Assembly (NCBI GenBank): GCA_964569185.1
Contig: CAZMTP010000002.1
Span: 1,227 to 65,226 of the forward strand
DNA from: an uncultured bacterium
Lineage (GTDB): Bacteria > Chlamydiota > Chlamydiia > Chlamydiales > Rhabdochlamydiaceae
Direction: 5' to 3'
DNA length: 64,000 bases
Positions 1 to 64,000 of this stretch are shown in pieces (positions within the stretch are counted from its first letter, which is position 1; each line of letters opens with the position of its first letter). The position numbers and the translations under genes are program-made. Under the pieces are notes generated by a model. The model was given only the letters and a program-made list of their open reading frames with translations, was not told the DNA's origin and searched no databases.

Positions 1-414
1 ACTCTAGAAGATCTTCAACCTTTTACTGACAAACTATTAAAAGACGCAGGGGACAAGAGAACGTTTGCTAAGGCTCTTACCCATCAAGATTCTTACCAGT
101 ACCGCACCTTTTATTATTGCACACGTATGTATCATATATGTAGAGGGGGCTTGATTTGGGACAAACCTTATAAATATGCGGAAGCGGACTTAAATTACCC
201 TCGGACTCTTTCTCAGGAGCATGTCCAACCTTTTTATGAAAAGGGAACTATCCAAAATTCTTGGAATAAACTCTATAACGATTATTGTGATCGCATAGCG
301 TCCTTTGTAGACAGAGAAGAATTGCGTCAAGCAGATAACCGCCACTTCACTTGGACAAAAAAAGATGTCGGAGTGACTACGTTCTGCAATACTCCTGATA
401 CATTACCGACCTAA
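1..414 (+). CDS. 3' end of a CDS entering from upstream of the window (hypothetical protein)
   Basis: Frame 1 is open from base 1 to the TAA at 412-414. The ORF track lists it only from an internal Met at 127. No recognisable domain. Confidence 0.45.
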   Translation, partial: TLEDLQPFTDKLLKDAGDKRTFAKALTHQDSYQYRTFYYCTRMYHICRGGLIWDKPYKYAEADLNYPRTLSQEHVQPFYEKGTIQNSWNKLYNDYCDRIASFVDREELRQADNRHFTWTKKDVGVTTFCNTPDTLPT

Positions 415-469
415 TTGCTAGAAGAAATTTAAGCTTTGTTTTATCCTATAGCCAACTATAGGTAAAGCG

Positions 470-3052
470 ATGAAGCATGCAATTAAATTTTTTCTTTTTC
501 TCTTCTGCTGTAATTTTCTTTTTGCTGCAGATGATCATCAAAAAACTTTAAAACAGAGACAGCCTCATTGGCGGCCCAGAATTTTAGAAGTGTATCAGCA
601 TGGGCAACCGCAGCGGCTGATGTTCTTTGAGCAATTAAATGACCAGCCAGAAGTTCCTCTTAAACAGATCCAATATTATGAAGATGGCAAAATCTATAAT
701 GAAACAGATCTGATCCTCGTCGATGAATCCTCTGAAGGATTTAAGGTTTGGAATTCAACTACCGTTCCTCATGGACCAAGCATCACCTTTTTCCCTAGTG
801 GGCAGCCTGAGAAAGTTTCTTTTTACAATCGTGGACTATTGGAGGGAGAGGCCAAAGTTTTTTATGAGGGCGGGAAACTTAAAAATAGCGTGCATTTTGA
901 GCAAGGACAGCGTCATGGGCCCTATATTGCCTATTTTCCGGAAGGCACTAAGGCAGAAGAGGCCACTTTTGACAAAGGTAAAATCATTAGAGAGCTGATC
1001 CGCTACTATCCCGATGAAAAACATTCCAGTTTGATCCCCTATGAAAATGGAGTGCCTCATGGCAAAGCGTTTGAGTGGTATGAAAGTGGAGCTTTGAAAA
1101 GTTCCCGCAATTTTTTCCAAGGACTGCTCCACTCAGATGGAAAAAATCCTGCAGTTGTTTTTTATGATGAGCAGCGCAATCTCATAGAAACCCAAGATTT
1201 TCATCAGGGACAGCCGATCAATACTCATTACAAATACTTTCCTGACGGCAAAACAAGCTATTCGATCAGTTATAAAGACGGCAAGAAAGAGGGAATGGAG
1301 CAATTTTTCTCAAAACAGGGCAAGGTCATTGGCGAAGGGAAATATAAAAATGGGCTCAAAGTGGGCAAGCACTGGAGAAATCATGAGAATGGAAAATTGG
1401 CGTTTGCCGCTGAATATGATGATCAAGGCAATCCTTTAAAGCCGACCGAAGAATATAGTGACGAGGGCCAAAAACTGGTCGAGTACACCATCATCAATGA
1501 TGCCAAAGACGGGGCTTATAAAGAGTGGTATCCTAGTGGACAACTCAAAATTGATTTCCATTACAAAAAGGGCGCTTTCGAAGGAGCACAAAGAGAATAT
1601 TTTCCTTCAGGCACTCTAAAAATGCAGACTGCTTATAGCGATGAAGAGAAAGATGGCCTGTATGAAGAATGGTATGAAAATGGAAAACCGGCCATGCATG
1701 TTGGGTTCAAAAAAGGAAAAAAAGAGGGCCCTGCGCTGAACTATTATGAAAATGGAGTGCTTCGCGTCAAAGAATCCTATGCTAATGACCTGATTCATGA
1801 TGATAAGGAAGATCGCTTTGAAAATGGTCTGGTGAAATTTAAAGGAAAATTCAAAGAGGGCAAAAAAGAAGACTGGCATCGCGAATATAATGATAAGGGA
1901 CAGCTGCTCACCGAAGTTTTCTATGTAGAAGATTTGCCAGAGGGATTAGCGCGCCTTTTCCATGATAATGGCCAAGTCAAGGAGACGATCCAATTTTCCA
2001 AAGGAAAAAGAGAAGGAAAGAGTGAAGAATTTTATCCCAGTGGAAAATCGCGGCTAACCGCTTTTTATAAAGATGACAAAGTGGAAGGCAAAGTGCAAGC
2101 TTGGTATGAAGATGGCACAGTCAGTTTTGTAAAAAATTATAAAGAGGGCCGTCCTTGCGGCGAGCACAAAGAGTATTATCCGATCAATCCAGGGACTACA
2201 CAACAAATTGCACGTGCTTTTATTTTCAACGAGCAAGGAGTATTAGAGGGAGAACAAAAAACCTATTTCCCTTCTGGCCAGCTCCAAACATTGATCCAAT
2301 ATAAAAATGGAATACTTCACGGCAAGAAAATGTTATTAGATGAAAAGGGCGATCCTTTGGAAGACGGTTTTTATAATAATGGGAAATTGAATGGTCGCTT
2401 TTTTGAAAAGACCAAGGATGGAAAAGAGATTGTCTTCCATTACAAAGATGATCTGCGCGAGGGGTTGCATGAGATGTACTATGCCCCGCACCAGTTTTTT
2501 GGCAAAGTAAAGGCTGTCGAAGTGCCATTTAAAAATAATGAAGCGGAAGGCGAAGCGACAGAATACAATGAAGCGGGCGCCAAAGTGAGTAGCACTTTCT
2601 TCCATAAAGGAAAAAAAGAGGGCACCTCCAAACTTTATAATGCTAATGGCACTCTTTTTATGACGCTGGAGTTTAAAAGCGATCAAAGAGAAGGTCCTGC
2701 AGTCCAATATTTCCCTAATGGCAAAGTGTTCAAAGAGGTCAACTTTATCAACGATCAAAAAGAGGGAGAAGAAAAGACCTACTTTGATAATGGAAAGTTG
2801 GCAGCAAAAAGTTTCTACAAAAATGGAAAGCAGCATGGGCTATATCAAGAGTGGAATGCACAAGGGATATTAGTCTTTGAAGGCGAATATAAAGAGGGGT
2901 TGCGCCACGGCAAATTTAATAAATACTACGATGATGGGCGGCCCAAACTTTTGCAGGCTTATTTTGACGATCAGCTTCATGGCACCAAGAAGTCCTACGA
3001 TGCCAAAGGCACTCTCACCGAAACCCACTACAACATGGGCAAGAAAGTTTAG
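470..3052 (+). CDS. Secreted MORN-repeat (YwqK-type) protein, 860 aa
   Basis: N-terminal signal peptide (FLFLFCCNFLFAADD). The rest is almost entirely ~23-aa repeats of the form G-x-x-x-G-x-x-x-x-(Y/F)-(Y/F)-x-x-G-(K/Q). Confidence 0.85.
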   Translation: MKHAIKFFLFLFCCNFLFAADDHQKTLKQRQPHWRPRILEVYQHGQPQRLMFFEQLNDQPEVPLKQIQYYEDGKIYNETDLILVDESSEGFKVWNSTTVPHGPSITFFPSGQPEKVSFYNRGLLEGEAKVFYEGGKLKNSVHFEQGQRHGPYIAYFPEGTKAEEATFDKGKIIRELIRYYPDEKHSSLIPYENGVPHGKAFEWYESGALKSSRNFFQGLLHSDGKNPAVVFYDEQRNLIETQDFHQGQPINTHYKYFPDGKTSYSISYKDGKKEGMEQFFSKQGKVIGEGKYKNGLKVGKHWRNHENGKLAFAAEYDDQGNPLKPTEEYSDEGQKLVEYTIINDAKDGAYKEWYPSGQLKIDFHYKKGAFEGAQREYFPSGTLKMQTAYSDEEKDGLYEEWYENGKPAMHVGFKKGKKEGPALNYYENGVLRVKESYANDLIHDDKEDRFENGLVKFKGKFKEGKKEDWHREYNDKGQLLTEVFYVEDLPEGLARLFHDNGQVKETIQFSKGKREGKSEEFYPSGKSRLTAFYKDDKVEGKVQAWYEDGTVSFVKNYKEGRPCGEHKEYYPINPGTTQQIARAFIFNEQGVLEGEQKTYFPSGQLQTLIQYKNGILHGKKMLLDEKGDPLEDGFYNNGKLNGRFFEKTKDGKEIVFHYKDDLREGLHEMYYAPHQFFGKVKAVEVPFKNNEAEGEATEYNEAGAKVSSTFFHKGKKEGTSKLYNANGTLFMTLEFKSDQREGPAVQYFPNGKVFKEVNFINDQKEGEEKTYFDNGKLAAKSFYKNGKQHGLYQEWNAQGILVFEGEYKEGLRHGKFNKYYDDGRPKLLQAYFDDQLHGTKKSYDAKGTLTETHYNMGKKV

Positions 3053-3079
3053 GGAAAGATTTAAGGGAAGAAGATTAAG

Positions 3080-3582
3080 AAAAAGGCGGAATAGACAGTC
3101 GGGGCACGTGACGTGCCCCCGCTGCCCTAAGGGAGATTCTTGCTGCGCCAAATTGTTCCTCCGTCATGGGTCCGTACATAGAGGTACTTGCAAAAGTCCA
3201 GTTTGGGCTAAAACGCGCCCTTTTTCCACAGATTTTGATTCTACGCAAATCGCCTACACTCTCTGGTGTATGTCAATTTGCGTAGAATCAAAATCTGGGA
3301 AAAAACCATCGCGTTTTATCTCCAAAGCGACTTTTGCAAGTACCTCATAGTACTGTCCCCATTCCTTCGGCTCAATTTTGCTTTGCCATAATCGCCATTG
3401 GCTGCTCATGCGCTCACTTCCCACTCCTTCTAGTCGTGGGTCCCTTTTCGCGTCAATTCGCAGAACCAACTGGAAATCCAAAGCTAGGATTTTAACGTGC
3501 CCGTGAGCTTGCCCGTGCCCGAAAAATGGGCAGCGGGGGCAACGCAGTATGCCCCGACTGTCTTGTCTATTCTGCCTTTTTT
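3080..3582. repeat. Composite inverted-repeat element: ~48-nt imperfect arms flanking ~400 bp
   Basis: Left arm 3080-3127 (AAAAAGGCGGAATAGACAGTCGGGGCAC...) is the reverse complement of right arm 3528-3582 (...TGCCCCGACTGTCttgTCTATTCTGCCTTTTTT). The same arms occur directly juxtaposed at 46025-46087. Confidence 0.7.
3174..3353. repeat. ~180-nt imperfect palindrome nested inside the 3080-3582 element
   Basis: Perfect 22-bp stem 3229-3250/3276-3297 (CAGATTTTGATTCTACGCAAAT). Perfect 18-bp stem 3181-3198/3329-3346 (GAGGTACTTGCAAAAGTC). Shorter paired blocks lie between them. Confidence 0.8.
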
Positions 3583-3653
3583 CTTTTATTTCCCTGTATT
3601 AAACCTGGGTTTTTTTTGGTGAAATAATTTTGTGGACATGGCTTAATGAGTGC

Positions 3654-4376
3654 ATGCACAGAAAAAGAATTTTACTCATCGAAGATGAGGAGGATATCGC
3701 TTCTCTCATCAAACTTCAGGCCGAGGCACTTGGCTATAAGCTGCATGTTGAAGTAGATGGGGTGAACGGGTTCCACGCTGTCGAGCGGGAGAAGCCTGAT
3801 CTTGTGATCCTAGATCTGATGCTTCCAGGACAAAATGGACTGGATGTATGCAGAAAAATCAAAAGCCATCCCGACCTGCGTAATATTCCTGTAGTTATTC
3901 TTACTGCAAAATCTGAAGAGATCGATATTGTCCTCGGACTGGAGCTCGGCGCCGATGATTATGTTGCTAAACCCTTTTCGCCTAAAGTGCTCTTCTCTCG
4001 TATCAAAGCGGTCTTGCGTCGCACAAAAGAGCCCGATAAAGCACCCAAACCATTGAAATTTGGCGAGTTCACTTTGGATGTGGACCGCTATCTATTAAAG
4101 AAAGGCGATTATATTGTTCCGATTACGCTTTCAGAGTTTGGAATTTTGCGACGGCTTATTGCTAATCGCGGCAAAGTCTTAACGCGCAACCAGCTTCTCG
4201 ACGATATCCAAAATGAAGATGCCTTTATCGTAGATAGAAATATCGATGTTCATATTGCATCACTAAGAAAAAAATTAGGACCCAGTTTCATCTGGATTGA
4301 GACAGTACGAGGAATCGGTTATAGATTTAAAGATGAGATGCCTTCCTCAAAAAAGAGTAAAGAAAAACTTACATGA
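3654..4376 (+). CDS. OmpR/PhoB-family response regulator (receiver + winged-helix)
   Basis: Receiver motifs ILLIEDEE, DLVILDLMLPG and ILTAK. C-terminal winged helix ...TVRGIGYRF. ATG at 3654 preferred over the TTG at 3630. Confidence 0.9.
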   Translation: MHRKRILLIEDEEDIASLIKLQAEALGYKLHVEVDGVNGFHAVEREKPDLVILDLMLPGQNGLDVCRKIKSHPDLRNIPVVILTAKSEEIDIVLGLELGADDYVAKPFSPKVLFSRIKAVLRRTKEPDKAPKPLKFGEFTLDVDRYLLKKGDYIVPITLSEFGILRRLIANRGKVLTRNQLLDDIQNEDAFIVDRNIDVHIASLRKKLGPSFIWIETVRGIGYRFKDEMPSSKKSKEKLT

Positions 4377-5434
4377 CAATTAACTCCGATACACTTCAAT
4401 CTGCCGGGCAGGCTTACATTGACCCCAATATGGCCCACTTTGAAAAGCAGATCGATCAAGCCTGTCAAAAGAGTGTCGACCAGTTTAAAAAAATCCGCCG
4501 CTTCTATTTTAAATTTCATAGTGCTTTTTTTTTAGGTACGTTGCTAGAGCTCTTTGCCTTTGGCTTTGTGTTCCACTATTTTCCAAAATCTTCCATATCA
4601 GCGCTCTTTATTTCTTTGATCTCCCTTACGATTTTTAGCCATTTTATTTTACTCTCCTATTTCCAGGTCAAAAAGCCGCAGCAATTTTCTCAACTAAAAG
4701 AAGACTTTTTGCAGCGTTGCAAAAAGATGATTTCATTTGATTTGGGAACTAGCGAATACCATTTTTCATTTTCCTTTGCCCTCCACCGCATAGTGTGCAA
4801 ATTGGGAATTTCTGAAGCCTTAGAACAGAAATGGATGAAAAAATCTGAGATTCTTTCGCAACTGATTTTTAAGTGGAGGATCTGGACTGAGTGGAAAGAT
4901 CTTTTAAAAATCAAAGAGCTTTTCCTTTCGTCTGCTATTGAAGAACATTTTGCCCTTATCAAATTAGAGCCCACAGATTTAGAGGCGCATGCATCGCTAG
5001 CCAATATTTATCGCATTTTTTCCAAATTTTATGTGGACCCGCAGAAATTGGCCATGAATGAGCTTGTGACCTGGATGCCGCGCCGTTTTTATTCTGAGGA
5101 GATGGAATTAAAATCCAAAGGTTTATTGGAAAGGGCGCTTCAAGAGCTATTAATTCTCAATGAATATGCTTCTAATGATCCGTGGGTGCATGCGCAGCTT
5201 GCCACTGTGTACCAAGAATTGAAACTGCCAGACAAAGAAATCTATGAATATGAGAAGATATTGGAGATTTCTCCTGAAGAAAAAGAGGTGGTTTTTAGAC
5301 TTGGGGTGTGCTATTTCCAGCAAGGAGAAAACGCCAAGGGGCTTCGCATGTATGAACGTTTAAAGAAAGTTGCCCCTTCCAGGGCCCCTGATCTTATCGC
5401 CTACTACGACGCCTACAATCATCAAAAAGATTAA
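4373..5434 (+). CDS. Membrane protein with bilobed hydrophobic hairpin and C-terminal TPR repeats
   Basis: ATGA overlap with the response regulator stop. Two ~21-aa hydrophobic lobes (aa 50-70 and 75-97) separated by PKSS. TPR-like C-terminus (AQLATVYQELKLPDKEIYEYEKILEISPEE...). Confidence 0.7.
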   Translation: MTINSDTLQSAGQAYIDPNMAHFEKQIDQACQKSVDQFKKIRRFYFKFHSAFFLGTLLELFAFGFVFHYFPKSSISALFISLISLTIFSHFILLSYFQVKKPQQFSQLKEDFLQRCKKMISFDLGTSEYHFSFSFALHRIVCKLGISEALEQKWMKKSEILSQLIFKWRIWTEWKDLLKIKELFLSSAIEEHFALIKLEPTDLEAHASLANIYRIFSKFYVDPQKLAMNELVTWMPRRFYSEEMELKSKGLLERALQELLILNEYASNDPWVHAQLATVYQELKLPDKEIYEYEKILEISPEEKEVVFRLGVCYFQQGENAKGLRMYERLKKVAPSRAPDLIAYYDAYNHQKD

Positions 5435-5521
5435 ACAAAAGATTTAAATTATTAAAAAAATTCCTAAGTCGCGCTAAAATGTTTTCCTTGTATAATGCAA
5501 ATATTTGTTTCATTGGAGGAG

Positions 5522-8293
5522 ATGATGCGCAAAAACTTGCTTCTGAAATTCACAACACTAAGTTTACTGCTAACAAGCTTTTCCTTAACCGCAGCTCCTG
5601 AGGCAACCCCTCAAGAAGCTCTGATGTTGCGGCGCATCTCTGAGTTCTGGAAAGATGGCGATTTTGCTACTGTCAAAAAACAGATCTTAGACTATTTATC
5701 AAGACACCCAGAAACACAGCTCAAAGATCATCTCAATGCCATGCTGGGAGACATCTATTTTCAAGAAAAAAACTTCGCGCAAGCCTTGTCGGTCTATGAA
5801 CGGATCCAAAATCATGAGGTGCGCGCCAAAATCTTTTTCAATTTGCTCCAGGCAAAATTTGAAAATAAAGATTACGAAGGAGTGGTGCAGCTAGCCCACG
5901 AATATTTAAAAGACCATCAATTGGGAAATGGCGATGTCGATGTGAAATTGCGCCGCATTTTAGCCGAATCTCTCTTTCGTGAAGCCTTCGAAGCAAAAGA
6001 TCCTGAAAAAAAGGCCCACTATCTGAAATTAGCACGACCCCATTACAAAATTTTGTCTCAAACAAAATATGGAGATAAAGCGCTCTTTCCTTTAGCAGAG
6101 ATCCACCGGCTGCTTAAAGAAAACGAACGGGCCGCAGATCTTTATCTTTTGCTGGCAAAAAAATTTCCTGAACATAAAGAAAGATTTTTGTTCCAAGCGG
6201 CTGTATTGCAGATTGATTTTAATCAACAAGAAGCTCTCGACAACTTTGGAAAAATCTATGGTTTAAATGGCAAAAGAGCCCAGTTAGCTGCTTTCAATAA
6301 GTTAGTGCTCCTCTTCAATAATGGAAAATATCAGGACTATGTCGGATTCTATACTGAGGTAAGCAAAACGATCCCAAAAGAAAAAGCTCCATTGCTCGAA
6401 TTCTATCTCGGTAGAAGCTATTATGAGCTAAAAAATTTCAAAGATGCAGCGGGTACTTTTGAAAGTTTCGTCAGCAATCCACTCAATCGCTCGAAAGAAT
6501 ACCGCATTGCACTTCTCCTTTTAATTAACTGCGCAAAATATGAGAAAGATGTCTCGCTATTCGAACGTAGTCTGGTTCAGTTCAAAAAGAACTTTTATCA
6601 AGATAAAGAACTGCCAAAAGCCATTCTTATGTTTGCGCAGCTTTGTCGCGAAAAAGGCGATTTTCGCCAATCTGCCGATGATCTCAAGATGATCCTTAAA
6701 GAGTTTCCTGAGTACAGTGAACGAGAAGTGGTGCTTTTTGATTACGCACTTTCGCTCGCTAAAGTGCAAAATTGGGAAGAAAGCCGCGAATCCTTTGTTG
6801 CATTCCTGCAAGAGTTTCCTAATTCGCTAAAAACAAAATCGGCCACACGGCATCTGATCAATTGTTATATCGAAATTCTTAAAGATCCTACCCGAGTAGA
6901 TTATCAGGCCATCAAAGAAAATTTTCTTAAACTTTTGGTCGATTCTTACAATAGAGAAGGTTTTTTGAATGCTGAGGAGAAACAGAAATATCTCTTAGTC
7001 ATGGTGAAATGTCTTTACGAGTTCGGACAATACCAGGATGCCCTTGTCTTTCTCGAACCCTATATCATCCAGCAGCCAGCAGATACCTTGACCGGCGAAG
7101 AACATCTTTTGATGGCTCTCTGCTTTCAAAAATTGCAGCATCCTGACCAGTTTATTGCGTATGCCGAAAAAGCACTCGCGATCAATCCTGAACTGTCTGA
7201 TAAAGATATCCTCCACTTAGAACTGTACAATGCCTACTTAAATCTCTCCTTGTCAGAAAATGATGAACTAAGAAAAAGGCAGATATTAGATAGTGCTGCA
7301 GACCATCTGTATCTATCGCATGTTTGGGAAGAGAAGGGCATCAAACTCGACAATCATTTGTGGTTGGCCAACTACTATTATTACAAAGTGAAAACAGAAG
7401 CAGATTCTCAGCCTTTATATGATAAGTCGGTTGTGCTTTATAAAAGTTTGTTAGGAGTCGCCAGTGGAGATGCAAAAGTTGACATCTCTTCAGATTCTCT
7501 TTTTTTAGAACATGAAGTATTGAAGTTTGCGGATTTGATCGGGATGAAAGGGGACCTGCAAAAACAGATTGCTATATTAGAAGTTCTTTGCCGAAAACAG
7601 GAAGAGCATCTGGATCTTCCGTGGAAATTGCAACGCAGAACAAAACTTGAACTAGCTCAAGCCTATGAAAGAAACCTCCAAACATCCGCAGCAAAAAATA
7701 TCTATAGAGAACTGATTGAATCCTCTGGAGATCTGCCTTCTATTGTCACCAACACAGCACAGTTACATTTAGCGCGTGTTGAGTATGTTCAATTAGATGC
7801 AGGAAGTAAAAACTTAACTAATCAGGAATTAATTGCGATTTTGCAAAGTTTGAAAGATCTACAAATCCAAAAGAAGATTATGGGTGAACCTGTCCATTTA
7901 GAAGCGGCACTGCAATATGCAGAAATACGTACAGAACTTGAAGAAAATGCTTCAAAAGCTAAAAGTAAGCTTTTCTTCCTAAAAAGAATTAAAGACAATT
8001 TTAATACAAATGAAGATACGATCACACAAGAGTATCATGAATTGATGAATCGTTATCCTGAGAAGGAAAAGATTTATCAAAGTTATATGAAATATATTCA
8101 AGCTGAAATTTTGAGATGTGAGGCGGAGTTAGCAAGAGAGAATAAACAAAATCAACAGGCGAATAATATGGAAAATGAAGCATTACGCTTGCTTGATGAG
8201 CTTTTAAAATCTCAAGAAGGATTAAAACCTTATCTTTTAGATCGTGTAAAAAAATGTAATTATGAAATAAGTAAAACAGCCGTGAGGTCATGA
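5522..8293 (+). CDS. Large secreted TPR-repeat protein
   Basis: GGAGG SD before the ATG at 5522. Signal peptide MMRKNLLLKFTTLSLLLTSFSLTAAP. Helical TPR-like repeats throughout. Confidence 0.75.
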   Translation: MMRKNLLLKFTTLSLLLTSFSLTAAPEATPQEALMLRRISEFWKDGDFATVKKQILDYLSRHPETQLKDHLNAMLGDIYFQEKNFAQALSVYERIQNHEVRAKIFFNLLQAKFENKDYEGVVQLAHEYLKDHQLGNGDVDVKLRRILAESLFREAFEAKDPEKKAHYLKLARPHYKILSQTKYGDKALFPLAEIHRLLKENERAADLYLLLAKKFPEHKERFLFQAAVLQIDFNQQEALDNFGKIYGLNGKRAQLAAFNKLVLLFNNGKYQDYVGFYTEVSKTIPKEKAPLLEFYLGRSYYELKNFKDAAGTFESFVSNPLNRSKEYRIALLLLINCAKYEKDVSLFERSLVQFKKNFYQDKELPKAILMFAQLCREKGDFRQSADDLKMILKEFPEYSEREVVLFDYALSLAKVQNWEESRESFVAFLQEFPNSLKTKSATRHLINCYIEILKDPTRVDYQAIKENFLKLLVDSYNREGFLNAEEKQKYLLVMVKCLYEFGQYQDALVFLEPYIIQQPADTLTGEEHLLMALCFQKLQHPDQFIAYAEKALAINPELSDKDILHLELYNAYLNLSLSENDELRKRQILDSAADHLYLSHVWEEKGIKLDNHLWLANYYYYKVKTEADSQPLYDKSVVLYKSLLGVASGDAKVDISSDSLFLEHEVLKFADLIGMKGDLQKQIAILEVLCRKQEEHLDLPWKLQRRTKLELAQAYERNLQTSAAKNIYRELIESSGDLPSIVTNTAQLHLARVEYVQLDAGSKNLTNQELIAILQSLKDLQIQKKIMGEPVHLEAALQYAEIRTELEENASKAKSKLFFLKRIKDNFNTNEDTITQEYHELMNRYPEKEKIYQSYMKYIQAEILRCEAELARENKQNQQANNMENEALRLLDELLKSQEGLKPYLLDRVKKCNYEISKTAVRS

Positions 8294-10212
8294 AAGCAAC
8301 GAAGCTGAGAAGATTCCTCTTTTTAGGGTGTATTGTTTTTTCTGTGCTGATTCATGGGGGATTGCTGTTCATTTTTTTCAAGACGCCTTTCTTTTTACGC
8401 CAAAAGCTCAGTAGCTTTTGGTTCAAATCTAATGACAAACCAGATCTGCTTGTATCAAGCGACCAGAAAGATTTGCCGGGGAAAATCAATCGCGTTCTTG
8501 AAGAATCTTTTAATCATGTCGTGGCTGCTAATGCCCAGCGCCCCAAAGTAATAGAATTGAAAGAAGAGGAAATGGCCTATATTGGAATTGAAGAGGCACC
8601 ACCTGAGGGCAGAACAGATCATGAAGAGCTCTTTGAAAAAGAAACAGCAGAGGGGTTAGAAGATCTACTTGAGGCCCCGCACGAGCCACAAGATTCTGAA
8701 ACTGCAAAGCAGCAAGAGCTCATAGAAGCTTCTGCAGAAGGTTTTGCAAGCATGGAGGAAGAGCCGCTTTTTGATCTCAATCCAGAAAAAGATCCTTTTG
8801 TGGGTGTAACCTTTAAACAATCTGAAGAGTTAGATTTTGCAGAGGAGCTTAGAACATTAGATAAATCTACAAATGCAAAAGAGATCGTCGATGATTTTTC
8901 TATTTCTGGGCCGCGCCAATCTTCTCAAATACCGGCTACACGTGAGCGAAAAAAGACGCCGCATTTATCGCAATTTTTAAAAGATAATTATAGTGCGGTG
9001 CAGCCCGCTGAAGAAGAAGCAGAAATTGCTTATGAAGAGGTCCCGGCCTCCAAACCTGCTTATGTACTGACAAATCCTGGGGAATATCTGCGTGAAGAAT
9101 GGATAAATAAATCGATTGCAGAATCAAAACTTCCCGATATGGAATATTATGGACTGTCTGAAATTGCCAGTTCTATTCTTTGGGAAGAAGAGATTCATGT
9201 TGATGTTTCTTACATTTCTGACCCTGAAGAGCATAAATATATCTTTTCTCTGACTGTTAATCCTGATTTCGATCTTGAAACAGAGCCACTGCAGCAAAAC
9301 TTCTACTTTATCATCGATCGTTCCAATTCAATTAAAAAGGCCCGCTTTGATGGCTTTAAGCGCGCTGTCCAAAGAGCCTTATCCGGCCTGCAGGAAGGGG
9401 ATAAATTTAACATTTATATTTTAGATAAGTCCATTTCTCGGTTAAGTGAAAAGAATCTTTTTGTTTCTACAAAAAACATTAAATTGGCTGAAGAATTTTT
9501 AGAAAAAGAAAATTATAAACCCTTCTTTTCTGGAAATGACCTTTATGATTCTTTAGAGAGGCTCTTTTCATTCACTCGAAACTCTGAAGAGCTGCATTCC
9601 GCGATCTTGATCTCTGATGGCAATACTCTTTTAAGCTCATCCAAACAGAAAAAGGCAATTCTGGATTGGTCAGAGAAAAACCAGGGCAATATCAATCTTT
9701 ATACGGCCACCTCTGGACAGGGCAACAATCTAGTTCTCTTAGACCTGCTCAGTTATACGACTTCTGGAAAATTTCTCTATTCCGATACTAATGCTTCTTT
9801 TCCAAGGAAGTTGGTTAAGTTGGTTAAAGATCTTCATGATCCGATCGTCAAAGAGGTCACCATTGATGCAGTGGCTACAGATCCTGGAAATCATATACAT
9901 ATCTATCCTTCAAAAACAGTACTCTCCCCGCTTTATATTAAAAAACCGCTTGTGGTGGTGGGCACCATCGATGATCTGGATGATTTTACTCTATATATTC
10001 AGGGAAAGAATCGCGGCCGCTGGCTACATATTAAGAAAACGATCTCATTTCAAGAGGCTATTAAGGGGGGACGCTCTTTGGAAAAATTGTGGGCTCAAGC
10101 GCAAGCGAATGTCTGCTATGAGCAGTTTTTAAAAGAAGGGAAGACGGCTCATCTCAAAGAAGCAAAAAAGATTTTGACTCCCTATAAAGCAACGATCTGT
10201 CTCGACCAGTAA
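8290..10212 (+). CDS. Membrane-anchored von Willebrand factor A (vWA) domain protein
   Basis: ATGA overlap with the upstream gene. N-terminal TM helix and an acidic linker. MIDAS-type DRSNS in FYFIIDRSNSIKKARF, followed by ILISDGNT. Confidence 0.8.
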   Translation: MKATKLRRFLFLGCIVFSVLIHGGLLFIFFKTPFFLRQKLSSFWFKSNDKPDLLVSSDQKDLPGKINRVLEESFNHVVAANAQRPKVIELKEEEMAYIGIEEAPPEGRTDHEELFEKETAEGLEDLLEAPHEPQDSETAKQQELIEASAEGFASMEEEPLFDLNPEKDPFVGVTFKQSEELDFAEELRTLDKSTNAKEIVDDFSISGPRQSSQIPATRERKKTPHLSQFLKDNYSAVQPAEEEAEIAYEEVPASKPAYVLTNPGEYLREEWINKSIAESKLPDMEYYGLSEIASSILWEEEIHVDVSYISDPEEHKYIFSLTVNPDFDLETEPLQQNFYFIIDRSNSIKKARFDGFKRAVQRALSGLQEGDKFNIYILDKSISRLSEKNLFVSTKNIKLAEEFLEKENYKPFFSGNDLYDSLERLFSFTRNSEELHSAILISDGNTLLSSSKQKKAILDWSEKNQGNINLYTATSGQGNNLVLLDLLSYTTSGKFLYSDTNASFPRKLVKLVKDLHDPIVKEVTIDAVATDPGNHIHIYPSKTVLSPLYIKKPLVVVGTIDDLDDFTLYIQGKNRGRWLHIKKTISFQEAIKGGRSLEKLWAQAQANVCYEQFLKEGKTAHLKEAKKILTPYKATICLDQ

Positions 10213-10214
10213 TA

Positions 10215-10790
10215 ATGAGCCTATTGAGAATTATTGGCGGCAGATTTAAAAGCCGCTTGATTAAGACTCCCAAATCTACAGTGACTAGGCCGACGTCCAG
10301 TTTGGTAAGAAAAGCGTTTTTTGATATCTGCCGCAATGAGGTGATAGAGTGCCACTTTCTTGATCTTTATGCGGGCAGTGGCGCTATGGGCATAGAGGCT
10401 TTGAGCCGAGGGGCAGCCCAATCCACCTTTGTTGAAACTAATAGGCAGGCCCTTCATTGTATTAAAGAGAATCTCAAACTATTAGAGATAGAAAAAGAGG
10501 CGGTAATCCTCATGAAAGAAGCGCTAGCAGCCCTAAAAAGTTTCAAAAAAGCCGGTACCTCTTTTGACCTTATCTATATAGATCCGCCTTATCATTTGGA
10601 TCCTCTTCCTATACTTCAATGTTTAGACGATTTTTCCGTCAGTGAGAGAGGAATGACCATTTTTTTAGAAGAAAAGGCGCCCTCTAAAGTAAAAACAAAA
10701 AAAGAGCTGTTTCAACATCTTCATTGGGTGCAAGAGAGAAAGTTTGGGACAACGGTCTTGAATCAATTTGATCTAATACCTAATAAGTAG
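10215..10790 (+). CDS. rsmD: 16S rRNA (guanine-N2)-methyltransferase RsmD
   Basis: SAM-binding LDLYAGSGAMGIEALSRGA and the catalytic IYIDPPY motif. Length is typical. Confidence 0.85.
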   Translation: MSLLRIIGGRFKSRLIKTPKSTVTRPTSSLVRKAFFDICRNEVIECHFLDLYAGSGAMGIEALSRGAAQSTFVETNRQALHCIKENLKLLEIEKEAVILMKEALAALKSFKKAGTSFDLIYIDPPYHLDPLPILQCLDDFSVSERGMTIFLEEKAPSKVKTKKELFQHLHWVQERKFGTTVLNQFDLIPNK

Positions 10791-10793
10791 AGT

Positions 10794-11276
10794 ATGGTTA
10801 AAGCACTATTTTCAGGGACTTTCGACCCTCCCACCCTTGGGCATCAAAATATTATAGAAAAAGCAGCCCATATCTTTGATGAGCTGATTGTCGCTATAGG
10901 TGTGAATCCTGCCAAAAGAGAGAACTTACTGCCAAAAACAGAGCGGATCAAGCTGTTAAAAAAATTCAACTCTCCATTTTCTAACGTGGAGGTGGTCGAT
11001 TTTCATGGAGCTGCAGCAGAATTTGCTAAAAAGTTAAAGGTAGATTGTATTGTGCGTGGGCTCAGATCTTTTTCAGACATCTCTCAAGAAATGCAGATGG
11101 CCATGATGAATCGGAAACTCACAGGAATTGAAACTGTTTTTCTTTTACCAGATGAAAAATATGGTTCCATCAGTTCTTCTCTCATCCGCGAGCTTGCTTT
11201 TTATCAGGTGAATCTTAGAGAATTTGTTTCTAAACAAGTGGAAGAAGCGCTTTATAAACTTAAAAAACCCCTTTAG
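10794..11276 (+). CDS. coaD: Phosphopantetheine adenylyltransferase
   Basis: N-terminal GTFDPPTLGHQNIIEKA (T/HxGH nucleotidyltransferase motif) and SSSLIRE near the C-terminus. Confidence 0.9.
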   Translation: MVKALFSGTFDPPTLGHQNIIEKAAHIFDELIVAIGVNPAKRENLLPKTERIKLLKKFNSPFSNVEVVDFHGAAAEFAKKLKVDCIVRGLRSFSDISQEMQMAMMNRKLTGIETVFLLPDEKYGSISSSLIRELAFYQVNLREFVSKQVEEALYKLKKPL

Positions 11277-11279
11277 CGA

Positions 11280-11495
11280 GTGAAGATGGAACGAGGGACA
11301 GTGAAATGGTTCGAGGAGCAGAAAGGGTACGGGTTTATTATTTCTGATATTGGAGGAAAGGAATTTTTTGTCCATTCATCCAATGTGAACACTCTCAGTA
11401 AAACTCTAGAAAAAGGAGAGAGGGTGGAATTTGAAATCGGTGAAGGGCCCAAAGGGTCTATTGCTATTAATGTCTCTACATTATCTGAAGGATAG
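11280..11495 (+). CDS. Cold-shock domain protein
   Basis: GTVKWFEEQKGYGFI (RNP1) and FVHSS (RNP2). Start may be the GTG at 11280 or the ATG at 11286. Confidence 0.9.
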   Translation: MKMERGTVKWFEEQKGYGFIISDIGGKEFFVHSSNVNTLSKTLEKGERVEFEIGEGPKGSIAINVSTLSEG

Positions 11496-11499
11496 ATTT

Positions 11500-12099
11500 C
11501 TAATCCCTACATCCTAGACGGAAACCTAGTCCAAGGCCAATGGCCCATCCGCCTAAATTAGCATTATGGCGCGTGATGACCAGGCCATGTTTTTCGTGAA
11601 AACCCACATGGGTATAGGTATAATCGGTAAAAAGATCGAGAAAAAACCAGCTTCCGAAGTTACGGATGGCACCTGCTTTTAACATTCCGCCCCAGCCCCA
11701 ATTTGTGCTATGTTTTACAACAAAATCAGAATCGTCGTGGATGTGCACATAGGTTCCTAACGCGCCAATGCCTAAGTAAAAATCCCAACATTCCCAAGGA
11801 TAAAAATATTTAAAACCGACGCCTACAGGAATAAAATAGATATTTGTATGATCTTTTAAACCGATGGAGTGGCCCGATTTAATAAAAAAGTCGCCACTCA
11901 CCCAGGTATAAAAATTGCACCAAGTTTGCACGGAGACTTCTGCGCCATAAATTCCAGAACTACCATAGACGCGGCGAAATAGGGTGCTTTCAGGATGGAA
12001 ATAGCCAGCTTTGAGCTCTGTGAGCACCTCAGTCGCTTGCAAATTTGAAATCACAAAAAAGACAGGGAGAGTCGTAAAGAGCGCAAAAAACTTTTTCAT
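11500..12099 (-). CDS. Small outer-membrane beta-barrel protein
   Basis: Signal peptide MKKFFALFTTLPVFFVISNLQA from the internal Met. Alternating aromatic/Gly-rich strands (GVGFKYFY, GGWAIGLGLGFRLG). Lies downstream of murI on the same strand. Confidence 0.6.
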   Translation of the reverse strand: MKKFFALFTTLPVFFVISNLQATEVLTELKAGYFHPESTLFRRVYGSSGIYGAEVSVQTWCNFYTWVSGDFFIKSGHSIGLKDHTNIYFIPVGVGFKYFYPWECWDFYLGIGALGTYVHIHDDSDFVVKHSTNWGWGGMLKAGAIRNFGSWFFLDLFTDYTYTHVGFHEKHGLVITRHNANLGGWAIGLGLGFRLGCRD

Positions 12100-12148
12100 A
12101 ACCACCGTTTTCTCACCAGAGTACTCTAATTTTGAAATTTGCACAAAT

Positions 12149-12928
12149 CTATTTTTGGGCCTGCTTGGTGAAAAAAGCTACGGCTATCTGAAATTGGGGC
12201 GTATGCTTTGATGCAAAAAATTGACAGGAACCAGCGACCTGCTGAGCATTTAAAAGCTGATGCTTCAAAAGGAAGTTGTGAACAGTAGATGCAAAAAGTT
12301 GTGCCGGATCGATGAGCATGACAGATGCGCCCAATTCTTCTTTAATAAGATGTTGAAGCAGAGGATAATGGGTACTTCCGAGTAGAACAGAGTCAATCTG
12401 GCAGCCTTGCAAGCTTTTAAGCGTGTCATGTACTGCTTGTTTTGCGATTGGGTGGTCTATTTTTCCTTCTTCGATAAGGGGAACAAAGAGAGGACAAGCA
12501 ATCGGAAATAGTTCAGCAGACATCTGTTTTTTAATCCGCTGCTGATAGATGCCAGAATCGATCGTGGCTTTTGTTGCTAAAATAGCGATCCGCTTATTTG
12601 TATGATGGATGAGTTCTTCTAAGGTTGGTTGAATGATTCCCAATATTGGAATAGATGAAAGATTTTGGACAGGTGCCAGTGCCTGTGCAGAAGCTGTGTG
12701 GCAAGCCATGACAATCAGTTTCACTTTTTTTTCTTCAAAAAAAGTGATAATGGCTTTTACCCGCTCAATGAGATAGGCCTGATTTTTTTCTCCGTAAGGG
12801 AGATGTGCTATATCTGCAAAATAGAGAAAATTCTCATGGGGAAGAATTTTAACAAGCTCCTTCAAGACCGTGAGGCCGCCGAGTCCAGAATCAAATACAC
12901 CGATGGGATTGTCACTATTTGGTATCAT
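12149..12928 (-). CDS. murI: Glutamate racemase
   Basis: VFDSGLGGLTV, MACHTAS and GSTHYP motifs around the two catalytic Cys regions. Confidence 0.9.
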   Translation of the reverse strand: MIPNSDNPIGVFDSGLGGLTVLKELVKILPHENFLYFADIAHLPYGEKNQAYLIERVKAIITFFEEKKVKLIVMACHTASAQALAPVQNLSSIPILGIIQPTLEELIHHTNKRIAILATKATIDSGIYQQRIKKQMSAELFPIACPLFVPLIEEGKIDHPIAKQAVHDTLKSLQGCQIDSVLLGSTHYPLLQHLIKEELGASVMLIDPAQLFASTVHNFLLKHQLLNAQQVAGSCQFFASKHTPQFQIAVAFFTKQAQK

Positions 12929-13541
12929 GAGGGATTTTTAGTTCTTGACCGATCATGATGGTGTCACTATTGAGCCCGTTAACTTTTTTGATCAGATCAA
13001 TTGTACTATTGTGCTGCCGCGCAATTTTCTCTAAAGAGTCCCCAGAGCGCACCTTGTAAGTTTTAGAAGAAGAAGGCTCTTGCATCGCTTTTGAAAGGGA
13101 AGAGAGGGTTCCTTTCAGTTTGGCTACTTCGTTTAGCACATCGCTTTGGTGGGTAATCTGTTTCTCACAAGAAAGTAGTTTTTCCCTGGCTTGCATTAGA
13201 GACGAATTGCTCTGATTTGCATAGGAAACCAGCTCTTTGAGCTCCTCTTTCATTTTGACTAGGGCTCTTTCCAGTTCGGCGACTCTTCTTTCCAGTTTTG
13301 CATCATTGATTTTATGGCTTACATCTGTGGTCTTAGATACCGAGACCTTATCCAGTTTTTCATCTAGAAGCTGAAACTCCATTTCATGGTGCTTAGTTTG
13401 CTGCTTTAAATCTACAATTTCAGACCGAAGCTCTGCGATCACATAATCGGTTTCGCTTTGGTCGCGCATGCCCATCATAAATTGAGGGCCGCAACTCGAA
13501 AAAAGCAGCAGTAGACTGCCAAGAAGACTAATCTTTTTCAT
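12915..13541 (-). CDS. Coiled-coil lipoprotein with C-terminal LysM domain
   Basis: Lipobox LLFSSC, a long heptad-rich middle section, and C-terminal LysM (YKVRSGDSLEKIARQHNSTIDLIKKVNGL...IGQELKIP). It overlaps pal by 14 nt and murI by 14 nt. Confidence 0.8.
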   Translation of the reverse strand: MKKISLLGSLLLLFSSCGPQFMMGMRDQSETDYVIAELRSEIVDLKQQTKHHEMEFQLLDEKLDKVSVSKTTDVSHKINDAKLERRVAELERALVKMKEELKELVSYANQSNSSLMQAREKLLSCEKQITHQSDVLNEVAKLKGTLSSLSKAMQEPSSSKTYKVRSGDSLEKIARQHNSTIDLIKKVNGLNSDTIMIGQELKIPHDTK

Positions 13542-14178
13542 AGATTCTAAATTCTACACGTCGATTTTTTGACCAGGCCGCTTGATTGTGGCTTTCATCG
13601 GCCGGTTTTTCTTTTCCAAAGGAAATGGTATGGATCCGATTAGGATCAATCCCTCTTTGTACAATGAGTGTGCGCACATAATTAGCCCTTCGTGTTCCTA
13701 AAGCCAAATTGTATGCTTCGGATGCTCTTTCATCGCAGTGGCCTTCGATGGAAACGTAAACTTTATGGTGGTCTTTCAAATAAGAGGCAATGCCATCGAC
13801 AATTTTGAAATATTCTGCCTTGCGGATCATGTAGTCATCTGTGTTAAAAAATACATTCTGGAAAATTTTTGCAAGATCGGCCACTGCTTCACGAAATTTG
13901 TCCAATGTAGGCAGACCGCTTCCAGGTTCTCCTGGAATATCTCTGGGTTGTGCAATCGCAAGCTCTGAGAACTGGGTTTGCAGATCCTCATCTTGCAGGG
14001 GAATGAAATCTTCGTCTTGGGGACCATAGAGTCCTTCACTGGCAAGAGCGGCATCAGGATTATCTCCCCATAAATGGTTCATTTTTGACTCCATAGAGGA
14101 ATGGCCTCCCTGATGGCGATTGCAGCTTGATAAGATGAGCATTGTGATTGCGCTAGTAAATAGCATCCAATTTTTCAT
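13528..14178 (-). CDS. pal: Peptidoglycan-associated lipoprotein (OmpA-C domain)
   Basis: Lipobox ILSSC. OmpA-like C-terminal domain EGHCDERASEAYNLALGTRRANYV...NRRVEF. Confidence 0.85.
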   Translation of the reverse strand: MKNWMLFTSAITMLILSSCNRHQGGHSSMESKMNHLWGDNPDAALASEGLYGPQDEDFIPLQDEDLQTQFSELAIAQPRDIPGEPGSGLPTLDKFREAVADLAKIFQNVFFNTDDYMIRKAEYFKIVDGIASYLKDHHKVYVSIEGHCDERASEAYNLALGTRRANYVRTLIVQRGIDPNRIHTISFGKEKPADESHNQAAWSKNRRVEFRIYEKD

Positions 14179-14194
14179 AAATTTTTATTCCTCT

Positions 14195-15553
14195 TTAACG
14201 TATTCCCCATGTGGGGTAATGTTTTTTTCCAGGCCCGCGGGTGATTTTGACCGCTTCGGGCTGATTTAAATTCACAATGTATAGTTCCGAAGAGTTGGGA
14301 TCTGTCGAATTAAATACAATGTGCAAACTGTCAGGCGCCCAGCACGGGTTTTCTTTATTTCCTGGGCCGAATGTGAGTTGGGTCTCTTCTTTGGTCTCAA
14401 AATCATAAATCCATATCTGCCGTATATCTTTTGTTTTAGCACTGAAAGCTAATTTAGTTCCATCGGGCGACCAGGCGGGACAGATATTTTCCCTATTTTG
14501 CTTTGTGATCATGACCGGCTCAGAGCGGTGCAATCCAGGAGTGGCAGGAATGATGTAAATGCGCGGCGAACCATTTTGGTCTGAAACAAAGGCGACCTTT
14601 GAGCCATCTGGACTAAATGTAGGAGAGGCTTGGGTCGCTTTGGGAGAGGAGTAAAGTTGCATGGGTTTATCGATCAGTTGACCTTCTGCATTAATTTGTT
14701 GGACAAAAAGATCGGCCTTGCCCGATGCATCACAAATAAAGGCAATTTTATCTCGCTTTGGAGAGATGGCTGGGAGTAGCTGGTTGCCTCTTAAATCGAT
14801 GATTCGTTTTCCTGTCCTTTCTTTCACTGAACTTTGATAGATTTTAGGTTGACCGATTTTATAGGAGACGTAGATAAAGCGGTCTTTTCCAAAATAGGGA
14901 TGTGGAGGCAGCAGGACAGGTGTGATGGAATAGCTCCCTTCATGCGTCACCTGCTTTTCATTCCCTCCATCAAAATCACACTCCCAGATTTCAGATTGCC
15001 AGCTGCTCTTTTCACCCGCAGAGCGACTCTTCTGTTTAGAATATAGAATGCGTGTACCCGCCACGCCCATCACATTAAAAAGTTCTTTTTGAATCGAATC
15101 TGCAAGGCGGTGTAATAGCCGGCGGTCTTGGCTCAAATCGCCTGTCAATATGATGTCTTTAAACTGTTTAAGAGACCCTTTTCTAGAAGAATAGACGTAG
15201 CAATGAAACTGGCTCTGGACAAGAAAAGGTTTTACCACAAAGGCCATTTTGCTTTTGTCCCAAAATTCGTGCTTAAAGGCCAGATGCGGATTTTTTTCTT
15301 CTAATGCTTTTTCTAAGTCCTCTCGGGGGGCGGCAACCTTTGTGAAACCATTGTGATTGAGATCAAAATGGAGAATTTCTGATAGTTTTTTCAAATAATC
15401 GGCGTTAAGCGGGCTACTTGCGTCCTGTATTCTGCCCAAATAGAGCGGCGCAAGCGCTTCTTGAGTATGGAGATGCACACGGATCTCATTTTCTTCAGCG
15501 TTAAGTTGCCATCCAAGGAAGAGCAACAAAATAGATAAGAGTTTTGGAATCAT
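14195..15553 (-). CDS. tolB: Tol-Pal system beta-propeller protein TolB
   Basis: Signal peptide and repeated propeller blades (PAISPKRDKIAF, PTFSPDGSKVAF, PAWSPDGTKLAF, PCWAPDSLHIVF). Located between the tolA-like gene and pal. Confidence 0.85.
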   Translation of the reverse strand: MIPKLLSILLLFLGWQLNAEENEIRVHLHTQEALAPLYLGRIQDASSPLNADYLKKLSEILHFDLNHNGFTKVAAPREDLEKALEEKNPHLAFKHEFWDKSKMAFVVKPFLVQSQFHCYVYSSRKGSLKQFKDIILTGDLSQDRRLLHRLADSIQKELFNVMGVAGTRILYSKQKSRSAGEKSSWQSEIWECDFDGGNEKQVTHEGSYSITPVLLPPHPYFGKDRFIYVSYKIGQPKIYQSSVKERTGKRIIDLRGNQLLPAISPKRDKIAFICDASGKADLFVQQINAEGQLIDKPMQLYSSPKATQASPTFSPDGSKVAFVSDQNGSPRIYIIPATPGLHRSEPVMITKQNRENICPAWSPDGTKLAFSAKTKDIRQIWIYDFETKEETQLTFGPGNKENPCWAPDSLHIVFNSTDPNSSELYIVNLNQPEAVKITRGPGKKHYPTWGIR

Positions 15554-16263
15554 ACGTCGTTACAAAAAGTCAAAATAAAGGTTTTTCGAGTTTCCTTACC
15601 ATTTAACGGTGGAAATTTTATAAGTTGCAGATTTTTTTCTAAATAATTTCTATTTTTTACACTCTCTGATGAGACTACTTTAAGTTTTAACACCATTCCT
15701 TCCTTATTGAGAGTCAGTTCGATTTTCACTTCGCCTAATTCTGGGAGATCTAAAGAGTTTCTCAAGCAGCTAATTAAAGAGTCTTGATATGTGAAATCTT
15801 CCTGATCAGGGCTATTATCATCGCTCATTTCTCTTATCGCGTCAATTTTTAATGGTTTGATCCATTTTGGCGCTTCGGCCTGTTTTAACGGTATATCTTT
15901 ATCTCGCTTCTGATCAATTTTCGCAATGGTTTCTTCAAGTTCTTGTAAAAGATGGGACACATTGGGGTCAACTTTCTGTTTTTTTTTCTCTTCTATAGGC
16001 TGTTTTTTCTTCACAGGGCTATTTTTTGCAATAACGGTTGGTTTTGACTCTTTTTTCGGGGGCTGTTTTGCAGGAGCGGTCTTTTGTGCAGGACGTTGCG
16101 GTCTTGAAGAATGTGCTACTTGCTTTTTCTCTTGCATAGGGGGAGCGGCGACCACAGTTTTCACGCGTAAATGCTTTTTTTCCTTTTTCATATCGGCGCT
16201 GATCATGAAATAGAGAAGGGCGACCATATGGATTGCGAATACGGCCGTGAATATCCTACGCAT
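15550..16263 (-). CDS. TolA/TonB-like protein (TM anchor, Lys/Pro-rich linker, C-terminal domain)
   Basis: N-terminal TM helix and a PAQKTAPAKQPPKKESKP linker. Positioned between tolR and tolB with 4-nt overlaps on both sides. Confidence 0.6.
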   Translation of the reverse strand: MRRIFTAVFAIHMVALLYFMISADMKKEKKHLRVKTVVAAPPMQEKKQVAHSSRPQRPAQKTAPAKQPPKKESKPTVIAKNSPVKKKQPIEEKKKQKVDPNVSHLLQELEETIAKIDQKRDKDIPLKQAEAPKWIKPLKIDAIREMSDDNSPDQEDFTYQDSLISCLRNSLDLPELGEVKIELTLNKEGMVLKLKVVSSESVKNRNYLEKNLQLIKFPPLNGKETRKTFILTFCNDV

Positions 16264-16266
16264 TCA

Positions 16267-16701
16267 CTATCCTCCTGGCTGCAAAATGACATCCAGTTCT
16301 TCAAATCCAGCTGCTTCGGCACAATTTTTAATCGTCTGATAGGTGCCAAAGTGGGCTTTTTTATCATGGAATAATTTAATAGAGAGACGCGGATTTTGCC
16401 GCCTAGCATTCTGTAATATTTTAAATAGCTCCTCACTACGCACCAGTTTTGAATGAAGCCAGATCGAATTATCGGGATGCACATAGAGCATGAGAGCATT
16501 TTCCTGCTGCAGTGATGGGTGCTGTTTATTTTCATGCGCTGCAGAAGGAGCCAGCGCGACGCGGTCTATATCTAGCATAGGGGCAACGACGATAAACATG
16601 ATCAACACCACAAAGACCACATCAATCAAAGGGGTAAGATTGATCATCCCCGCTTCTTCAGCGCTGACATCTTGTTGGGGCAGTCTCGATTTTCCGCGCA
16701 T
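16267..16701 (-). CDS. tolR: TolR/ExbD-family biopolymer transport protein
   Basis: INLTPLIDVVFVVLIMFIV, the ExbD/TolR signature TM with the conserved Asp. Operon context supports the call. Confidence 0.85.
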   Translation of the reverse strand: MRGKSRLPQQDVSAEEAGMINLTPLIDVVFVVLIMFIVVAPMLDIDRVALAPSAAHENKQHPSLQQENALMLYVHPDNSIWLHSKLVRSEELFKILQNARRQNPRLSIKLFHDKKAHFGTYQTIKNCAEAAGFEELDVILQPGG

Positions 16702-16709
16702 AAATGGTG

Positions 16710-17432
16710 TTAAAAAGGTTTACGGTATTGCAGTTCAATGGTTGACAGAAGCTTATAGAGAAAATCTTCCATATCAGAGGAATAATGCTTTAAACTATTT
16801 TTTAAATAGTTATACGAAATGAGTGCAGGGATTGCGATCACAAGTCCGAGCACAGTGGAAACAAGCGCTGTGGCAAGTCCGCCTAAAACAACAGTGCTGG
16901 AATGGACCGACCCGCCTGACTGCATCTCTGAAAATGAGATCAGAATTCCCCAAACGGTGCCTAGCAAGCCTATAAAAGGCGCTAAAGTGACAATGGTGGA
17001 AAGGATGAACAGATGTTTTTCTAGTTGTTTATTTTCGCTTGAGATGGTCGTGAGAACATGCGATTCAATGATCTCAAGATCAGTTTGGGAGAGATAGATT
17101 TCAGATTTGTTGAGCTCTTTTTTTTCTTGCGCTGCAAAAAAATGGTTTTTATTCAAAATATCCAAAGTTTTTTGCTTTAAAGAGAGAAAAATTCTACCAA
17201 ATGGTTGCTGCGTTGTTTCTCCCGCCACATCTTCTAGGGCTAAAAGACGATTTAAATGGGGCTGAAACGCTTTTTCAAAGGAAGCGGAGATTTTTTTTAT
17301 TTTTTTTGTCTGCTTCACTTTATATACAAGGACCACCCAGCAAATGATGGAAAGACCAAATAGACTGGCCAAGATGAGTTTACCAAAAAAATCTGCATGG
17401 GAGTAAGCTGAGAAGAAAACTGACGCTAGCAT
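16710..17432 (-). CDS. tolQ: TolQ/ExbB-family proton channel protein
   Basis: MotA/TolQ/ExbB signature (IVTLAPFIGLLGTVWGI...LGGLATALVSTVLGLVIAIPA). First gene of the tol-pal string. Confidence 0.85.
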   Translation of the reverse strand: MLASVFFSAYSHADFFGKLILASLFGLSIICWVVLVYKVKQTKKIKKISASFEKAFQPHLNRLLALEDVAGETTQQPFGRIFLSLKQKTLDILNKNHFFAAQEKKELNKSEIYLSQTDLEIIESHVLTTISSENKQLEKHLFILSTIVTLAPFIGLLGTVWGILISFSEMQSGGSVHSSTVVLGGLATALVSTVLGLVIAIPALISYNYLKNSLKHYSSDMEDFLYKLLSTIELQYRKPF

Positions 17433-25793: not shown

Positions 25794-26564
25794 ATGAAAG
25801 GGCCTTCCTATGTAGACACTCATGCACACCTGACTGCTCAAGAGGGCTCTTTAGAGCTGGATAAGATAGTGACCCGTGCAAAAGCAGTGGGAGTGCAGAA
25901 AATTGTTAATATCTGTACAGATGAAATCTCCCTTAAAGAAGGCTTAAAAATAGGAAAGCAGTTCCCCTGGATTTACAATACTGCAGCGACAACGCCTCAT
26001 GATGTGGAAAAAGAAGGGGAATCGTTTTTTCCGCATGTAAAAGAAGCAGCAGAAAAAAAAGAGCTTGTTGCCATTGGAGAAACAGGACTAGATTATCACT
26101 ATCAGCATTCTCCTAAAGCGCTCCAGCAAAAATTTTTAAGCCGCTATTTTGAATTGGCACTACAAGTGAAACTGCCACTTATTTTTCATTGTAGAGATGC
26201 ATTTTCTGATCTTTTTTCAATGGCGGACGAAGGATATCAAGGAGCTGCGGTGTTGCACTGTTTTACGGGAACCCTTCCAGAAGCGCGCGCTGTATTGGAC
26301 CGCGGCTGGTATATTTCTTTTAGCGGCATTATCACATTTAAAAAGTCAGAAGCATTGCAACAGATTGTGAAATTTGCGCCACTGGATCGTATTTTTATTG
26401 AAACGGATGCCCCTTATCTTGCTCCACAAAGTAAAAGAGGTAAGCCCAATGAGCCAGCTTACATTGTCGAGGTTTATGAAATGGTGGCAGCTTTAAAGCA
26501 GATAGACTTGCAGACAGTGGCCAAACAGGTGTTAAAAAATGCTAGTGCATTTTTCCATTTTTAG
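25794..26564 (+). CDS. tatD: TatD-family metal-dependent hydrolase/DNase
   Basis: YVDTHAHL, AIGETGLDYHY, IFHCRDA and ETDAPYLAP motifs. Confidence 0.85.
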   Translation: MKGPSYVDTHAHLTAQEGSLELDKIVTRAKAVGVQKIVNICTDEISLKEGLKIGKQFPWIYNTAATTPHDVEKEGESFFPHVKEAAEKKELVAIGETGLDYHYQHSPKALQQKFLSRYFELALQVKLPLIFHCRDAFSDLFSMADEGYQGAAVLHCFTGTLPEARAVLDRGWYISFSGIITFKKSEALQQIVKFAPLDRIFIETDAPYLAPQSKRGKPNEPAYIVEVYEMVAALKQIDLQTVAKQVLKNASAFFHF

Positions 26565-26584
26565 GGTAACGTTGAGTTTCTATT

Positions 26585-27580
26585 ATGTCGACCGCCACTA
26601 GTTTGCCCTCTGCCTTTGTTTGGAGACGGCTCCACTCTTTGATGGGGCTCTGGCTGGTTCTTTTTTTAATAGAGCATCTTCTTGTTAACTCGCAGGCAGC
26701 GCTTCTTTTAGGTGATAGCGGTAAGGGATTTGTGGAAATGGTCAATGGCATCCATAATCTTCCCTACCTACAGGTGATTGAGATCACTCTTCTCGGTGTC
26801 CCCATATTAATTCATTCTCTTTGGGGAATTAAATATCTGCTGACAGGAAAATTTAATTCTTCAAAAACAGATGGCAGTGCCCCTTCTCTCAATTATGGGC
26901 GCAACCATGCCTATACCTGGCAGCGCATCACCTCTTGGATACTACTGGTGCTTTTAACATTTCACATTGTGAAGTTCCGCTTTGTGGATTATCCCGATTC
27001 AGTTTCTATGGGGACAAAAAATAGCTATTTTGCCCCTGTTTCTGTAGATAATGGGCTTTATACGGTGGCGGAGCGTATTGGAGCGAAGATTTACTCTGTG
27101 GATGAAATTGAAAAAATGCGTTTGGACGTGGAGGCACGTGCTGAAGAATCACAGCTACTCGAAGTGGCAGAAGGGTTAAAAGAAACAGCTGTAGATCATT
27201 ATGATGAGCAAAAGAAAATTGTGCTCGATTCTGCTCAAAGTTTAGAAGAACAACTGCGCTTTTCTAGAGCCCTTGCGCATAAAGGGTTAAAATCGGACGA
27301 GGTGATGGCGGTCGCCGATAATTTTGCCACTATTTCCTTGCTCCTTGTGCGCGATACGTTTAAATATCCGGTTTACATTGCCATCTACACGGTGTTTGTT
27401 TTAGCGACCTGCTTCCATGCTTTCAATGGTTTTTGGACTTTTTTAATTACATGGGGTTGGATTCTAAAAATGTCTTCTCAAAGAACAATGGTAAAAGTGT
27501 CTTGGGGAATCATGCTCATCATCGCCTTTTTAGGACTGATTGCAGTCTGGGGCACTTATTGGCTTAATTTGAAATATTGA
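26585..27580 (+). CDS. sdhC: Succinate dehydrogenase cytochrome b subunit (dihaem, 5-TM type) with a long soluble insertion
   Basis: Five hydrophobic helices with His in TM1, 2, 3 and 4. Immediately upstream of sdhA. Confidence 0.75.
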   Translation: MSTATSLPSAFVWRRLHSLMGLWLVLFLIEHLLVNSQAALLLGDSGKGFVEMVNGIHNLPYLQVIEITLLGVPILIHSLWGIKYLLTGKFNSSKTDGSAPSLNYGRNHAYTWQRITSWILLVLLTFHIVKFRFVDYPDSVSMGTKNSYFAPVSVDNGLYTVAERIGAKIYSVDEIEKMRLDVEARAEESQLLEVAEGLKETAVDHYDEQKKIVLDSAQSLEEQLRFSRALAHKGLKSDEVMAVADNFATISLLLVRDTFKYPVYIAIYTVFVLATCFHAFNGFWTFLITWGWILKMSSQRTMVKVSWGIMLIIAFLGLIAVWGTYWLNLKY

Positions 27581-27587
27581 AGTGATC

Positions 27588-29480
27588 ATGGCGAAAAAAG
27601 AAAAAAAAGAGGTGATCGTTGTCGGTGGAGGACTCGCCGGACTTTCAGCCGCAATGAAATTAGCAGAGAAAGGCTGTCATGTGAAGCTGATCTCAGTCAC
27701 TAAGGTCAAACGGTCCCATTCTGTCTGTGCGCAAGGGGGTATTAACGCGGCCCTTAATTTAAAAGCAGAGGACGATTCCCCTATTATTCATGCCTATGAC
27801 ACGATCAAAGGGGGTGATTTTTTAGCCGATCAGCCTCCCATACTCGAAATGTGTCTAGCTGCTCCAGGTATTATACGTATGATGGACCGCTTTGGCTGTC
27901 CTTTTAATCGCACGCTAGAAGGAAACATAGATGTGCGCCGCTTTGGTGGGACTCTTTATTACCGCACTGCATTTTGTGGCGCCTCGACAGGGCAGCAGCT
28001 TCTCTATGCACTGGATGAGCAGGTGCGCCGCTATGAAGTTAAAGGTCGCGTAGAAAAATTTGAAAATCATGAGTTCATGCGCCTGGTGATCGATTCCGAA
28101 GGGAGAGCGCGCGGGATTGTGGTCATGGACCTGATCAACATGAAATTGGAAATTTTCAAAGCCGATTGCGTGGTATTTGGTACGGGCGGGCCAGGGATGA
28201 TTTTTAAATATTCAACCAACTCCACATTCTGTACAGGAGCTGCCAATGGACGGCTCTATATGCAAGGAATGAAATATGCCAATGGAGAATTTATTCAGGT
28301 CCATCCGACAGCGATTCCTGGAGATGATAAATTACGACTGATTTCTGAATCGGTGCGCGGAGAGGGTGGCAGAATTTGGGTTTATGGAAATGCATCTAAG
28401 ACTATCAAAACACCAGAAGGGAAAACTGTTCCTTGCGGTAAAACAGGCGAACCTTGGTATTTCTTAGAGGAGCTCTATCCCATCTATGGCAATCTGGTCC
28501 CTAGAGATATTGGCTCGCGGCTAGTGTTAGAAATATGTGAAATGGGATTAGGAATCGATGGAAAAAATCAGGTCTATCTAGATGTGACAGAACTTCCCAA
28601 GGAAAAATTACATAAGTTGGAGTCTGTTTTAGACATTTATCGCAAATTTACTGGAGAAGATCCGCGCAAAGTGCCGATGAAAATTTTTCCAGCAGTCCAC
28701 TATTCTATGGGAGGTGCTTGGGTCGATTGGCCTGCTGCCAATGACAAAGACCGAATGGCGCGCTATCGTCAGATGACTAATATCCCGGGCTGTTTCAATG
28801 TGGGCGAGTCTGAATTTCAATTTCATGGGGCCAATCGACTTGGGGCAAATGCTCTACTTGCCTGTATTTATGCTGGGCTAGTAGCGGGAGTGGAAGTGCC
28901 CCGTTATCTCTCTAATCTTGAAAAAACTTATGAGGAGTTTCCCAGTCAGATATTCACTGAAGCGCTCGCTAAAGAAGAAGAGCTCAAACAAGATCTGCTC
29001 GCCCGCAATGGCAAAGAAAATATCCATGCATTGCATGATGAAATGGCCGATTGGATGATCCGCAATGTGACAGTCAAACGCAACAATGCAGATTTAAAAA
29101 AGACGCTAGACAAACTCAAAGAGCTGAGAGAACGGTACCAGAAGATCTCTTTAGACGATCGAGGCACTCTTCTAAACCAGACCTATGCATTTGCCAATCA
29201 ATTTGGTCCAATGCTGGAGCTGGCGCTTGTAATGACAAAAGGGGCTTTGTTACGTGATGAGTTTAGAGGGGCTCATTTTAAACCAGAATTTCCTAAGCGT
29301 GATGATGAACATTGGCTAAAGACCACTATTGCCACCTATGGTCCAGAAGAGCCGGTCATCAGTTATGTCCCCGTGGATACACGCCATTTAAAACCGGTGC
29401 CGCGCGATTATGTTCATGTAAAAAAAGAAAAACCGACTTTGGAAAATATTCCTGCGAATATTGTGTTACCTTTATACTGA
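27588..29480 (+). CDS. sdhA: Succinate dehydrogenase flavoprotein subunit
   Basis: VIVVGGGLAGLSAA FAD fold, RSHSVCAQGGINAA (covalent FAD His), HPTA and HYSMGG. Confidence 0.95.
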   Translation: MAKKEKKEVIVVGGGLAGLSAAMKLAEKGCHVKLISVTKVKRSHSVCAQGGINAALNLKAEDDSPIIHAYDTIKGGDFLADQPPILEMCLAAPGIIRMMDRFGCPFNRTLEGNIDVRRFGGTLYYRTAFCGASTGQQLLYALDEQVRRYEVKGRVEKFENHEFMRLVIDSEGRARGIVVMDLINMKLEIFKADCVVFGTGGPGMIFKYSTNSTFCTGAANGRLYMQGMKYANGEFIQVHPTAIPGDDKLRLISESVRGEGGRIWVYGNASKTIKTPEGKTVPCGKTGEPWYFLEELYPIYGNLVPRDIGSRLVLEICEMGLGIDGKNQVYLDVTELPKEKLHKLESVLDIYRKFTGEDPRKVPMKIFPAVHYSMGGAWVDWPAANDKDRMARYRQMTNIPGCFNVGESEFQFHGANRLGANALLACIYAGLVAGVEVPRYLSNLEKTYEEFPSQIFTEALAKEEELKQDLLARNGKENIHALHDEMADWMIRNVTVKRNNADLKKTLDKLKELRERYQKISLDDRGTLLNQTYAFANQFGPMLELALVMTKGALLRDEFRGAHFKPEFPKRDDEHWLKTTIATYGPEEPVISYVPVDTRHLKPVPRDYVHVKKEKPTLENIPANIVLPLY

Positions 29481-29485
29481 AAAAT

Positions 29486-30256
29486 ATGGGTAAAAGTTTT
29501 ACGCTTCGAGTGTTTCGTGGAACTCCAGGAAAGCAGTATTGGGAAGAGTTTGAGCTTTCCATCCGCCCTTTTATGAATGTCACTTCAGCATTAATGGAGA
29601 TTCAGAAAAATCCAATTAACAAAAAAAAGAAAAAGGTGACTCCGATCGCGTGGGAGCAGGGCTGTTTGGAAGAGGTATGTGGTTCCTGTTCGATTCTTGT
29701 GAATGGCCGCCCGATGCAAGCCTGTACTGTGTTGATTGAGCAGACACTCAAAGCGCTTGGTAGTGATACGCTAATTATTGCACCTTTTACTAAATATCCA
29801 CTGATTCGAGATCTTGTTGTAGACCGTACAGAGATGTTTGATGCATTAAAAAAGGTGCATGCATGGATCGATGCAGATGATGCCCTAGATCGTGGATTTG
29901 GACCAAAAATTAGTCCCGATGTGGCAGAGGCTCGCTATGTACTTTCAACCTGCATGACCTGTGGCTGCTGTATGGAAGCTTGTCCCCAAATCAACCCCCG
30001 CTCCAAATTTATTGGCCCTGCACCCATTTCCCAAGTGCGCCTATTTAATTCTCATCCAGTAGGAAAATTGGCAGAATCTGAAAGGTTGCAGCCGCTGATG
30101 GAAGAAGGCGGTGTGACCGATTGCGGAAATGCACAAAACTGTGCGGCAGTCTGTCCTAAAAATATTCCTCTTACAGAATCGATCGCCCTAATGGGTCGAA
30201 AAGTGGTCAAAGAAGGACTAAAAACGCTCTTTAGTCTTCCCGATGCTGAAATCTAA
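29486..30256 (+). CDS. sdhB: Succinate dehydrogenase iron-sulfur subunit
   Basis: Start at MGKSFTLRVF; the track ORF extension overlaps sdhA. Cys clusters CLEEVCGSC...C, CMTCGCCMEAC and CGNAQNCAAVCP. Confidence 0.9.
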   Translation: MGKSFTLRVFRGTPGKQYWEEFELSIRPFMNVTSALMEIQKNPINKKKKKVTPIAWEQGCLEEVCGSCSILVNGRPMQACTVLIEQTLKALGSDTLIIAPFTKYPLIRDLVVDRTEMFDALKKVHAWIDADDALDRGFGPKISPDVAEARYVLSTCMTCGCCMEACPQINPRSKFIGPAPISQVRLFNSHPVGKLAESERLQPLMEEGGVTDCGNAQNCAAVCPKNIPLTESIALMGRKVVKEGLKTLFSLPDAEI

Positions 30257-31708
30257 TTTATTTTCAAATGTCGGAGAAGCACTATATTTTTGATTGCAGC
30301 TATTGGGTTTTTCAGGATTTGTCAAAAATAATAGCTGGTTAACTAAAAGTGGCTTTAAATAATTTTTGTAAAAAGATTCTCGATGTTTTAACTTCAGCAT
30401 ATTCATAATTTCTTTCGCAGATTTCGGTGTAACACAGAATTGTAAGATTTTATCTTGTCCGGTAACTTGTCCGGTAACTTGTCCGGTAACTTGTCCGATC
30501 ATCTCCTTTAATGTCATCGGAGCTGCTTGGAACACAGCGCTTGGTAAAAAAGTGACTACCACTGTATCTGGCTGTTCTTCCCAGTAAGGAGATGGATTAT
30601 GATTTTCTTTGCACCAATCAATAATATTTAAAGTCCCTGTTCCCCAACTCTCTATAATACCCGAACGATAAAAAACTTCGGCAATAATTGGATTCCAAGG
30701 GCGAGAGGCATGAGAACGAGTGAGATGGTCTGGTGTCAAACCGAAATGGAAACGACCTGGATTAGTGATTTCCAAATGATCATCATACATAGCAATGGCA
30801 AGCGCACCGCCGGCGACGGCATAATCTCTGTGGCAAATTGCATTGGCAATGGCTTCTCTTATAGCCAGTGGCGGGTATTTGGGAAAATCTTCTCTTATCA
30901 TTTTTCCAGCAATGACATGACCAGCTATTGGCATATGATCTAACAAAAAAGACTCTCCTCTACGCAGAAGATCAAAGGCATGGCCAGCATAAATTCTGTT
31001 ATCTAGAAAATCAGATAAGCGGTCTTTGCCTCTAAATCGGGCCAATTTAATGGAAAATTGTGGAAACAACAGGCGAACTTTGTCTGTTTTTCCGAATAAT
31101 GCAAGTGCAGCATTGAGCAATTTACCTTCATGGATTAATTTAAACCCTGTCAGAATAGATTCTATTGTGACATGAGACGGTTTTTCTATACGGCCTTTTT
31201 GAACTGCATTGGCTAAAGTTCTATGAATTTCTTCTTCATCAAGATCATGTAGAGTAATTCCTTCTGGAACTGGATGATTTTCCCAACGGCGAGTTGCATG
31301 AAATTTTTCAATCAATCGCTGCTCGTATTCATATCTTGGCATGATTTGCGTGCTTGCACTGTAGCGTAAATAAACACGGCCATCATAAGCATAAATGCCA
31401 CTTTTCCCAGTAACTCTTATCACAATGACTTTTTTTTCCTCTTTTATTGGGACTAGCTCTATTTCTGGAAAGGCTGGGGGGTCAATGCGACGAAATTCCG
31501 CTGCAATGTCTTCAAGAGTTTTATTAGAAACTTGTTGTCCAATAATCTCGCCTTTATCTGATACGCCAAAGATAACAAATCCTCCAAGACCATTAAGCAT
31601 AGCAGTCACAGTTTTTGCTGCTTCTGTTCTTTGTCCTGTTGTTTTTTTAAATTCTATATCTTCAGATTCGCCTTTAGAGACTAGTTTTCTCAATTCTTTT
31701 AATTGCAT
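30218..31708 (-). CDS. AlbA_2 (Schlafen-like) / HATPase_c_4 / winged-HTH putative transcriptional regulator (RecG-C-like family)
   Basis: N-terminal ESEDIEFKK...LNGLGGFVIFGVSDKGEIIGQ. Middle AIREAIANAICHRDY. C-terminal PEKPNSCNQKY wHTH tail. Convergent 39-nt overlap with sdhB. Confidence 0.75.
   Translation of the reverse strand: MQLKELRKLVSKGESEDIEFKKTTGQRTEAAKTVTAMLNGLGGFVIFGVSDKGEIIGQQVSNKTLEDIAAEFRRIDPPAFPEIELVPIKEEKKVIVIRVTGKSGIYAYDGRVYLRYSASTQIMPRYEYEQRLIEKFHATRRWENHPVPEGITLHDLDEEEIHRTLANAVQKGRIEKPSHVTIESILTGFKLIHEGKLLNAALALFGKTDKVRLLFPQFSIKLARFRGKDRLSDFLDNRIYAGHAFDLLRRGESFLLDHMPIAGHVIAGKMIREDFPKYPPLAIREAIANAICHRDYAVAGGALAIAMYDDHLEITNPGRFHFGLTPDHLTRSHASRPWNPIIAEVFYRSGIIESWGTGTLNIIDWCKENHNPSPYWEEQPDTVVVTFLPSAVFQAAPMTLKEMIGQVTGQVTGQVTGQDKILQFCVTPKSAKEIMNMLKLKHRESFYKNYLKPLLVNQLLFLTNPEKPNSCNQKYSASPTFENKLDFSIGKTKERF
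30454..30497. repeat. 12-bp tandem repeat (CTTGTCCGGTAA x3.7), in frame
   Basis: Read directly from the sequence. It encodes GQVTGQVTGQVTGQ in the linker of the 30218-31708 protein. Confidence 0.95.
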
Positions 31709-31740
31709 AGCGTCGCTATTTTACTAAAGATCGAAAAAAA

Positions 31741-34700
31741 TTAAAGAATTTGTTCTCTTGTTTCGCCTTCGCGCTGTCCTAAATTGCCATAACGATGATA
31801 GTCGATACTGACCGCGCGTTCGCCTAGGAAATTTAATAATTCAAAGCGGCCATTGGCTAAAACAGGGGCAGTGGAAAGATAACATCCGATAGGGGCTGCC
31901 GCTTCTCTAACAGATGAGGAAGGTTGGGAAAGAAACCGGACCCGCACATAGTCTCCTTTTTTGATATGCTCCACAAATTCTTTTTCAGTTTCATTGAGAA
32001 AAGTAAATGCAGGCATCATTTTTTTCCAGTGAGGCCCAATCGACACAGGACACTGTTTGGCATCATAGCTGACTTTAAGTTTGACCTGGCAGGAGAGCGC
32101 TGCTGCCAAAAGGCGAAAAATATCTAATGGATCATCCTCTTTTTGGAGGCGAAGAGCGCTATGTGGCTGGGGATAATAACGCAAAAAATTATCTTGGCCG
32201 ATGACTTTTGAAGGGTCATGGTCATGAGAAAATTTAGAAGCCCAATAAGCATAACTGGAAATGCTGGCATACCAGATTCCCAATTTCTCAGTGGAGATAT
32301 CGATTTTTTGGATAAGAGAGGTCAGCTGGTTGACCTCTTCTTTTACAGGATGTTTTTCGCGTGGCAGGTCCACCTGTGTGGCGCGCATAAATTCTGAAAC
32401 GTAGTTGGGCCCGCCCGCCTTAGATCCGCGTCCGAAACTACTGGCTTTGCAACCGCCAAAGGGTTGCCTTCTGACAATGGCTCCTGTTGTTCCTCGGTTG
32501 ACATAAAGATTTCCTGCTTCTATCCGTTGGAGCCATTTTTTTTGTTCCCGTTCATCTAAAGAATGGATGCCCGCAGTAAGTCCATAGGGAGTGCCATTAG
32601 CCAGTCTCAAGGCATGGTCTAAATTTTTAGCGCGCATCACACCTAACACAGGGCCAAAAAGTTCTGTTTGATGGGTAAAACTCCCTTCTTTGACTCCCCA
32701 TTTCACCCCAGGGGACCAAAGTTGTGGATTATGCGGGTCCTGTTTTGGTTTTACAAGCCAAGTCTCTCCAGAGTCTAGTGTGGTTAGACCGCGCAATAGT
32801 ACTTCATTGGGGTCATGGATTAGAGGGATCACCTTGCTCGATAGCTGCCAAGGCGTTCCTACGGGTAAACTTTCTACGGCATCTTTAAACTGTTTTTTGA
32901 AATGGGGATCGTCATATACTTCCGCTTCTAAAATGGCCAAGCTAGCAGCACTACACTTCTGTCCTGAATGGCCGAAAGCGGATTGAATCAGATCTTTGAT
33001 GGCAAGATCTCGATCTGACATACCGGTGATAATCAGCGCATTTTTTCCTCCTGTTTCGGCTGCTAAATCCAAATCATGGCGCAACTTCATAAATAGGCGC
33101 GCCGTCGATGTTCCTCCAGTTAAGATCACTCCATTTAATCTTTTATCAGCAATCAATTTGCTTCCAATCGGTTCATCTTCACAATTAACAAATTGGAGTA
33201 CTTCGCGTGGCACTCCGGCCTCCCAAAATAAATTCACTAAGATCCAACCTGAAAGGATAGCTTCAGGGGCTGGTTTAAAAATCACGCAGTTGCCAGCCAC
33301 AAGCGCAGCCGAAATCCCTCCAGCTGGAATCGAAATAGGAAAATTCCAGGGAGGCGCCACAAGAAGTGTTCCCTTGCTTTTCCATTCAATATCTTTACAT
33401 GCATCCATTTTGAGCATGCTGCGCAAATAATATTCTGCAAAGTCGATCGCTTCCGAGACTTCCGGATCTCCCTCGACGACTGTTTTGCCCCCATCCCGCA
33501 TCATGACACCAATGAGATCGTCTCTTTTTTCCCGCATCTTTTGTGCCACATGGGAAAGCACTTCTGCGCGGGAGTGGGCGCTTTTTCTTGACCAATAAGA
33601 TTGATGTATTTTGGCAACTTCAAGGCACTCGTTGATCTGTTCCCATGTCGCTTGGGAATAGCGATAGAATGGGCCATGAGCAGGATTTGAAGGATCAAAT
33701 CCCTCTCCTGTAGGATTTTTTTCGTGCACTTCCTGTCCATTAATGACAAGTGGGATGGGATCAAATTTTTTATGTTGCCACTTTTTGACTATTTGATGGA
33801 CCCAAGTGTCGTTTTGCAGCAGAGAAAAATCGGTATCAGCCTCATTTTTGAACGCATCGCCCATAGACAAATGTTCAGGGGCCTGCATCCGATCTTGTGT
33901 GCGCCGTGGTTCGGTGCTGATCTGATGCATCTCACGGTAGGCTTTGGTGAAAAGATCCACCTGTTGTTGCCATTCTTTTGTGCCGCTTCTCAGTCCAAAA
34001 CTGTGTCTTAAGAAATTTTCTGCTCCTGTGTTTTCGTCGAGCCTGCGTATTAGATATGCGATCGCGCTTTGAAAATCTTCTTTAGCGGCTACAGGGCAGT
34101 AGAGGAGCATGTCATGTGTCAGTCTTTGGACCACGCGACGAATATGGTCTGCCATTCCTTCTAGCATTTCGAAGTGGATCTCTTTTTCCAAACTATTTTC
34201 GGCGCGCAGAATGATAGCCAGACAGATATCAAATAAATTGTGGCTTGCAATGCCTAGATGCACCGCCTTTGCATGCTCTGGGACGCAGCCATAGTGGACC
34301 ATCTGTTTGTAATTGGCGTCCACTTCATGTTTTGTTTTATAGGGCGCTTGGGGCCAACCGCGCAAGCTGGCTTCAAATTGCTCCATGGCAAGATTAGCTC
34401 CTTTGACAATCCGGATTTTTATCGGTGCGCCCCCTCTTTTCAATCGTTCCATCGCCCATTCAGTCAATTCTTTTTGAATAGGGAAAGAATCGGGCACATA
34501 GGCTTGGAGTACAATGCCCGCAGAATAATTTAAAAATTCCTCTTCATCTAACACTCTTTTGAATAGTTCTTTTGTCAGCTGCAAATCTCGGTATTCTTCC
34601 ATATCCAAATTGACAAATTTTACCCGCTTAATCCCTTCGGGGTTGATATAAAAATGGTCCATGGCTGTACGGTAGAGCTTTTTCAACCGTTCTGAAAGAA

Positions 34701-35364
34701 TGTCGAGCGTTTTTTCCCAGTCCAAAATGTTGATTTGGCTGAAAATCGTGGAAATTTTGATCGAGATGTAATCGATGTCGCTCTGTTTTAAATCATGGAG
34801 GTAAACATTAAGCCTTCTTTCTGCTTCTTGTTCGCTTAAAATTGTTTCTCCCAAATGGTTTAGGTTTAGGCGCACGCCCTCTTTGCGCCTCTGTTTTAAA
34901 TGGTGGGATAATTTGCCTTTTTCCCCGGGCAAAATCACACGAGAGGTAGTGCGCCTTAATGTCCATTTGACAAGGGGGACGAGCAGATAGCACAATGCGC
35001 GTCCAAATAGTTTGAATAGGGTGAGCTGGAACTGTTTGAATTTTGATAGGTATTGAGGTGTTCCGAACTTTTCTAGCAAAAAATGGAGTTGTTCGGCGAT
35101 CCGGGCTGCCCGATGGCTGCGGAAACATTCATCGGTAAAACGCATGGTAAAAATCTTACCCTTCTGATCGTCCATCATCCGTGCCAGTTCCGCCTGGGTC
35201 CGCTTTTCTTCCCCTGTTTGCGTCCGGGTCGCTTCTTGCAATAAAAGATCTGCAAGTTCTATCGCTTTTTTCTCTTTTTCTTCTTTATGGAAAGGCCGAT
35301 TTTTAGCCTGCTTGATGATGGCATGCGCCTCTTGCATCTCTTTAGAGAAATAGTAGTTTACCAT
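31741..35364 (-). CDS. putA: Bifunctional proline dehydrogenase / 1-pyrroline-5-carboxylate dehydrogenase
   Basis: 1207 aa. The N-terminal half is a proline dehydrogenase barrel. The C-terminal half is an aldehyde dehydrogenase (ETGGKNA, FGHSGQKCSA). Confidence 0.95.
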   Translation of the reverse strand: MVNYYFSKEMQEAHAIIKQAKNRPFHKEEKEKKAIELADLLLQEATRTQTGEEKRTQAELARMMDDQKGKIFTMRFTDECFRSHRAARIAEQLHFLLEKFGTPQYLSKFKQFQLTLFKLFGRALCYLLVPLVKWTLRRTTSRVILPGEKGKLSHHLKQRRKEGVRLNLNHLGETILSEQEAERRLNVYLHDLKQSDIDYISIKISTIFSQINILDWEKTLDILSERLKKLYRTAMDHFYINPEGIKRVKFVNLDMEEYRDLQLTKELFKRVLDEEEFLNYSAGIVLQAYVPDSFPIQKELTEWAMERLKRGGAPIKIRIVKGANLAMEQFEASLRGWPQAPYKTKHEVDANYKQMVHYGCVPEHAKAVHLGIASHNLFDICLAIILRAENSLEKEIHFEMLEGMADHIRRVVQRLTHDMLLYCPVAAKEDFQSAIAYLIRRLDENTGAENFLRHSFGLRSGTKEWQQQVDLFTKAYREMHQISTEPRRTQDRMQAPEHLSMGDAFKNEADTDFSLLQNDTWVHQIVKKWQHKKFDPIPLVINGQEVHEKNPTGEGFDPSNPAHGPFYRYSQATWEQINECLEVAKIHQSYWSRKSAHSRAEVLSHVAQKMREKRDDLIGVMMRDGGKTVVEGDPEVSEAIDFAEYYLRSMLKMDACKDIEWKSKGTLLVAPPWNFPISIPAGGISAALVAGNCVIFKPAPEAILSGWILVNLFWEAGVPREVLQFVNCEDEPIGSKLIADKRLNGVILTGGTSTARLFMKLRHDLDLAAETGGKNALIITGMSDRDLAIKDLIQSAFGHSGQKCSAASLAILEAEVYDDPHFKKQFKDAVESLPVGTPWQLSSKVIPLIHDPNEVLLRGLTTLDSGETWLVKPKQDPHNPQLWSPGVKWGVKEGSFTHQTELFGPVLGVMRAKNLDHALRLANGTPYGLTAGIHSLDEREQKKWLQRIEAGNLYVNRGTTGAIVRRQPFGGCKASSFGRGSKAGGPNYVSEFMRATQVDLPREKHPVKEEVNQLTSLIQKIDISTEKLGIWYASISSYAYWASKFSHDHDPSKVIGQDNFLRYYPQPHSALRLQKEDDPLDIFRLLAAALSCQVKLKVSYDAKQCPVSIGPHWKKMMPAFTFLNETEKEFVEHIKKGDYVRVRFLSQPSSSVREAAAPIGCYLSTAPVLANGRFELLNFLGERAVSIDYHRYGNLGQREGETREQIL

Positions 35365-35414
35365 GAAGCTTTGACCTCATTTTACTCATAAGCAAAAAGA
35401 GGGTTTTAAGCAAG

Positions 35415-35441
35415 TTAGCACTTGAATTTTGAGTCTGCTAA
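35415..35441. promoter_or_regulatory. CIRCE-like inverted repeat (HrcA operator candidate)
   Basis: TTAGCACTT-N9-GTCTGCTAA against the consensus TTAGCACTC-N9-GAGTGCTAA, with 3 mismatches. Lies in the putA/groES divergent spacer. Confidence 0.7.
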
Positions 35442-35458
35442 AAATGTATCAAGAAGTA

Positions 35459-35487
35459 TTGACATAATAAATGGAAGTTTCTATACT
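35459..35487 (+). promoter_or_regulatory. Sigma-70/66-type promoter candidate for groES
   Basis: TTGACA (35459-35464), a 17-nt spacer, then TATACT (35482-35487). AAGGAG SD precedes the ATG at 35516. Confidence 0.5.
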
Positions 35488-35515
35488 TTGCCCTTTAAAA
35501 ATCTAAGGAGTACCT

Positions 35516-35815
35516 ATGGATCAGATCAAGCCTTTGGGGAATCGTGTTCTCGTCAAACGATCAGAAGCGAAAACTAAAAAAGGAGGCATCCTTCTTCCTG
35601 ATACAGCCAAAGAAAAACCTAGACAAGGAGAAGTGATCGCTGTGGGGCCTGGGAAATATAATGAAAAAGGGGTATTGCAAGCTGTGCGCCTGAAAGTGGG
35701 TGACCATATCCTATTTAGTTCTTATGCAGGAACCGAAGTGAATAGCCACGAGCAAGAGGCAGAATATCTACTCATTTCTGAAGAAGATGTTCTCGGGGTT
35801 CTGATCTCTAACTAA
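35516..35815 (+). CDS. groES: Co-chaperonin GroES
   Basis: KPLGNRVLVKR...GGILLPDTAKEKP...GEVIAVGPG. Immediately upstream of groEL. Confidence 0.95.
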   Translation: MDQIKPLGNRVLVKRSEAKTKKGGILLPDTAKEKPRQGEVIAVGPGKYNEKGVLQAVRLKVGDHILFSSYAGTEVNSHEQEAEYLLISEEDVLGVLISN

Positions 35816-35824
35816 CAAGAATAA

Positions 35825-37504
<1,680 letters not shown>

Positions 37505-37510
37505 CACCAG

Positions 37511-38599
37511 TTACCGCCATTTTCTGCTGGCATTTTCTTCGGTGAGATCGACCTGCGCGATAGTGTACTGTTTTTGTGCAGAGATTAAGGTCACATGGGC
37601 TTCAATAATCTTAAGTGGAAAGGGAAGTCTTAATTCTTTCACATCTCCAACAAGATGGCCAATTTTAGAGACAAGATCGCCTTGAGTCACATAGACAGAA
37701 AAAAGAGGCATTCCCTCTTTTGGCAGCTGGTCCCATAGTGCGAAAATTTCTTCAGACACTCCAGGAGGATTGATGGCAACCGAAGGTTCAGTGCTGAGTA
37801 CATTTCTTTCAAAGATAAAAGTATAAGAAGCTAAGACGCCTCCTAGACTGACACCAATTACACGTGCACTTTGTCCTCTCTCTTTCATTTTCAAAAGCCA
37901 TTCATGGATTTTGGGCCTAGCTTTCATAAATGTGGAAAGACCAGGCCCCAACACATCTAAATCACTCATAATCGAGGCCCATCCTCTCTCTGTTGAAAAA
38001 GAGAGATCTGTTCCACGGAAAAGAAGGATGGCAGGGATATTCTGATCGCCTTTGGGAGCGAGCCCAAAAGCGGGCATGCCATGCCAGAGATCGATCACTT
38101 CATCTACGATATAGGGTTGAGGAATGGAAAGTTCCATTCCTTTTTCAACAGCGCGGTAGGCAAGCACTTTGGAAAGCACTTCGTCCAAGGCAAAACGTTT
38201 TTGTTCAGCATCTTGAATCTTTTCATCGACCATTTTTAGCAAACATTCTGCCACCTTAATATCCTCTTTTTTCTTCGTCGCTTTTCCTACAAGAGGATCT
38301 GCTATGGAAAAATAGCCATAATTTTGGTCAAATCCTAGAATTTCACTGCTGGTCACAAAATAGTTTTTTTCTTGCAGCGGCTTCACAAGAATATAACTGC
38401 TTTTTTTCTTAGAAAAGGCCCAGGTGAGCATCTTATCCCAGTTTTTTAATGTTTTAGCTCTTAGTTCTCCAAGCGCTTTATGCTCTGTAGGCTCTAAGAG
38501 AAAATGGGGACACTCTTCTGCGTGAGCGGAAGCCATAAAAATAGAAAGAAAAAAAAGGCTAAGGAGCGCAAATTTTTTGCAAAGCAGGTGAAAAATCAT
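37511..38599 (-). CDS. Secreted alpha/beta-hydrolase (lipase/esterase-like)
   Basis: Signal peptide from the internal Met (MIFHLLCKKFALLSLFFLSIFMASAHA). Nucleophile elbow VIGVSLGG. Confidence 0.6.
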   Translation of the reverse strand: MIFHLLCKKFALLSLFFLSIFMASAHAEECPHFLLEPTEHKALGELRAKTLKNWDKMLTWAFSKKKSSYILVKPLQEKNYFVTSSEILGFDQNYGYFSIADPLVGKATKKKEDIKVAECLLKMVDEKIQDAEQKRFALDEVLSKVLAYRAVEKGMELSIPQPYIVDEVIDLWHGMPAFGLAPKGDQNIPAILLFRGTDLSFSTERGWASIMSDLDVLGPGLSTFMKARPKIHEWLLKMKERGQSARVIGVSLGGVLASYTFIFERNVLSTEPSVAINPPGVSEEIFALWDQLPKEGMPLFSVYVTQGDLVSKIGHLVGDVKELRLPFPLKIIEAHVTLISAQKQYTIAQVDLTEENASRKWR

Positions 38600-40457
38600 T
38601 TTGAATTTTTTCCAATGAGTAGCCGATAGAAACATCGTTAAGATCTCTAATATCTATAATTTCTAGCTTATCAGACTGAAATACTTTTCTTTTATTGAAG
38701 AAGCGCGCAAGCAATTTGTACTCGCCATTGTGAATGAGCATTTCATGAGGGATCCTGCCTGCATTAAAACGCGCGGAAAAGAGATAAGGAAATTTATTCT
38801 TGCTAAAAATTGATTCGCCATCAAAAAAATGGGCCACTTGCTGCGGATCTTCTAAAATATAATGAAAAATGGTGGGAAAGATGTCGATATGGGAACTCAT
38901 GGATGCAGCCACTATATCCTGATTGGTTCCTAATTTGTAATAAATGGGGACTGTGGTTTGCATTTTGCTTAAATTGGAGGCGTGAAATAGGTGGCCCTGT
39001 TCATAGAATTCTTCCCCATGGTCGCCCGTCACAACAACAACAGCCTCTTTCCAAATATTTTGCTCTTGCAAATGTTGAACAAAGGTTCCAAAGAGTGCAT
39101 CGATAAAATAGATCGCATTGCGGTAGCGATTTTTAATTTTTTCTAAATCATTTTTAGAAAAAAGAAGAGAAAGATAATTAATTTTATCTGTGGTGGGTTC
39201 AAAACGGGAAAAACTATTTTCTGGCCAGCTATAGCCAAAATGGGTCGATTCTAAGAAGACGATAAAACATCTTCCGCCACCTGTTTTTTCTGAAGATAGC
39301 TCAATCAGCTTTGCCATCGATTTTTGATCACTTTCATAAGCTTTTGTATCGGTACCAAAAGGAAAAAAGTAGGAAAACTGTGCCAACTTTTCTTTTTCTC
39401 CAAAAATCAATTTATCCATCTGATAAAAAGAGAGTCGGGCCGAAGATAAAACGTCGATAGAATATCCGATCTTTTTCAAGATTTGTAGAGCGGGGCTTCC
39501 TGCAGTCCATTCAGGAGACTTAATTTTATTAAAATAGAAAGGGAACTTGGAGTAGAAAATGGAGAACCAGGAGAGTTGTGTCCCATTAGCGCTAGAGAGA
39601 GCCAGTGGGGTGGAAAGATTCTCTTTTTTAAAAGCATTGAGTTGCGGCGCGACTTCTTCTGTTAAAAAATCTTCCCTTAAACTTTCAATCACAAAAATAA
39701 AAATATCCGGCTTTTTTGCTAAAGAAAAATCGGTTGTTTCAATGGCGGCGATGATGTTTTCCTGATTTGCTGGTTCTTTCAAATGGGAAGGTAATGAAAG
39801 CGTGGGAGTTTTGGAAGAGACAAAAGTGTCTTTCAGAGGAAGTGTTTTTTGATATTCTAGATAGGTCCCTTCAGATGCAAAATATTGCAAAATCTGGTCA
39901 CTGATCAGAAAAAGAAAGGGAAAGGCACAAAAGATCAATAGAGAATGGCTCAGCTTGATAAAAATCGGTCTTTTTTGCGTGATTTTTTCAGTCAAACGAA
40001 AGAAAAGCAGTCCCACCAAGAGGAGGGTGATCCCTAAGATGGCACCCATCAACCAGACAGCGAGAGAAATGTGTGTGGCATAAAGAAGCTCTTTAAAATT
40101 GGCCAAGCTCTCTTCCATCACAAATCCCAATCCGAACCAGAATGAGATATCCATCAGGCGTACCAAAAAGAAATCAACAAAGTGGGCCATGCAAAGAAAA
40201 AAAGTGAGTAGAATGAAGCAATCCTGAGCCACCTTGGGAAAAATGCGACCAATCCATGCAGATAGAATAGCTAAAAATAGAACCTCAAGCAAACTTTGAG
40301 AGATGGCATAAAAAATAAAATACCATCTAAAGATAAAAGTGCCCTGCTCTATGAGACTGGCATGGTACCCATGAATGAAAGATAAAACAAGAAAAACAAG
40401 ACCAAAGTAGATGTAATTGATCTGGATATGACTGAAAATTCTTCTGATTGTTGCCAT
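38559..40457 (-). CDS. Membrane-anchored sulfatase-family protein (LtaS/phosphoglycerol- or phosphoethanolamine-transferase-like)
   Basis: Multi-TM N-terminus and an extracytoplasmic alkaline-phosphatase-superfamily domain (IFVIESLRED..., VVVTGDHGEEF). Confidence 0.75.
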   Translation of the reverse strand: MATIRRIFSHIQINYIYFGLVFLVLSFIHGYHASLIEQGTFIFRWYFIFYAISQSLLEVLFLAILSAWIGRIFPKVAQDCFILLTFFLCMAHFVDFFLVRLMDISFWFGLGFVMEESLANFKELLYATHISLAVWLMGAILGITLLLVGLLFFRLTEKITQKRPIFIKLSHSLLIFCAFPFLFLISDQILQYFASEGTYLEYQKTLPLKDTFVSSKTPTLSLPSHLKEPANQENIIAAIETTDFSLAKKPDIFIFVIESLREDFLTEEVAPQLNAFKKENLSTPLALSSANGTQLSWFSIFYSKFPFYFNKIKSPEWTAGSPALQILKKIGYSIDVLSSARLSFYQMDKLIFGEKEKLAQFSYFFPFGTDTKAYESDQKSMAKLIELSSEKTGGGRCFIVFLESTHFGYSWPENSFSRFEPTTDKINYLSLLFSKNDLEKIKNRYRNAIYFIDALFGTFVQHLQEQNIWKEAVVVVTGDHGEEFYEQGHLFHASNLSKMQTTVPIYYKLGTNQDIVAASMSSHIDIFPTIFHYILEDPQQVAHFFDGESIFSKNKFPYLFSARFNAGRIPHEMLIHNGEYKLLARFFNKRKVFQSDKLEIIDIRDLNDVSIGYSLEKIQNDFSPALQKICAP

Positions 40458-40601
40458 TAAATTCCTTTATTACTCTTGAAGAATTATCAAGTCAATAAGA
40501 GTCTGGACTCCAAGAAAAAAATTATCGAAGAAGGATGAAAAAAAATAGACGATCTGTTTATTTTAATTTATACTTAATTGACCGATTGCCTGGAGGGGCG
40601 C

Positions 40602-41921
40602 ATGAAATTGTTGTTTTCGATTTTCGCAAGTGTCATCTGTTGTGCACTCTTTGCCGTGAGCAAAGGGGGGGAGTCTATCCACCTATTCCGTTCTGATTTT
40701 CAAGATAAAAGCTTTATTACCATTTCCTACACAAATCCATTTCAAATGAACGGGCAAGGGAAAGATCTGAAAGAATATTGGAAACAGTATCTTTTTAGTT
40801 CTCTTCTTCAGCAACGTCTGCAACAATCTCTTGCGCAAGAAGGAATCCAGTGCAGTTTCCATCCATCTACTGTTCAACATCCAAATGCCGCATACACAAT
40901 TTCTGTTAGCTGTGCATCAAGTCAGGTGGTTGAAGCGCTTGCGACTTTGAACCAACACAGTGAACAGATCAAAAAATCAGGATTTTCTGAACGAGAACTG
41001 AGAATAGCTAAAGAAAAAGCTTATTTGGGACTCTTTAAATTGGAGGACCAACATTCTGGAGAAATGGCCTGTCTTATTTCTAACCAGATCTCAAATGAAG
41101 GGGCGCAACCTAATCTCAATGTGTTAATCGAAACGTCTAAAGATTTGATCGAGATGGTCTCACTGAGTGAAGTGAGTGAATTTTCACGTGCGCAGATGAT
41201 CGATGCAAACCGTGAAATTTCAGTTGTTGTACCCAATGAAGAATCCTTTATCTCTGAAAATGAATTACGCCAAATTTTAGAAGAGCAGAAATGGGTGGCA
41301 GAAAATCAGATGTCTGGTGTGGGAACCCATGCTCTTGCAAAAGCTGTTATAGGCAATCCTCAGTGCCCTTTGATAGAAGAAGAAATGAGCGAAGAGGTCC
41401 AGCCGCAATTTGAAGAAATCCCGGTGCAGCTAGTGGCAAGTGGAACTCCAGTAGCGATGCAGCCATCAGAGCCGATGCCTGTCATAACAGAAGAAAATGT
41501 AGCTAAAATAGAGGAGATTGTTGATTACTACTCACAACTGCAGATCAATGGCGAAGAAAAAAAAATAATTTCTAAAATTATTATCACTGTTGCTGAAAAT
41601 AATGTGCTGAAACTGCTTTTTGAAAAGAAAAAGCTAGAAAAACTGGGCAAAAGAATCAATCATCTCCATCCGCTGAAGTTTCTGGGCACCATTTTGTCTG
41701 ATCAGAGGCTCCACCATTGCTTAAGAGAAATCCGAAGAAGTAGTTTTAAATGGGATGAATTTATGGGTGGTTTTGTCCGTAGAATGAATGAAGAATTAGG
41801 CCACGATAATGTTAAAAAGTATGTTCCAAGCTTTTCTTCCTTTTTTCAGGCAAATACTGCTCAATTAATGACATACATCGATCGTCGTGATTTCGAAGGC
41901 ATGGTGCTCTCTCTTCTCTAG
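40602..41921 (+). CDS. Secreted hypothetical protein; N-terminal part resembles a non-catalytic M16 (pitrilysin) domain
   Basis: GGAGGGG SD and a signal peptide MKLLFSIFASVICCALFA. The segment ...EQIKKSGFSERELRIAKEKAYLGL resembles the inactive M16 C-domain. The C-terminal ~120 aa is unassigned. Confidence 0.45.
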   Translation: MKLLFSIFASVICCALFAVSKGGESIHLFRSDFQDKSFITISYTNPFQMNGQGKDLKEYWKQYLFSSLLQQRLQQSLAQEGIQCSFHPSTVQHPNAAYTISVSCASSQVVEALATLNQHSEQIKKSGFSERELRIAKEKAYLGLFKLEDQHSGEMACLISNQISNEGAQPNLNVLIETSKDLIEMVSLSEVSEFSRAQMIDANREISVVVPNEESFISENELRQILEEQKWVAENQMSGVGTHALAKAVIGNPQCPLIEEEMSEEVQPQFEEIPVQLVASGTPVAMQPSEPMPVITEENVAKIEEIVDYYSQLQINGEEKKIISKIIITVAENNVLKLLFEKKKLEKLGKRINHLHPLKFLGTILSDQRLHHCLREIRRSSFKWDEFMGGFVRRMNEELGHDNVKKYVPSFSSFFQANTAQLMTYIDRRDFEGMVLSLL

Positions 41922-41932
41922 AGATAAGGAAC

Positions 41933-41961
41933 TTGACAGGGTTTAAAAAAATTTCTATATG
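41933..41961 (+). promoter_or_regulatory. Promoter candidate for the 41988 gene
   Basis: TTGACA (41933-41938), a 17-nt spacer, then TATATG (41956-41961). Overlapped by the near-palindrome TTCTATAT-GTTAAC-catATATAGAA at 41953-41977. Confidence 0.45.
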
Positions 41962-41987
41962 TTAACCATATATAGAAAGTATACTCT

Positions 41988-42377
41988 ATGTCAAGTGCCG
42001 TATTTTTATTTGGCGAGGCTGAGAAAGGGGAATTTTGCACCCCCTTATATTGTAAAAATCTGCTCTATCTCTTGGAGAGATTCGGAAATCCTCCAGGAGA
42101 AAGTCAGGGCATCCATTATGCGATCCAAACTCTTCTCTATCAGCGTGAGCTGGTTTTTTTTCGTGTGAGGGACGAGGGGTTTAGCGCCGAAGATTATATG
42201 TGCGGCATCCGTCTATTGAAAAATCAAGAATTAGAGTTTGCCTTCGGGGCCATCTACATGCCCGGTGTAGGTAGTGAAGAGATTATCGACGCGGCCCTTC
42301 CTATCTGTCACAACTATAAAAGCCTTCTTGTCATCACAGAAAAAGATCTCTATGATTATTTAACTCTAAATAATTAG
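41988..42377 (+). CDS. Hypothetical protein, 129 aa
   Basis: Clean ORF with its own promoter candidate. No domain recognised. Confidence 0.5.
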   Translation: MSSAVFLFGEAEKGEFCTPLYCKNLLYLLERFGNPPGESQGIHYAIQTLLYQRELVFFRVRDEGFSAEDYMCGIRLLKNQELEFAFGAIYMPGVGSEEIIDAALPICHNYKSLLVITEKDLYDYLTLNN

Positions 42378-43006
42378 CCAAAGAGTTCTTTTGCATTGGA
42401 AAGCCAGCTCTCTGCTCCGATTGTGGTCTCGGGGCCATGGCCTGGAATGACTCGTGTTTCCTTAGGAAGTTTAGACAGCGTCTTTAATGATTCCCACATG
42501 AGATGGGGTCTTGCTGTTGTAAAAGATAAATTTCCGATTGTACCTCGAAAAAGGGTATCTCCTGAGATCAGTACTTTTTCTTGTGCGATATAAAAACAGA
42601 CGCCCCCGGGTGTATGGCCAGGGGTATGAATGACCTGGATTTTTAAATCTCCGAGCTGGATGACCTCGCCATTATAGAGAAAATGGTCGGGATGAACTCC
42701 TTTAATCGGGAATAAATGGGGAAGGCCATCCGTTCCCGGCGTGATGAGATTAGGCGCATCCTCTTCATGGATGTAGAGGGGAATGCCAAATTCATTTTTT
42801 AAGATTGCAGCTTCGGCAATATGATCCCAGTGGGAATGGGTCAAAAGACATTTTTCAATCTTTAGGGAAAGGTCCTGAGCTCTAAGCATCTGATGGTCTA
42901 CGCTATCGAAGGGCGCATCCACGATGGCTCCTTTTAATGTCTTACTGCAGCCCAGAAGGATCGAATTGGTATCGGCGGGCCCGGAGGAAAAAATTTCTAA
43001 AATCAT
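42374..43006 (-). CDS. Metallo-beta-lactamase-fold hydrolase (glyoxalase II/YcbL-like)
   Basis: THSHWDH (HxHxDH), HTPGHTPGG and PGHG. Start set at MILEIFSSGP, because the track ORF extension runs into the tRNA. Confidence 0.85.
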   Translation of the reverse strand: MILEIFSSGPADTNSILLGCSKTLKGAIVDAPFDSVDHQMLRAQDLSLKIEKCLLTHSHWDHIAEAAILKNEFGIPLYIHEEDAPNLITPGTDGLPHLFPIKGVHPDHFLYNGEVIQLGDLKIQVIHTPGHTPGGVCFYIAQEKVLISGDTLFRGTIGNLSFTTARPHLMWESLKTLSKLPKETRVIPGHGPETTIGAESWLSNAKELFG

Positions 43007-43080
43007 TGCACCGGAGAGGATTCGAACCTCTGACCTCACGGTTCGTAGCCGTGTGCTCTATCCAGCTGAGCTACCAGTGC
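43007..43080 (-). tRNA. tRNA-Arg (anticodon ACG), no encoded CCA
   Basis: Reverse complement GCACTGGTAGCTCAGCTGGATAGAGCACACGGCTACGAACCGTGAGGTCAGAGGTTCGAATCCTCTCCGGTGCA folds as a 7/4/5/5-bp cloverleaf with anticodon loop CTACGAA and T-loop TTCGAAT. Confidence 0.95.
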
Positions 43081-43180
43081 GCAATCTCTATAGAAACAAA
43101 AATCATGGATGGGAAGACGATTTTTGCCAAGAATTTTGTCATTTGCTATCCTTATCTGCCATCTATTTATTTGGAGTAGG

Positions 43181-44464
43181 ATGAAAAAGAGAGAAACATT
43201 TAGCGCCTGGCTCATCTGGTTTTTAAGCTCATTATTTATGTTTTATAAGTACGCGATTGAAGTTTCCCCTAGCGTAATGACAAACGAGCTGATGAGTACA
43301 TTTAATATCCATGCAACACAACTTGGCAACCTAGCCGCATGCTATTTTTATGCCTATTTAATCATGCAACTTCCTGCAGGGATTCTAGTCGATCGCTACG
43401 GTCCACGACTTGTGACAACGCTCGCTATTTTCCTATGTTCCTTGGGGGCGCTTGTTTTTGCCTATTCGGAAACCATTGTGATGGCAGAAATAGGCAGATT
43501 TTTGACCGGAATTGGTGCTGCCTTTGCAGCAATTAATACTTTGAAATTGATTGCCAACTGGTTTCCCACTAATCGTTTTGCATTGATGGCAGGATTGATG
43601 ATGACACTTGCCATGTTGGGAGCTGTAGGAGGTCAAGCGCCCCTTTCCGCATTCATCCACCACTTAGGCACCTGGCGCCATGCGATGGGCATAATCGCTT
43701 TAATCGGTGGATTTTTAGGACTTATTTTTTGGGTTGTTGTCCGTGACCGTTCTAAGGCCCTCCATCCTTTTTACGATGTGGCGGTATCGCCTAAAAAAAT
43801 GACAATTAGAGAAGGGTTAAAGAAAATCCTATCTAACAGCCAATCCTGGTACCTTTCATTTTACAGTGGACTTGCCTTTGCCCCGGTCATGATTTTTGGG
43901 GGCCTTTGGGGAGTTCCTTTCATCATGGAAGCCTTTGACCTTTCTAAAGACCTTGCAGCCCGCAGTGTTTCTCTGATTTTTATTGGATTTGCATTGGGAT
44001 GTCCCTTTTCTGGTTGGTTGTCAGATTGGATTGGAAATCGTCGCAATGTGATGTTTGTAGGGACAATTCTGGCCCTTTTCTCAATTACCGCCGTCCTTTA
44101 TATGCCCGGACTTAGCTTCTTGATGATCAACAGCCTGATGTTTTTCTTTGGATTTTTTATTAGCTTCTTTTTGATCTGTTTCACCATGATTCGGGAGATC
44201 AATCCTCCTATTTTGGCTGCGACAGCTATAGGATTTATGAATGCGTTTGATGCTTTCTTTGGCGCTTTTTCCGACCCTTTAACAGGAAAATTTTTAGACC
44301 TAGGATGGCAAGGTAAAATGGCTGAAGGCGCGCGCGTCTTTCCAGTCCATGCCTATAAAATGGCGCTCTTGACGATCCCAGTTTATTTATTACTTTCTTT
44401 AATTTTCCTATTTTTAATCAAAGAGACCCATTGCAAAAGCAGCTATCCAGCCCAAATGCCTTGA
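43181..44464 (+). CDS. MFS transporter
   Basis: GGAG SD before the ATG at 43181. About 12 predicted TM helices. MFS loop motif (GILVDRYGPR). Confidence 0.85.
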   Translation: MKKRETFSAWLIWFLSSLFMFYKYAIEVSPSVMTNELMSTFNIHATQLGNLAACYFYAYLIMQLPAGILVDRYGPRLVTTLAIFLCSLGALVFAYSETIVMAEIGRFLTGIGAAFAAINTLKLIANWFPTNRFALMAGLMMTLAMLGAVGGQAPLSAFIHHLGTWRHAMGIIALIGGFLGLIFWVVVRDRSKALHPFYDVAVSPKKMTIREGLKKILSNSQSWYLSFYSGLAFAPVMIFGGLWGVPFIMEAFDLSKDLAARSVSLIFIGFALGCPFSGWLSDWIGNRRNVMFVGTILALFSITAVLYMPGLSFLMINSLMFFFGFFISFFLICFTMIREINPPILAATAIGFMNAFDAFFGAFSDPLTGKFLDLGWQGKMAEGARVFPVHAYKMALLTIPVYLLLSLIFLFLIKETHCKSSYPAQMP

Positions 44465-44525
44465 AGCCTGCTATTTTCATAGAGAAAAATAGACAGATTC
44501 ATGTTAGGCTAAGTGCCAATTTTTT

Positions 44526-45980
44526 ATGAAAGATCTGTTTGTCAAAAAACCTATTGAAGAGATTGTGCGCAATGCAGATGAAAATTCTGGCCTTAAGCGC
44601 AGTTTAGGGGCTTTTAATCTGACCACAATTGGGATTGGAGCGATCATTGGCGCAGGTCTTTTTGTCCTGACGGGTCAAGCAGCGGCACAATTTTCCGGTC
44701 CTGCCGTTTTTATTTCTTTTATTATTGCTGCGATTATCTGCCTTTTTGCAGCCTTGTGTTATGCGGAGTTGGCTTCCTGTATTCCTGTGGCAGGCAGTGC
44801 CTACACCTATGCTTATGCGTCCTTAGGAGAATTCGCTGCGTGGATGATTGGATGGGGATTGACGTTAGAGTATCTTTTGTCTGCTTCCACTGTGGCGGCA
44901 GGCTGGTCAGGCTATTTTGTCAGCCTCCTTCATGATTTTGGGATCCATTTGCCAAAAGTGGTGACCAATCCGATCTGCCTTTATGACCAGACTGCAGGCT
45001 GGTCCACCTCTGGAAATTTAATTAACTTGCCTGCACTGGTGATTGTGGGCGCTGTGGGTGCTTTAATTTCTTATGGCATCAAAAAAGCCTCATTTTTTAA
45101 TAATATTCTGGTCGTTCTTAAAACAGCAGTCATTCTGATTTTTGTCTTCTATGGATTTGGTTATGTGAATATGGACAATCTCCAGCCTTTGATTCCTGAG
45201 AATCAGGGCCATTTTGGTCAATTTGGATGGAGCGGCATTTTTAGAGGGGCCGGTTTTCTATTTTTTGCTTTTATTGGGTTTGATGCGCTTTCAACATTGG
45301 CTCAAGAGTCGTGCAACCCACAAAAAGATCTTCCTATTGGAATGTTAAGTTCCTTGGGGATTTCAACAATTGTCTATATTATTGTGGCCTTAATTCTTGT
45401 AGGGATTGTTCCTTATAAAGAGCTGGGAGTAGCCGATCCAATCGCAGTTGCCTTTAATGCTTTAGGTCCTAAATTTATCTGGTTGCGCATTGTGGTCAAG
45501 CTAGCGATTTTGGCTGGTCTAAGTTCGGTGATTTTGGTGCTTCTTTTGGGGCAGACCAGGATCTGGTTTTCAATGGCAAAAGATGGGTTATTGCCGAAAG
45601 CTTTTGGGCTTACGCACATAAAGACGCGCACGCCTGTTTTTTCTTCACTTGTGGCCACCTGCATTGCGATGCTGATGGCTAGCTTTTTCCCAGTGGAAAT
45701 GTTAGGCCAATTAGTATCTATGGGAGCCTTGCTCGCTTTTGGTATTGTTTGCTTAGGGGTTTTAGTTTTAAGGTATACACAGCCGCAGCTGGTGCGCCCT
45801 TTTAAGACGCCATTTTTTCCTTGGATTCCTCTTTTAGGATCGCTCTCTTGTTTTTTACAGATGGCTCTCATGCCAGGCACTATTTGGATGCAACTCCTCC
45901 TATGGATGGCCATAGGATGCACCTTCTACTTCACCTACGGCCGCACCCGCAGCAAGCTCAAAGCCGCCAATCAACAATAA
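44526..45980 (+). CDS. APC-superfamily amino acid permease (cationic amino acid transporter-like)
   Basis: LKRSLGAFNLTTIGIGAIIGAGLFVLTG signature and about 12 TM helices. Confidence 0.9.
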   Translation: MKDLFVKKPIEEIVRNADENSGLKRSLGAFNLTTIGIGAIIGAGLFVLTGQAAAQFSGPAVFISFIIAAIICLFAALCYAELASCIPVAGSAYTYAYASLGEFAAWMIGWGLTLEYLLSASTVAAGWSGYFVSLLHDFGIHLPKVVTNPICLYDQTAGWSTSGNLINLPALVIVGAVGALISYGIKKASFFNNILVVLKTAVILIFVFYGFGYVNMDNLQPLIPENQGHFGQFGWSGIFRGAGFLFFAFIGFDALSTLAQESCNPQKDLPIGMLSSLGISTIVYIIVALILVGIVPYKELGVADPIAVAFNALGPKFIWLRIVVKLAILAGLSSVILVLLLGQTRIWFSMAKDGLLPKAFGLTHIKTRTPVFSSLVATCIAMLMASFFPVEMLGQLVSMGALLAFGIVCLGVLVLRYTQPQLVRPFKTPFFPWIPLLGSLSCFLQMALMPGTIWMQLLLWMAIGCTFYFTYGRTRSKLKAANQQ

Positions 45981-46024
45981 AGAAAATCGTGTTTGTTCCA
46001 AACACGATTTGATTTCTAAAATAG

Positions 46025-46087
46025 AAAAAGGCGCAATAGACAGTCGGGGCACAATTATGTGCCCCGACTGTCTATATCCGCCTTTTT
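46025..46087. terminator. Long perfect hairpin with A-run/T-run flanks, a bidirectional terminator candidate
   Basis: AAAAAGGCG-c-AATAGACAGTCGGGGCAC-aattat-GTGCCCCGACTGTCTAT-at-CCGCCTTTTT, between the convergent permease and histidine kinase genes. Confidence 0.7.
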
Positions 46088-46106
46088 ATTTTTTTCTCTT
46101 ATTCCT

Positions 46107-47894
46107 CTATCCCCTTAATATGTGGCGTTTTTTGGGGAGGATGATGGTGAAGGTGGTCCCTTGATTGACGACAGAGGTAGCAGAGATACTCCCATCATGC
46201 TTATCGATGATTGTTTTCACGATGGAAAGTCCAAGTCCTGCCCCGCCTAGCCGCCTGGAACGGGCTTTATCCGCTGTATAAAAACGCTCAAAAATATGTT
46301 CCAAATCTTCTTTAGAAATGCCAATTCCTTTGTCGCTGATTTTCAGTTCAATCTCTTCTTCGTTCAGATGCCTCATTGAGATGGTGATTTTAGCAGGTGG
46401 CTTAGAATATTTTACTGCATTATTCAGTAAATTTAATAAAGCAAGTTCCAAAATGTCAGGGTCGGCATAAAGAAGCAGCTCCTCATCACTCTTAATAATA
46501 TGAATTTCAGTTTCAGGGTTCAAAGAGAGCAAAATCCGTTTGCAGTCTTCCACAAGAGTAACAAGATCACACTCTCTAAAACGGCTTTCGGGAAGATTTT
46601 CTAAATCTGCTAGCGTGAGTAGATTTTTAACTAACGTTTCCATCCGCTCACAATTGCGCAAAATTTTCCCTGTAATTTCGAAAAGCTTCTCTTTGGACAG
46701 TTCAGGAAGATCATGCAACGTTTCTGCAAATCCTTTAATGATCGTGATCGGTGTTTTAAGCTCATGCGAAGCATTAGCGACAAAATCTTTGCCGATTTCT
46801 AACATTTTGTAATGGTTGGATTTGTCCTGGAGAACGATGATCGCGCCGCTCCCCTGAGCTTTTGGAGCTGCAATCAGATCGATATAAGTTTTTTTTTCAT
46901 CCCCAATGACCACAAAATCGGTTAAAATTGTGGTCTGTTTTTGGCATTTTTTAAGAAGGTCATGGCATTTTTTCATTAAAAGGGCGGAAGCTTTATCAGA
47001 AGTTTCAGGAAAAGCTTTATTAAGCAGCGATTTTTTTGGCAGTCCTAACATTTTGCTCCCAATGTAATTGATGTAGGTCACATTCAGATGCTGGTCGACA
47101 GCCACAACACCTTCACCGAGTGACTCCAAAATCGCCTCTTTTTCATTGCGCTCTTCGGTAATGCTTTTGATTTGACTACGCACTTTTTCAGAAAGGGAAT
47201 TCAATGTTTTTGCAAGCCGGTTAAAATCATCATTTTCACTGGCAGATTTATCCAGAGCAATAGCAGGGATATCTTGACTTTGTCCTATATGATAAGGCCG
47301 TATGGCCTCGATGATATTTCTAATGGGGCGACTAAATCGATTGAAAATCAGCCAGGTCAATGCCATAAAAAAGAGCAAGATGGCAAAAGAAAAAATAAGA
47401 AAACCAATTTCAAAATTTCGAGCAATGTCCTGGATCTGATTAAAGGGAAAGGCGGTGCGGAGCACATAGGTGCGCCCTTGAAATTTGAATTTCTTTGCTA
47501 CATAGGCAAATTTACCTGCAAAAATTTTAGATTGCGCAATGGTATATCCTGTCTCTCCTTTTAGCGCCTGCTCCACTTCAGGATGTTCCGTAAGCTTAAA
47601 AGGGGGAAGCTCTTCTTTAAATAGGCGCCCCAAATGGGAGTCATAGATCATCACATTTTGATCATTCAGCAGACTGACCCGAAAAAAAACAAAATATTCC
47701 TGATTTTTTAAATGTTCGATCATCTCTTCTTCTGAACGGGCATCATCGACTAAATCGATCAGATCTGTGGTGCTCTCTTCTAAAGAATCGCGCACTAGCC
47801 TCTCTACTGTTTTTTCAATTAAAGGAAATAGAGCTGAAATAAACAGGACAAATAAGAGAAGCTGGCTGAGAATGATTTTTTTACGAAAACTCAT
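46107..47894 (-). CDS. Sensor histidine kinase (2 TM, periplasmic sensor, HAMP, PAS, HisKA, HATPase)
   Basis: H-box SHELKTPIT, N-box LLNLLNNAVKYS, and the D/G boxes DKGIGI and GGAGLGLSIV. Confidence 0.9.
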   Translation of the reverse strand: MSFRKKIILSQLLLFVLFISALFPLIEKTVERLVRDSLEESTTDLIDLVDDARSEEEMIEHLKNQEYFVFFRVSLLNDQNVMIYDSHLGRLFKEELPPFKLTEHPEVEQALKGETGYTIAQSKIFAGKFAYVAKKFKFQGRTYVLRTAFPFNQIQDIARNFEIGFLIFSFAILLFFMALTWLIFNRFSRPIRNIIEAIRPYHIGQSQDIPAIALDKSASENDDFNRLAKTLNSLSEKVRSQIKSITEERNEKEAILESLGEGVVAVDQHLNVTYINYIGSKMLGLPKKSLLNKAFPETSDKASALLMKKCHDLLKKCQKQTTILTDFVVIGDEKKTYIDLIAAPKAQGSGAIIVLQDKSNHYKMLEIGKDFVANASHELKTPITIIKGFAETLHDLPELSKEKLFEITGKILRNCERMETLVKNLLTLADLENLPESRFRECDLVTLVEDCKRILLSLNPETEIHIIKSDEELLLYADPDILELALLNLLNNAVKYSKPPAKITISMRHLNEEEIELKISDKGIGISKEDLEHIFERFYTADKARSRRLGGAGLGLSIVKTIIDKHDGSISATSVVNQGTTFTIILPKKRHILRG

Positions 47895-48976
47895 GCTCCA
47901 GTGCCCTCAGGATAGAGATTTTCATAGCCAGTAGAGGTGATGATGATCGTATCTTCCCAGCGCACCCCTCCTTTTCCAGGCAAATAGAGTCCAGGTTCTA
48001 TAGTGACCACCATCCCTTTTTCTAGAGCAACATCTTTATCTTCGCCTGTTTTCATGATCCTTGGAAACTCATGGATCTCAAGTCCTACGCCATGGCCAAG
48101 TCCATGGACAAAATAGGATTCTAAATTCTCTTTTTTCATCTCTTTGCGCGCTGCCATATCCAACTCTTTTAAGAGCACACCAGGACGGCATAATTTTAAC
48201 GCAGCATCATGGGCTTTGCGCACAACGGTGTAAAATTCTTTTAAGACCGGCTCTACCGCATCGAAAAGAAGCACGCGCGTCATATCGGAATGGTATCCTT
48301 CCACAACAAGGCCAAGATCTAGAAGCGCCAGATCTCCATTTTTAAATTTGGTAGGTCCAGAACGGTGATGGGGAAGTGCGGAATTAGATCCAAATGCGAT
48401 GATCGGTTCAAAACCGATAGATTCCGCCCCATTTTTTAGACCAAAGAGTTTAAATTCCAGTGCAACTTCAGCCTCGGAAACTCCAGGTTTAATTAAATGT
48501 TTGATATGTTCAAAGGCAAGCCACAAATGATGCGCGCTTTTACGTAGTTTATGCAGTTCCGAACTATCTTTTATGGCACGCAGTAGCTTGATCGGATTAG
48601 GGACAGGAATCAGACGAATTTTCATTTTACGTGCAAATGCTTGCCACTTCAAAAATTGCGCATGACTTGTATTTTCACTGTCAATCGCAAGCGATTTTAC
48701 TTTTTCTTTCTTATAAAATTTTTCTTGTGCGTCTTTGTCAAAAAGAGAAGAGGGAACAGGCGCCCCTTCTTTTGCTGCTTGGATATAGCGGCCATCGATA
48801 TACAGATGACAATTTTTTTTCCCTACAATAAGCTCCCCTTTGGAGAGTTTAAGTCCTGTGAGATAAAAAAGGTTGAGAGGGTGATCAATCAAGCAGGCAT
48901 CTGCTTTCATCGATTTTAACTGCTGCTGCAGCTTTTTAATTCTTTCTCTATTTATGGAAGAGTCTTTCAATTTCAT
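47891..48976 (-). CDS. pepP: Xaa-Pro aminopeptidase (M24B)
   Basis: M24 pita-bread metal ligands (DLGLVVEGYHSDMTR, HGLGHGVGLEIHE, TIEPGLY). ATGA overlap with the kinase gene. Confidence 0.85.
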   Translation of the reverse strand: MKLKDSSINRERIKKLQQQLKSMKADACLIDHPLNLFYLTGLKLSKGELIVGKKNCHLYIDGRYIQAAKEGAPVPSSLFDKDAQEKFYKKEKVKSLAIDSENTSHAQFLKWQAFARKMKIRLIPVPNPIKLLRAIKDSSELHKLRKSAHHLWLAFEHIKHLIKPGVSEAEVALEFKLFGLKNGAESIGFEPIIAFGSNSALPHHRSGPTKFKNGDLALLDLGLVVEGYHSDMTRVLLFDAVEPVLKEFYTVVRKAHDAALKLCRPGVLLKELDMAARKEMKKENLESYFVHGLGHGVGLEIHEFPRIMKTGEDKDVALEKGMVVTIEPGLYLPGKGGVRWEDTIIITSTGYENLYPEGTGA

Positions 48977-50642
48977 AAGGTTTTAAATGGACCATAGTTG
49001 GATTTCCTTTAGGACATACCTGCGGTGAAGAGGAGTCCAATAATTCTTTAAATAACAGAAGAGCCTCTTGTCTGGAAATCTGTTTTTGAATGTTTGCACG
49101 GCAAGAAGCAATATAGGCCAATTCTGTTTTTTTCTTTTCTTCTTGAGGTTCTTTCCCAATAAAATCTTGCAGGGCCGCTGCCATTTCCAAAATTACCTCT
49201 TTGGCTTCCTTTTCATCCAAAAAGGGGGGAATCGCGTCGATCATAAACAGATGTTTTCCAATCGGGTGTAATGCAAATCCGAGCGATTCAATAGTAGGAA
49301 GATGGGTCATCACCATTGCGGCATCAATAGCAGACAGAGTCAGTGTGTAAGGCACAATGAGTCCCTGCTTTTCCCCGCGACCCGTTTTATGTTTTATGAG
49401 CTGCTCAAAAGCAATGCGTCGAAGAGTTGCTTGTAAATTCACAATTAGCAGACCATCATAGTGCGCCGCCACACTCCATCCTTCTAGGATAAGATAGTGT
49501 AAAAACAGGCCTACTATCTGTGGCTCTTGCGCTACTACAGGCAAGACAGAGGTTGCCATTTTCTCTTCCTGAAATTTCAGAGAAAGAAAAGATTCTTGGA
49601 TTTTTGATGGTTCAAAGGATGTTTCAAACACAAAATCCTGAGGTGTGTTAGGTGTGCCTTTTGCAAGTGATTCTTTTAATGTCTGTTGGACTGCTTCTTG
49701 TATTTTTTCTCTAAAAAAACGTTCGTCTCTGAGCCGAATCTCTTTTTTTTGTGGATGGACATTTACATCTACAAGATCAGGAGGAATGGAAAGGTGCAAC
49801 ACAAAAATGGGGTGGCGCTGCGGCGCAATGCGTGTTCCATAAGATTCTTTAATTGTTTCCTGGATGAGCGGACAGATGACTGCGCGTCGATTAATAAATA
49901 GATATTGTCCCGTTTTAGTGGGCCGAGCTAGAGAAGGGCAGCCCAAAACCCCTTGAAATGTGAGAGTCCCATGAGAAAACTGCATGGTGTAGCTTGAAGA
50001 CGCATAATCTTCTCCTAGGAGAGCCAAAATGCGCCCACTTAGCTCCATCGAGGAGGCGCTGATCGTCTTTTTTCCATTTGAAATCAGTTCAAAACTGACT
50101 TCTGGATGGCTGAGTCCAAAGAGAGTGACCAATTTAAATATCTCTGAAGCAGAAACTGAACTGCTTTTTTGGAATTTTTTACGTGCAGGAACATTGTAAA
50201 ATAAAGAGCGCACTTCAATCGTAGTGCCGCGCGTGCGCGCAAAAGGCTCGATCAATAGTTCTTCCCCGCCTTCTAGTTCAATTTTGGTGCCTTCTTCGCC
50301 TTCTTTTGCAGTCATCAGAGTGAGTTTAGAAATCGCCGCAATTGATGCGAGCGCTTCTCCTCGAAATCCAAGGGAGCGCAATTCGAAAAGATCTTTAGCC
50401 TCGACTAATTTAGAAGTGGCATGACGTTTTAAACAGAGTTGTGCATCTTGATGGTCCATTCCTGTGCCATTGTCAGAAATACGAATGAGCTGCATGCCGC
50501 CAGCACTAATCTCAACAGCGATCTGCGTTGCCTCTGCGTCCAATGCATTTTCAATGAGCTCTTTGACAACAGAAGAGGGGTTTTCAATCACTTCTCCTGC
50601 TGCAATTTGATTGATCGTTTGTTCTGAGAGAATTCGAATCAT
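48948..50642 (-). CDS. mutL: DNA mismatch repair protein MutL
   Basis: IRILSEQTINQIAAGEVIENPSSVVKELIENALDA and the GHKL ATPase motifs. The 3' end overlaps the pepP start by 29 nt. Confidence 0.95.
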   Translation of the reverse strand: MIRILSEQTINQIAAGEVIENPSSVVKELIENALDAEATQIAVEISAGGMQLIRISDNGTGMDHQDAQLCLKRHATSKLVEAKDLFELRSLGFRGEALASIAAISKLTLMTAKEGEEGTKIELEGGEELLIEPFARTRGTTIEVRSLFYNVPARKKFQKSSSVSASEIFKLVTLFGLSHPEVSFELISNGKKTISASSMELSGRILALLGEDYASSSYTMQFSHGTLTFQGVLGCPSLARPTKTGQYLFINRRAVICPLIQETIKESYGTRIAPQRHPIFVLHLSIPPDLVDVNVHPQKKEIRLRDERFFREKIQEAVQQTLKESLAKGTPNTPQDFVFETSFEPSKIQESFLSLKFQEEKMATSVLPVVAQEPQIVGLFLHYLILEGWSVAAHYDGLLIVNLQATLRRIAFEQLIKHKTGRGEKQGLIVPYTLTLSAIDAAMVMTHLPTIESLGFALHPIGKHLFMIDAIPPFLDEKEAKEVILEMAAALQDFIGKEPQEEKKKTELAYIASCRANIQKQISRQEALLLFKELLDSSSPQVCPKGNPTMVHLKPYEIERLFHK

Positions 50643-50686
50643 GCTTTTGTTTATACAAGATCATTGATAAAATTGCTCGAGTTTCT

Positions 50687-51940
50687 ATGATTAAATCTAT
50701 GCCAGCGCAGTCTCATGCCATTGCCGTAGTGCAAAAACTTGTCGATCACGGATTCATCGCTTATTTTGCTGGCGGTTGGGTGCGTGATTTCATCATGAAG
50801 CGCACTTCTGATGATATTGACATTGCCACAAATGCTTCTACAACCGATATCCAGAAAATTTTTCCTAAAACAGTGCCTGTCGGTGTCGCTTTCGGAATAG
50901 TGATCGTAGTGCAAAATGGATTTCAATTTGAAGTGGCCACATTCCGCAAAGATCGCGGCTATGTAGATGGCAGAAGGCCTACCGGTATCGATCCTGCCTC
51001 GCCAGAAGAAGATGCACAACGGCGCGATTTTACAATCAATGGCATGTTTTATGACCCGCTGAAACAAAAACTTTACGATTACGTGGGAGGAGAAAAAGAT
51101 ATTCAGGAAGGGGTGATCCGCGCGATTGGAAGCCCCCATGAACGTTTTGCTGAAGACCGGCTGCGTATGATGCGTGCGGTACGTTATGCAACGCGGCTTG
51201 ATTTTTTCATTGAACCGGCCACTTTGAACGCAATTTTAGCTCACTCCAATGAGCTGCTTTCCGCTGTGGCTATGGAACGGATTTGGCAAGAATTCAAAAA
51301 AATGTCTCAATTTGCCCATTTTGATTCAGGTCTTGTGATGCTTCACAATTTAAATCTACTCCCCAATATCTTCCCTGCATTGAAAGAGATCTCTGTAGAT
51401 GAGATTGAAAAACGGGTCCAGTGCATTCCGCGTTTTCCAAAACTGGCGCCCACCTTTGCAGAACTTTTAGAACTTTTCCCGGGAGCTTCTTTGGAGCAGG
51501 TGTTAGAGCTTTGCGACTATTTAAAACTGTCCAATAAAGAAAAAGAGTTTGCCGCTTTTTACCATCGCGCAAAAAATCTTTTAAATATGCCCGATCACTG
51601 GTTAAAAAATTTAGAAAAGGTGGAATGGGCCCACTTTTATGCAAATCCTCATGCAGAACTCTGTATTAAAATCCTCTCGAGCCATTATTCTATTGGGCAA
51701 CAGGAGTCTTTTTTAAATCAGCATGCCAAAAGGACGCGCTCATTAGAAAACGCGATCCAGCGTATTCAAACTAAAAATCCAATTGTCAAAGCAGAACATC
51801 TGATGAGAGAAGGGATACTGCCTGGAGAAAAAATGGGAAAACTTTTAAAAGAAGCAGAACGCATTTCTATTAATAAAGATCTGGAAGACCCTTCTGCTAT
51901 CATCAAACTACTACTGGCAAAAGATGGCCCCCCTCATTGA
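50687..51940 (+). CDS. tRNA nucleotidyltransferase (CCA-adding) / poly(A) polymerase family protein
   Basis: GGWVRDFIM..SDDIDIAT and RRDFTINGMFYD head-domain motifs. Confidence 0.85.
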   Translation: MIKSMPAQSHAIAVVQKLVDHGFIAYFAGGWVRDFIMKRTSDDIDIATNASTTDIQKIFPKTVPVGVAFGIVIVVQNGFQFEVATFRKDRGYVDGRRPTGIDPASPEEDAQRRDFTINGMFYDPLKQKLYDYVGGEKDIQEGVIRAIGSPHERFAEDRLRMMRAVRYATRLDFFIEPATLNAILAHSNELLSAVAMERIWQEFKKMSQFAHFDSGLVMLHNLNLLPNIFPALKEISVDEIEKRVQCIPRFPKLAPTFAELLELFPGASLEQVLELCDYLKLSNKEKEFAAFYHRAKNLLNMPDHWLKNLEKVEWAHFYANPHAELCIKILSSHYSIGQQESFLNQHAKRTRSLENAIQRIQTKNPIVKAEHLMREGILPGEKMGKLLKEAERISINKDLEDPSAIIKLLLAKDGPPH

Positions 51941-52958
51941 AATCATTGGCCTTTCAAAACGCTATTATCGTAAAAAACAGACCGATGTGCATGCATTGCG
52001 TCATCTGAATTTAACGGTAGAAAAAGGAGATATTTTTGGCATCATTGGTCAAAGTGGTGCAGGAAAATCTACTTTAATCCGCTGTTTGGCACGCCTTGAA
52101 AAACCCTCCTTTGGGGAAATTTTGATCCACGGACAAAATATCTGCCTCTTAGAAGGGAATGAATTAAGAAAATATTACAAAAGTATTGGAATGATTTTTC
52201 AACATTTCAATTTACTCAGCAGCCGTACCGCAGCAGAAAATATTGCCTATCCTCTTGAAATTAGCGGAGTCGATTTTGATCAGCGAAGAAAACGTGTACA
52301 GGAACTGATCGCTTTAGTGGGATTAGAAGAACAAAAAGAGCAGTATCCCGCGCAACTCAGTGGCGGGCAAAAACAGCGGGTGGGCATCGCAAGAGCGCTG
52401 GCTGCCGATCCTGAAATTCTTTTTTGCGATGAGGCGACCTCCTCTTTAGACCCTAAAACAACCAAAGAAATTCTAACCCTTCTAAAAAAAGTTCAACTGA
52501 AATTAGGTTTGACTATCGTTTTAATCACGCATCAAATGGAAGTGATTAAACAGATCTGCAATAAAGTGGCTGTTCTAGAGAGAGGGGAGGTAAAAGAGGC
52601 GGGAACATTGGCCCAAATTTTTGTCCATCCAACCCATTCCACAACAAAAAGTTTTGTCCAAAATACGCTGCATGAGATTCCGAGCCATTTCTTTAAAGAT
52701 ATTGCTCCTAACAAACGGCTCCTCCATTTGCATTTCAAAGGAGAAAAAGCAGACCTGCCTATCATTTCACAGCTTGTGAGAAAGTTTAATGTGGATGCCA
52801 ATATTTTATTGGGATGGATCGACTCTTTGCAAACAGTCACAGTCGGTAACCTGATCATCCAGCTCTCTGGAGAACCTGCCCATATTGAGCAGGCGCTTGC
52901 TTACATTAAAAAGTTAGAAATAGAATATGAGGTCTTTGAACCTATCCAAGTAAAATGA
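51924..52958 (+). CDS. metN: Methionine ABC transporter ATP-binding protein
   Basis: Walker A GQSGAGKST, signature LSGGQKQR, Walker B ILFCDEATS, and a C-terminal NIL domain. Confidence 0.9.
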   Translation: MAPLIEIIGLSKRYYRKKQTDVHALRHLNLTVEKGDIFGIIGQSGAGKSTLIRCLARLEKPSFGEILIHGQNICLLEGNELRKYYKSIGMIFQHFNLLSSRTAAENIAYPLEISGVDFDQRRKRVQELIALVGLEEQKEQYPAQLSGGQKQRVGIARALAADPEILFCDEATSSLDPKTTKEILTLLKKVQLKLGLTIVLITHQMEVIKQICNKVAVLERGEVKEAGTLAQIFVHPTHSTTKSFVQNTLHEIPSHFFKDIAPNKRLLHLHFKGEKADLPIISQLVRKFNVDANILLGWIDSLQTVTVGNLIIQLSGEPAHIEQALAYIKKLEIEYEVFEPIQVK

Positions 52959-52989
52959 AAAACATGCTTTTTGAATCTTTTTCCATGCC

Positions 52990-53047
52990 TTTTAGAACTG
53001 CTTCTTGCCCTACTTGCTCAAGTATGTGCTGCGAAGCAGTTCTAAAA
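52990..53047. promoter_or_regulatory. Intercistronic stem-loop (15-bp perfect stem, 28-nt loop) between metN and metI
   Basis: TTTTAGAACTGCTTC (52990-53004) pairs with GAAGCAGTTCTAAAA (53033-53047). No T-run directly follows. Confidence 0.5.
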
Positions 53048-53100
53048 CTCCTGAAAAAATTTTTCAAAAATCAACGTTTTATTTTACCTGGATAGGTTCT

Positions 53101-53772
53101 ATGACAAGTGATCTTTTTTCTCTTCTACTTTTCTCTCTAGGCGAAACTCTTTATATGGTTTTTGCTTCTATTTTTTTTGCAACGCTCATTGGGATGCCCT
53201 TAGGAATCCTCCTTTTTTTGACAAAGAAAGGGCATCTAAAAGAACGGCCTATGCTGCATAAAATTCTAGGAGCGGTGGTAAATCTTGGGCGTTCTTTTCC
53301 TTTTGCTATTTTGATGGTGGCACTGATTCCTGTGACACGTTGGATTATTGGAACAAGTTTGGGAACTACAGCTTCCATTGTCCCTCTTTCATTTGCGGCA
53401 GCTCCTTTTATTGCACGCCAGGTAGAGAATTGTTTAAATGAAATTGGCAGGGAAATACTCGAAGCCGCTATTGTGATGGGATCGTCAATAGGGCAAATCA
53501 TTTATAAAGTATTGCTAGCCGAAGCACTACCCTCGCTTATCCAGGCACTTACCTTGACAATCATTAATTTAATCGGATATAGCGCCATGGCAGGGCTTGT
53601 TGGTGGGGGCGGACTGGGCACTGTTGCGATTCAATATGGTTACCAGAGATTTAATGGCTCTGTGATGTTTTGGACGGTAATTCTTTTGATCCTGCTCGTC
53701 GAAATCATTCAAACGATAGGGAGCCGTTTAGCAGCACGGTTACGTAAAAAAAGAGGACAAGCCCATGAATAA
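53101..53772 (+). CDS. metI: Methionine ABC transporter permease
   Basis: Start at MTSDLFSLLL. Five TM helices and the EAA-type loop (ILEAAIVMGSSIGQIIYKVLLAEALP). Confidence 0.9.
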   Translation: MTSDLFSLLLFSLGETLYMVFASIFFATLIGMPLGILLFLTKKGHLKERPMLHKILGAVVNLGRSFPFAILMVALIPVTRWIIGTSLGTTASIVPLSFAAAPFIARQVENCLNEIGREILEAAIVMGSSIGQIIYKVLLAEALPSLIQALTLTIINLIGYSAMAGLVGGGGLGTVAIQYGYQRFNGSVMFWTVILLILLVEIIQTIGSRLAARLRKKRGQAHE

Positions 53773-54556
53773 AATAATCTATACATTGTTTATTGGTTGC
53801 CTCTTTTTTAGTTGCCAGAAAAAAAATCAGAATGAACTAAGAGTCGCGGCTTCTCCTGTTCCGCATGCGCAACTGTTAAAACAGATACAGCCTGATCTTA
53901 AAGAACAAGGTATTCATCTGAAGATTGTGGAAGTCAATGATTATCAGATCCCCAATCGCGCTCTGGCTGAAAAAGAGGTGGATGCCAATTTTTTTCAACA
54001 TACTCCATTTTTAGAACAGCAAAAGGCCGATTTTCATTATCCCATTGTCTGCTTTGCAAAAATTCATTTAGAACCGATGGGGCTTTATTCAAAAAAAATC
54101 GATCAGATATCTCAATTAAAAAACAGAGACACCGTTGCAATCCCTAATGACCCTACCAATGAATTCCGTGCACTCTTACTTCTGCAAAAGGCTTCTCTGA
54201 TTACTTTTTCTAGCAGAAATGAGGGAAAAGCAACCATCGCTGACATTCAAACAAATCCCTTGCAGCTACGATTTAAAGAAGTGGATGCGGCCCTTTTACC
54301 GCGTACATTAGAAGATGTGGCACTGGCTGCTATTCCGACCAATTTTGCTCTAGAAGTGCACCTAAGTCCTAAACAGGCTCTTGAAATAGAAAGTTCTGAC
54401 TCTCCCTATGCCAATATTTTAGCGATCCGACAAGGAGAAGAAAATGAAGAAAAATTGTTAGCCCTCAAAAAAGCGATGCTCTCTGACAAAATGCGAAATT
54501 ATATAGAAACAGAATATAAAGGGGCCATTATCCCCATATTAGAAGAATGCCAATGA
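53765..54556 (+). CDS. metQ: Methionine-binding lipoprotein (NlpA/MetQ family)
   Basis: Lipobox LFFSC. The LRVAASPVPHAQLL... pattern is typical of MetQ. 8-nt overlap with metI. Confidence 0.9.
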   Translation: MNKIIYTLFIGCLFFSCQKKNQNELRVAASPVPHAQLLKQIQPDLKEQGIHLKIVEVNDYQIPNRALAEKEVDANFFQHTPFLEQQKADFHYPIVCFAKIHLEPMGLYSKKIDQISQLKNRDTVAIPNDPTNEFRALLLLQKASLITFSSRNEGKATIADIQTNPLQLRFKEVDAALLPRTLEDVALAAIPTNFALEVHLSPKQALEIESSDSPYANILAIRQGEENEEKLLALKKAMLSDKMRNYIETEYKGAIIPILEECQ

Positions 54557-55419
54557 CCGATTTTAAAAAAGGTGCTTCCTTTGTTCTGCTTGCGTGGTTC
54601 TTTTTTACACTTGTGATCATGCTGTCCCGTTTTGCGAGCGCAGCCTCTTCTGTTCCCATGGTACTTCTGTTTCAAAATCTCATCAGCCTGCTTTTTATGC
54701 TCCCATTCATGCTGAAAGAGGGAAAAAGCGGTTTCATCTCTTCAAAATTTGATGTCATTTTGGTGCGCGGTATCGCAGGATATTCCAGTTTTGTATTTGC
54801 TTTTCTAGCTGTAGAATATACCTCCCTTGTCAACACAGTGCTTTTAAGCAATGCATCGCCACTTTTTATCCCGCTGATCATCTGGGTCTGGCGCAAGATC
54901 CATCTGGGTTATAAATTGTGGATTGGGATTTTGATTGGATTTGTAGGAGTTGGTTTCATTTTAAAACCGGACCTTCATCTCCTAACAAATTTAGGGGCCA
55001 TTTTCGGACTGATTTCTGCACTCAGCTTTGCCATCTCAATGATCTGCATGCGTCGTCTGATTAAAACAGAACCTGTGCATACCATTTTATTTTACCATTT
55101 TCTGATTGGAACACTATTATCTGTGCCTTTTGCGATTTACACCTGGAAGTTTCCTTCATGCACCCTTCTTCTTGAACTTATCCTCATCGGAATCCTCTCT
55201 TTCATCGGACAATATTTTATACTCAGCGCCTTCCGATTTGGTAAACCGTCAGTCTTAAGTCCTTTCACTTACTCTTCTGTTGTTTACGCCGCCATTTTGC
55301 AATGGTGGATTTTCAAAACTGTTCCCGATTGGCTTTCTATCATTGGCATCATTCTTGTGTGCACAGGAAGTATTCTCTGCATCGTTTATGCAGAATCTGC
55401 TGCGAAAAAATTACGTTAG
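54547..55419 (+). CDS. EamA/DMT-family transporter
   Basis: About 10 TM helices in two EamA-like halves. Confidence 0.8.
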   Translation: MPMTDFKKGASFVLLAWFFFTLVIMLSRFASAASSVPMVLLFQNLISLLFMLPFMLKEGKSGFISSKFDVILVRGIAGYSSFVFAFLAVEYTSLVNTVLLSNASPLFIPLIIWVWRKIHLGYKLWIGILIGFVGVGFILKPDLHLLTNLGAIFGLISALSFAISMICMRRLIKTEPVHTILFYHFLIGTLLSVPFAIYTWKFPSCTLLLELILIGILSFIGQYFILSAFRFGKPSVLSPFTYSSVVYAAILQWWIFKTVPDWLSIIGIILVCTGSILCIVYAESAAKKLR

Positions 55420-55550
55420 TTGCTCTTGTCTGTTTTTTTTTCTCTATGAAAAAAAATCAGATGGAAAAAAAACTTGCACAAATTCAAGAAAGTTCATTAT
55501 GCTGAGGTTTAATTGATTTTTAATTAACTTTTGCAAATGGAGAAAATGCA

Positions 55551-56687
55551 ATGAAGTACTTAATTCCAAGTTCCCTTTTGCTGCTGATGAGCTCTTTATG
55601 CGCAGATGAAGTAGCCCAGATGCAGTCTCAGTCAATGTCAAGAGATCCCTGCTGTCCTCCACCAAAACCATGCTGTCCTCCAAAACAAGACTGCATTCCA
55701 CCTAAGTGCGCGCAGTTAGTGGGTGGTCCAAAAGGAGAGATTACTCCTAATGCTGGCCCTTGTGTGGCTTGTGGAGCAGACCTTTACCTCACAGTTGATT
55801 TCATCTACTGGACAGTACGTGAAGACCATTTAGGTTTTGCTTATTCTACTGGAACCAATGCAGCTGCCCCAGTAGAAGGAAGAATTTCACAGCTCGACTT
55901 TAAAATGGAACCAGGATTTAAAGTGGGCGCCGGAATTTTATTTGATCATGATGGCTGGGATATATTTGCAGAATATACCTGGATCCGTTCTAGAAATGTC
56001 AAAGGCAGTGCTGATTTAGAGGCTGGCACCGTGTTTCTTAGTGCTGAAAACTGGGGATTCGTTGATGGCACGGCTTCTGGCTATGATGCAAACTGGTCGT
56101 TGCACTATTTCAATGTGATTGACTTAGAGTTAGGCCGCAATTTCTACGTTAGCCGCTATTTAAAATTGAGACCACACTTTGGATTCAAAGGAACATGGCA
56201 AAAGCAGTTCTTTAATGACGATGCAGCCACAGTAATCACTAGCGTGGCTCATACAGCTTTCCTGAGAGAAAAACAATTCTACTGGGGTTTTGGAATCAGA
56301 GCCGGTTTGGATGCTGCATTCCACTTCTCTAGAAGTTTCAGCACATTTGGTGAAATCGCTGTATCTGGACTCTGGGGTCAGTTTGAAGACAACCGTCTGA
56401 ACCAAGAGTTTGTGACTGCAACAGGAGCGTTTGTAGCACCAGTTGGTGGTTTCAACCCACGCAATGTAAGCAGTAACTTCCATACTATTAAACCTGTTAT
56501 GGAATGGATGATCGGTCTTCGATGGGAAACTTATACTTGTGATAAAGAGTTCCATTTCGCTTTCGAAGCTGCATGGGAAGAGCAATATTGGTTAGGTCAA
56601 AACCAATTCATCAGTACTTCTAATGAAGTGCGTGGTGGCGATCTCAGTTTCCAAGGCTTGACTGTGAAATTTAGATTTGACTTCTAA
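55551..56687 (+). CDS. Outer-membrane porin-like beta-barrel with Cys/Pro-rich N-terminal extension (Legionella/Coxiella MOMP-like)
   Basis: Signal peptide. Eight Cys lie within DPCCPPPKPCCPPKQDCIPPKCAQ...GPCVACG. The barrel starts LYLTVDFIYWTVREDHLGFAY and ends in the C-terminal strand LTVKFRFDF. Confidence 0.7.
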   Translation: MKYLIPSSLLLLMSSLCADEVAQMQSQSMSRDPCCPPPKPCCPPKQDCIPPKCAQLVGGPKGEITPNAGPCVACGADLYLTVDFIYWTVREDHLGFAYSTGTNAAAPVEGRISQLDFKMEPGFKVGAGILFDHDGWDIFAEYTWIRSRNVKGSADLEAGTVFLSAENWGFVDGTASGYDANWSLHYFNVIDLELGRNFYVSRYLKLRPHFGFKGTWQKQFFNDDAATVITSVAHTAFLREKQFYWGFGIRAGLDAAFHFSRSFSTFGEIAVSGLWGQFEDNRLNQEFVTATGAFVAPVGGFNPRNVSSNFHTIKPVMEWMIGLRWETYTCDKEFHFAFEAAWEEQYWLGQNQFISTSNEVRGGDLSFQGLTVKFRFDF

Positions 56688-56717
56688 TTTCGTGACGTTA
56701 GTATCAAAAACTGACAG

Positions 56718-56745
56718 ACCCATTGCAATTTGCAATGGGTTTTTC
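56718..56745 (+). terminator. Rho-independent terminator after the porin gene
   Basis: ACCCATTGCA-at-TTGCAATGGGT followed by TTTTTC. Confidence 0.75.
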
Positions 56746-56752
56746 ATTTAAT

Positions 56753-57492
56753 ATGGAAATTCAAAGCTTACAGCATCCTCTCATCAAACATTTAGTAAAA
56801 TTACGCACTGACAAAGAGCATCGTACACACTCTGGAACGGCACTTATTGCGGGCAAAAAATTGGTCCATGAGTTAGCCCTGCTAGGACCATTAAGAACAG
56901 TACTGATTGAAAAAAATTTCCCATTAGATCCTAAGATTCGCTCGGAAAAAATCTATCTTGTCTCGATGCAGATTTTGAAAAAGGTGACAGGATTAGAAGC
57001 GCCGGAGCCCATAGCTGCAGAGATTTCTCTGCCAAAAACAGAAGATTTTTCAGGAAAAAAACTCATTGTAGGTCTTAATGCAATTAATGACCCCGGTAAT
57101 CTCGGGACTCTTCTAAGAACTGCTTTGGCTTTGGGTTGGGAAGGGGCTTTCATTACTAAAGACAGTGTCGATCCTTTTAATGACAAAGCTTTACGTGCAG
57201 CTAAGGGAGCCACATTTAAACTGCCGCTTTGCTTTGGGAGCAGTCACGATTTAGGGCAGCTGATTCGTAAAAACAGATGGCATGTTTATGCTGCAGACAT
57301 GGCAGGCATACCATTGGCACAGATTTCCATAAAAATGCCCCTACTCTTATTATTAGGAAACGAGTCTCATGGCATTGCAGAAAATTTAAAGAAGCAGTAT
57401 GAACTTGTTTCTATCCCGATGAGTCCTAAAATGGAATCATTAAATGTTTCTATGGCAGGAGCCATTCTGATGTATAGCCTAAAAAATGTTTC

Positions 57493-57496
<4 letters not shown>
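56753..57496 (+). CDS. TrmH/SpoU-family RNA 2'-O-methyltransferase
   Basis: Start placed after the terminator. SpoU motifs INDPGNLGTLLRTA, LLLGNESHGI and IPMSPKMESLNVSMAGAILMY. Confidence 0.8.
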
Positions 57497-59921
<2,425 letters not shown>

Positions 59922-60083
59922 TTAACGTGCCATGCCCTTGCCCGAAGGTATTTAAATATCCTGCTTATCCTGCTGCTTTAGCGATCCTCTTATCCTGTTT
60001 TCTTAAATGCCCTTTAGGGCCTTGTAGAGAAAGGCAAAAAATGCAATAAAAAAAATTTAAAGCATAATGATGGCTCTGCAGGA

Positions 60084-61352
60084 ATGTCTTCTAAAAAGGA
60101 AGATTATATTGATATTGTCGAAAAGTCGGCCACTATTGTCCTCGCTGGAGGACAAGGAACGCGGCTTTTTCCTTTAACGGCCACCCGTTGCAAACCCTCG
60201 GTCTCTTTTGGCGGCCGCTACAGGCTTATCGATATTCCCATTTCCAATTCTTTAAATGCAGGCATCGCGCAGATCTTTGTGATTTCTCAATATTTTGCTT
60301 CTGAGCTGCACCAACATATTTTGGCTACTTACCATTTGGACCAGTTCCGCTTAAATGGCGGCATTGAACTTGTCTCCCCGCAGGATACTGCCTATGGTAA
60401 AACCTGGTTTCGAGGGACAGCAGATGCAGTAAGGCAAAATCTGGATTTTATTCTAAAAAATGCCAATGAATATTTTCTCATTCTCTCAGGCGACCAGCTC
60501 TACAACATGGATCTGATTGAAATGATCGAGCTGATCCAAAAAGAAAATGCGGATCTGGTGATCGCCTCCATTCCTGTAGAAGAAGCAGAGGCTAGAAGAA
60601 TGGGTGTTTTAAAAGTGGATCGGACGGGTCGGGTCACCGATTTTTTTGAAAAACCCCAAGAAGAAAAAATATTAAATACGTTCCGGTTGCCAGAAAATAA
60701 TAGCCACTGGCTCGGATCTATGGGCATCTATGTCTTTAGGAGAAAAGCTCTGCAGGCGATCATGAAAGAAGAAGGGGATGATTTTGGGCGCCATCTAATC
60801 CCTAAATTTATCCATAAAAGTAAAACAGTGGCTTTTACCTATAAAGGCTACTGGGAAGATATTGGAACAGTACAATCCTATTATCGTGCCAATCTTATCC
60901 TCACAGAAAAAGACACAGGCCTAAATACCTATGATCTTAGAAATCCGATTTATGCCGCCCCACAACATGTTCCCAGCCCTCTCATCAATGGCACAATGGT
61001 GAAAAATTCTCTCATTAGCCAAGGCTCTATTATTGAGGCTGCAGAGATCACCCACAGCGTGATCGGACTACGTTGCATCATCAAGAAAAAAACGATCATT
61101 CGCGATTCCATTCTTATGGGAAATCGCTACTATTTTCCTTCTCAGCAAGGCCTAGAAGCCAAAGAGTACTCCATTGGTGAAAACTGTTTGATCCAAAAGA
61201 CCATTATTGATGAGCATACCCATATCGGAAACAATGTCCAACTGACCAATAAGAAAAATATTCAAACGATGGACGGCGATGGTGTTTTTATTCGTGATGG
61301 GATTATTATCGTGACGCCAGGAACTTCATTACCTGATGGATATGTATTGTGA
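60084..61352 (+). CDS. glgC: Glucose-1-phosphate adenylyltransferase
   Basis: LAGGQGTRLFPLT, RLIDIPISN, WFRGTADAV, and a left-handed beta-helix C-terminus. Confidence 0.9.
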   Translation: MSSKKEDYIDIVEKSATIVLAGGQGTRLFPLTATRCKPSVSFGGRYRLIDIPISNSLNAGIAQIFVISQYFASELHQHILATYHLDQFRLNGGIELVSPQDTAYGKTWFRGTADAVRQNLDFILKNANEYFLILSGDQLYNMDLIEMIELIQKENADLVIASIPVEEAEARRMGVLKVDRTGRVTDFFEKPQEEKILNTFRLPENNSHWLGSMGIYVFRRKALQAIMKEEGDDFGRHLIPKFIHKSKTVAFTYKGYWEDIGTVQSYYRANLILTEKDTGLNTYDLRNPIYAAPQHVPSPLINGTMVKNSLISQGSIIEAAEITHSVIGLRCIIKKKTIIRDSILMGNRYYFPSQQGLEAKEYSIGENCLIQKTIIDEHTHIGNNVQLTNKKNIQTMDGDGVFIRDGIIIVTPGTSLPDGYVL

Positions 61353-62101
61353 GCATCTGGGCCCTATCTGACCCACACCTTTCTTTTGGCGCGCCTGAAA
61401 AGACGATGGAAGCCTTTGGTCCTGCATGGAAAGATTATCATGAGAAAATTAAAACCCATTGGCTAAAGACCGTGTCCCCTGAGGACTTAGTGCTTCTTCC
61501 AGGAGATATCTCCTGGGCCATGAAATTAGAGGAGGCACTGATCGATTTAAATTGGATCGATGCGCTCCCGGGCACAAAATTATTGCTTAAAGGCAACCAT
61601 GATTATTGGTGGCCCTCCTCTCAAAAGCTCTCCAAGGCGCTGCCTCCCTCGATCAAATTCATCTATAATAATGCTTTTGAATGGAAAAATGTGGCTATTG
61701 GAGGAAGCCGTCTCTGGGATACTGAAGAATATAACTTTAGTCCTTACATTGAGTATGCATTTAATCCAATGGCCTCCCAAGAACCCGTTGATTTTGAGAA
61801 GAAAAAAGAAGAAGACCGCAAAATTTTTGATCGAGAACTCGAGCGGTTAAAACTAAGCCTATCTCAAATGAACCCTGCGGCTAAATATCGCATCGCAATG
61901 ACCCATTATCCTCCCATTGGCGCCGATTTAAAACCCTCTAGGGCCTCGCGCATTTTAGAAGAGGCAAACATCCAGATCTGTGTGTTTGGCCATCTACATA
62001 ATGTACGTCCAGGCGCGCTTCCTTTTGGGCAGGCTCGCGGCGTGCGTTATCTTTTCACCTCTTGTGACTATATCGGTTTCAAACCAGTAAAAATTTTATA
62101 G
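61349..62101 (+). CDS. Calcineurin-like metallophosphoesterase
   Basis: SDPHL, GDISW, GNHDYWW and GHLH motifs. 4-nt overlap with glgC. Confidence 0.8.
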   Translation: MSIWALSDPHLSFGAPEKTMEAFGPAWKDYHEKIKTHWLKTVSPEDLVLLPGDISWAMKLEEALIDLNWIDALPGTKLLLKGNHDYWWPSSQKLSKALPPSIKFIYNNAFEWKNVAIGGSRLWDTEEYNFSPYIEYAFNPMASQEPVDFEKKKEEDRKIFDRELERLKLSLSQMNPAAKYRIAMTHYPPIGADLKPSRASRILEEANIQICVFGHLHNVRPGALPFGQARGVRYLFTSCDYIGFKPVKIL

Positions 62102-62160
62102 ATACAGTTTTACATTTTGCTGTATTTGCAGATATATGTTAGAATTGCGGAGGTTTTAAA

Positions 62161-62412
62161 ATGGGAAAACCTAGGAGAACCATGCATAGTAAAGTAACGC
62201 TTGAAATTCCTTTAACTGAACATAAAAAGTGGAAAACCGCAGCTCTAATGATGGATATGAGTATGAAAGATTTTGTATTAATTGGAATGCGAAGTTTCAT
62301 GCAAATGAAGCCCAACAAGGTGACTGAAAAAGCATTAAAGCAGTCAAAAGCCGGGAAAAATGTTAAAAAATTTGACACCATCTATGATTTATTCGAAGAC
62401 TTGGGCATTTAA
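62161..62412 (+). CDS. Antitoxin (ribbon-helix-helix, DinJ/RelB-like) of a type II TA pair
   Basis: GGAGG SD. N-terminal beta-strand/helix pattern KVTLEIPLTEHKKWKTAA. The stop overlaps the toxin ATG (TAATG). Confidence 0.6.
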   Translation: MGKPRRTMHSKVTLEIPLTEHKKWKTAALMMDMSMKDFVLIGMRSFMQMKPNKVTEKALKQSKAGKNVKKFDTIYDLFEDLGI

Positions 62413-62684
62413 TGCTAATTCCTATCCGAACTTCTCAATTTAAACGAGATGTCAAATTAGCTCATAAAAGAGGTAAAGATATGGGCTTACTAAAAAAGAT
62501 TATGGAAAAGCTTGCCGTTGAAGAACCGCTAGATCCCAAACATCGGGATCATAAACTTTCAGGAAACTATAAAGACCATAGAGAATGCCATCTTCAACCT
62601 GATTGGCTTCTCATTTATCGTTTTCAAGGTCATCATATCTTCTTTGAAAGAACTGGCACGCATTCTGATCTCTTCAAAATGTAA
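62412..62684 (+). CDS. yafQ: YafQ/RelE-family mRNA interferase toxin
   Basis: FKRDVKLAHKRGKDM...HRDHKLSGNYKDHRECHLQPDWLLIY...ERTGTHSDLF is the YafQ family pattern. Confidence 0.8.
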   Translation: MLIPIRTSQFKRDVKLAHKRGKDMGLLKKIMEKLAVEEPLDPKHRDHKLSGNYKDHRECHLQPDWLLIYRFQGHHIFFERTGTHSDLFKM

Positions 62685-62750
62685 ATAGATTTAAGTATCA
62701 ATGACTTACATAAAAACAATCTTTTATTTCAATTTTTATTGCTTTTTTAT

Positions 62751-62780
62751 ATGTAATGATGTAACGTTATACCATTACAT
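62751..62780. promoter_or_regulatory. 30-nt near-palindrome, candidate TrpR autoregulatory operator
   Basis: ATGTAATGATGTAACGTTATACCATTACAT is self-complementary at 26 of 30 positions, with a TAACGTTA core. It ends 14 nt before the trpR ATG. Confidence 0.45.
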
Positions 62781-62793
62781 TTTACGGAGAACT

Positions 62794-63072
62794 ATGAAAG
62801 CTAAAGAAGAAGGGTGGTGGAGGTTTTTAACCCTCTGCGCCCAATTTAAGACCCCTCGTCAGCTAAATGACTTTTTCGAGCTGTTTTTAACTCTGCAAGA
62901 AAAAGAGGATTTAGCAAAGCGCACTCTCATTGTGGAAAAACTGCTTGAAGGCAAGCAGGGACAACGAGAAATCGCTGAAGAGCTGAAGGTCAGTATTTCA
63001 AAAATAACACGAGGCTCCAATGCCTTGAAACTAATTAATAAAAATTTAAAGGAGATTCTGAAACACCATTAG
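62794..63072 (+). CDS. trpR: Trp repressor family protein
   Basis: LFLTLQEKEDLAKRTLIVEKLLEGKQGQREIAEELKVSISKITRGSNALK parallels E. coli TrpR [54 protein letters not shown] SD precedes the ATG at 62794. Confidence 0.8.
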   Translation: MKAKEEGWWRFLTLCAQFKTPRQLNDFFELFLTLQEKEDLAKRTLIVEKLLEGKQGQREIAEELKVSISKITRGSNALKLINKNLKEILKHH

Positions 63073-63097
63073 AGTCTCCTAAAAATAGGAGATAAAA

Positions 63098-63808
63098 ATG
63101 GTTACTCGTTTACCAAATGATACAATAGCTCATGTTTTCTCATTCTTAAAAGTGAGTGAACTTCAGCAGTGCGTCTCAGTCAGTACTGTATTCTGTACTG
63201 TATTTCATGACATTTCCAATAATGATGATTTTTTTAAGTTTTTTAGACAGTTACAAGAAAAAGAAAGTGTCAGTTCGGAGGATATAGCAGAAAGTTTCAG
63301 ACTGATAAATGCTAAAAAAATTATAGATTTAACTTTTGATCTGAATGATTCTATTATCCCAAGACTTTATCTTAGGACTCATCGTGCGGTAGAGTATTTC
63401 TTTTCCCGTTGCTCTTCCCGATTAAGAGAGATCAAATGTAATGGCAATCTTCAAATTGGAAAGATTGCTTGTTGTTCTTTTGATTATCCTGTTAAATTCC
63501 TAGAAAGTCTGCTTTCTTTGCAATTCCAAGCAGCCGGGCACTTATATCTCGATGATACATATATCGGCGAATGTGCTCGTAACTTTCCTCGAGTACAGCA
63601 GATAAAAATTGTAGTTCTTGCTTTTACTCCCTATGAAAATCGTTCAGACTATGCAAATCCTAGATCTAATTTTATTAGTGACACTGAAGTAGTTGTGATG
63701 CTAGATTTAAATCGATATAGAAGAGACCGTCTTACTTATTTTGAAAGATTTAAACAATTTTTGTCATATTATGTGCCTAATATTTTAAAAAGAGAGGTCA
63801 ATGCTTGA
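63098..63808 (+). CDS. F-box domain protein (eukaryote-like)
   Basis: N-terminal LPNDTIAHVFSFLKVSELQQCVSVSTVF matches the F-box consensus LPxE(I/L)..I...L....L.....V. Confidence 0.7.
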   Translation: MVTRLPNDTIAHVFSFLKVSELQQCVSVSTVFCTVFHDISNNDDFFKFFRQLQEKESVSSEDIAESFRLINAKKIIDLTFDLNDSIIPRLYLRTHRAVEYFFSRCSSRLREIKCNGNLQIGKIACCSFDYPVKFLESLLSLQFQAAGHLYLDDTYIGECARNFPRVQQIKIVVLAFTPYENRSDYANPRSNFISDTEVVVMLDLNRYRRDRLTYFERFKQFLSYYVPNILKREVNA

Positions 63809-64000
63809 TCCATAGGCATAGAGGTCAAAGCAGCTACTTGCTCTTCTTTGTCAGCTTGGTCGCTTAAGCGGTAGAATTCAGAAGCTGCTAAAAGTATTTC
63901 CTGAAAATCGGCTTCGGTCTGAATGAGTGGTTGAGCAAGCGATAGTGTGGTCAAGAACAGCTCTGCATGGCCGATATGGGCCAGAAAGTGGGCGATCTGC
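63769..64000 (-). CDS. 3' end of a CDS that starts beyond the window (hypothetical)
   Basis: The minus-strand frame is open from 64000 down to the stop at 63769. The track start at 63954 is only an internal TTG. It overlaps the F-box gene 3' end by 40 nt. Confidence 0.4.
   Translation of the reverse strand, partial: QIAHFLAHIGHAELFLTTLSLAQPLIQTEADFQEILLAASEFYRLSDQADKEEQVAALTSMPMDQALTSLFKILGT

Follow-up and report, generated by a model that had tools for sequence, protein, structure and literature searches.

Why two genes in an environmental chlamydial genome are held apart by about 600 bp of densely palindromic DNA, and what that DNA is, are the questions raised by this locus. The genome under study (G000; 1.55 Mb, 90 contigs, 92.5% complete) was analyzed through a window, the whole 64,000-nt stretch of DNA under analysis (G000:C2:1227-65226), whose coordinates we use unless a contig is named. 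The spacer separates a gene for a MORN-repeat protein (860 amino acids; 470-3052, plus strand) from a response-regulator gene, which most likely starts at ATG 3654 and not at TTG 3630 opening the ORF, because exactly that 240-amino-acid product is recorded in another assembly. A start at 3654 also aligns with that in G034, a same-genus relative (sister species) available as MAG "Rhabdochlamydiaceae bacterium SMAG_U15694". The closest named relative is labeled Rhabdochlamydiaceae, and the naming of Parachlamydiaceae as kin in the original prediction was probably off. Our analyses support, with a probability of about 0.8, that the block at 3078-3588 consists of palindromic repeat elements without genes, nested in one another and acquired in the G000 lineage, and is neither a single element nor an RNA gene. 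Gene-less palindromic repeats are a frequent type of selfish DNA and are apparently undescribed in chlamydiae; a literature search for publications on MITEs or REPs in Chlamydiae found none.

The structured nature of the block is pronounced, as 3075-3590 folds as single-stranded DNA at -137 kcal/mol versus -62 ± 4 kcal/mol in shuffles (z = -17.6). An inverted-repeat search verified that the block is enclosed by complementary arms, which pair in three segments (3080-3097 with 3564-3581, 18 nt, 94%; 3093-3106 with 3550-3563, 14 nt, 100%; and 3114-3127 with 3528-3541, 14 nt, 100%), and detected an inner palindrome (3168-3217 with 3310-3359, 78%; 3221-3250 with 3276-3305, 93%). In BLAST searches against the whole genome, each position of 3070-3590 was overlapped by 4 to 27 other genomic matches, both strands summed, and the sets of copies differed between parts of the spacer, indicating that the block is a mosaic. 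Both filled and empty sites occur. The expectation that the spacer consists of small non-autonomous mobile or repeat elements was therefore borne out, with dispersed repeats found throughout. Coding potential was considered and rejected, since other copies and other genera do not preserve the 37-codon frame that runs on the minus strand of the window copy.

Read along the plus strand, the block begins with an outer arm O (AAAAAGGCGGAATAGACAGTC; left copy, 3080-3100) that pairs with 3556-3582, a mini-hairpin H (GGGGCACGT-g-ACGTGCCCC; 3101-3119), and an inner box I (CGCTGCCC; 3120-3127) that pairs with 3528-3535. These are followed by the left half of a module that we call P1 (3128-3177), an imperfect palindrome of ~100 nt with the center GTAC-NNN-GTAC, whose right half lies at 3350-3396. 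Between the P1 halves, a 166-bp MITE (3181-3346) lies on the minus strand, which we define as the strand bearing a G.U-compatible hairpin, and is bordered by the left and right copies of an ATA target-site duplication (3178-3180 and 3347-3349). To the right of P1, module X (GGCTGCTCATGCGCTCACTTCCC, a variable hairpin, and TCCCTTTTCGCGTCAATTCGCAGAACC; 3400-3467) contains blocks conserved across genera. Module M7, a small central hairpin (GGAAATCC-aaagcta-GGATTTT; 3468-3493), marks the junction of a long left half and a short right half, and module M8 (3494-3527) consists of successive GTGCCC-type hexamers and then GAAAAAT. The block closes with an inner box I' (GGGCAGCG; 3528-3535), a mini-hairpin H' (GGGGCA-acgcagta-TGCCCC; 3536-3555), and an outer arm O' with a T-run (GACTGTCTTGTCTATTCTGCCTTTTTT; 3556-3582). 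The mini-hairpins proposed for both sides are thus real. A further proposal, that 3355-3527 is an asymmetric segment lacking a partner, did not hold, as at least 15 homologous copies occur elsewhere in the genome and a mirrored partner is present in other copies.

For the innermost unit, a 180-nt palindrome had been placed at 3174-3353; the palindrome exists, but its true unit is 3181-3346, which has perfect 18-bp terminal inverted repeats (GAGGTACTTGCAAAAGTC) at 3181-3198 and 3329-3346 and ATA on both flanks. We found seven full copies of this MITE in the genome, on contigs C2 (the window copy), C17, C3, C10, C36, C11, and C8, that are 92 to 100% identical except for a deleted 146-bp copy on C8 (77%), along with four solo-end remnants. 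Perfect 18-bp ends (GAGGTACTTGCAAAAGTC and GACTTTTGCAAGTACCTC) are retained in six of the seven copies, and 3-bp direct repeats that vary between copies flank all of them (ATA, ATA, GCA, GCT, TCT, TT(T)A, and AAA). Host copies on C33, C56, and C80 that carry no MITE show the empty sites GTAC-ATA-GTAC and GTAC-AGC-GTAC, with that on C33 reading GTACATAGTAC. Four MITE copies occupy the same P1-type center in four different host elements, where the MITEs are 99.4 to 100% identical and the surrounding 120 nt only 68 to 92% identical, and the MITE on C10 is inverted relative to its host element. Near-identical MITEs in divergent flanks, together with the inverted C10 copy, indicate independent and recent insertions into a hot spot. 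Hence, an element targeting a hairpin was correctly anticipated, but the element is the 166-bp MITE entering a GTAC-NNN-GTAC palindrome center and not the ~400-bp insert that had been proposed.

The MITE extends well beyond this genome. Full-length homologs (164 to 167 bp, ~74% identical) were detected in 18 of the 101 sampled genomes and in 10 of 40 genera of the family, with target duplications of 3 to 4 bp in relatives, and motifs resembling the MITE end number more than 130 in some genomes. Exact-pattern scans for the MITE end in genome and metagenome contigs gave no matches. As a separate observation, the G.U-compatible strand is antisense to co-directional flanking genes for the MITEs on C2, C17, C10, C36, and C11 (5 of 5). 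A general rule of MITE orientation relative to flanking genes was rejected, as the strand was antisense in only 3 of 6 cases in relatives.

We propose that the MITE forms the innermost and youngest layer of the stack and would have been cut and pasted into the GTAC|ATA|GTAC center of an older palindrome, duplicating ATA in the process. The enzyme responsible would be a DDE transposase acting in trans, most likely that of an IS5-type insertion sequence absent from the assembly. Assignment of the MITE to an IS5-type transposase is tentative and is based on the similarity of the ends and the length of the duplication. A search of G000, an assembly 92.5% complete, detected no DUF4096/IS5-type transposase; insertion sequences are commonly missing from assemblies. 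In one relative (G048), we observed an IS5-family transposase gene (DUF4096 plus DDE_Tnp_1/DDE_Tnp_1_2, frameshifted) 110 nt from a GAGGGAATTACAAAC end, in an insertion sequence that is degenerate and has a blurred right end. Five further relatives contained no intact insertion sequence with MITE-type ends. Two other candidates were discarded. A DDE transposase fragment, located where contig C70 ends, has ends unrelated to those of the MITE, and mobilization by RAYT or IS200 was rejected since no Y1/HUH transposase (RAYT, PF01797) was matched in G000. The Y1 gene of the same-genus relative G034 is accompanied by an IS200-type hairpin but by no arm motif, and is unrelated to the arms. As a whole, the G000 assembly yielded no transposase for either layer and no enzyme candidate for the arm-bearing elements, for which neither a target duplication nor a sharp outer boundary could be defined.

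The MITE appears to be constrained along its whole length. When 11 copies from about nine genomes were aligned, they supported a 70-pair hairpin, in which 94.9% of the cells are paired versus 83.7% in shuffles. Compensatory changes were found in 32 pairs versus 17.7 ± 2.4 in shuffles, a level reached by 0 of 500 shuffles, and slid controls gave at most 11. On the strand that is minus in the window, G.T outnumbered A.C on hairpin pairs 43 to 7, a ratio that the shared ancestry of the copies could inflate. This excess hints at a constraint acting on one single strand, as either RNA or single-stranded DNA. Compensatory change combined with a G.T excess is not predicted by simple cut-and-paste movement of a junk element and counts against the explanation that we favor. 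The corresponding G.U-versus-A.C test on P1 found mismatches that are mostly transversions.

The second layer, into which the MITE would have inserted, is a modular hairpin element that consists of P1, X, M7, and M8 with the 48-nt arms as its outer ends. Without the MITE, the element reads O-H-I, P1 (~100 nt), X, M7, M8, and I'-H'-O'. About 30 arms of 48 nt occur in the genome, each running from an outer stem O through a variable mini-hairpin H to the box CGCTGCCC, and the O core (AGACAGTCGGG) likewise occurs about 30 times beside GGCG/A-run sequence. The outer side lies 20 to 70 nt from the 3' end of a gene in approximately 19 of 26 arms, so that members of this family appear to settle just past gene ends. 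The H stems are highly diverse: the 28 arms contain at least 10 different ones, all of which have 5 to 9 Watson-Crick pairs and no G.T pair. The family takes three forms: one-armed half-elements (O-H-I-P1-X; about a dozen in the genome, each ~230 to 260 nt), inverted pairs of halves forming giant palindromes, and a minimal 63-nt form represented by the hairpin at 46025-46087. On C33 and C3, pairs of head-to-head halves form palindromes of 480 to 660 nt. Halves joined in one element can belong to different subtypes, and the window copy joins a long half to a short half (M8-I'-H'-O') that is also found after several other genes, where M8 likewise precedes an arm.

The architecture also occurs outside this genome. 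An exact O-H-I pattern matched 23 stretches, which come from at least 10 chlamydial MAGs, and the O-H-I-P1-X architecture in at least 10 MAGs, including one near-perfect palindrome of 825 nt. P1 homologs and the O-H-I-P1-X architecture also occur in other genera, and full-length homologs of the element are mostly limited to the genus (G034 and G056); the full-length copy in G034 shows 72% identity and occupies a non-orthologous site. RNAalifold was unusable on a sequence-only alignment of half-elements, in which the hairpins vary in length. A possible gene cassette between two arms on C4 was rejected, since the arms there are independent of each other and the 82-amino-acid gene is an ordinary conserved one that 11 of 40 genera possess. 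A segment of 100 N beside an arm-bearing element (G000:C1:68822-68921) lies inside a duplicated segment and may be a scaffold gap or bases that were withheld.

Taken further, these observations allow a bolder reading, which we consider improbable. The arm-bearing half-element (O-H-I, P1, X) would be a structure-conserved module of ~230 to 260 nt, widespread in environmental chlamydiae and spreading by its own hairpin-directed mechanism, and selection would act on the MITE hairpin in one specific single strand, such as a long hairpin RNA that RNase III processes or a transposition intermediate of single-stranded DNA. The MITE would then be more than junk, and the two kinds of element would jointly form a novel class of mobile DNA in Chlamydiae that builds hairpins and makes and reshapes transcription terminators.

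That the stack was gained rather than inherited is supported by comparison with relatives. In the sister species G034, a spacer of ~35 bp, which contains no hairpin, separates the neighboring genes for the MORN protein and the regulator (92% protein identity), and six relatives (from five other genera of the family and one other family) likewise have short spacers before the regulator. These short spacers indicate that the block was gained in the G000 lineage, with the consequence that genes ~35 bp apart in the sister species are now ~600 bp apart. Three further loci have orthologous spacers in G034 or G056 that are occupied by different palindromic elements, suggesting that gene-end spacers are colonized independently and turn over fast. 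Separately, we noted at G034:C28:23750-23910 and G034:C28:74950-75065 a different palindromic element (with AACCACAGAGACACGGAG... ends) where G000 has arm-bearing elements.

The same comparison bears on the idea that the block is a structured RNA gene or a cis-regulatory leader of the response-regulator operon, with the nested stems as the secondary structure of a functional transcript. The block is missing before this regulator in G034 and the six relatives, and all of its parts occur in multiple copies at non-orthologous sites, which makes this reading very unlikely. Several properties would fit it, including the compensatory changes that keep the hairpins, the one-stranded G.T excess of the MITE hairpin, the conservation of sequence blocks across genera, and the folding of half-elements as RNA, which is better by 10 to 25 kcal/mol on one strand. 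However, a search of Rfam 15 returned only sub-threshold matches to miRNA-type long hairpins for the window copy and none for a MITE-less copy, so that the RNA alternative raised in the original prediction gained no support from either Rfam or a conserved position. We also looked for a promoter-like site and found none. The G.U-rich strand of the MITE is here antisense to both flanking genes, and mini-hairpins free of any G.T pair are more typical of DNA palindromes.

Having favored a stack of mobile repeats over an RNA gene, we considered how its outer arms arose. The original prediction held that the two arms recur abutted as a compact hairpin at 46025-46087 and that the locus after the MORN gene looks like such a hairpin split open by an insert. 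The compact hairpin exists as a family member of the form O-H-O' between convergent genes; it contains the outer 21 nt of each arm and one mini-hairpin but lacks the inner CGCTGCCC/GGGCAGCG part. In its hairpin-first version, this model posits that a terminator-like O-H-O' hairpin was already present after the MORN gene and that an element bounded by CGCTGCCC and GGGCAGCG inserted site specifically at the base of its tip, bringing or duplicating the second mini-hairpin. The presence of the compact form at 46025 and on C12, C13, and C29 lends this model some plausibility, as do the facts that arms face gene 3' ends as terminators do and that the innermost MITE demonstrates insertion into palindrome centers in this genome. 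In addition, the mini-hairpin at 46025 is identical to that of the arm on C80, which indicates that one form gives rise to the other. H is palindromic, so that H and H' are at the same time direct repeats, and a deletion between them would convert a full element to the compact form, with an insertion accomplishing the reverse.

Nonetheless, we regard a preexisting hairpin as doubtful and prefer, at about 2:1, that the arms are the element's own ends. The empty site of the sister species contains no hairpin, and compact hairpins themselves are not conserved at orthologous sites; spacers of G056 and G034 orthologous to the 46025 site hold different palindromes. In the cleanest full-length copies (G034 and C33), H and H' are inverted copies, loops included, and not direct duplicates, which fits terminal inverted repeats. 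Single-armed half-elements are common, some full elements combine arms of two subtypes, and the H stems vary yet covary with their own arm and match the adjacent box, whereas a fixed insert would need ends that covary with each target. A search for an O|O' junction without H found none.

The relationship of these hairpins to transcription termination was judged by their anatomy. For the compact hairpin at 46025-46087, the predicted folding energies are -46.8 kcal/mol for the plus strand and -48.9 kcal/mol for the minus strand (z of about -12 to -13), with 27 predicted pairs, an A-run, a GC-rich stem, and a U-run after the stem on both strands. It therefore looks like a putative two-way intrinsic terminator. 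A GC-rich stem directly followed by a U-run is present in the compact hairpin on both strands and in the right arm of the block, but not in the left arm. Together with 3521-3535, O' folds by itself into a hairpin of the A-run/stem/U-run type (-26 kcal/mol), and the spacer ends in a terminator-like hairpin ~70 nt before the regulator ATG at 3654. A simple terminator scanner called none over the compact hairpin and arms. As a side observation, a separate terminator-like hairpin (AAATCGTGTTTG-ttc-CAAACACGATTT; 45984-46010) lies 15 nt before the compact O-H-O' form, and this convergent junction thus carries two hairpins.

Because repeats can mislead assembly, we also considered whether a chimeric join created the nested arrangement, which would then not be real in the cell. 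Such a join does appear in a public assembly: in contig DATIIN010000147.1 of GCA_035479635.1 (positions 1-2368), the left flank of the C10 copy is joined to the right flank of the window copy through the identical MITE, with the left part 100% identical to G000:C10 and the right part 100% identical to G000:C2. The flanks of that contig mismatch, the left one reading GCT and the right one ATA, and we consider it likely, from these sequence features, that the contig is the chimera and that identical MITE copies have already misled genome assembly there. In the window, the MITE flanks share the ATA duplication and are two matching halves of one P1 palindrome, and the outer arms pair across the whole block, so that an artifact is extremely improbable here. 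A search for a strain-level empty site by means of the identical regulator protein returned only the chimeric contig.

Placed among known systems, the innermost element resembles bacterial MITEs that are mobilized in trans by DDE transposases, such as Correia/NEMIS in Neisseria, RUP in Streptococcus pneumoniae (IS630-Spn1), and IS5-family or Tourist-like elements with 3-bp duplications. It shares with them a length of 100 to 200 bp, the lack of an ORF, terminal inverted repeats, short target duplications, multiple near-identical intergenic copies, empty sites, and the potential for long hairpins that may affect transcripts. In contrast to them, the chlamydial MITE resides in a genome without a cognate insertion sequence, the whole 166 bp and not the ends alone form a hairpin kept by compensatory change across genera, and a strong hot spot lies at the center of another palindromic repeat (GTAC-NNN-GTAC). 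Repeated landing of a transposable element in the center of a dispersed palindromic repeat recalls IS1397 and ISKpn1, insertion sequences that enter the loops of REP palindromic units; here, however, the invader is a gene-less MITE and the target is the center of a 100-nt module.

The arm-bearing family is closest to the REP, BIME, and REPIN sequences, of which REP and REPIN are mobilized by RAYT. Both are short, GC-rich, imperfect palindromes found just past gene ends, with stems that vary but remain paired and resemble terminators, and both occur as singlets, inverted pairs, and mosaics with other motifs; this genome shows single arms, inverted pairs, and the compact form. The proteobacterial REP and REPIN sequences fall into GTAG and CGTC classes (PMC3733652). 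The arms described here instead read ATAGACAGTCGGG..., without a GTAG or CGTC tag, and the genome has no RAYT/Y1 gene. The units are also larger (half-elements of ~230 to 260 nt and pairs of 480 to 825 nt), and the host belongs to the Chlamydiae. Intrinsic bidirectional terminators provide a further parallel, sharing the A-run, GC-rich stem, and U-run on both strands in the compact form and the placement of arms 20 to 70 nt past stop codons, but the sequence here is a dispersed repeat rather than locus specific, and the left arm of the split form lacks a U-run.

Chlamydiae are usually regarded as poor in mobile DNA. Against this background, a small genome carries at least five families of palindromic mini-elements that turn over fast at gene ends between sister species. 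The stack in the window puts terminator-like hairpins before a response-regulator operon and may have rewired its transcription. Two traits are less ordinary: a hot spot lies at a palindrome center, and compensatory change maintains a hairpin whose wobble bias is strand specific. The former offers a clean natural example of target-site choice in the repeated landing of a MITE in the center of another repeat, and the latter a case in which structure-dependent constraint on mobile DNA can be tested.

Other palindromic families in the genome number about 50 and about 40 copies, and both were observed in the window. A partial copy of a ~110- to 140-bp family (ATCCTGCTTATCCTGCCGCTTTAGCGATCC... and its inverse), present at ~50 genomic loci, lies at 59946-60006, and the ATCCTGCTTATCCTGCCGCTTTAGCGATCC motif also adjoins the element on C80. 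A copy of a ~180-bp family with ends TGAACCTATCC...GGATAGGTTCA, found at ~40 loci by self-BLAST, lies at 52927-53112. The inverted-repeat element at 22028-22203 had no second copy in the genome by BLAST and hence does not represent a dispersed family here.
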